Below, in pieces: positions 1-53,501 of a stretch of DNA of 53,501 bases; within the stretch, counting starts at the first letter, position 1, and each line of letters opens with the position of its first letter. A model generated the notes under the pieces. The model was not told where the DNA came from and ran no database searches. It saw only the letters and a list, made by a program, of their open reading frames with translations. This stretch comes from Bigelowiella natans CCMP2755 (Eukaryota > Protista > Cercozoa), in contig ADNK01002148.1 in NCBI GenBank assembly GCA_000320545.1, positions 1-53,501 on the forward strand, written 5' to 3'. A program made the translations under genes and the position numbers.

Positions 1-41
1 CCTCATATTATAGATGTATATATATATATATATATATATAC

Positions 42-81
<40 letters not shown>

Positions 82-197
82 TGATTGCTCCTACGACATG
101 GTTAGTTTTCTCTCTTTTGCACCATAATTCTCACCACTACCACCAATCACAGCTAGTAGCAAAAAGCACTGCCGCATCCATACACTTACGCTTACAC

Positions 198-265
<68 letters not shown>

Positions 266-829
266 ACAAGAAAAACTGGCATCTCTACTACCGCCGTGGT
301 CAATTCTGATGAGAGCGGGGATGGTTTGCACGCCGAGCCTGTCCTCAACTCCTGATGATGATGACGATGATGATGCGTAGCGAAAACAGGTAGAAACGAT
401 ATGAAGCAGGGGGAAACATAGAAGAAAGAGAGGGTGAAATGAAAGATAAGATCGAAGATTGTTTGAGAAGAGAGAGGTGAGTGTGTGTGTGTGTGTGTGT
501 GTGTGGTCCATGGTAGTTCTGTGGCCGCGAAAACTCATTAAGGAAGATAAAAACTCAACGGGGAACATATGGCTACGCATCTTCTTCTTCTTCTTCTTCT
601 TCTTCTTCTTCTTTCCTCCGATCTTCTCCAATTCGACTTTCACTTTCATCAGTCGTGCCCATCATCATCATCATCATCATCATCATCATTGTTGTTGTTG
701 TTGTTCTTACGATATGGATGGGTTGCATTGCCACAGAACTTCTTTTGGGAGACTGGGAGCTTGAGGAGCGCAGTACTGAGAGGAGATGATGAAGATGATG
801 ATGATGATGATAACAATAATGTAGCATAC

Positions 830-865
<36 letters not shown>

Positions 866-1210
866 CTATACGTAGACGTATTCTAGGCTATATCTTCCCC
901 CTCTTCTTCTAGTAATCTCTAAAATCTTCTAATCCCCAAAATACTACCACCACTACTGCAATATCGTCGTACCTGCTGTTAAACGCTTTGACCTTTTCCT
1001 CGACGATTGGGATGGCTCTTTCACATCCAGGACACCAACTCTTTCCTATTTATTATTATTTATTTTATTTATCACAAAGAGCGGTGAGGGAAAAACCGAA
1101 GAATCATTAACAGGATATGCTCCCAAAATGGCTGTTACTACACACCCTGAGAGCTACTATCACATTTTGTTAGTGCGAGATGTTTGTTGTCAATGATTTC
1201 TTCTGTTGTC

Positions 1211-1251
<41 letters not shown>

Positions 1252-2074
1252 ACACTGCCTTTCGTAGTTGTAGTACCATCTTTGTCTGAGATCTCCCCGT
1301 ACACGAAGACAAAGCGGTGCTTGGCCGATATTCGCAAGAAATTATCCAGTGTGTCGTCCTGGAAGGGAAGGGATGCGGTACAGACGTCGCTACTATTAAT
1401 GAACGATGTCTTGTGATTGTGTGAGGGGTGTAAAGTTACGTTTCGCGTTGGCTGCGGAGAGAGCAGCATACCTTGAATTCTGACTCTTTCACTTCCACGA
1501 TGCTTTTCATAAATCCAGTGGCCTTCACCTTCCCTCCGCTGCTGCTATTTGCCGCTTTCGAGGAGGGGGAGGAGGAGGAGGAGCTCGACGGGGTGTGAAG
1601 AGCTGAGGAAAGGTGATGATGGAACGATATAATCAAATAAATAATCAGCAACCGGTTGATGATGAGTAGGATGATCACTTGTAACGCATTCATTATCAGG
1701 AGCAGCATCCTCAAAGACGTCGTGATCGACATCATGAGGGGTTGCTTTTATCATCAACATCATCAATATCATCATCATCATCATCATCATCAACATCGTC
1801 AATATCAATATGTTGTTGTTATTTATTAGTGGCAGCACATCCATCCGGTGTTGCAGCAGTTACTTACTGCTGACCACTACCTACCTCGCTTAAGATCGTC
1901 ATATGATGCTCGGTTATTTGCCATGTGGGCCTTCACGGTGTTTCCTGATCATAATTAGCCACGAAGCAGCACGCATGCTTGTCAATGACGAGAAAGACAC
2001 ACAAGAATAAAGAGGAAGATAACAACAATTAACAGCCGGTTTCTTGCCGCAATATTGGCTTATTTTCCCTCTTC

Positions 2075-2122
<48 letters not shown>

Positions 2123-3053
2123 CCTTTCCTAACCTAAAGATTGCCTCCAGAAGAATTTCTCCTTGGTTACGCTTTCACGCTTATGCGCTGTTTTCATGTT
2201 CTCGTCAACTAATCAAAATGATGATCGCGATGATGATGTGCCGAATTACAAACAACAATGCATGATAGAGGAAAGCAGAGCCTATCAAGACGACCACTAA
2301 CTACCTTTGGATATCGGGATGTAAAGGTTCAGCCTGAAGGCCAAGATTGCACGCGAAACGAGAGCGATAAATACGGTGAAGGCCGCGTTCTCAAAGTCGG
2401 TTATTTGAACCTATAAGAGGGAGCGTGAGTGACGATCGATGCCTTTTTTGAATTGGCTACTACGCTGTGTCGCGCAACTGATAAATGAAATACTTGCAAG
2501 CAAGTACCCAGTATGTACGTACCTCCATTGTTCTAAATTCCACCCGCCAACCGATCTTATCACTTGGTGGGGGCTTGAAGCGCACAGACTGCCAATTGGT
2601 GCTCTAAGCAATATTAAAAGTGTGTGGATGATGGGGGCTATGATGGTAAGGGACATGGTTGAAGACGTATTATTAGATTATTCGTTTGGCCGGCTGGGAT
2701 CTTTCAAGGCATGCACGTTGCTGCCGTCCAACACGTATCATCATCATCACCATCACCATCATCATCACCAGTAAGCACACTCTGATAAACACGACCATCT
2801 CCCTCCCTCTCGAAATAATAATAGCGATACGTGAAGGACACGCTGTCAAGGTATTGCCGCTGCTGCCACCACCACCAGCAGCAGCAGCAGCAGCACTACC
2901 ACCGCCATCAGTAGCAGCACCTGTATGTTCTCGAAGTGGTCGACGTCCTTCGAATCATCGATCTCGATCCTGCAACAACAACAACAACAACAACGAGGAG
3001 GAGGAGGAGGAGGAGGAGGAGGAGGAGGGGGAGGGGGAAAAGGGGGCACAGGG

Positions 3054-3088
<35 letters not shown>

Positions 3089-4611
3089 GGTAATGGTGAC
3101 GATGGAGGGAGGGAGTCGTTCATCATGCTGATGATGTGGTGGTCAGCAACGACGTTATTCGGGGTAGTAGTGATGATGATGATGATGATGATGATGATGG
3201 TGAAGATGATGATGATGGTAATGATCACGAAGAGAGAGGATACTCAACATAACAGATGATGAGAAATGAAAGACAATGAAAGACAACACATATCAATGTC
3301 TTCATTTATGCTGTTGACTATTTCTCTTCCAGTACAAGTAATCCTCACCCCACCACAGCCCAAACTAGCACCTGTTCTCATAGATTACGAGGGGGTCGCG
3401 TATCCACAAATGGGAGACGTGCTTGGCCAACACCTGAAACAATCCATTTCCACAACGATCATAAATCGAAGATAAATCCTTCCCAAGATCACAGATATCA
3501 TCACCATCATCATCATCATCATCATCATCATCATGACAATATATAAATCAAGAAAGTCAGAGCACAACGCAACGAAGACAATACCGACGATTCAACTCCG
3601 AAGATGAAACAAATTGCAATCTAATACTGAGGAAAGTGAGACTTTTCGCACACCTTATCGACGCCTTCTTTGACCAACCGCTCATATGTTTTCCTACAAC
3701 AACGATGGTGGATATTAAGGCCTTTGTAGTAGTAGTAGTAGTGGGACTACTACTTCTTCGCATTATAACTAAGCTTGAATTTACATCTTCTAATAGTACT
3801 ATCTACTACTTGTCATATTCAAGATCCTCCAAATCGTTGTACTTGGACTTGAAATACCCACTTGATCTACGAAGAAGAAGAAGAAGAAGTAAGATGTGGA
3901 TGAGCTTTTGTTTTCAGCAAATTGAGTCTCACGCCATAGCTTCCTTCCTAGTGCCAACAACAATCCACAATCTATTTTACTCGGTGCTTCTTCTTTTCCT
4001 CTTCATCATCATCATTATTTCCTCCATCATGACACACACGCGTAAGCAACGATGAACTCACTCTTCTCCGATGTAGCAGCTTATCGAATCGTATCTATTG
4101 ACAGTAGTGGGGGTGGGGTGCGACAACCAAAGAATCAACGAATCCGAGCCAATCAACAACTCCTTGATCAACCAGCAAAGCATGTGTATGATTCTTCCTC
4201 TTTCACACCCCCCCCTTCCAATCCTTTCCATCTCGTAGCGGTAGGTCGTACCTGCTTTTGGCAATCTTCTGGCTCTTATCTCCATTCTCACCACGCTCTG
4301 TGATAGTTCGTGGGGTGTCATCATGATGCAAGCATTACCACCACCACCACCACCATCAATATACACCATGTGTATGTAGTAGTTCGTAATAATACCGCTC
4401 GGAGTCCTGTCGTCAACGGATTGAGAGATGACTGACCAGCGTACGTCAGTGTCTGGAGAGAAAGGTTGCATCATCGTCGAAAGGGAGGAAGGAGAAACAC
4501 TCGAATCCAAATAATTAGCTACTCAACGTTTTATTTTGCATATACATTTACGTGGGCGTGACACCAACTGTCAGGTGCGTGCTTTCAGCCGCTTTGCATG
4601 CCACCGACGTT

Positions 4612-4645
<34 letters not shown>

Positions 4646-4799
4646 CCATCATGGTCCCTTCCTCATCAGGCTAACCAAGGCTAGGATATGCTCTATTTTC
4701 CATCTATCGTTGTAGTGGCCACACACACCTGCAACCCTCCCGCGGTAAAATGGAGTTGCCGCAGAGAGCGAAAGCATGATCGGGCCTAGCACAGCTGGG

Positions 4800-4831
<32 letters not shown>

Positions 4832-4960
4832 GATTATTACAGACACCACAAAAAACGGGGCACAGCAATCATGAGGAGATCGGATTGAAGCGAAGTATGA
4901 TGAAGACGAGATGCAACGCACATCCTCATTTTCAACCCCTTCCCCCCCCCCCTCCGAGCG
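1..4960. repeat. Dense intronic microsatellites ((TA)n, (CA)n, (CTG)n, (CTT)n, (CAT)n, (GGA)n, (CAA)n); similar fields at about 19500-23720, 30560-33920, 35630-38020 and 40410-43420
   Basis: Directly visible; they account for most poly-amino-acid ORFs in the track. Confidence 0.95.
292..1358 (-). other. TRP14/TXNDC17 (DUF953)-like thioredoxin domain inside the GCLC reading frame; active site WCPGC at 1023-1037
   Basis: Exons 1358-1277, 1045-973, 775-711 and 351-292 splice to [73 protein letters not shown]. This matches the TRP14 pattern F..F.G..D..GKSWCPDC..A.P.V / R....L....VPTL. Confidence 0.85.
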
Positions 4961-6818
4961 CCGGTATTGCATTACCGAGATGGTCGTAGAGATTGCGCGC
5001 CTCTTCCAGGTTTCTCGCAAGAAACGTCACCTATCCATCGTATCATTTTGATGGTGTGAAGTTCCAAGAATCATATGTTCCGATAATATACATTATCATT
5101 GCAGCCGACTAGTGACCTGTAGGCAGCAGCATCCCATTCCGAACGCCATGGCGTCCATATGGATCTGTGATTCACCCTGCACAATGTCCACAAGCCATTT
5201 TCTTATCATGCAACGCACAGCTGATCATCGACGCCAAACTTAAGAGAAGAAACAACACCACAGAGAAACGTGTGGAAGTCTTTAGCTGAATTACCTTCTT
5301 TGTATTTTTGTCTTTAAACAAGGGCACGCGAATATCGACCTTTAAATGTATATTATGATGCATAAAGGGTCATCATGGGAGATGAGAAAAAACGACAGTT
5401 TCCGGGATAAAAATGCAGTAATGAATTTTCGCGTGTGATCACTCGATTTCTCCCTCCCCGTGTGTCTAATACATTTTTTGCGTCAAAAACTCATACATTG
5501 GCAAGAAATTTTTGCAATAATCTACATTTTATCTCTCGTATTTGTTTACCTTCGATCCTCTTCTCGTTCTGATATTTTCCGTGAGAGTTGCAAAGCGCGG
5601 ATGGGGATTGATGAGTTCGTCAGGGACATACTGAGACTTAGCTACAGGACCTACGAAGAGAAAGGTGAACGATGACTCAACAGTTGTTGTGCTTATTGCT
5701 ATGGAGGTCATAGAAATTAGGAACAAAGGGGGATGCGGTGCCGAAACCACGTATAATACCACACCAACAAACACCTTACCGTGAATAATCGTGTTTCCAC
5801 TAATACATACTTCTATTTTGATGTTAAACCTCCCATTGAAAACTGATCAAAAACATTTCGTTCAGAACAATACCGTTTGGCTTGTAGGAAGGTGTAGCGA
5901 AGTCTCCGTCTCCCATCAAAGGATACGTGGTCATTGTAGAATAAATTTCCTGGCACAAGTAATGAATACACGGCAGTCATGCACGAGACAAAGATCCTGC
6001 TCTGCTCCAGCTATCTCAGTTTCATTATTTCTACCAATAGGCATTTTATATTATAATCATCCATCCATACGACTAATCTTTACGCACCCCTGGTTTGGTA
6101 AACTTCTTGATCTTCTCTCTTCGCACGCGCATGTTCGCCTCGACACATCGCAGGTCGCGCGTGTAGCCACCGTAGGGACCACTTGGCGTAGTTTCGATCA
6201 TAAACCGTCCATACTAAGGTGCCATATTCCCCCCACAACATATCAGTGCAAGTCTCTGAGGGGAAGATCCTCAAATTGATTTTGAACGTGAATCTATATA
6301 TTTTAAAGACCTCTGGGTGGAAGATCACAGAGGGAGGACACGTGCCGCACCCTGCCTTCTCTTCGGCCTGAAATTACTTGATGTTTCAGTCACATAATCA
6401 AATAGAATAATACCAACAGTGTTTGACCTCTTTCTCTGCCTCTGCCTCCGCTACCTCCAACTTTTGGAGAATCTTGTTATAAAGTATGATTATCATGATG
6501 TAATGATGTTCCAAGACTGTCTCAAAGCGTTACCTCCGCCCCGTTTAGGGAAAGCTTTACCGCCTTCTTCCCGTCTTTTATCTCGGTTTTGACCAGGAAT
6601 CCTTCGACTTCATCCCCCCTGTAAGGCCACGATAGTTTTAAGTAAATTCAATACGTGGTCTGTTGATGTGCGAGGTACCAAAGGAAATCGAGGTCCTCCC
6701 TGCCTTGATTCTTCTTCAGTATATTCAAAAATTGTGTGATCCCATGCTCCCGAACGTAGGCCCGATGCTTCTCGCTCTGCTTCCAGCTCAAAGGCTTCCC
6801 CTTGACCAAGAACCCCAT
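292..6818 (-). CDS. GCLC: Glutamate-cysteine ligase catalytic subunit (animal/yeast type), multi-exon, with in-frame TRP14-like thioredoxin domain; 3' end lies beyond the window start
   Basis: Phase-consistent GT-AG exons from ATG 6818 give [22 protein letters not shown]|[62 protein letters not shown]|[54 protein letters not shown]|[24 protein letters not shown]|[21 protein letters not shown]. These are the conserved motifs of eukaryotic GCLC/GSH1. Confidence 0.96.
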
Positions 6819-7855
6819 GGATTTGGATTCTTAAACTTGCCGCTGAGCTTTCCTGAAATTCTGAATTCTGCAAGTCTTCGATGCTAAGTCGCTTGCATTC
6901 CGATTCTTCCCGCCATAAATTGTTTAAGATTTTAGTCCGACGACAACTCCTGATGCGTTTCGTTTTTACCGAAAATGCTCTGGCTTGGGATGTCGTACAT
7001 GCAACACAAATTTGATTTCTTTTCCGAGTTCACAGAGAAGCCTGAAATTTTTTCAGAAAAATGCTTTCTCGTTGCCGCCAGAGTCTGCTTCCTTAGGTTC
7101 CGAACTGTTTGAACAACGAAGAGCGAAGGTTGATATTCTTTGCGAACTTCTTGAGCTTGGTATTATTTTGTTTTGTACGATCCGATTTTTGTCATACGAA
7201 AGCATCTGCAAAGGAAACCGAAGGAAGCAAAAGTGTTCAGACTTTTCTGTAAGACTTTAGAATAATTTTGAATTTGGAGACAGATCGAAGTGCATGCGTT
7301 GCATCTTGTCGTCATGATAAAATGGTGTTTAGGACTTTCAAAGACTTTCTTTAGATTAATTCAAGGGCCTAAATAAGATCTTAAATTAAATCCCAACCAT
7401 TCTTCGTGGATGTATAGTGCGCGACAAAATAAAAAATTTCATACTGAGAGGAAATGAATCTTCTGCAGCCAGGAACTTCAATTCGGATTGAGATGCCGTG
7501 AAAAGAGGGAATGGCAGGATGGAATTTTTCCTCGTGGCGGTTTTTAAATTGAGGTATCATTTTGTCAGGTCGCACAACATCACTTCCCTGAGACTCCTGA
7601 TACTGCATTCGACTGCTCATCTACACGCAATCTGATTCCTGTCGAATTTGAAAAGATCTACCCTTGGGGGGGCAGGTTGGATTTGTACGAGACTGTTTCT
7701 GTACTGCAGTTTAGCCCTTTTTATCCTTACCCAATCAATAATTTGATGCAGCAGAAACTAAAAATGCTATGAAACAAATATGAAGCGGATGATCCATTAA
7801 ATAATTATTGAACAGACACCTGGGAATATCCATCTCAGAAAATTACTTGGTAATC

Positions 7856-10800
7856 ATGGAAGCTCGCTCTTTCAACCCAGCCGTGAACCCAGTTCAGATC
7901 CTATGCTACACAGGGTTTGGGTCATTCATCTTTGGAACATGTACTTTGTATTGGTTCATGGATAGGCCAGTTATTGGGAAATCAGAGGACACTCTCGCCT
8001 TCTGGCGAATAGTGAACTTGAGAGGATTCCTTGTCTCTCAGGGGGTGCGAGGAAAATTGTTAACAAAAGAAATGACACGCTTCAGCTTGAAGAACGGGCA
8101 CGTATGGTTCTCAGTCTTCCTACGCCACCCTGGAGACTACATGACGTCAGTCAAGCGATGGACAGTACTAATCACCTTCCTCTTCATCTCCCTGACTATA
8201 TCTTCCATCGTGATCGGCTGGAGAAAGGGATATTATTTTAGTAGTCTATTCTGGTTTCCAGTGAGCATTGTGGTGACGCTACTTGGCCTTCCAGTACCGG
8301 GGCTCCTCATGCTGTTCTTCCGTCGACAAATGCCACAATACTCGAAGATTGAAAATAACTACGGAGCAACACTATCAGCATTTCTTTCCTTCTCATGGAT
8401 ACGGCACCTCATAATGGGCCCTGATAAGAAAGCGAAAAAGGGGGCGAGAGAGATTGACCTAAATGCCATGTCGTCCGGAAACATTGCTGTCAAAATAAAC
8501 TCTGGTCTGCCTGAGCTACCTACCTTTGACGAGGATGCGATTAAGTTTTTGGTCGTAAATAACATAGCAGTACTACAAATATAGCTGTAACCGAAGCAAA
8601 AATTTCTCGTTGATATTACGAGTAACAATTGAATATTAATTGTTTAGATGGACCACCCTAGCGTAGACGAACGGATGCGCGCACAAGCGAGGGCTTTCGG
8701 CGAGCATTACTCCCCACAGGTTGGTTGTCGAGAGCACCTTTTATTATTAATCTACATCCTTTAAGTCATCACATGGTTTAGGGGCATAAATCTAACAGTA
8801 CTTTCTCACCTATTCACTTGGTTTTTACCCAGAAACGAGATTCTCGCCCCGATCAGAGCGTGAGTGCAGATTTTATGAAGAAGAATATCCGGCCTAAGCT
8901 TACCAGTAAGATCCAACTTTTAAAGCAGACTCGAAACCCTTCAGGGGCCTTGGCGGGAGTTGCACGCACTGGCGCTGCTAGTGGCAATATCAACAACGGT
9001 GGGCCTACTCCAACTGTCAGCGAGAGTGAAGATGATAAATTCTATAAGAGAAAGACGAATGCCAACTACGCTTCTACTCCCGTACCTCTCAACGAGTCGC
9101 TAAGAGGGCAAATCGACATTGATGCTTCAGGTAGCATCAAAAACGCAGAGCCCAAGCATAAGGTATAAGAGAGATTAACACTCGAAGAATTGTGGAAGTA
9201 TAAATTCAATTCGCAGGAAGTAATAACCTGTCCTCTATAATTTCTGAAATGCATAGATCTCAAATATATATGTGTATGTGTGCAAACTTTTTCATAAATT
9301 TTGTCTTTGCTCTGCTGATATCTACAGTCACGATTACTGAGTTCACTCTCCACCCTCATCCGGATGCCGATTGAGGAGGAGATAATCAAAAGGTCGGGCC
9401 TGAAGGAGGGGCAACACAGCGATTGGAGGCTCACTACTCTCAAACTCAAATCATCCTCAATAACGGATGGGCTGCAGAGCGACGCAACTACAACGAAAGG
9501 GAATAAGGCCAGGGAATTTATTACGTTACCACCTGAGAGCTGGGAATACTCAAGACAGGATATTGTGGCTGTTTCTGGATGTTTTGTGGTCATGTTTGGG
9601 TGCTGGTTAGCCATCACAGCCATCGACTCAAACAATGATCATAATCGGCAGGATCGTGTTCTCTGGCTTACTTTTGTTGTATTTCTGGAAGATATATTGC
9701 TTCGAGCGCTTTTCTTACATCTACGCGAATCGTGGTTATTTTTCCCATTCGAAGAAAGTAATAGCGCTTGGAAGCATTGCTGCTGTTGTCTCCCGGGCCC
9801 GCTGAATATTAGCGGAGGCGACGAAGAAAATGAAGGAAAACTTCAAGAGGGGGGCATCTATGTTACCTTCAAGGCGAATAAAATTGGATTCCGGTAATGA
9901 TGATGGCTCTTTCGCTGGAGCACATATGTACCTACTTCAGATACTTGCTATCCACTGTATTTTCTCCCATGATTTTTAGAAATGTTTTCTCGAAATTTTG
10001 AACAAGGTTTTTGAACCGTCGCGTGTGCAAAGTGGAACCGGGATCCCAAGCCGAGGAAAAGGGCGTTCGAGTCGGATGGAAAATAGAGTCCGTTATGGAC
10101 CGCCCCATTAAGAATGACGAGGAGGCTTTTGAGCAGATCCAGCGGGCTCATCGACTCCACGATGAGTTTGAGATTCAATTTGCCCCACGCATGCATTTGG
10201 ATATGAGCACACTGAAACAGGAAAACGAGGTGGAGGTCCTCAATGTAGTTGTCGATGTATTCAAAGATCCGTATTGGAATGGAGGTAGAACAGCCAAGAA
10301 AAAGATGAAGCAGCCCCTCCGGACTGATATGGACCGTTTCAACTTTGCAAACGATCTAGAGTTTCATATCCCAAACGACGATGCCAGAGAAACTGGGGCG
10401 AGCAGACGACTACAACAACAACAACAACAACAACAACACTTGCGACAAAAAGCAGGATACCAATTGAATGAAACTGCAGGATTAGGAGGAAGACCAAGAC
10501 AGAACGAAACAGAAGCCCCCCGTCGCAACAGTGCCAGTACTGTTATCACCACCGTCGGCAGTGGGAGGAACAACAGCAATGCCATTAGCACCATCAGCAG
10601 TATAAAACAAATTAAAGAAGAGGGTTCACGAACGTCTATCCTGCCAGTGATCGATAAAGGAGGCCAACGACATTCCAGCAGCCTCTCATCAGAGTAAGTC
10701 GTTGATGCTGGCGGTTGTGAAGTATGCATAATGTTGTCACCTGCACACAGTGTAATAACACATACCCTTGACCTTTCTATGCAATTTCCCATTCATCCTG

Positions 10801-12414
10801 TCTATTTTTCTACGAAGGAGCTGGAAGCAGCTGCGAGCAGAAAGAGGACCCTCGACTTCATCTTTGTTTCCGGACGAGAGGAAAGACGCGAAAGTGTGCC
10901 GAACAGAGAACGATCTGATGAACTTCAAATATCTAGCTGCCCCTGCATATCGTCTTCAAAGGCAAAGGGAGCAAGAGGCTTTCATTTCAGCTCTGAAAGG
11001 GTCCCCTTTGCAGGGATATTTCCCTTTTTTTATCTGAACTTTCGCGTTGTTGATTCCCTTTCTAGTACGTACATTTAGACACCCGTCATCCCGTGAAGAT
11101 GTCTGATTTTCTCCTGGCAGGAACAACATGGTACTTACCCCTCAGCCGAGGAGTGGCGCTATGAGTAGGGCAAGGCACACTCTTCCTCCCACCATCCGCT
11201 CAATGATGCTAGTTGATCTCTCCCCGAAACCTAAAAAACTGAAGAAGAGAAGAAGACGCACTGCGCCGCCTAAAACTCTGTCGAAGGCCTTCCGAGACTT
11301 CCACCGCCTGATCTTGTTCGCGAGGTATTAGTTCTAGCAGTTGCGTGTCAGTTAATGTAGTGGCTGAAGAGTGACGGTGTCACTGGTAGCGGTAATAGTA
11401 GAAGTGCCTGTGCTAAAATATCAAGCTAATATCTTCTCCTCCTCCTCCTCCTCCAGCTTCCCCTCATGATGCCCCTTATGATGATGTCTCTCTTATGTCA
11501 GAAAAGAGGCTATCCAAGTGGGCCAATTTTCCCCGCGACCCTCTTCGAAGAAAAGCAGTTATCTTGAGGATCAGCACATGCATCAAATTACCACGAATCC
11601 TTTCCCACAGCGCGGTAGTTTTAAGGACGTGCCACAAAGTCGCACCTGCAACAGCAAGGCTAAGGGGAGGAAGAGGGGGGGTGTTCAAATTGCAGCGGCT
11701 GTAATCGCTGAGAACAGAAACAGATTGGATGATGGAATACATGACATAGCTTTGCTGAATGATGACAACGATAAGAAGAAAACCAGGATTCTGAACTCTG
11801 GAGGAATGGACACCAAGCATATGCAAAATATGCAACGGAAGCAGTATGATGATCGTCTTCATGTTGGATACAACAGCACAGAAGCCTTTGAAACAACAAC
11901 GAAAAAGTGCGAGGAGATAAAGGATGGGAAGAAGCTGAGAGTCGTGATGAATGAGGAAGCGCCATGTAAGTCGAAGATGTCACATCACCAGGACCTGAAA
12001 TTGATCAAGCCGGGCCATACTACTATCCCGATTATCGCTAAATCGGCAGGTTTGCTACTAAAAGAGAAGAGATTTCACGAAGACGACGCGAACAATGCTA
12101 CCCCTGCGGTAAGGAAAACAAGCACGGCAATTATGATTTCTTTGCCTGCCGGTCAGATTCTTCGCAGTTTAGGCAGCATAGGCAGTGGTATTGCTGTCGG
12201 CAATCCAGAGAATAATCCGACCAATCAACAGAAACCCCAAAAGAAAATTAATCTAAAAGCAAACCATGAGACGAAGAGGAAAAAAAACAAGTGGTACAGA
12301 GTGCAAAAGAGTAAGTACCAGAGAAGGGGGCCTGGGGGAAGGCTTAAGCCGCTCAAGCCGGTCAATTTAAGCGATTCCTATTCCGATGACAACGACGATG
12401 TTCAGGAACACTGA
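7856..12414 (+). CDS. Multi-pass membrane protein with polycystin-1-like TM segment, a PDZ domain and a long low-complexity basic tail
   Basis: Large exons visible as ORFs 7808-8584, 8818-9168, 9364-9897, 10011-10697 and 11518-12414. HVWFSVFLRHPGDYMTSVKRWTVLITFLF resembles the PKD1-family H.W.S.F.R....FTRVQR.T segment. GGIYVTFKANKIGF..VCKVEPGSQAEEKGVRVGWKIESV is PDZ-like. The 3' exon joins are less certain. Confidence 0.6.
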
Positions 12415-13361
12415 CAAAGCGCTAAATGTAATGTTTCTGGAAGATCATGGATATGAAGAAGCATAGAGAGCGGAATGAATTTCGAACTATTTATTTGCGG
12501 TAGGAAAAGATAAGATGAGCGATGCGAAGCTGCGGCTACAGCGCTCAAATTGTACTTGTTCGTTTCTGCATCACAATGTGTGTCTCTCCGTCGTGCCTGC
12601 ATGCTAGCGTGTGGGAAGAGTGAGGAGTCAAAGAATGTACGATGCTGGGCGGCACGTTTGCATCCCACATGTTCGTCTACGCTAGACATTTGCATTGCGT
12701 ACTGTGTCTCTTAGTTAATTGTCCTACTAGGAAAGCTATTCCCTCTCAGCGCTACGTGCTTGAAGCTCATTCATTTTTCATTTCTAATATAAACAGCTTC
12801 ACACATGCTAGCATGTGCATGCATTTAGACATTATCATACTTGTGTCTAGATGTGTCGAATTAAAAATGGTTGCAAATGGAAGCGCCACGCATGTGTTCC
12901 TCGTGCATTGAAGAAAATGTAATTTAGTGCAATGCAACTATATTTTTGGAGGATATGTACAATGTAATCATTTCAACTTATCATACAACTTCAACAAGAT
13001 CGACTTTTGACTTGCAAGCAACTTGCAGGAAATTTTTGTCGCGATTTAATTCAAGTTCGTTGATTTTTTACTATCATAATTTTTCCTTTTATCGGAAAGT
13101 GCATTTCTTCATTCTCAGACTAATCTGATGCCAGGGGAATGTCCACGTCGCTTTAATGCTTGATTTTCATATTTAAGTTAGTTTCATTAATCTTGGTGGA
13201 TTATGACAAGAACCCAGACTGTGTGTTAATTTCCACAGCGCAATCCTTTTTGTCTGCGCAGATCATCATATTTGATGCTAAGGTTTCAATTGCATGGATC
13301 CAATTTAGAGCTTTTAATCTTTAGCCAGTAGCCGTAGTTTGCATCATTCTGCGTTATTCAT

Positions 13362-15169
13362 TTACATCGTGGCCACATCTTTCCGCCACTGCTGCCGCTG
13401 TCTGGCCGGGGGAGATAGCATGGTTGGGACGATCTTTCCGAGAAATAGGTGATTGGAGGAGGAGGAAGAAGGGGAGGAAGGGGAATAATCGCTTGTGGAG
13501 TCCATGAACAACCTCATCGATTTCTTTTTTTTCCTCGCGAGTGGAGTGGAAAAGGTAGCACCAGGATCATTACTGTCCGTACCCTCCTGTTTCTGCTCCT
13601 TTCCTTGACCGTCCGTATCGACCTCACTCCTTCTGCTTGAGAAACTAATACCAGTGCGATTTTGTACGGCAGCTGCTGTCGTAACATTGTTAGAGTTATT
13701 GCGAGTAGTAATAGTAGCTTTCCTCTTCGGAGAAAACGATCGCGGGTGGCATTCCTTGAACCGTTTCTTCTTGCGTACCCGATCAGTGTTGTCTAAGCGA
13801 ACTGTCAAAGAACAGAACGATGGCTCCCTTCCATCTGGTTGGCTTCTGACCATCTCTTCACTCGCCACTGCCAGAGAAGAGAGGCCAGCAGATTGTGAGG
13901 GGGAGTCTTCACTACCCCTGATTAAGCTACGATAACGACTACAGATGGTAGCAGCTGTATCCATATTCGAGAACCGGACCCTCTAAAAAAACAAAACACC
14001 CATAGACTTAAATGCTTGACAACAAATCCATTGAGATATATGTAGAATGGGTCACTATTATTGATTAAAAGACGAAAGCGATCAAACCCCCACCTTTGTG
14101 CGTCCTTGTTTCCTTCTACGCTTCATCAAACAGCTTCGCAGCGACCTCTTTATCTTCTTCCTCGCATCAAAGCGTGATGGTACTAGGGCGAATTTAGTAG
14201 ATCCTTCCCAATCATCCATGCCTCGTTTGACTGACTTCTGGTTAGGCTCCGTTGCAAATCGTAGAATCTTCGTGCGTGATGAAATCTCGCGTTTTGAATC
14301 GCCTGAGGATTCCTTCCGCATGACATGTAGCATTTTCATTCCTTCAAGAAGATGTGGCTCTTCTGCAGGGGTAACCTTCCATGTCTCCTCATGAAGACGG
14401 TCTCCCCGAACTGCCTGGAAATCTGTACTTCCCTCCCAGGTATATTGAGGGCAGAACTCCTGCTCCATGTTCCTATTAGTGAGAGCAAATGATATATAAT
14501 TCAGTTTGATACATTGTAAATATATGAACTATTTCGATTTTATTGGACAACATTCATAACACCCATCCCACCCCCCTGTACCATCCGTTTTACTTCTGTC
14601 CTTGGCAGTCAAACAGGATGGACTTCCATTTTTGCCCCCTTTTGGAAGAATAGCATAAATTGCTTCCATTTATCCCAAACGACAACGCTAAAACAGCCAA
14701 TCATATCTACATCGCCAACCTCTTTTCTCGACCGCCTACCCGATGTGAAACCCCGGTTGTGATGGGTAGATCTGGCAATAACGGTGTCATACCGATAGTG
14801 ACGGGAAATCCTGAAATCTCGAGAACTCCCAGCGAGGAAGAGTTCTCAGAGCGATCTCCAGGAAAACACGCGGAACCGATGTGAAATGTGTGTGCTCCTG
14901 GAAGTTGTTGCCAGATAGTAGTAATTCGTCGGTAGTTTCTCGCATCAGTGCATCGTATCACATGACGACTCAGGTCTTGACGCAAGGCATCGTGGGGTGC
15001 ACCATCCTATTCGTTTTAGACCATAATTAACCCCTAAAATAACTAAACTAACCATGATATTACAAGCCTGTAGCCCCTCGCTCACGAGGAGGAGAAACTG
15101 TCGGAACATGTATGCACCCCGCTCGTCGTCACCATCGTCATCGCCATCATCGTTTTCCACAATGCTCAT
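13362..15169 (-). CDS. Hypothetical protein, 5 exons, Ser/Arg/Lys-rich and largely disordered C-terminal half
   Basis: Phase-consistent model MSIVENDDGDD..ACNIM|DGAPHDALRQ..VSHR|GAKWKSILFDCQGQK|NMEQEF..GRTK|RVRFSNMDTAAT..DVATM*. No family recognised. Confidence 0.55.
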
Positions 15170-15273
15170 CGACCGATATTATGCGCTAATTCAGCTCACA
15201 CCCACGCCTTTTTGGTTTTGTCTCCAGTTTTCGTTGCGAGAAATCCGAGGAGGTCTGATTTAGGAACGCGAAA

Positions 15274-17743
15274 ATGGCGTCAAAGACCGAGGAGAAGTTA
15301 CCGCTGCCTCAGGATCGCGTAGAATCTGACGATGATGACGACGATGATGAAGGACCGCCACCATTAGAAGACCTCTCGCAGCAGGTCAGTCCTCTTAAAG
15401 TAACCGTAGGAGCTTCTTCGCCTTTGTAACAACATGCTTTACACGAGATTATAAACTGAAGGTGAAGGCAATTCGTGATCATTGCGGTAATGTGAAGCAA
15501 CAAAGGGCTGCAGCGGTAGCGGAAGAGACTCCCGAAGAGCGTGAAATGAAGCGGCGAATGGTTGGCGAGGTACAATCGGAATGGGAAATATTGATATGAG
15601 TTTATCACAGGCACCCACACACGCAAGCTATGCATGCACGCACACATATCACGATGCATCAGGCTCTCTTGCAGTCTGGACAGCTCGATCCAGAAGAAAC
15701 CGTGGAAATTGTTGGTCTTGCTAGCGCGAGTGGAAAGAAACTCAATGGGTTAGTACAAGATACTAGAGCTTCGACTGGCAGTCAGTCACACACTGTGTTG
15801 CTCGTCCACACTACTGCCTCCACAAGGCAAATGTGTATTTACATTTTGCAGAGGCAGATGTGATTACGGATTGGATATGCACATCACCAATATCATCATT
15901 GCTGCGGTAATTTACTTAGGCACCTAGGCTCGGTGGTGAGTTTCTTGCACGAGGCGGGGCGGTACATCGTTTCTCTGGTATCATCATTTTAAAAAACAAC
16001 CACAACAACAAATTAAGGACAGTCTAGGCATCACCGATACGCATATTGCTCAGTACTCTTCATTACTTTGTGCTGTACTGCTCTTTATTACTTTGTACTA
16101 CTCTTCATTACTTTGTGCTGTACTGCGTTGTAGAACTATGAAGGTCGGACAAAAAAGGTGCGGATAAAGCCCGAGAACCTGCGCATTCCCGAGGGGAGTG
16201 GCAAGAGCAGCGGGGGAACAGACAACACTCCTCACCCATCGACATCCAACTTCGAAAACATCAAGGTCGGTTATCTATCGTGCAGCAAATTGTTTAATAA
16301 GTATGAGCACCCCACGCAAGAGAAGAGGCTGAGGCAGTGCAAACCGGGGATTTGGAAAGAAGAATAGCCGTCAGTTGTGGAAAAGTCTGATGTTATCAAC
16401 TCACTGTGAGGAGGGAACCACGCTCACACTAGCTACGATAATGTCATCGGCGCGCGCTGGTCATGAGGATAATGATAGCATTAATTGTCACATCAGGCAG
16501 GATTTTTGGAAGGAAAACGAGTGAAAAGCAGCACAGAAAACAAGGACACCGCCGAGGAGGACAACCTGCCTTACGTTAGTAGTGGCGGAGATGCCAGCAA
16601 TGGGCTTCGAATTCCCCAGGTTTAAAGGCATGAAATATAGACGCTGACGAGAAGTATTAGCTGCTGCAGCGCTCACGATCATAAGGAGTCGTAGTGGATA
16701 AAGCAGATGAAGAGGAAACGACATCTCTGAACTACTACTGTTTTGTCGCAGGTGCAAAGCGCAATGAGTGGAGGGAAAGCTGATACGAAATGGGTGACTC
16801 CCAAGCTGCTCAAACATCTCTCCAAGAACAAAGTAACAGCAGTAGCAATGAAAACTCGTTCGTTCACTCGTAGTGGCGGCGGTGGTGGTGGTGAGGACGC
16901 ATGGCTCGAATCATAATTTTCGTCGTCATCATCAGACCTTGGTTGAAGGCATGCGAGACCCACAGCTTGCTATGGCAATTCAGGTGGACACGCTCATAAT
17001 ATCGTACTATTCGTAGGCAGCAGTACTTCTGCTGCTGCTGCTGCTGTGTTTTCAATTTAGAGGAGAATAGAATATGCAATATCCATCGCTAGGAATTTTC
17101 GGAGAACCCGAAAGAAGCTCTGAAAAAGCACGGTGGCAACAAAAAAGTGATGGACTTTATGCAGGTATGAGCTGAAAAAGAGTGTAGTAGCAATGCCTTC
17201 CTAACGAGGGCTCTATGCTCATCTCGCCCCTCTCCCTCCCTCCCCAACGAAGGCCTTCATGCAACAGACGGCAGGTTTCAACGACGCCCTTTCGAATTTA
17301 AAGAAAAAGCAGCAGCAGCAGGAGAAGAAGCAGCCAAAGGCGAGAAAGCAGCCTTTGATAGAAGAATTGCCATCGTCTGATGCAGTAGTGCCTGCACGAT
17401 CTGCTGTTCAAAGAGCAAAAGCTCCTGCTCCGATGACGAGGCCTATCGAAAAAGGGAACAAGCTGGAGTTTTCAAGTACGTCTTGAACAGTAGCCAGTAG
17501 ATGTAGGAGCTGCTGCTGTTGTTGTTGTTGTTGTTGTTCTTGTTGTTCTTGTTGTTGTTGCGTCTCGACGACGACACCGCCATTGTATTGGTATATCTAC
17601 CGTCATGGAGAGCCGTTCATAAGAGTGCTGCTGTGAATATAATACACGACACTGTGCGTAAGGGCATGCGTGCGTGCGTGCGTACGTGCGTGCGTGCGTG
17701 TGTGAGTTATGTTTTGCAGTATATGGGTGTTCTCAATGCACAC

Positions 17744-17776
<33 letters not shown>

Positions 17777-18364
17777 CGATAAGGATACGTTTTTCCACGT
17801 TGAGGTTGATGTTATATAGTCTTGTTTATCTACTCTTCTTCTCGCCATCGCCATTTGTCACACATTGCTTCGATGATGACCGGCAGCTCAAGATGGCGGT
17901 GTCAGGAGTGTCTCGAAAGAAACTGTTGCTGAGTGGATGAGCAACCCGATCATTCGACAAGTAATGATGAAGATGTCTCGTGCCGTGTTATTTCCACCAC
18001 ATGATGCGTACTGAGGAAGAAAGATGTGCTAGCATAACTCATAACTCAACAACTTTCTTACTTCCTGTCATTGTTTCCTCAACACCACTACTACTTCTCT
18101 TCCAAGGTCTTGAGTAAACCGGAGACAAATCAGATGATGGCACATCTGCGGTCGGACCCCAACGCGTTCAAAAGATACGCTGCGGTAATGACTTTGCCTC
18201 ATGCCTTCGCAATTGGTTCGGAGTTCTGCTGCCCTCGTTTGCAGTTGTGTGGGCGAAGATGTTGTGATATATTCCTCAACTTATACATCGCCGCCTATTG
18301 TTGTCATTAGAACCCTGACCTTCAAGTTCTGATCCGCGCTGGCATCATCGTCCCACCCATGTGA
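15274..18364 (+). CDS. STI1/DP-repeat co-chaperone-like protein with N-terminal acidic GPPPLED motif and a small SH3-like beta module
   Basis: Spliced MASKTEEK..DDDDEGPPPLEDL..VEIVGLASASGKKLNG..GRYIVSL..RIKPENL..WVTPKLLKHL..GMRDPQLAMAIQEFSENPKEALKKH..WMSNPIIRQVLSKPETNQMMAHLRSDPNAFKRYAANPDLQVLIRAGIIVPPM*. The DP/NP helical repeats are typical of STI1 domains. Confidence 0.75.
16054..16125. repeat. Intronic tandem repeat, about 3 imperfect copies of ctcttcattactttgtgc
   Basis: Directly visible; the middle copy reads ctctttattactttgtac. Confidence 0.85.
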
Positions 18365-19135
18365 ATAATTAAGGATTTCAATGAGAAGGGAGAAGAGAGA
18401 TGAGGTGGAGGACAGGCGCGCATCGATACTTCAGTAGTAAAAATCTCTATTTCTACACTAGATGTACGATACGTCTGGTTAGTCTAGTAGTACTGGCATG
18501 AACAATGCATGCTAGCTAGCATTGTTGCCATGCTAGCTGGCGGGCACGATCTGGCGTTGCATCTAGCTGCTGCATGTGAGCGCCACATCGCAAGCTTTAA
18601 ACTGCGCTACCATCTAGCTAGCTGTGCGATATGTTGCTAGCTATGCATATGCATACTTAGATGCGCGTAACATTGATCGTGTGCTATGCTAGCATGCTAG
18701 CTGTGTTTTGCGTACGTGCACACATCTAGATGGGCAGCTCTGTGCGACTAGCTAGACATGCGCCATATGGCCTTCCTGTGATGAGCCGTGCGCCCGCTGC
18801 AACAGTGCTGATCTATTATTGCGTTGTGGATGGTTTGTGCTTCACATTCTACTGCTATACTGCTAAAGATGCAAAGACGACAATTGAAACGGACACGCAC
18901 ATATTATTATAATGTAACCAGAATTTAGGAAATGACTGTGATGATAAGCAAAAACACTTTCATACAAGCGTAAGAAGGTAGTCGTGCCGGTATCTACGGA
19001 CATCAACGAGACAAAAGTAACTACGCATCACTAATCACGATGAGTAGGCGTAATCTGTTCCCATTTAATTTTTGGATGCAGCATTGCTGGATACGTTAGT
19101 GTGGTATAAGGTGCTAGCAGGACACAATAATCACT

Positions 19136-19857
19136 TTAAAGTTTAGATTCACGATACATCGCCTCAATCGCTTCTGCATACTTTTGGTTGACGACCCGTC
19201 TCTTCAGCTTCATCGTCGGCGTAAGCTCCCCTCTGATTAACACACAGGCGATCATGGCGGTCAGGAGTCTTGTTTTTTTTCCCCTTGGTGTGTGCTAAGC
19301 TAGGTGGAAGATGGAAAATGATGAGAAGGATATTGCCCTACCCAGCCTGAGAGAAGTCTTTTGCTATCAGGGTCCATTTGCGGATGTACTGCGCCCGTGA
19401 TGTAGCATCCTGATTCACCTGGGATTGCAGAAAGCGATTAGCGATCTGTAACGACGACGACTACGACGACCATTAAGAAGCTATCCTGCTTCACGACGAA
19501 CGAACTTGTCCTCTCACATACTCACATACATACACACATACATACATACTCCCAAAGTATTATTGGGTTCTGGTAATATAATGAATGATGGTGATGATGA
19601 TGATGATCATGATGATGATGATTCAGTGTTTCGACGGTTCGATTTGTCACCGACTCATCATAGATGATGAAAAGGCATGTATGTGAGCAGCACTGCAATG
19701 AGTCGGTCGCTGGAGTGGCAGCAGCAGTAGCATTGGAAGGAAGCAGCACCTTGCTGATAGCTCTTTCAATAGCTTGCTTGATCTTTGGGCATACAATAGC
19801 CTCGCTCACGGTCGTTGCACTGCTCCCTGTGGGAGACCAAGAGCGGGAGGGGGAGAG

Positions 19858-19915
<58 letters not shown>

Positions 19916-20576
19916 ACAACACCAAAAACAACAATCAAACGGGACACTGATATCAGAGGATCTGCTCCGAAAAACAAGAAGTCGAAATTGTTTTGGTCTT
20001 AGTGCTGCATGTGAGGAGGATGGCGCGATCATGATCATCATCATCATTGTCATCAATGGAGCGAAACCTACCGACAGCTTTGGCGAGAGCGAGCGCCTCG
20101 GCCATGAGTGTGTCTGTGGGAACGCCATTCGCATCGACTTCGCACTTGAGTGATAACAACGCCGATAAGAATTTCCTGGTAAAAACAAAGATAATGATGA
20201 TGATGATGATGATGATGATAATAATCATGGGATGATGCTCCTGGGAAGAGCGGTAGTGGTTGCGGAATAGAGATGCACCCTCGGCGGCGCTGCGGCAAGG
20301 ATGTGTGCATATTGATAGGTCGTCTATATCTCGATGTCGATACAACTCCGCCGAAAAGCCGTCGCTTTTGGTGCTTGCGGTACAATATGCCGTGCTGTAA
20401 GCTCACGCGTTCAAGCGTAGTGGTGAAAATAGTAGTATTAGTTAGACCTTTGGTCTCCAATCACGACCGCATTGGATAGAGCAGGAGCAGCAGCTTTGAT
20501 GGCGGCTTCTATCAGTACTGGGGGAACGTTTTCGCCTCCCGCTGATGATCGGCGACAATGACAACGCAAACAAACG

Positions 20577-20613
<37 letters not shown>

Positions 20614-20623
20614 ATTGTAAGCT

Positions 20624-20662
<39 letters not shown>

Positions 20663-20745
20663 TTGTTGGCTAGGGAATTCATGCTTCAATTTGGAGAAGT
20701 AGGAGGAAGAGGAGGAGGAGGAGGAGGAGGAGTGAACACAAACGG

Positions 20746-20778
<33 letters not shown>

Positions 20779-22278
20779 CAGTGATAATGAGCTCTTTGAT
20801 TCTCCCAGTGATGCGAAGATACCCCTCGCTATCGATGCTGCCTAAGTCTCCCTACACCAGTCAGAGGAATCACCAAGGGAGGGGGGGAAGGGAAGAAGAA
20901 ATTGGTCAGCATTGATCGTTGCGGTAGATGGTGATGATGATGACGATGATGACGATGATGACGACGAGATCGATGGCATAATACTGAAAGTCTCTTACTT
21001 TCTCTCACAACACACACGCGCGCGCGTAAAGGCACACATAATTTCCAGCACATAGCTACCATTACTTTACTACAAATTACAACAGCGGCTACCAACCGAG
21101 TGAAGCCACCCATTCTCATCGATTGTTTTGAGCGTTGCCTCGGGGTTGTACAGATACCTGTTTTGACACGATCAATCACCCTATCTTCGTCGGCAAATGA
21201 GCCACCATGACAACAAGCAAGTGTATTATAGAAGATGAATGCACAGACATAAGTGCTTATCGTTACCCCATGAAGACGTGCCTTCCCCGCATGCATATCT
21301 CCCCTTCGCCCTCTACATACGCACATTGAGAGAAGAATAAACAGGGGTTCGGGGGGGGGGGAAGTAAGCAAAGATTCTCCATTAATGCACTCGTATGCTG
21401 TAATATAAGCAGGCCAGTCTCGTCGCAATCCGAACTCTCTGAACCCTCCCCCCTCCCCCCTTTATCATCTACGATCGCTAATACGTTTGCTCATTCTGTC
21501 GAGCCGCATTTCAGCCCCTGGAATCGCACGCCCAACAGTTCCAATACTGATGATGAATGATGATGATGATGATGATAGATGATGATAGATGATGACCACG
21601 ACGATGATGACGATAACGATGACGACGATGCTGTGCTGGAGCCTAGCTTGGCAAATAAACATGCACACTACTACCGATTGAACCCAGGGAAGTTTATTGT
21701 CTGCGGGCCTGAAGACTCGCTCATCCCGTACAGATCGTGAAGAATAAGGTCCAGCGACATGAAATACTCCAAGGTCTTTTTGCTGATCGGCGCTGCCGCA
21801 GTAGCACACAGCTTGCAGTGCTCCAGCCCCAACTTGGCTTTGATTTTATCGAATACGATCTTCCGCGCGGGGTAATACATGAACGAGGGCGCTTTGCCGT
21901 CGAGCTAATGTTTTGCATATTGTTTGGCGTTGGTGGCATTTTTTTTGGTAGGCTTTTAAGATTGGTCGAGAGCATCGTCATATTCACACAAGCAGCAGCA
22001 GCAGCAGAAAGATGTGTTGCGGAGCAGTGTTGCAGTGTTTACATCACCTTCGCACGTGAAGCTTCGAGACCGACTCCCTTGGCCCAATCTCCAATTTTCT
22101 TAATGAGGCCAGTGTTTGCAGCACCGACGGCGCGCATCTAGTCAATTGTAACAATGTAATAATATTTAAATGTTATTATTCATATCAATAATAGAATAGG
22201 TGCGAGAAGTGGGACGATGATGATGATGACGATGATGATGATGACCATGCACGACTCTCGTCTTGTTTTCATAATAAT

Positions 22279-22309
<31 letters not shown>

Positions 22310-23434
22310 GGTACCTTCTCTTCGATCTTCTCCCACACTCTTGGAACTCCCAAGAAAATCGTTGGCCGCACCGCCTGCAGTGTTTCGACCAAGCTGCCTT
22401 TCAGAGCGTCAGGCTTCGCAAAGCAGACGGTACCACCGAGTTGCATTGGGCCATGAATGTCGGTAAGCTGGGCGGCGATGTGCGACAAAGGCAAATATGA
22501 CACCATCCGCTCGTTTTCCTGGCGAAGTCATAAATCCTACCATCACCGACAGCACAGTGCACTCTCCGTCCCTCCCTCCACTCCCCCTCTCTCCTCATCA
22601 CACGCACGCATGCACGCACCTTCAGTTGTAGGATCGGGGTGACAGTGCGCGCAGTCCATGTGACATTGTCGTGGGAGAGCATCACAGCCTTGGGCTTTCC
22701 CGTGGTACCGGAGGTGTAGATCAACGTGCAGCAGTTCCTGATATCATGACGATATATGTATGACACATTGCGATTATTACCGAAGAAAAAGCAACACATC
22801 CTCATCATTGGCTGGGGGGTTAATAATGCCAAGACAGGGAGAGGGTATGATGACGACGATCGTCTCCGTCCAGCTCCAAGACCGACTAATCAACAGTACG
22901 ACTATCATGACTACTACTCTATGACAAATACCCTGGCTTCTGCTGTGCAATTCTGTCTTGCAGTTTCCTTCCAAGAAGCTCACTGTCCCTTTGCTGCGTG
23001 GAGCCAAGCTGCATGAAGCTTGCCCAAGACATTAGACCCTGATGATTTAGCAGAAAAACAAAGAAGCTTACTATTCGAGTTCCAACTCAATATTCACCAT
23101 CTCCATGTCGCCTCTGATGCACTACCCTCAACGTAAGTAACATCATCGTCATCATCATCATCGATAGATATAACATCACCTCGACTCCTGGCTTAATCGT
23201 GCCCCCCCACTGCACGATGTACTTAAGGTTTGGCAGCTCGCTCTTCTTGGCCAGGAACTTCTCCGTCTGAACTTCGTTCTCCACAAACGCCACCTACCGA
23301 CAGAAAGGCAGCATTCCAGGTAGGATATCCATAAGGCTCGAAACGATCATATGCGGCCACTCGTTCATAAAGAATGAGAATAATAGCGATGGAAAATTAT
23401 CAATAGAGTAGTGATAAAGTCGATGGAATGATCC

Positions 23435-23465
<31 letters not shown>

Positions 23466-23679
23466 CGGAGGGGGGAAGAGAGAGCGCGAATTTCGGTTGT
23501 GTACGTACTGTACCATGCATGTACCTGTGCTTTGCAGTGGTCCGCAATGTAATGTGTTGCCTCTATACCATTGGTGGTGTAGATTCCCGAAGCAATGCCT
23601 CCAGCGAAAATGCTCCTGATCAGCATCATAAAATGTTACTACTGAACGCTCCCTCCGCACACAACAAGAACAAACATAT

Positions 23680-23713
<34 letters not shown>

Positions 23714-24495
23714 CGATACCCCATATTGGCCATGAACCATTCTGGGCAGTTGAAACCCATGATAACAGTAGATCCAAATTGCGTCAGCCCAAGCTGTGTA
23801 ATATAACATGTAAGGTTGCATTACATCTCATTTCAATTCTAAGGTTTCAATAGTGACACATCAGTGCCGCTATCAACACCTTGATAAGAGCTTTTGCGAC
23901 ACGGCAGGAATCGTCGAAGTACTGCTCGTAGGTCCAATCGATCCATTTTCCATCCCGCTCTACCCGCATAGCTTTGTTGCTACCGTACTACCGAAAGAAT
24001 ACGACGATGGTTATGATGATCAAAACGTGGGAGAAATCTCTTCTTAGAATCATAACAATATGAATCTGATAGCCCTGGTTTAGTTGAAGTATTTGTCTAT
24101 CACCTTATCACAACATTCTTGGAACTGCTCTACCACAGTGATTGGTGTGTGCGAAGCTGGGTCGTTCGGATTGAGGGATATCTTGACAGGAAGTTCCTGA
24201 TCTGGCCTGCAAGTCCAATGTACACCCTCTCCTCGCTATAAAAATACAGCAGGGGCAAAGCTTTCGTCATCGGAATGTCCACCACACACAGTTTGAATCC
24301 AAGAGTGCGCACGTACAAAAATAGGGTACATTACATAAGTCACACGTGCCGCTCACGCATAATATCAGCTCTCAAAACATATACCCTAGTAAACGCCTTC
24401 TTTGCAATCTTTTCTAGTGCATCGTAGGAGATTTCTATCCCTAGGTTCTGCGGGAGCTGAACAGCGGTGGGTGTCGATTCGTGCTTCGAGTCCAT
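19136..24495 (-). CDS. ACSBG: Long-chain fatty acid-CoA ligase, bubblegum (ACSBG) family, C-terminal PTS1 (-SKL)
   Basis: Exons give WTYEQYF..SIFAGGIASGIYTTNG..CCTLIYTSGTTGKPKAVMLSHDNVTWTA..VSYLPLSHIAAQLTDIHGP..VRPTIFLGVPRVWEKIEEK..LYGMSESSGPQT..GGENVPPVLIE..GELTPTMKLKRRVVNQKYAEAIEAMYRESKL*. First exon starts MDSKHES at 24495. Confidence 0.93.
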
Positions 24496-25020
24496 CGGCT
24501 CTGCGATCGTCAAAGTTTGAGATTTCAGAACTCAAAGCGATCAACAACAAGGAAAATATAGTCCAAACGAATGCCTTATTCTACAAACGTCAGCAAAATA
24601 TTATCGTCGTACAATAATATTACACAAAATCCTTACTCTATATTTCGGATATTTTTGCCGAGTGAAGACAAAGAAAAGACATTTGATGAACGACATCATG
24701 ATTTTATTGCCGCTAGTTTTTAACCTCCTGCAAATCATATCCTGATACCGACTCCACACTCGATGCAACACGAAAATACACGAATTGATGCTATTTATCA
24801 CTTGCGGCATGAAGCAAGTGGGAACTCGTAATTGTCAACGTGAAAGGGGTACTCTCTACAGCCCTGTCAATAACCGCGGATTTGCAATAATTGAAGAATT
24901 ACCATTGGTTTTCCACTTAAAAACACCTAAAACATGCGAATTCACCTTGTTTAGCGCCGTCGCATTTTGACCCCGGTACCTGACAAAATATCTGCTGCAG
25001 CCTCCCGGAAAAAAGCACCA

Positions 25021-25790
25021 CTTTGAGAAGTTCAATGTTCAATGTTCAATCGAACCCTGGATCTATTTTTTCATGGTGGCCGGGGTGTGTGGAACTCAGT
25101 CCATCACAATGATCCTTTCAGCTGCATCATTGGAATCACTTCATTCATTTGTCCATTCATTCACGTCAACAATGTGGGTGCATTGGAGAGCAGTGACGCG
25201 GATTTCCAATTTCCTCTGTGTTTTGTTCGAGATCACGACGTCACGATGGTGCTCATCGCACGGACGTGATGTCACACAATTTGGGTTGCACACGGTCTAG
25301 CGGTGCCCACATGTTCAGACTGAGTGATCCCTCATCACTGCCGTTGCTTCTTCAAATGGGCATCGATGCAATGCATACAACACGTGCACACCTGTGACAC
25401 GCAGCGTGAACCGTGCCAGACGAGCACTGCCAGCTAGCATGCGATTTCCCCCCCTGCCACTTGACTTCTACACTTTCTCACATGCATCTCAGGTGGGGCC
25501 ACTTGCTTGCATGAGTGGCTGCCCGTTGTTCATTCCTCTTCAGTGTCACATAGGCGTTCATTCATGCACACTAGCACGTGAGCGAACAACGATGTCACAT
25601 CGTGCACGCCATCACGCTTCTTCCACCAACTAGCCAGGTGCGCAGGCGGGCTCGTGGTTCGGGGCGGCTCTGCACAATGCCAAAACACTGTGGTGCAAAA
25701 GTGCGAAAAAACGACCATTGCTAATGAATAGACGCACGCATCCATCGTAGTAGATCTAGTAGATGCATGCATGTGAAAAAGCAAACAAGT
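25021..25790. other. TpA-depleted, CA/TG-rich intergenic tract directly downstream of the histidine phosphatase stop codon
   Basis: Hand count: 10 TA dinucleotides in 25021-25740 (4 of them in CTAG) and none in about 25066-25296, versus about 10 in the single 60-nt line 24601-24660. Confidence 0.8.
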
Positions 25791-25796
25791 TTCTTG

Positions 25797-28480
25797 TCAA
25801 ACAACCCCAAGTTTGCTCCACTCCACAAGTTTGGAAGGCATGTGATCAGCCCTAACACGCACAATTAGTGTGACATTAAAGAAAAAGGACTTGTGGATTT
25901 GTTTTGTGTAGTATGAGGGGTACGTTTAACACGATGACGAATTTTGTGAAGGCTCTTGTGGCTCTAGATGGCCGTTTTCATACAAGATGCTAACTGTTTG
26001 CACTGACGACCTCACAGGTATGATGATGTTGCAAATTGTGTACTACCTATTTTGAAATAGTAAGCAAGGAGTTGGCAGGGAGGCGTCGTCTTTGTAGTTG
26101 ATAAGATCTAGGCAAGTAAATGCTGCATTGTAATGCTTGAACACCTTCCCGGGAGGCGCAACCTCAACTGGAATTTTGAGTCCCATCAAATCCCGCAATA
26201 TTAGATCAATTGTGTCATGGTGGGCAACGAGAGCGATCGTCTTCGAATCATCATCTTCGAGCCTATATGCGATTATGGAGGGGAAATAGATGGCCATTGA
26301 GCAAGGAGCGAGAAGTGGGGCAAGAAAATCCACTGAAGATGTGTGTATAATTCGGGAAAGAGGACATTATGGTAGTGACGGTGACAACACAGAGACAATT
26401 TTAAAATGAATACTTGGCCAACAAAAGTGCTGACGCCTATTTGTCGGTCTTCGTTTGAGTTCTAGCTGTGAACCGACAAATATTTTGTCGAATCAATGAA
26501 CTGGGTCTTACTACAAACACTTCTTCTTCTCCTTCTGCTACTACACCAGCACAGAATTGGGAGGTTTGGATGTTTCTTTTTTGTTAAAGGATCCTTCCAT
26601 TTGCATCATATAACTATCATTCAAAAATAATTTATTTTCTTTGTACCTCATCGCCATATCTCTCAGCCGTGTGGAAATAGCAGCTGCGCGTAGGACAGCG
26701 TGCGAACCGGTCTCCATTCGGAGTTTTTTGGGGTACCACTGAATTAAATAATGTTTCAAAATTTTCGTCACATTAACACACACACACACATGATATATAA
26801 CTAAGTCAATACATGCACTTTTGCATCAAGTGGATGCCCACAATCCCGCGAGTCTCTGCATCCATGCATGCACGCCTTGATATAGAGAGCAACTATTCTA
26901 AATGACATCTTCCGAAGCAACGGAGGAATAGCATTAAGACGTTGTTCTTTTTGCGGAGGTTTCGAAAGTAGCTTGCTGTTTTGCCGAACTTTTAATTTCT
27001 AATCGTTTAATTGTACACCCCATGCTGCGTAATTTCTTCCGGAGGAAGAATATATCCCGGGTAAAGCCGTTGCATTTCATTGCGGCTCAGCCCTCCCACT
27101 CCATAGAAACTCTGATGATACAAAAAAACAAAACTATGTGGCAATGATGATATGGTGATTGAGCAGTTGCTTAACTTTATCAGAAATATTTTATAATATC
27201 CAAACAGTAGCATTATTTTGGGATCACTACCCCTTTTTCTCCACCAAAGCACCCGCCAACCTCGTACATGTCGGTCCATACAGTCGGGCTCACTGCGGAT
27301 AATTGGGAAATCGTAATCACTATCAATGATCACTGCTACTGCTAGTGGTAGAACATAAGAGGTACTTCTCAGGCTTTCAGCAATAGGCTTTGCTGTTGAC
27401 AGCGCCCTCGTCATCGGCGACACGTAAATCTTGTCGAGAGGCGAAACTACCTAGGATTCGTGAAGCATCGACACGAATCGGCATGTAATATTAAGCCATG
27501 ACAGGATGGAAAAGCAGGGAGGTCAAGGCTTGTTTTCATGCCGACAGCATCCATTAAAAACATGATAAATTTAACTTCTTCTACCGGAGGATTTTTCGCC
27601 AATGCATTAGCAGCTGCCTGCACCTGCTTTTCCCCCTGGCAGCCAGTAGCAGTTGCAGAAACAATAAAGCATCAATGCTGTTGCTATTACCACTAATATT
27701 AATCAAAATAGTCAACACGAATACCTTCGCTGACAGTTTTGGGTCGGGCTTCCTATGCTTCCAGTACTCATCGTCACTAATGTTGCAAAGAACCTGATAA
27801 AGATCGATTATAACGACATAAACACCCGCACGCACACTGCAAGTGGTATTGAAAAACTGCTTTAAATTTCTTATACACAACTTTCTTTAACTATTTATGT
27901 ATTAGTGCCAAAGAAAAGATTACTATCCTACCCACATTGTTTTCGCTTTCTCCATGCCGGATAAATAAGATCTGTAGCATAGGTAGGTAGAGCATGATGA
28001 GAAGGGAATCGACTCAGAAACATGGGGTCTAACCCTAAGTTTGCTTTCTCCTTGAGCACTTGCCGTCTTCGTCCAGAAAAGGCATCCTCCTTCGTTTTGA
28101 GGTAATATATCAAGACATTTGTTTAGATACGGTATATATTTTGGAAACTCTAGTCTACAAATGTACAATTACCTCCAGCAGCTGCAGCAGCTGCAGCAGC
28201 GGCAGCAGCTCCCAAACCAGCCTTGTTCGCAAAGGAGGAGCCGTGTCTAAACCTGTAAGTCTTGAGATTGTTGCGTATCGCCAGATGCATGATTGTAGCC
28301 CTGCCCCTCCCTAATAACTGCGATTTCATTGACCACATATGATGAGATCGATGGCAGAACAAAAACGAGCAGATCTAGCACTTTTCTCAGTTGAATAGGA
28401 GCCTACACCTTGCACCATTTGCCCTGGAGCGTCCCAGCGGCTCTTTTGATCGAAGTAGAAGCCCTGCCCACCAGCTGCAT
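25797..28480 (-). CDS. Histidine phosphatase (phosphoglycerate mutase-like) with probable mitochondrial presequence
   Basis: ILFIRHGESENNV..PDPKLSAK..IYVSPMTRALSTAKPIA..EVGG..ETGSHAVLRAAAI..TIALVAHHDTID..HYNAAFTCL..QNRADHMPSKLVEWSKLGVV*. RHG motif and second His are present. The N-terminus is basic and Ala-rich; start codon less certain. Confidence 0.85.
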
Positions 28481-28819
28481 CAGGAGTCAGCAGCTCTGTA
28501 CACGCCGAATGTTGCGGGGTTGTTCTCTCTCAATATCTTAAATATTTAGAAATATACCCGATCAATATCACCAAGATGTAGCTTTCCCAGATCCTCCCCT
28601 CTCCCCATCCTTCTCCTCTCCCGAAGCCGAAATCCATCCGGGGGGAAAATTGCGCCTGATATATCTGAATACATATTCACAGAAGAAATGAGCAAGGTAG
28701 ACGAAAATGGAATGCCAGTAGCGTCCTGCGACAATTATACTTTACAAAAATAGCATATAAACCGCATTCGTTTTGTTCCTGGGACAAGGGGCGAAGATCG
28801 GCGCCCCCACCACCAGAAC

Positions 28820-30899
28820 ATGCCCCCGTCCTCCGGGCATCTATTACACTTGGTGTTGCTGGTGTTCATCGGTGCAGTCTCTCCCAGTCCCAAATCTGCG
28901 CTCCTCTCACGAATATCTGCTAGAAATTCATTTCAATGGGCACTCAGCCAGCGATATTTGAGGGGGGCACCAGAGAGACACCGGGTAGGAGCATCGCCTC
29001 AGAGGGGGGTACTTATCGGGAACAGCCCAATACTTAGACGGACCGGAAATGCTCCGGCTATGTCACATAGAAGCAGCAGAAAGTCTCTTAAAGACCATAT
29101 AGTACGTGCAGGGCGATTCTCTGATTCAAACGAGTTTCCGAGCATAAACTACCTGTGGTCGGCATTGGTTGTCGAAGAGCTTGTAAGACTAGGCATCAAG
29201 TATCTTTGTATCGGGCCCGGTACTACATCAAAACCACCTCGTTTTATCAATGTTATTGATTATGATGAAAGCGAAACGACAACGACGACGTCAAACGAGC
29301 ATAAGTCTGCACATGCTTGGGTGGTTTAGGATCCGAGATGTGTCGTTTTCCCATCTGCAATTTAAGCGTCCCGTCTGTCCGTATTGATTTAATCGACGAC
29401 GTGTGCGAACACACAAGCTGAACTAGAGTTAATCTATGTGTTTTTAGGCTCCCGATCGACTCCCTTAACCATAGCAGCCGCCGAAAATGCCAACATAACA
29501 ACCATCGTGCACTTTGATGAGCGCTCTCTTGCGTTCTATGCGCTTGGACTCGCCAAGGGGTCAGGAGAGCCTGTTGGCGTCCTTACGACATCAGGTAGTA
29601 ATATTTTCATCCTTCTCAATGTAATCGCTTTCGAATCTAGAATGTATGGGACTAAAAGTAGAGAAACACTGTTGCTGACACAGTCAACTTGGCGCCTCTT
29701 AATAGGAACTGCAGTAGCAAATCTACTACCTGCGATTGTCGAGGCCAAACAGGTAGAGCATTACTACTATTGCTGCCTTTGAAAGCTAAGAATAGCCGAC
29801 CATTCAAATATCGAAGAAGCAAATTTGAGTCGTGTTCTTCCATATTAATCATAACGAAGAAGCGTCGTCACTTCTATCCCTCCCTACCCCCCCCCCCCCC
29901 ACACACACACACGTTTTCATAACAATACGTTAATCATTGTCAATTTCTTCAGGACAGCGTCCCTCTTGTCATCATGAGTGCAGATCGTAAGTTTGTTCCT
30001 CCTTTCTCTCCCCTTGAAGTCACACTCAAAACGCGATGACTGAGTGGATGAATGAACGATGAAATTGAATTAGATGCCAGCATTCTTCTTTCTTTCCACA
30101 GCAATTCTGATCTTATCGGAGAAGGATGTATCCAGCAGGAGAACAACACGCCCTCTCTTCTTCCTCCCCTCCCCTCCGTGTAGGACCAATCGAGCTCCTC
30201 GACTGCGGAGCCAACCAAGCTATCGACCAATCGCACATCTTCAGATCGTTCGTGACTCACTTTCAAGTAGTGCATCTTTGAGAGCGGCCGACAACTAACG
30301 AGAGTGTTGAGAAGGAATAAAGATGAAACGCCCACTAATCACTGATCGTGATCTTTATGTCATATTTCGTGTTGCTGCTTCTGGTCGCTTTGCCAGGAAA
30401 TGCCATGCCCGACTGTGGAGATTCCTGCGTCGTTTGTGCTTTCTTCCGTCGATTATGCCGTGCATATGGTCTCTTCACGTGTTTTTGTTAATGCTTTCTC
30501 TCTTTCTCCAATAATTCTTTCCCTCGACATCATCTATACTAGCTGCTCGTGATCCGTGGCTCTTATTCATCATCATCATCGTCATCGTCATCGTCATCGT
30601 CGTCGTATTCGTCATCATCATCACCACCACCATTCTTTTCATCGTTGCCATAATCTGTAGTACCAACAAGAAGATCACACACACACACACACACACATAC
30701 ACACATATCCAATGAATCTATTAGGCTAGAAGCAGACGACAACCTGTGCACCTAAATTTTCACTATCGCGAGCCTCTCTCCCCCCCCTCCGTATCGTCAT
30801 CACCATCCTCTTCCTCTTCCTCCTCCTCGCTATCAATGACATCGGCATACCTACAGTCTCTATCAAACTGGGTGCGTATTACTCTTGTCGCAGAGCGGT

Positions 30900-30937
<38 letters not shown>

Positions 30938-31423
30938 TGTGAGTGTGTTATTCACTGATAATCCCCCTCCTGAAGATGAACGACGACACCTTGCGCCCCA
31001 TGACCTCATACTCGGGATCTGAGCCTGGCAAACCTAGCCACAGCATTGCCATGGAGGTTCTCCAACAGGCCAGCAGGTGCTGCTGCTGTTAATAGTAGCA
31101 GAATGGGGTGGGCGGTGATGAGTAGGAGGACGAAGGAACACTTCCAAAAATGAAGAAACAGCCGACAGCGCGCGACAACCAAATCCCATCGTTTGCATCC
31201 AGAATAACCCACGGTCTTGACATCGAAGTATTGAATGTACTGAAAGGTTCAGCAAGGAGGAGATTTTGATAATTGCGGGAAATGTGAAGGGTGAAGCCGA
31301 CGCTGCAGGGATCTTAGGTTGTGCATCGACGGCACAGATGCGTTGTCGTTTTTCCTGGAACTTGGACGAGAAGAAGAAGCAAGAATTCTGCAAGAAATAT
31401 AGATATTTTATATATATGTATAT

Positions 31424-31465
<42 letters not shown>

Positions 31466-31515
31466 ATGCAACATATAAGATTGACATTCTTATCAACTCT
31501 GTTAATACATTTATC

Positions 31516-31549
<34 letters not shown>

Positions 31550-31704
31550 GTAAAACTGAAATGTATCAATGTGTTTCTTTATTCTCGATCAAAGCCCTCG
31601 GAGAGCAATGGAACGTGCCGATATTTACCGATGTTACGTCGAACCTAAGACTTCTCCGCCCCACCTCCAGCGGTTCTGACTGATTATAGAGATCTAGCTT
31701 ACGT

Positions 31705-31740
<36 letters not shown>

Positions 31741-32819
31741 TGTGTTGTTATGATCGCGTCTGATCACTGTGTGTTGGCTGCTATTTTAGCCGTTGAAATG
31801 TTTTCGGATGGAGATGCAACAGCCCTGCGAATTGCGCAGAACCCAGACGCCATGGTCGCACATCACGAGATCTTTGATGATAAATAACCACCTCTTCCTC
31901 ACCAACATTGATCTCGAATTCATCACCTGTATGCGCGAAAAAAACATGACGTGTCTGTTGCGTGCGAATCATTGCAATTGCTCCCACTCGTCATCTGTCA
32001 GGTGGTCATGTTTGGCGATCGATTCGTTTCGAAGTCGTTGCTGACGGCGCTCGGAAAGTCGCGTCCTTTTCTTGTTCAGATATCGGACACAGCGTCGAGG
32101 CAGGACCCGAATCACGCGGTAAATATGCACCTTTTTTTCTTCTTTTTACCATTTCGCTATCATCATGTGGGTACATCTTCCATCATAATCGATATCATCA
32201 ACATCGTCGCAATCACCGACATTTATTCATTCAACCCCCTCTTCCTCCTCTTCCTCTTCCCTCATGTTCACGGTGTGTGCAGGTAAATGTGCGGCTTGTC
32301 GCTGACATTGCGAAGACCTGCAATATGCTTATGGAATACCCCCTTCTGAGCAAGAGGGGGGGGGGGGGGACATCAACTTCAACTTCATCTGAAGATAAAG
32401 TTGATGATGATAATAATAACAAATACTCTGAGGACAAGAAGTCCTCTGCAGGACTAGCACCCTTGTCTTCTGGCAATAGCAACACTATGATGATGGAGAA
32501 TGCTGCCAAAGACGAAGCTACTTTTGTTAAGTGGTAGTGATGAATAACATGGCCTGAGCACAAGTACCCACCACACACACATACACACACATGTACGTTA
32601 AGAACGTATGGATTCTATAAATGTCATTAGTCTTGATTCTGTGGTGTTTGGGGTTGTATTTATCAGGGTTTGTGAGCAATTGGGAGCAGATCATGCCTTG
32701 TTCGTAGGTGATGATAGTGGCAATGACGACGACGATGATGGATAATGATGATGACAGCACATCATCGACCATAGCATCATCCATATTATTCACTCCTTCT
32801 AATCTTCTCTTCGTCTGTT

Positions 32820-32906
<87 letters not shown>

Positions 32907-33102
32907 CTTTTCTTAATGTGCCCCTCCTCTTAGGTAATTCTATGGCTATCCGATACGTGGATAGACACGCCTCTCGTCTCTCACCAACGTCATCATCGTC
33001 ATCAACATCATCATCACCGTCGTCAAGGAATAGCAACAAGGCTGCACCGAGCATCATCTACGCCAATAGGGTAACCCCCCTCAGCACACACACACACACA
33101 CA

Positions 33103-33137
<35 letters not shown>

Positions 33138-33231
33138 GGTCCTTTTCTTCTAATTTATGTTATCGATGATTATTGCACGTACGTTCCCCCTGGTTACCTG
33201 TTGTGATCTTCTTGCTGTGGATGTTTGAAAC

Positions 33232-33267
<36 letters not shown>

Positions 33268-33848
33268 ATGATGTCGGCTACAACAGGGTGCTAGCGGCAT
33301 TGACGGAGTAGTCTCGACTGCTTTAGGCGTGCAGCAAAGCACGGAGAAGCATGTAGTACTGATCATAGGTCCGTTCTCCTTTCTTTTTTTTTATTATCAA
33401 CGATTCGGCAAATATAATGCGCGAATTATGATGAATTGCTGCTTGTTTTTGGGGCGATCAGGCGATTTGTCGTTCCTCCATGACATCGGGTCGCTAAGTC
33501 TCGCAAAAGACCATCATATCACGATAGTCCTGGTACGTTAGCTCCGTTATCATCTACGCCGTCGTGTCGTCGTTGTCGTCATCGTTTTCTGGGTCGATGG
33601 TTGCAAGCTGCATGCTGTTCGGACTGCAGCGGCTGTTGCTCTGCTCTGTATAATAGTAAACCATCATTGCATCAGATGAGTTATAGTTTTCACTTGCTTT
33701 CCTCCTCTTTGGGATAGTTGGCTAGTTGTTGCTGTGTAATCTCCTTTGAATTGTGCTATCGTCATGTCGTCGTGTCGTCAACTGTACCAGCTGAACAACA
33801 ACGGGGGAATTATCTTCCAAAAATTGCCGGTGCGTTTTCTCTCTCTCC

Positions 33849-33892
<44 letters not shown>

Positions 33893-34483
33893 GTGTGTGT
33901 GTGTGTGTGTGTGTACATTTACATAAGTCACTTTTTCTTGCAACACCGATTTTTCACCCAAATTACTCTGAGGAAAGGAATTATCTTGGTGATGAAGTCA
34001 ATAGCGGTGCCTTCTCACTTCTCACAGGTTTACGAGCAAAAACACATTTTTCGAGAATATTTCCAAGCTCCACACGGCTTGGAATCGTTCAAATGTACTG
34101 CAAAGCAGTTCGGCATAAGTTACACCAAGGTATGAAAAGCGGCAGTGGCAAGTAGTAGTAGTATTAGTAGTAATAGAAGAAGAGGAAGAATGCAAAACAC
34201 AGAACTATGCAGTCAAAAACAGACATCAACTATGGAGTTGTATTCAATGAAATGCCCGTTAGAAATGATTGGGGGGGGGCGCACGTTCCCGAACTGAAGC
34301 ATGGTGATGAGGAGAATGAGATAAAGAGAACAACAACTCCTCTCACTAATCTTTGTTTGATAGATCGATGGCCATGAAGAGATGTTGGCCCTGCAACAAC
34401 GGCTCCAAAGTAGCGAAGGCTCGAAAACACCTGCTCTCTTTGAGCTTATCATCCACGAAGACGAGGAAGGAAAACAAAAGTGA
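28820..34483 (+). CDS. menD: SEPHCHC synthase (MenD, phylloquinone/menaquinone pathway), stand-alone, with bipartite plastid-targeting leader
   Basis: [25 protein letters not shown]|[26 protein letters not shown]|[17 protein letters not shown]|[39 protein letters not shown]|[34 protein letters not shown]. Stop at 34481-34483. The leader [21 protein letters not shown] is followed by an Arg/Ser-rich segment. Confidence 0.93.
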
Positions 34484-34499
34484 CGAGCATCAGCGCGCA

Positions 34500-35300
34500 G
34501 TTTCAGCTCGTTGGTGCATGCTAGCGCATGTAAGAATGTACTTTGCAAGTATATCTCGCCCCTCCCTGTCATCACATCAATGTGTGCATCCATGGAGAGC
34601 ACATAGGCACTACTGTTGTTCGTGAAGTTCGAATTCACTCGCGTGCGCTGGCATCGTGCTCACATGTCCACTCAGAGTTCGCCCTGCCAGATCTAGAGAT
34701 GTTACTTGCTAGCTTGTGACATGCTTCGCTGCAATTGAAGTGGGCAGAAGAGCAGAGTCATCGATCGACGCATTACCCACCTTTGCTGGATCGAAGCGTT
34801 GCTACGTGCGCATCGATTAGATATGATTGCGACTGCACAGCGCCACTGGCAGCTTCTGTTTGTCGACTATCTACATCTAGACCACATATGTCGATCGTCC
34901 GTGCTTGTCGTGAAGCTGCGAGAAAGAAATGAACGTCGTCTGTGATGAACGTGTCAAGGCACTGCTAGCTAGCTAGCACTGTGTGAGTGGACACAGCACA
35001 CACTAGCACATCTCCACACACTGTCTAGCTAGCTAGCTGTGTGGAAATTCAGCATAAATGCGAGCGGCTACCATGCTGGCTAGCTGGCATGTCGTGGGCG
35101 CATTCAGCATGCATGCTGGCTTGAGCAGGCACCATGTGAGCGCACTTTGCTCGACACGCATCGCATGCGCGGCCATTCATGTGCAATGGGCTAGATTCAG
35201 CTGCTTGCATTCAAACATGGGCTAGATTCAGGGGGATTGCAACAGTGCAGAAGGTTGCTGCTTGTATTCCAACATTGGTTGCAAATGAAAGCTACGGTGT
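34500..35300. other. CTAG/GCATGC/TGCA-rich intergenic tract between the convergent menD and EamA 3' ends
   Basis: Runs such as gctagctagctagc and gcatgcatgc; in 34921-35280 most surviving TA dinucleotides are inside CTAG. Confidence 0.7.
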
Positions 35301-35414
35301 TCTTAATTTCTCGCGTGTCTCTCGATCGTGATCACCACGGTGACAATTCTGAATAGAGGGGACAATTTCCTTCGAGGAATTGCAACAGGCCATGCTCGCT
35401 CACAGCCTTTTCGG

Positions 35415-35658
35415 CTATGTAGTAGCTTTAGGTGCAGGTTTCGCTGCGAAAGAAAGAAGAGCTAATCCAGAAAAAATACCTAGGACGCCCCAAATCATGG
35501 AATCTGTTTTATGAATACAAAGCTCTAACGTGACTTCAGGAAAAGTGTTCAAACTGCGCAAAAAGGAAGTTCCACATGGACGTATTCCTCCTACATTTCC
35601 AACTCTCTCTGTCTCAATCTTTTACCCGCTCTCCCTTCCTCTCTCCCTTTCACTCTCT

Positions 35659-35699
<41 letters not shown>

Positions 35700-36804
35700 T
35701 CTCTCTCCCTCTCTCTCTCCATCTCTCTATGTTTGAATGGTGAATGTCTGAACCGACGGTGCGGCATAGTGAGCTTGGCGTCTGGAAGTAGCGTCTTAGC
35801 GACGACCGTGGCGCATGCTGCGGTCACTGAGTGTGTGTGCACACAGAGGGAGGGTGGGGGGGGGAGAAGGAGGAGGGGAGGAGGAGGGAGGCATCAGCAA
35901 GCAGAAAATACATAAATATCTCCCTCTTTCTTTCTTTGTTCCTGTCAAATTATACCTGGCTGCGAAGCGGTGTACGCTGAGGTCACAGATCCCTCGAGAT
36001 TTTGCGCAGCAATGGAGTTCAACCCATAAGGTACCTGATAATGCAGCATCATCACCATCATTATCGTCATCGTGCGGTTGCTATCCTTCGTTCTCCGATG
36101 AAACAATTGAGTAGCAAGATGAATAAAATGAACGATATCAATACGTGACGTTTGTCAGTGTAAAACCCTCCCTCTCTTCTAGGAAGACGACACACACGTT
36201 AGAGATACATCCCGCTCTGCGCTTGTTGTAGCCAAAGCATTGTTGGTTAGTGTTAGTATTTGTCCTCCTCCTCCTCCTCCTCCTCCTCCTCCTCCTCCTA
36301 CCACTGTCATGAAGATGACGACGTATAGAAATGGAAATATGAAGGACTCAGGGATCTGGTAACCATCTCCACAACCTGCTCACCACCAACCGATGTAAAG
36401 CAGCAGCCACAGTAAATATAGAAGTCATACTCAGAAACAGCTCACGGTGTTGATGATCACGGCCAACAACACACAAACGGGCAATCCGTTTCACACAACG
36501 CCGACAGTTATTACTAAGTAGATACTGCGATTATTTCAGGTCACAAATCTGAAGGAAGCAAAAACAACGCACTGACGACGCTAAGAAGAAGAAGAAGTAG
36601 TAGTGGTAGTAGCTTTGACCGTTCTTCGGGCATAGCAGCTCGTGGGATACTGGCGTGGAATGGCCGATATATGTCGCTCTAATCCAGTCCAAAACAACGA
36701 TGAGAGCTCGACAATTACACACATTTGGCACATTTTATTTCTTGATAAATGCTTATCGTTTTGTACCCATTGCATGCACCTACTACCCCCTTTTGCCTAT
36801 TAGT

Positions 36805-36873
<69 letters not shown>

Positions 36874-37066
36874 TTTGATAAATTCTGCAAGTGAGACTTA
36901 ATTGATTACCCCGCCATGAGAATAGCACATACAAATGATGCCCATCCAAGCTGTAGTACATATATGCCCGGTCAGCAACATCACATAGGTGGAGGGTGGT
37001 GGGAATCATCGTGTTAATAATTTGAGGATATTACGGCGTGGCAACCTCATAAGCAGCAACAACAGT

Positions 37067-37100
<34 letters not shown>

Positions 37101-37155
37101 CTATCATTATCCTCAGCATCGACGATATCGCCACTCACAACAGGGCACAAGTGAG

Positions 37156-37198
<43 letters not shown>

Positions 37199-37255
37199 TA
37201 GATGGTATGCAACCCTTTACCCTATGAATTTAATGCGAATGATAGTATCTCCCCT

Positions 37256-37301
<46 letters not shown>

Positions 37302-37981
37302 CGTTGTGTGTGTGTGTGTGCAAAGATGTAGTACAATGGGGGCGAATGCGTGGCCTTTCGAGATTAGTTTTTTGGAGAGCAACACCATCGACGCCGACCC
37401 CAAACAAGCAAGTACAAATATGCCATTGACCCAAAGAGGGGTGGGAGCATCCTTGGTGACGTGTATGTTTCATTCATACAAATAAGCACATTGGAATTCA
37501 AATGAGACTTCTTGACGAATATGCATAAATACGTGTACTCGCGCACGTGTGTGCGTGAGAGGTTGGAGGGGGGGAGGGGAGGGGGAGAGTGAGAGAGAAG
37601 AAAAATGTTATCTCATTTTAGGCTCAAATTTAGTCGTCGTCCAACTTCCTAATCTTGCGAAACCTGTGAAGCGCTGTCGTCGGCCGGCTGTGGCTTGGCG
37701 AATACCTATTTGCACACATCATTATCATCGTTATCTTCATCATCATTTGGAGCTAAGCAAATAATGCATCACCCTACATTCACCAACGTCTTGGACGTAT
37801 TAATGTCTTCAAAGAAATCGATATTTTTTTCTTTGCGCGGAACAATGTGTTGCTTTCAATCTAACGTCGCTGTGATTAATCTTTCTATCTCCTCTCTCTA
37901 CTACAATGTAAATGCAGCTTCCAAACACCAGAAGGACCCCGAGGACCTAGGAGGGGAAAGAGCCACGAAGATTAATAAGGT

Positions 37982-38024
<43 letters not shown>

Positions 38025-39205
38025 CAGAATTGAAATATTGGTAATCTTTTTGGAGACCAAATAATTAGACTGATGTGTTTTATTCCCTGTAACACTTGCA
38101 GATGGCGAGATATCTCAGGAGGAAAAACCGTTATGTTCAGCGCCGTCAGGATACATCTTCTTCACAGCTTCGCTTTAAAACAAACACTGGAAGTAGAATG
38201 TGCTCTCTTCTTCTTACCTTAGTCATAGACACGGGCTCGATGCCCAGCAAAGTTACCAGCACAAGAGTGAAGATAGGCTGTGTGTAAATATATAGTAGGA
38301 GATGTAAGAGCTCTTGGTTGAAGGAATAAGATTTTGTTTGTGCATGTGCCGACGATCGTAAGCGTATGCATTGATGAGGCCTGGAAGAAAAGTGCTGGCT
38401 CTTTTATCGAGTATCTTTATCAATGCGACGATTGACCGAAGACCACCTGTGTTGGCTGCCATATAGCTGCCATGACTGGATTTGAAAGCTTTATACCAAC
38501 AAGATACCCGCTCTTATGTTAACAACATTCATAAAAAAACACATCGGTGGGTCACAACCTAGCAACTGCACTCTCGCCTTTAAAACAACACAACGACCCC
38601 CGTTCTAGCAAAGCCACAAAGTTTATATATTCTTGTGACGATAAGTGACCATGGGCATCATCCGCAACGATATCATCCGGAAGGTGTGTATAGGTATGTA
38701 TTGAAATATCACCATAGAGACGAACATCGCTATGCCGTAGAGCACCAGGAGTCCCCAATCCTTTGATGCAATCCCTATAATGCGTTCAAGGTCACGTAAC
38801 TGTCTGGCTGTCGCCGTTGAGTGATAAATAATCAACATACCCTTGAATCTAGCCTGTAGCAAGAAGATCGATGTCGCGCCTACAGCACGGAGCATCGCAA
38901 AGTACAGCGGCGAAATACTTCCCAGCGCCAAGCTGCATAAAAAACCAAAAAATAAGTCCCCTCCCACGCACTGAGTCCCTCTCGCCATGCTGCTTAAGCA
39001 AAACACCCCTAAAGAAACGACGAGTCGGAAGGGAAAGGGGCGGTGCAAACGACCCGATAACAACACTGCCGACACCGAAGCATGTGTTGGCTCCTAGAGC
39101 AGCAAAATGGCCCCAGATAGCCCCCGCTCTGGTTTCCGCTTTCCTTGGACCCGTAGCAGTGGTAGCGGCAGCAGGAGTTGCAGCAGCCTTCCCCTTCTTC
39201 CCCAT
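35415..39205 (-). CDS. EamA/DMT family (WAT1-related-like) transporter
   Basis: Hydrophobic exons: GHFAALGANTCFGVGSVV..ISPLYFAMLRAVGA..GIKLSNPVMAAIWQPTQ|PIFTLVLVTLLGIEPVSMTK|VLGVLLVFG..VPYGLNSIAAQNLEGSVTSAYTASQP|VTAA..IFSGLALLSFAAKPAPKATT*. Some internal exon boundaries are unresolved. Confidence 0.82.
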
Positions 39206-39554
39206 TGATGATCGACTTTGCGGAAAGAAGGCGATCGGTCCGTTTGTCGACTGAATATGAAGGAAATACATGCTATTTTCCGTGGACGACAAGAGGGCAC
39301 CGTAAAACAGAGATTTATGGTAAATAATATCAAAAGGATGGAAATATATCGGTGAAAAACAATAAATATCAACGGGATTTCTGAAGTCCCAGGAGTATCG
39401 GAATAAAATCTGTTTCTAAATCTCCCAAAATTAAAGTTTGTGATAACACAAACAACAACAACAACAACAACAAGGACTAGCAGCATGCCCTGCCCCGTTT
39501 GCAGAGATGATATCCTTTGAGAGCAGCAGCAGCGGCAGCGGTAGCGGCACCAGG

Positions 39555-53501: not shown

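What the first reader, a model, noticed from the sequence alone, without database searches (positions are those of the whole stretch)
292..2208. Glutamate-cysteine ligase carries its own thioredoxin domain (WCPGC) spliced into the catalytic chain
Seen: after the conserved GCLC segment [25 protein letters not shown] (exon 2208-2134), six more phase-compatible GT-AG exons (1944-1885, 1602-1472, 1358-1277, 1045-973, 775-711, 351-292) continue with no stop. They encode a Ser-rich linker and a TRP14/TXNDC17-like domain ([29 protein letters not shown]). Known: animal GCLC is tuned by a separate modifier subunit (GCLM), plant GCL is redox-switched by disulfides, and TRP14 is a disulfide/cystine reductase with a WCPDC site. 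The join point matches the variable loop that precedes the conserved C-terminal segment of GCLC. Inference: the rate-limiting enzyme of glutathione synthesis here has a built-in redox module. It could sense thiol status, or reduce cystine to supply cysteine to the active site. I know of no described GCLC with this architecture, but I cannot search. Whether it is an internal insertion or a replacement of the C-terminus depends on sequence outside the window.
Basis: partly seen in the sequence, partly recalled or inferred. Interest (0 to 1): 0.87.

Follow-up and report, generated by a model that had tools for sequence, protein, structure and literature searches.

The report
Glutathione-synthesis enzyme with built-in thioredoxin domain
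In the alga Bigelowiella natans and its relatives, the first enzyme of glutathione synthesis (GCLC) carries a TRP14-type thioredoxin domain inserted in its chain; this undescribed architecture physically links glutathione synthesis to a disulfide reductase.

Summary
All seven proposed exons are real. Spliced contigs from three other studies join the same GCLC and thioredoxin exons.

The product (P0153, 850 aa) has three parts in order: the GCLC N-part, a TRP14/TXNDC17-like domain, and the GCLC C-part. It is therefore an internal insertion in the variable loop, not a replacement of the C-terminus. The window is the start of contig C1589. The remaining exons lie on the neighbouring contig C1590, and about 152 nt of coding sequence fall in the gap. 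The JGI model Bigna1/41713 stops at ..QSLG and misses the fusion.

The architecture is conserved in six chlorarachniophyte-type sequences. One is a metagenomic contig where the GCLC N-part and the thioredoxin domain form one intron-free reading frame. It is absent from 113 other GCLCs.

The active site is WCPGC or WCPSC, never the TRP14 motif WCPDC. The clade also has its own body cysteines (C97-x-x-C100 and C132) next to invariant active-site glutamates.

Function is untested. My odds are 0.45 for a redox switch acting within the protein and 0.35 for a cystine reductase feeding the ligase. I found no paper describing this.

The parts
2134..6833 (-). Exons 1-21 of the gene: a 15-nt 5' leader, the start codon at 6818, then the GCLC N-terminal and catalytic part (aa 1-488), ending ..FFWRQSL at exon 21 (2208-2134).
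   Evidence: Exact spliced alignment of transcript contig L015 to the window, with 0 mismatches and all introns GT-AG. Pfam GCS 513 bits on P0153, first stretch aa 230-501. Exon-wise PF03074 hits in the genome.
6338..6349 (-). Codons for C97-G-T-C100, in exon 4 (6367-6311). This CxxC-P motif is specific to the clade and sits just before the conserved HPEYG strand. C132 is at 6147-6145 in exon 5.
   Evidence: C97 is present in 6/6 fusion GCLCs and 0/113 others. C100 is in 6/6 against 10/113, and C132 in 6/6 against 0/113. The loop has low pLDDT (about 57 for aa 91-100) between helix 73-95 and strand 104-108.
1885..1944 (-). Exon 22 (aa 488-508): a helical extension leaving the GCLC body, which opens the insertion.
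   Evidence: The AF2 model has helices 489-497 and 499-510. The motif (..LG.T....M..) is conserved in the other fusion proteins.
1472..1602 (-). Exon 23 (aa 508-551): the Ser-rich disordered linker, then the start of the TRP14-like domain. An in-frame ATG at 1510-1508 (..FMKSIVEV..) lies close to where free-standing TRP14 chains begin.
   Evidence: pLDDT is below 50 for aa 513-539. This Met is not kept in P0006 or P0155, so separate initiation is not required.
1277..1358 (-). Exon 24 (aa 552-579): first helix and strand of the thioredoxin fold.
   Evidence: The own-genome protein search matches it at E 5e-13.
973..1045 (-). Exon 25 (aa 579-603): active site W-C583-P-G-C586 (codons 1037-1023) at the start of helix 584-599.
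   Evidence: PF06110 hit on this exon alone. The domain scores 51.3 bits on P0153 against a cut-off of 23.1. Helix position.
711..775 (-). Exon 26 (aa 603-625): central strand and loop of the thioredoxin domain. It is needed to keep the reading frame.
   Evidence: L015 nt 1824-1888 are 100% identical. Read laying masked this exon as repeat-flanked.
292..351 (-). Exon 27 (aa 625-645): cis-proline loop (..QTIPALI..). It is the last exon before the contig end at window base 1.
   Evidence: It aligns to the ..AVPTLL.. loop of human TRP14 1WOU. The transcript continues beyond it; the loose end at 292 reads ..DYFARPLAS.., as in P0153.

Best explanation
Shown: this is one gene and one mRNA, encoding one 850-aa protein. 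It is a eukaryotic-type glutamate-cysteine ligase catalytic subunit with a TRP14/TXNDC17-family thioredoxin-fold domain of about 130 residues. The domain, together with its disordered linkers, is inserted in the variable surface loop between ..FxWR.. and ..EEI.xG..GLIP... It is the only detectable GCLC gene and the only detectable TXNDC17-like domain in the Bigelowiella natans assembly. Skipping the insertion exons would break the reading frame, so every full-length ligase carries the module. The architecture is conserved across chlorarachniophytes. Inferred, and the mechanism I commit to: the tethered CxxC domain (WCPGC) works in cis as a thiol-disulfide switch on the ligase. It would exchange with the clade-specific cysteines C97-x-x-C100 (and perhaps C132), which flank the strands carrying the invariant glutamates E109 and E116. 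GCL activity would then follow the thioredoxin/NADPH redox state of the cytosol, an analogue of the plant GCL disulfide switch and of animal GCLM tuning. I put the architecture at about 0.97. The confidence given here is for the cis redox-switch mechanism.
For: Architecture:
- L015 matches the window with 0 mismatches in 27 GT-AG exons.
- Its 3' part lies on the neighbouring contig C1590, on the same strand and in order.
- Spliced contigs from three other studies join GCLC and thioredoxin exons.
- Pfam gives GCS 513 bits in two stretches plus PF06110 51.3 bits.
- The AF2 model has pLDDT 87 and pTM 0.87, with a folded insert (pLDDT 81-92) between disordered linkers.
- In Foldseek the body matches yeast GCL 3IG5 (E 1.5e-45) and the insert matches human TRP14 1WOU (TM 0.77), ahead of classical thioredoxins.
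- The same architecture occurs in P0005 (Norrisiella), P0154, P0155, P0278 (in a Lotharella globosa cluster), P0002 (Amorphochlora fragment) and P0006, which is a single intron-free ORF on a 30-kb metagenomic contig.
- The six form one clade on the GCLC core with support 1.0.
- The loop is 192-216 aa in them, against a median of 30 and a maximum of 69 elsewhere.

Mechanism:
- C97, C100 and C132 are conserved in 6/6 fusion proteins and are absent or rare in 113 others.
- They sit in a flexible loop and a helix next to the invariant E109 and E116.
- The linkers are long enough for the domain to reach across the body.
- The Asp typical of TRP14 is lost in all six, giving WCPGC or WCPSC. That fits a change of substrate.
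- A plant GCL precedent exists for a regulatory intramolecular disulfide (PMC6463388 abstract).
Against: The co-occurrence of the body cysteines with the insert is a single evolutionary event in one clade, so it carries little statistical weight. I could not read model coordinates, so the distance between C583/C586 and C97/C100 is unknown. The docking test gave no answer. TRP14 is reported not to reduce typical protein substrates of Trx1, and its best-documented substrate is free cystine (PMC11217419). That favours the rival explanation. No activity data exist.
Confidence: 0.45

Rival explanations
1. Substrate supply. The inserted TRP14-like domain, recharged by thioredoxin reductase and NADPH, reduces cystine (or cysteinyl or persulfide adducts) next to the active site. 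It hands cysteine to the ligase, coupling cystine reduction to the rate-limiting step of glutathione synthesis.
For: TRP14 is reported as the rate-limiting intracellular cystine reductase, upstream of glutathione synthesis (PMC11217419). A fusion of two enzymes of consecutive steps is the classical Rosetta-stone pattern. The domain keeps the CxxC, the cis-Pro loop and a TRP14-like fold. It is flexibly tethered.
Against: The WCPDC aspartate, described as unique and highly conserved in TRP14, is replaced in all six fusion proteins. A sulfate-assimilating alga has less obvious need for cystine import than animal cells (inference). This explanation leaves the clade-specific body cysteines unaccounted for.
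Confidence: 0.35
2. The insert has another role. It could be a structural or protective module, for example one that removes glutathionyl or cysteinyl adducts from the ligase's own cysteines. It could be a docking site for partners or a stand-in for the GCLM modifier subunit. It could also be largely neutral passenger sequence in a tolerant loop.
For: The loop is naturally variable, 0-69 aa in other GCLCs, so it tolerates insertions. The docking test gave no support for a fixed interface (this is not evidence either way).
Against: The CxxC, the cis-Pro loop and the fold are kept in six sequences that are only 59-74% identical overall. So is a conserved C-terminal ..NQYM.. helix in some of them. 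A neutral passenger would decay.
Confidence: 0.15
3. Artefact. GCLC and a TXNDC17 gene are separate, either nested or adjacent, with the TRP14 product starting at the ATG at 1510. On this view the joined transcripts are read-through or assembly chimeras. This was my own first reading.
For: The in-frame ATG at 1510 lies near the position of the TRP14 N-terminus. The official gene model ends at QSLG*. Two MMETSP cluster members are truncated at 502 and 524 aa.
Against: The GCLC C-terminal exons lie downstream of the thioredoxin exons. No stop separates the parts. Skipping the insert breaks the frame. In P0006 the two parts share one intron-free genomic ORF. The ATG is not conserved. Independent transcript assemblies agree.
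Confidence: 0.02

Closest known systems
Eukaryotic GCLC (glutamate-cysteine ligase catalytic subunit, Pfam PF03074; yeast Gcl structure 3IG5)
   Same: A full catalytic body is present. Pfam scores 513 bits. The protein shares all 72 columns that are invariant in 57 GCLCs. The model superposes on 3IG5 (E 1.5e-45, target TM 0.80).
   Different: The variable loop between ..FxWR.. and ..EEI.. is 216 aa here, against a median of 30, and holds a folded thioredoxin domain. There is an extra CxxC-P motif and an extra Cys in the body.
TRP14 / TXNDC17 (Pfam PF06110; human 1WOU)
   Same: The best sequence and fold matches are to TRP14. The CxxC sits at a helix start, the cis-Pro loop is present, and the size is about 120-130 aa.
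   Different: It is not a free 14-kDa protein but an internal domain. The active site is WCPGC or WCPSC instead of WCPDC. It has a C-terminal extension with a ..NQYM.. helix and, in some members, two further cysteines.
Plant-type GCL (GCS2 type, structure 2GWC) with regulatory intramolecular disulfides
   Same: The possible working principle is the same: ligase activity set by a thiol-disulfide switch.
   Different: It belongs to a different GCL lineage (13% identity, target TM about 0.5; no PF04107 hit on P0153). Plants rely on free reductants, whereas here the reductase-like domain is built in.
Other glutathione and thioredoxin pathway fusions: bacterial GshF (GCL plus ATP-grasp glutathione synthetase) and flatworm thioredoxin-glutathione reductase (glutaredoxin domain plus TrxR)
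   Same: These are natural fusions that join consecutive or cooperating steps of thiol metabolism in one chain.
   Different: The partner domains differ. Those are end-to-end fusions, whereas this one is an insertion inside a loop of the ligase. No ATP-grasp or reductase domain is present here.

Membership tests
GCLC (PF03074, eukaryotic glutamate-cysteine ligase catalytic subunit) | Profile match above the curated threshold, covering both the N- and C-terminal parts of the domain | tested here: met
   P0153 scores 513.4 bits against a cut-off of 25, in two stretches split by the insert. The precomputed domain order GCS, TXD17-like, GCS is listed on L015.
GCLC (PF03074, eukaryotic glutamate-cysteine ligase catalytic subunit) | Conserved catalytic and metal-binding residues | tested here: met
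   P0153 shares all 72 invariant columns of a 57-sequence GCLC alignment, including E50, E52, E109, E116, R320, R420, E422 and R424. Their role as ligands rests on knowledge of the yeast and human enzymes and was not tested here.
GCLC (PF03074, eukaryotic glutamate-cysteine ligase catalytic subunit) | GCL fold | tested here: met
   The AF2 model (pLDDT 87.4) against 3IG5 gives E 1.5e-45 and target TM 0.80.
GCLC (PF03074, eukaryotic glutamate-cysteine ligase catalytic subunit) | ATP-dependent ligation of glutamate and cysteine | not testable with these tools
   Needs an enzyme assay.
TRP14 / TXNDC17 (PF06110) | Profile match above the curated threshold | tested here: met
   51.3 bits against a cut-off of 23.1 on P0153, and 44.7-55.8 bits on the other fusion proteins. 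The best PDB sequence hits are TXNDC17/TRP14 at E 3e-7.
TRP14 / TXNDC17 (PF06110) | TRP14-like thioredoxin fold with the CxxC at a helix N-terminus and a cis-Pro loop | tested here: met
   1WOU has target TM 0.77 and rmsd 3.0, and ranks above classical thioredoxins at 0.65 or less. C583 and C586 are at the start of helix 584-599. ..TIPAL.. aligns to ..AVPTL...
TRP14 / TXNDC17 (PF06110) | Active-site motif WCPDC with the characteristic Asp | tested here: not met
   Five sequences have WCPGC and one has WCPSC; none has WCPDC. It is therefore a divergent member of the family by profile and fold, but not a canonical TRP14.
TRP14 / TXNDC17 (PF06110) | Reduction by thioredoxin reductase; cystine reductase activity | not testable with these tools
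   Needs biochemistry.
Plant-type redox-switched GCL (PF04107 / 2GWC) | Membership of the GCS2 lineage, with its CC1 and CC2 disulfides | tested here: not met
   P0153 has no PF04107 hit. 2GWC gives only a remote fold match, with 13% identity and target TM 0.53.

The most novel reading that the evidence does not exclude
Chlorarachniophytes have turned the ligase into a self-contained redox device. Every GCLC molecule carries its own TRP14-derived reductase, which either switches the enzyme through a lineage-specific CxxC beside the active site or reduces cystine directly into the active site. Either way this would be the first natural proof, by gene fusion, that TRP14-family proteins and glutamate-cysteine ligase act as one functional unit. 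It could also mean that the module replaces the GCLM modifier subunit in this lineage.
Probability: 0.6. Interest if true: 0.8.

Novelty: new variant of a known kind. Interest (0 to 1): 0.68.

Why it matters
GCL is the controlling step of glutathione synthesis. Its known controls are a separate modifier subunit in animals, intramolecular disulfides in plants, and feedback by glutathione. TRP14 was only recently shown to be the main cystine reductase that feeds this pathway (PMC11217419).

A conserved natural fusion of the two is independent evolutionary evidence that they work together. It also offers a compact system, in one polypeptide, for studying how thioredoxin-type reducing power is coupled to glutathione synthesis.

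The finding also corrects the public gene model of B. natans (Bigna1/41713), which is truncated at a scaffold gap. It shows that this genome has no insert-free GCLC.

Tried and rejected
1. My first reading was two separate same-strand genes, with TRP14 starting at the ATG at 1510 (80%). Transcripts, gene order and orthologues rejected it.

2. Whole-genome exon-wise search with PF03074 found nothing for model positions 260-372. This was a sensitivity failure on short exons. The exons are on C1590.

3. Pattern searches for the 30-nt and 16-nt loose end past exon 292 found nothing, because that exon lies in the gap between C1590 and C1589.

4. Raw-read RNA run X21 laid only 2 reads, with about 6% of the run read, so it gave no information.

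5. The search for homologous proteins with the thioredoxin domain alone (L015:1627-2019) found no word-sharing candidates. The origin of the inserted domain is therefore unresolved.

6. Complex prediction of the thioredoxin domain against the two GCLC parts gave no answer (score 0.00, below the mark). This is not evidence for or against docking.

7. Exon-skipping to make a canonical GCLC was considered and rejected. Exon 21 ends in phase 1 and the first C1590 exon starts in phase 0.

8. The truncated MMETSP variants P0272 and P0273 (524 and 502 aa) differ at an A-run. They look like assembly or allele variants rather than evidence for insert-free isoforms, but this is not proven.

9. Five literature searches found no description of the architecture.

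The joined spliced model was never sent to any search tool as typed letters. Searches were made exon by exon by reference, then with the public transcript contig L015 and protein P0153. The exons were concatenated only inside local scripts to check the frame.

Full report
**What is in the sequence.** Joined, they give one open frame that runs from the GCLC segment ..[20 protein letters not shown] through a Ser-rich stretch into a CxxC domain. Taken singly, exon 2208-2134 matches Pfam GCS at positions 236-258, and exon 1045-973 matches PF06110, the TXD17-like thioredoxin domain. No GCLC C-terminal motif occurs anywhere in window bases 1-2134. The window is G000:C1589:1-53501, so the contig ends 291 bases past the last exon.

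**My first reading and why it fell.** The ATG at 1510 (MKSIVEV..) lies near where free-standing TRP14 begins. I therefore first favoured two separate genes. The transcript evidence contradicts that.

- Read laying placed one long spliced contig from each of three studies: X1 (2076 nt), X2 (2391 nt) and X3 (2430 nt).
- Each holds GCLC exons (5872-5950, 5548-5648, 2521-2605, 2305-2408) and thioredoxin exons (1471-1555, 1276-1357, 973-1044, 292-351).
- All listed joints but one carry CT..AC ends, which is GT..AG on the minus strand. The exception (2605 to 3371) spans exon 18, which the tool masked as repeat-flanked.
- The record positions between the laid pieces add up exactly to exons 2208-2134, 1944-1885 and 1602-1472.

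**The full product.**

- A phmmer search with the 35-aa exon window:2306-2410 returned long relatives.
- A region search with one of them returned P0153, an 850-aa protein.
- Its source, transcript contig L015 (2727 nt), aligns to the window with no mismatch in 27 GT-AG exons (6833..292).
- L015 nt 2101-2727 lie in eight further exons on the end of contig C1590 (25509..22574, minus strand; C1590 ends at 25589). About 152 nt of coding sequence (aa 645-695) fall in the gap between C1590 and C1589.
- The architecture is therefore an internal insertion, not a C-terminal replacement.

**The organism and the public model.** The organism is Bigelowiella natans. The JGI model Bigna1/41713 (484 aa) ends at ..FFWRQSLG, which is the intron read-through stop, and misses the fusion.

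**Domain identity.**

- Pfam on P0153 gives GCS at 513 bits in two stretches, plus PF06110 at 51.3 bits against a cut-off of 23.1.
- The best PDB sequence matches of the insert are TXNDC17/TRP14 entries.
- An AF2 model built on a 57-sequence alignment has mean pLDDT 87.4 and pTM 0.87. The insert is folded (pLDDT 81-92) between disordered linkers at 513-539 and 669-679.
- In Foldseek the body matches yeast GCL 3IG5 (E 1.5e-45, target TM 0.80). The insert matches human TRP14 1WOU (target TM 0.77), ahead of classical thioredoxins.
- P0153 keeps all 72 columns that are invariant among 57 GCLCs.

**Distribution.**

- The same architecture is found in Norrisiella sphaerica (P0005) and in two further MMETSP transcripts (P0154, P0155).
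- It is also found in a member of a Lotharella globosa cluster (P0278) and in an Amorphochlora fragment (P0002).
- It occurs in P0006 from metagenomes. There, P0153 residues 1-667 align to one uninterrupted genomic ORF on a 30-kb contig. One intron and the GCLC C-part follow.
- On the GCLC core the six sequences form one clade with support 1.0.
- Their loop is 192-216 aa, against a median of 30 and a maximum of 69 in 113 other GCLCs. Those others include the rhizarians Plasmodiophora and Nonionella.
- The search tools list only the best hits, so fusions in more distant lineages are not excluded.

**No insert-free alternative in this genome.** In the B. natans assembly, PF03074 and the thioredoxin domain each hit only this locus. 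Skipping the insertion exons would shift the reading frame. Every full-length ligase of this organism should therefore carry the module.

**Clues to mechanism.**

- The active site is WCPGC in five sequences and WCPSC in one. It is never WCPDC, whose Asp is described as unique and conserved in TRP14 (PMC11217419).
- The clade has its own body cysteines. C97-x-x-C100-P lies directly before the HPEYG strand. C97 is in 6/6 fusion proteins against 0/113 others, and C100 in 6/6 against 10/113.
- C132 is in 6/6 against 0/113.
- These cysteines sit in a flexible loop and a helix beside the invariant E109 and E116.
- I therefore favour a tethered redox switch acting in cis (0.45) over cystine reduction for substrate supply (0.35). 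Both are inferences. The cysteine co-occurrence is one evolutionary event, and I could not read model coordinates. The docking job gave no answer.

**Novelty.** Five literature searches found no description. The sequences do sit unremarked in public transcriptome sets, with automatic Pfam labels. I rate it a new variant of known kinds: two known families joined in an undescribed way, conserved across a lineage.

Noticed in passing
window 2134-2208 and the contig start (base 1): The public JGI gene model Bigna1/41713 (P0157, 484 aa) ends at ..FFWRQSLG, which is the intron read-through stop. It is only about 80% identical to the transcript-supported protein. The model is truncated at the scaffold gap and several of its short exons are mispredicted.
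   Followed up: partly
window 1-7000: The gene is cut into very short exons: 27 exons of 33-155 nt in 6.5 kb. Nearly every intron is filled with microsatellites, (CAT)n, (AC)n, (TA)n and (CTC)n. Read laying masks these, which hid exons 18 and 26 from it.
   Followed up: no
P0272, P0273 (MMETSP members of the P0153 cluster): Two transcripts, of 524 and 502 aa, diverge inside exons 22 and 23 at an A-run and a Ser-rich stretch, and end early. They could be assembly errors, strain alleles or real truncated isoforms that lack the thioredoxin and C-terminal parts.
   Followed up: partly
P0153 aa 651-666 (in the assembly gap, not in the window): A conserved extension follows the thioredoxin core. It has ..W-C-x-D-x-F-C-V-N-Q-Y-M.., with two more cysteines in Bigelowiella, Norrisiella and the Lotharella-cluster sequence, but not in P0006. 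Its function is unknown.
   Followed up: no
hits P0169, P0199, P0201: Other unusual GCLC architectures turned up. P0169 (976 aa) carries PF03074 plus PF00923 (transaldolase). P0199 and P0201 (836 and 882 aa), the sister group of the fusion clade, are long but have no thioredoxin domain.
   Followed up: no
L011 (metagenome contig ENA ERZ23491473, 30 kb): This is an uncultured relative at 55% GC whose gene has a single intron in the part aligned, against at least 26 in B. natans. The two lineages differ strikingly in intron density.
   Followed up: no
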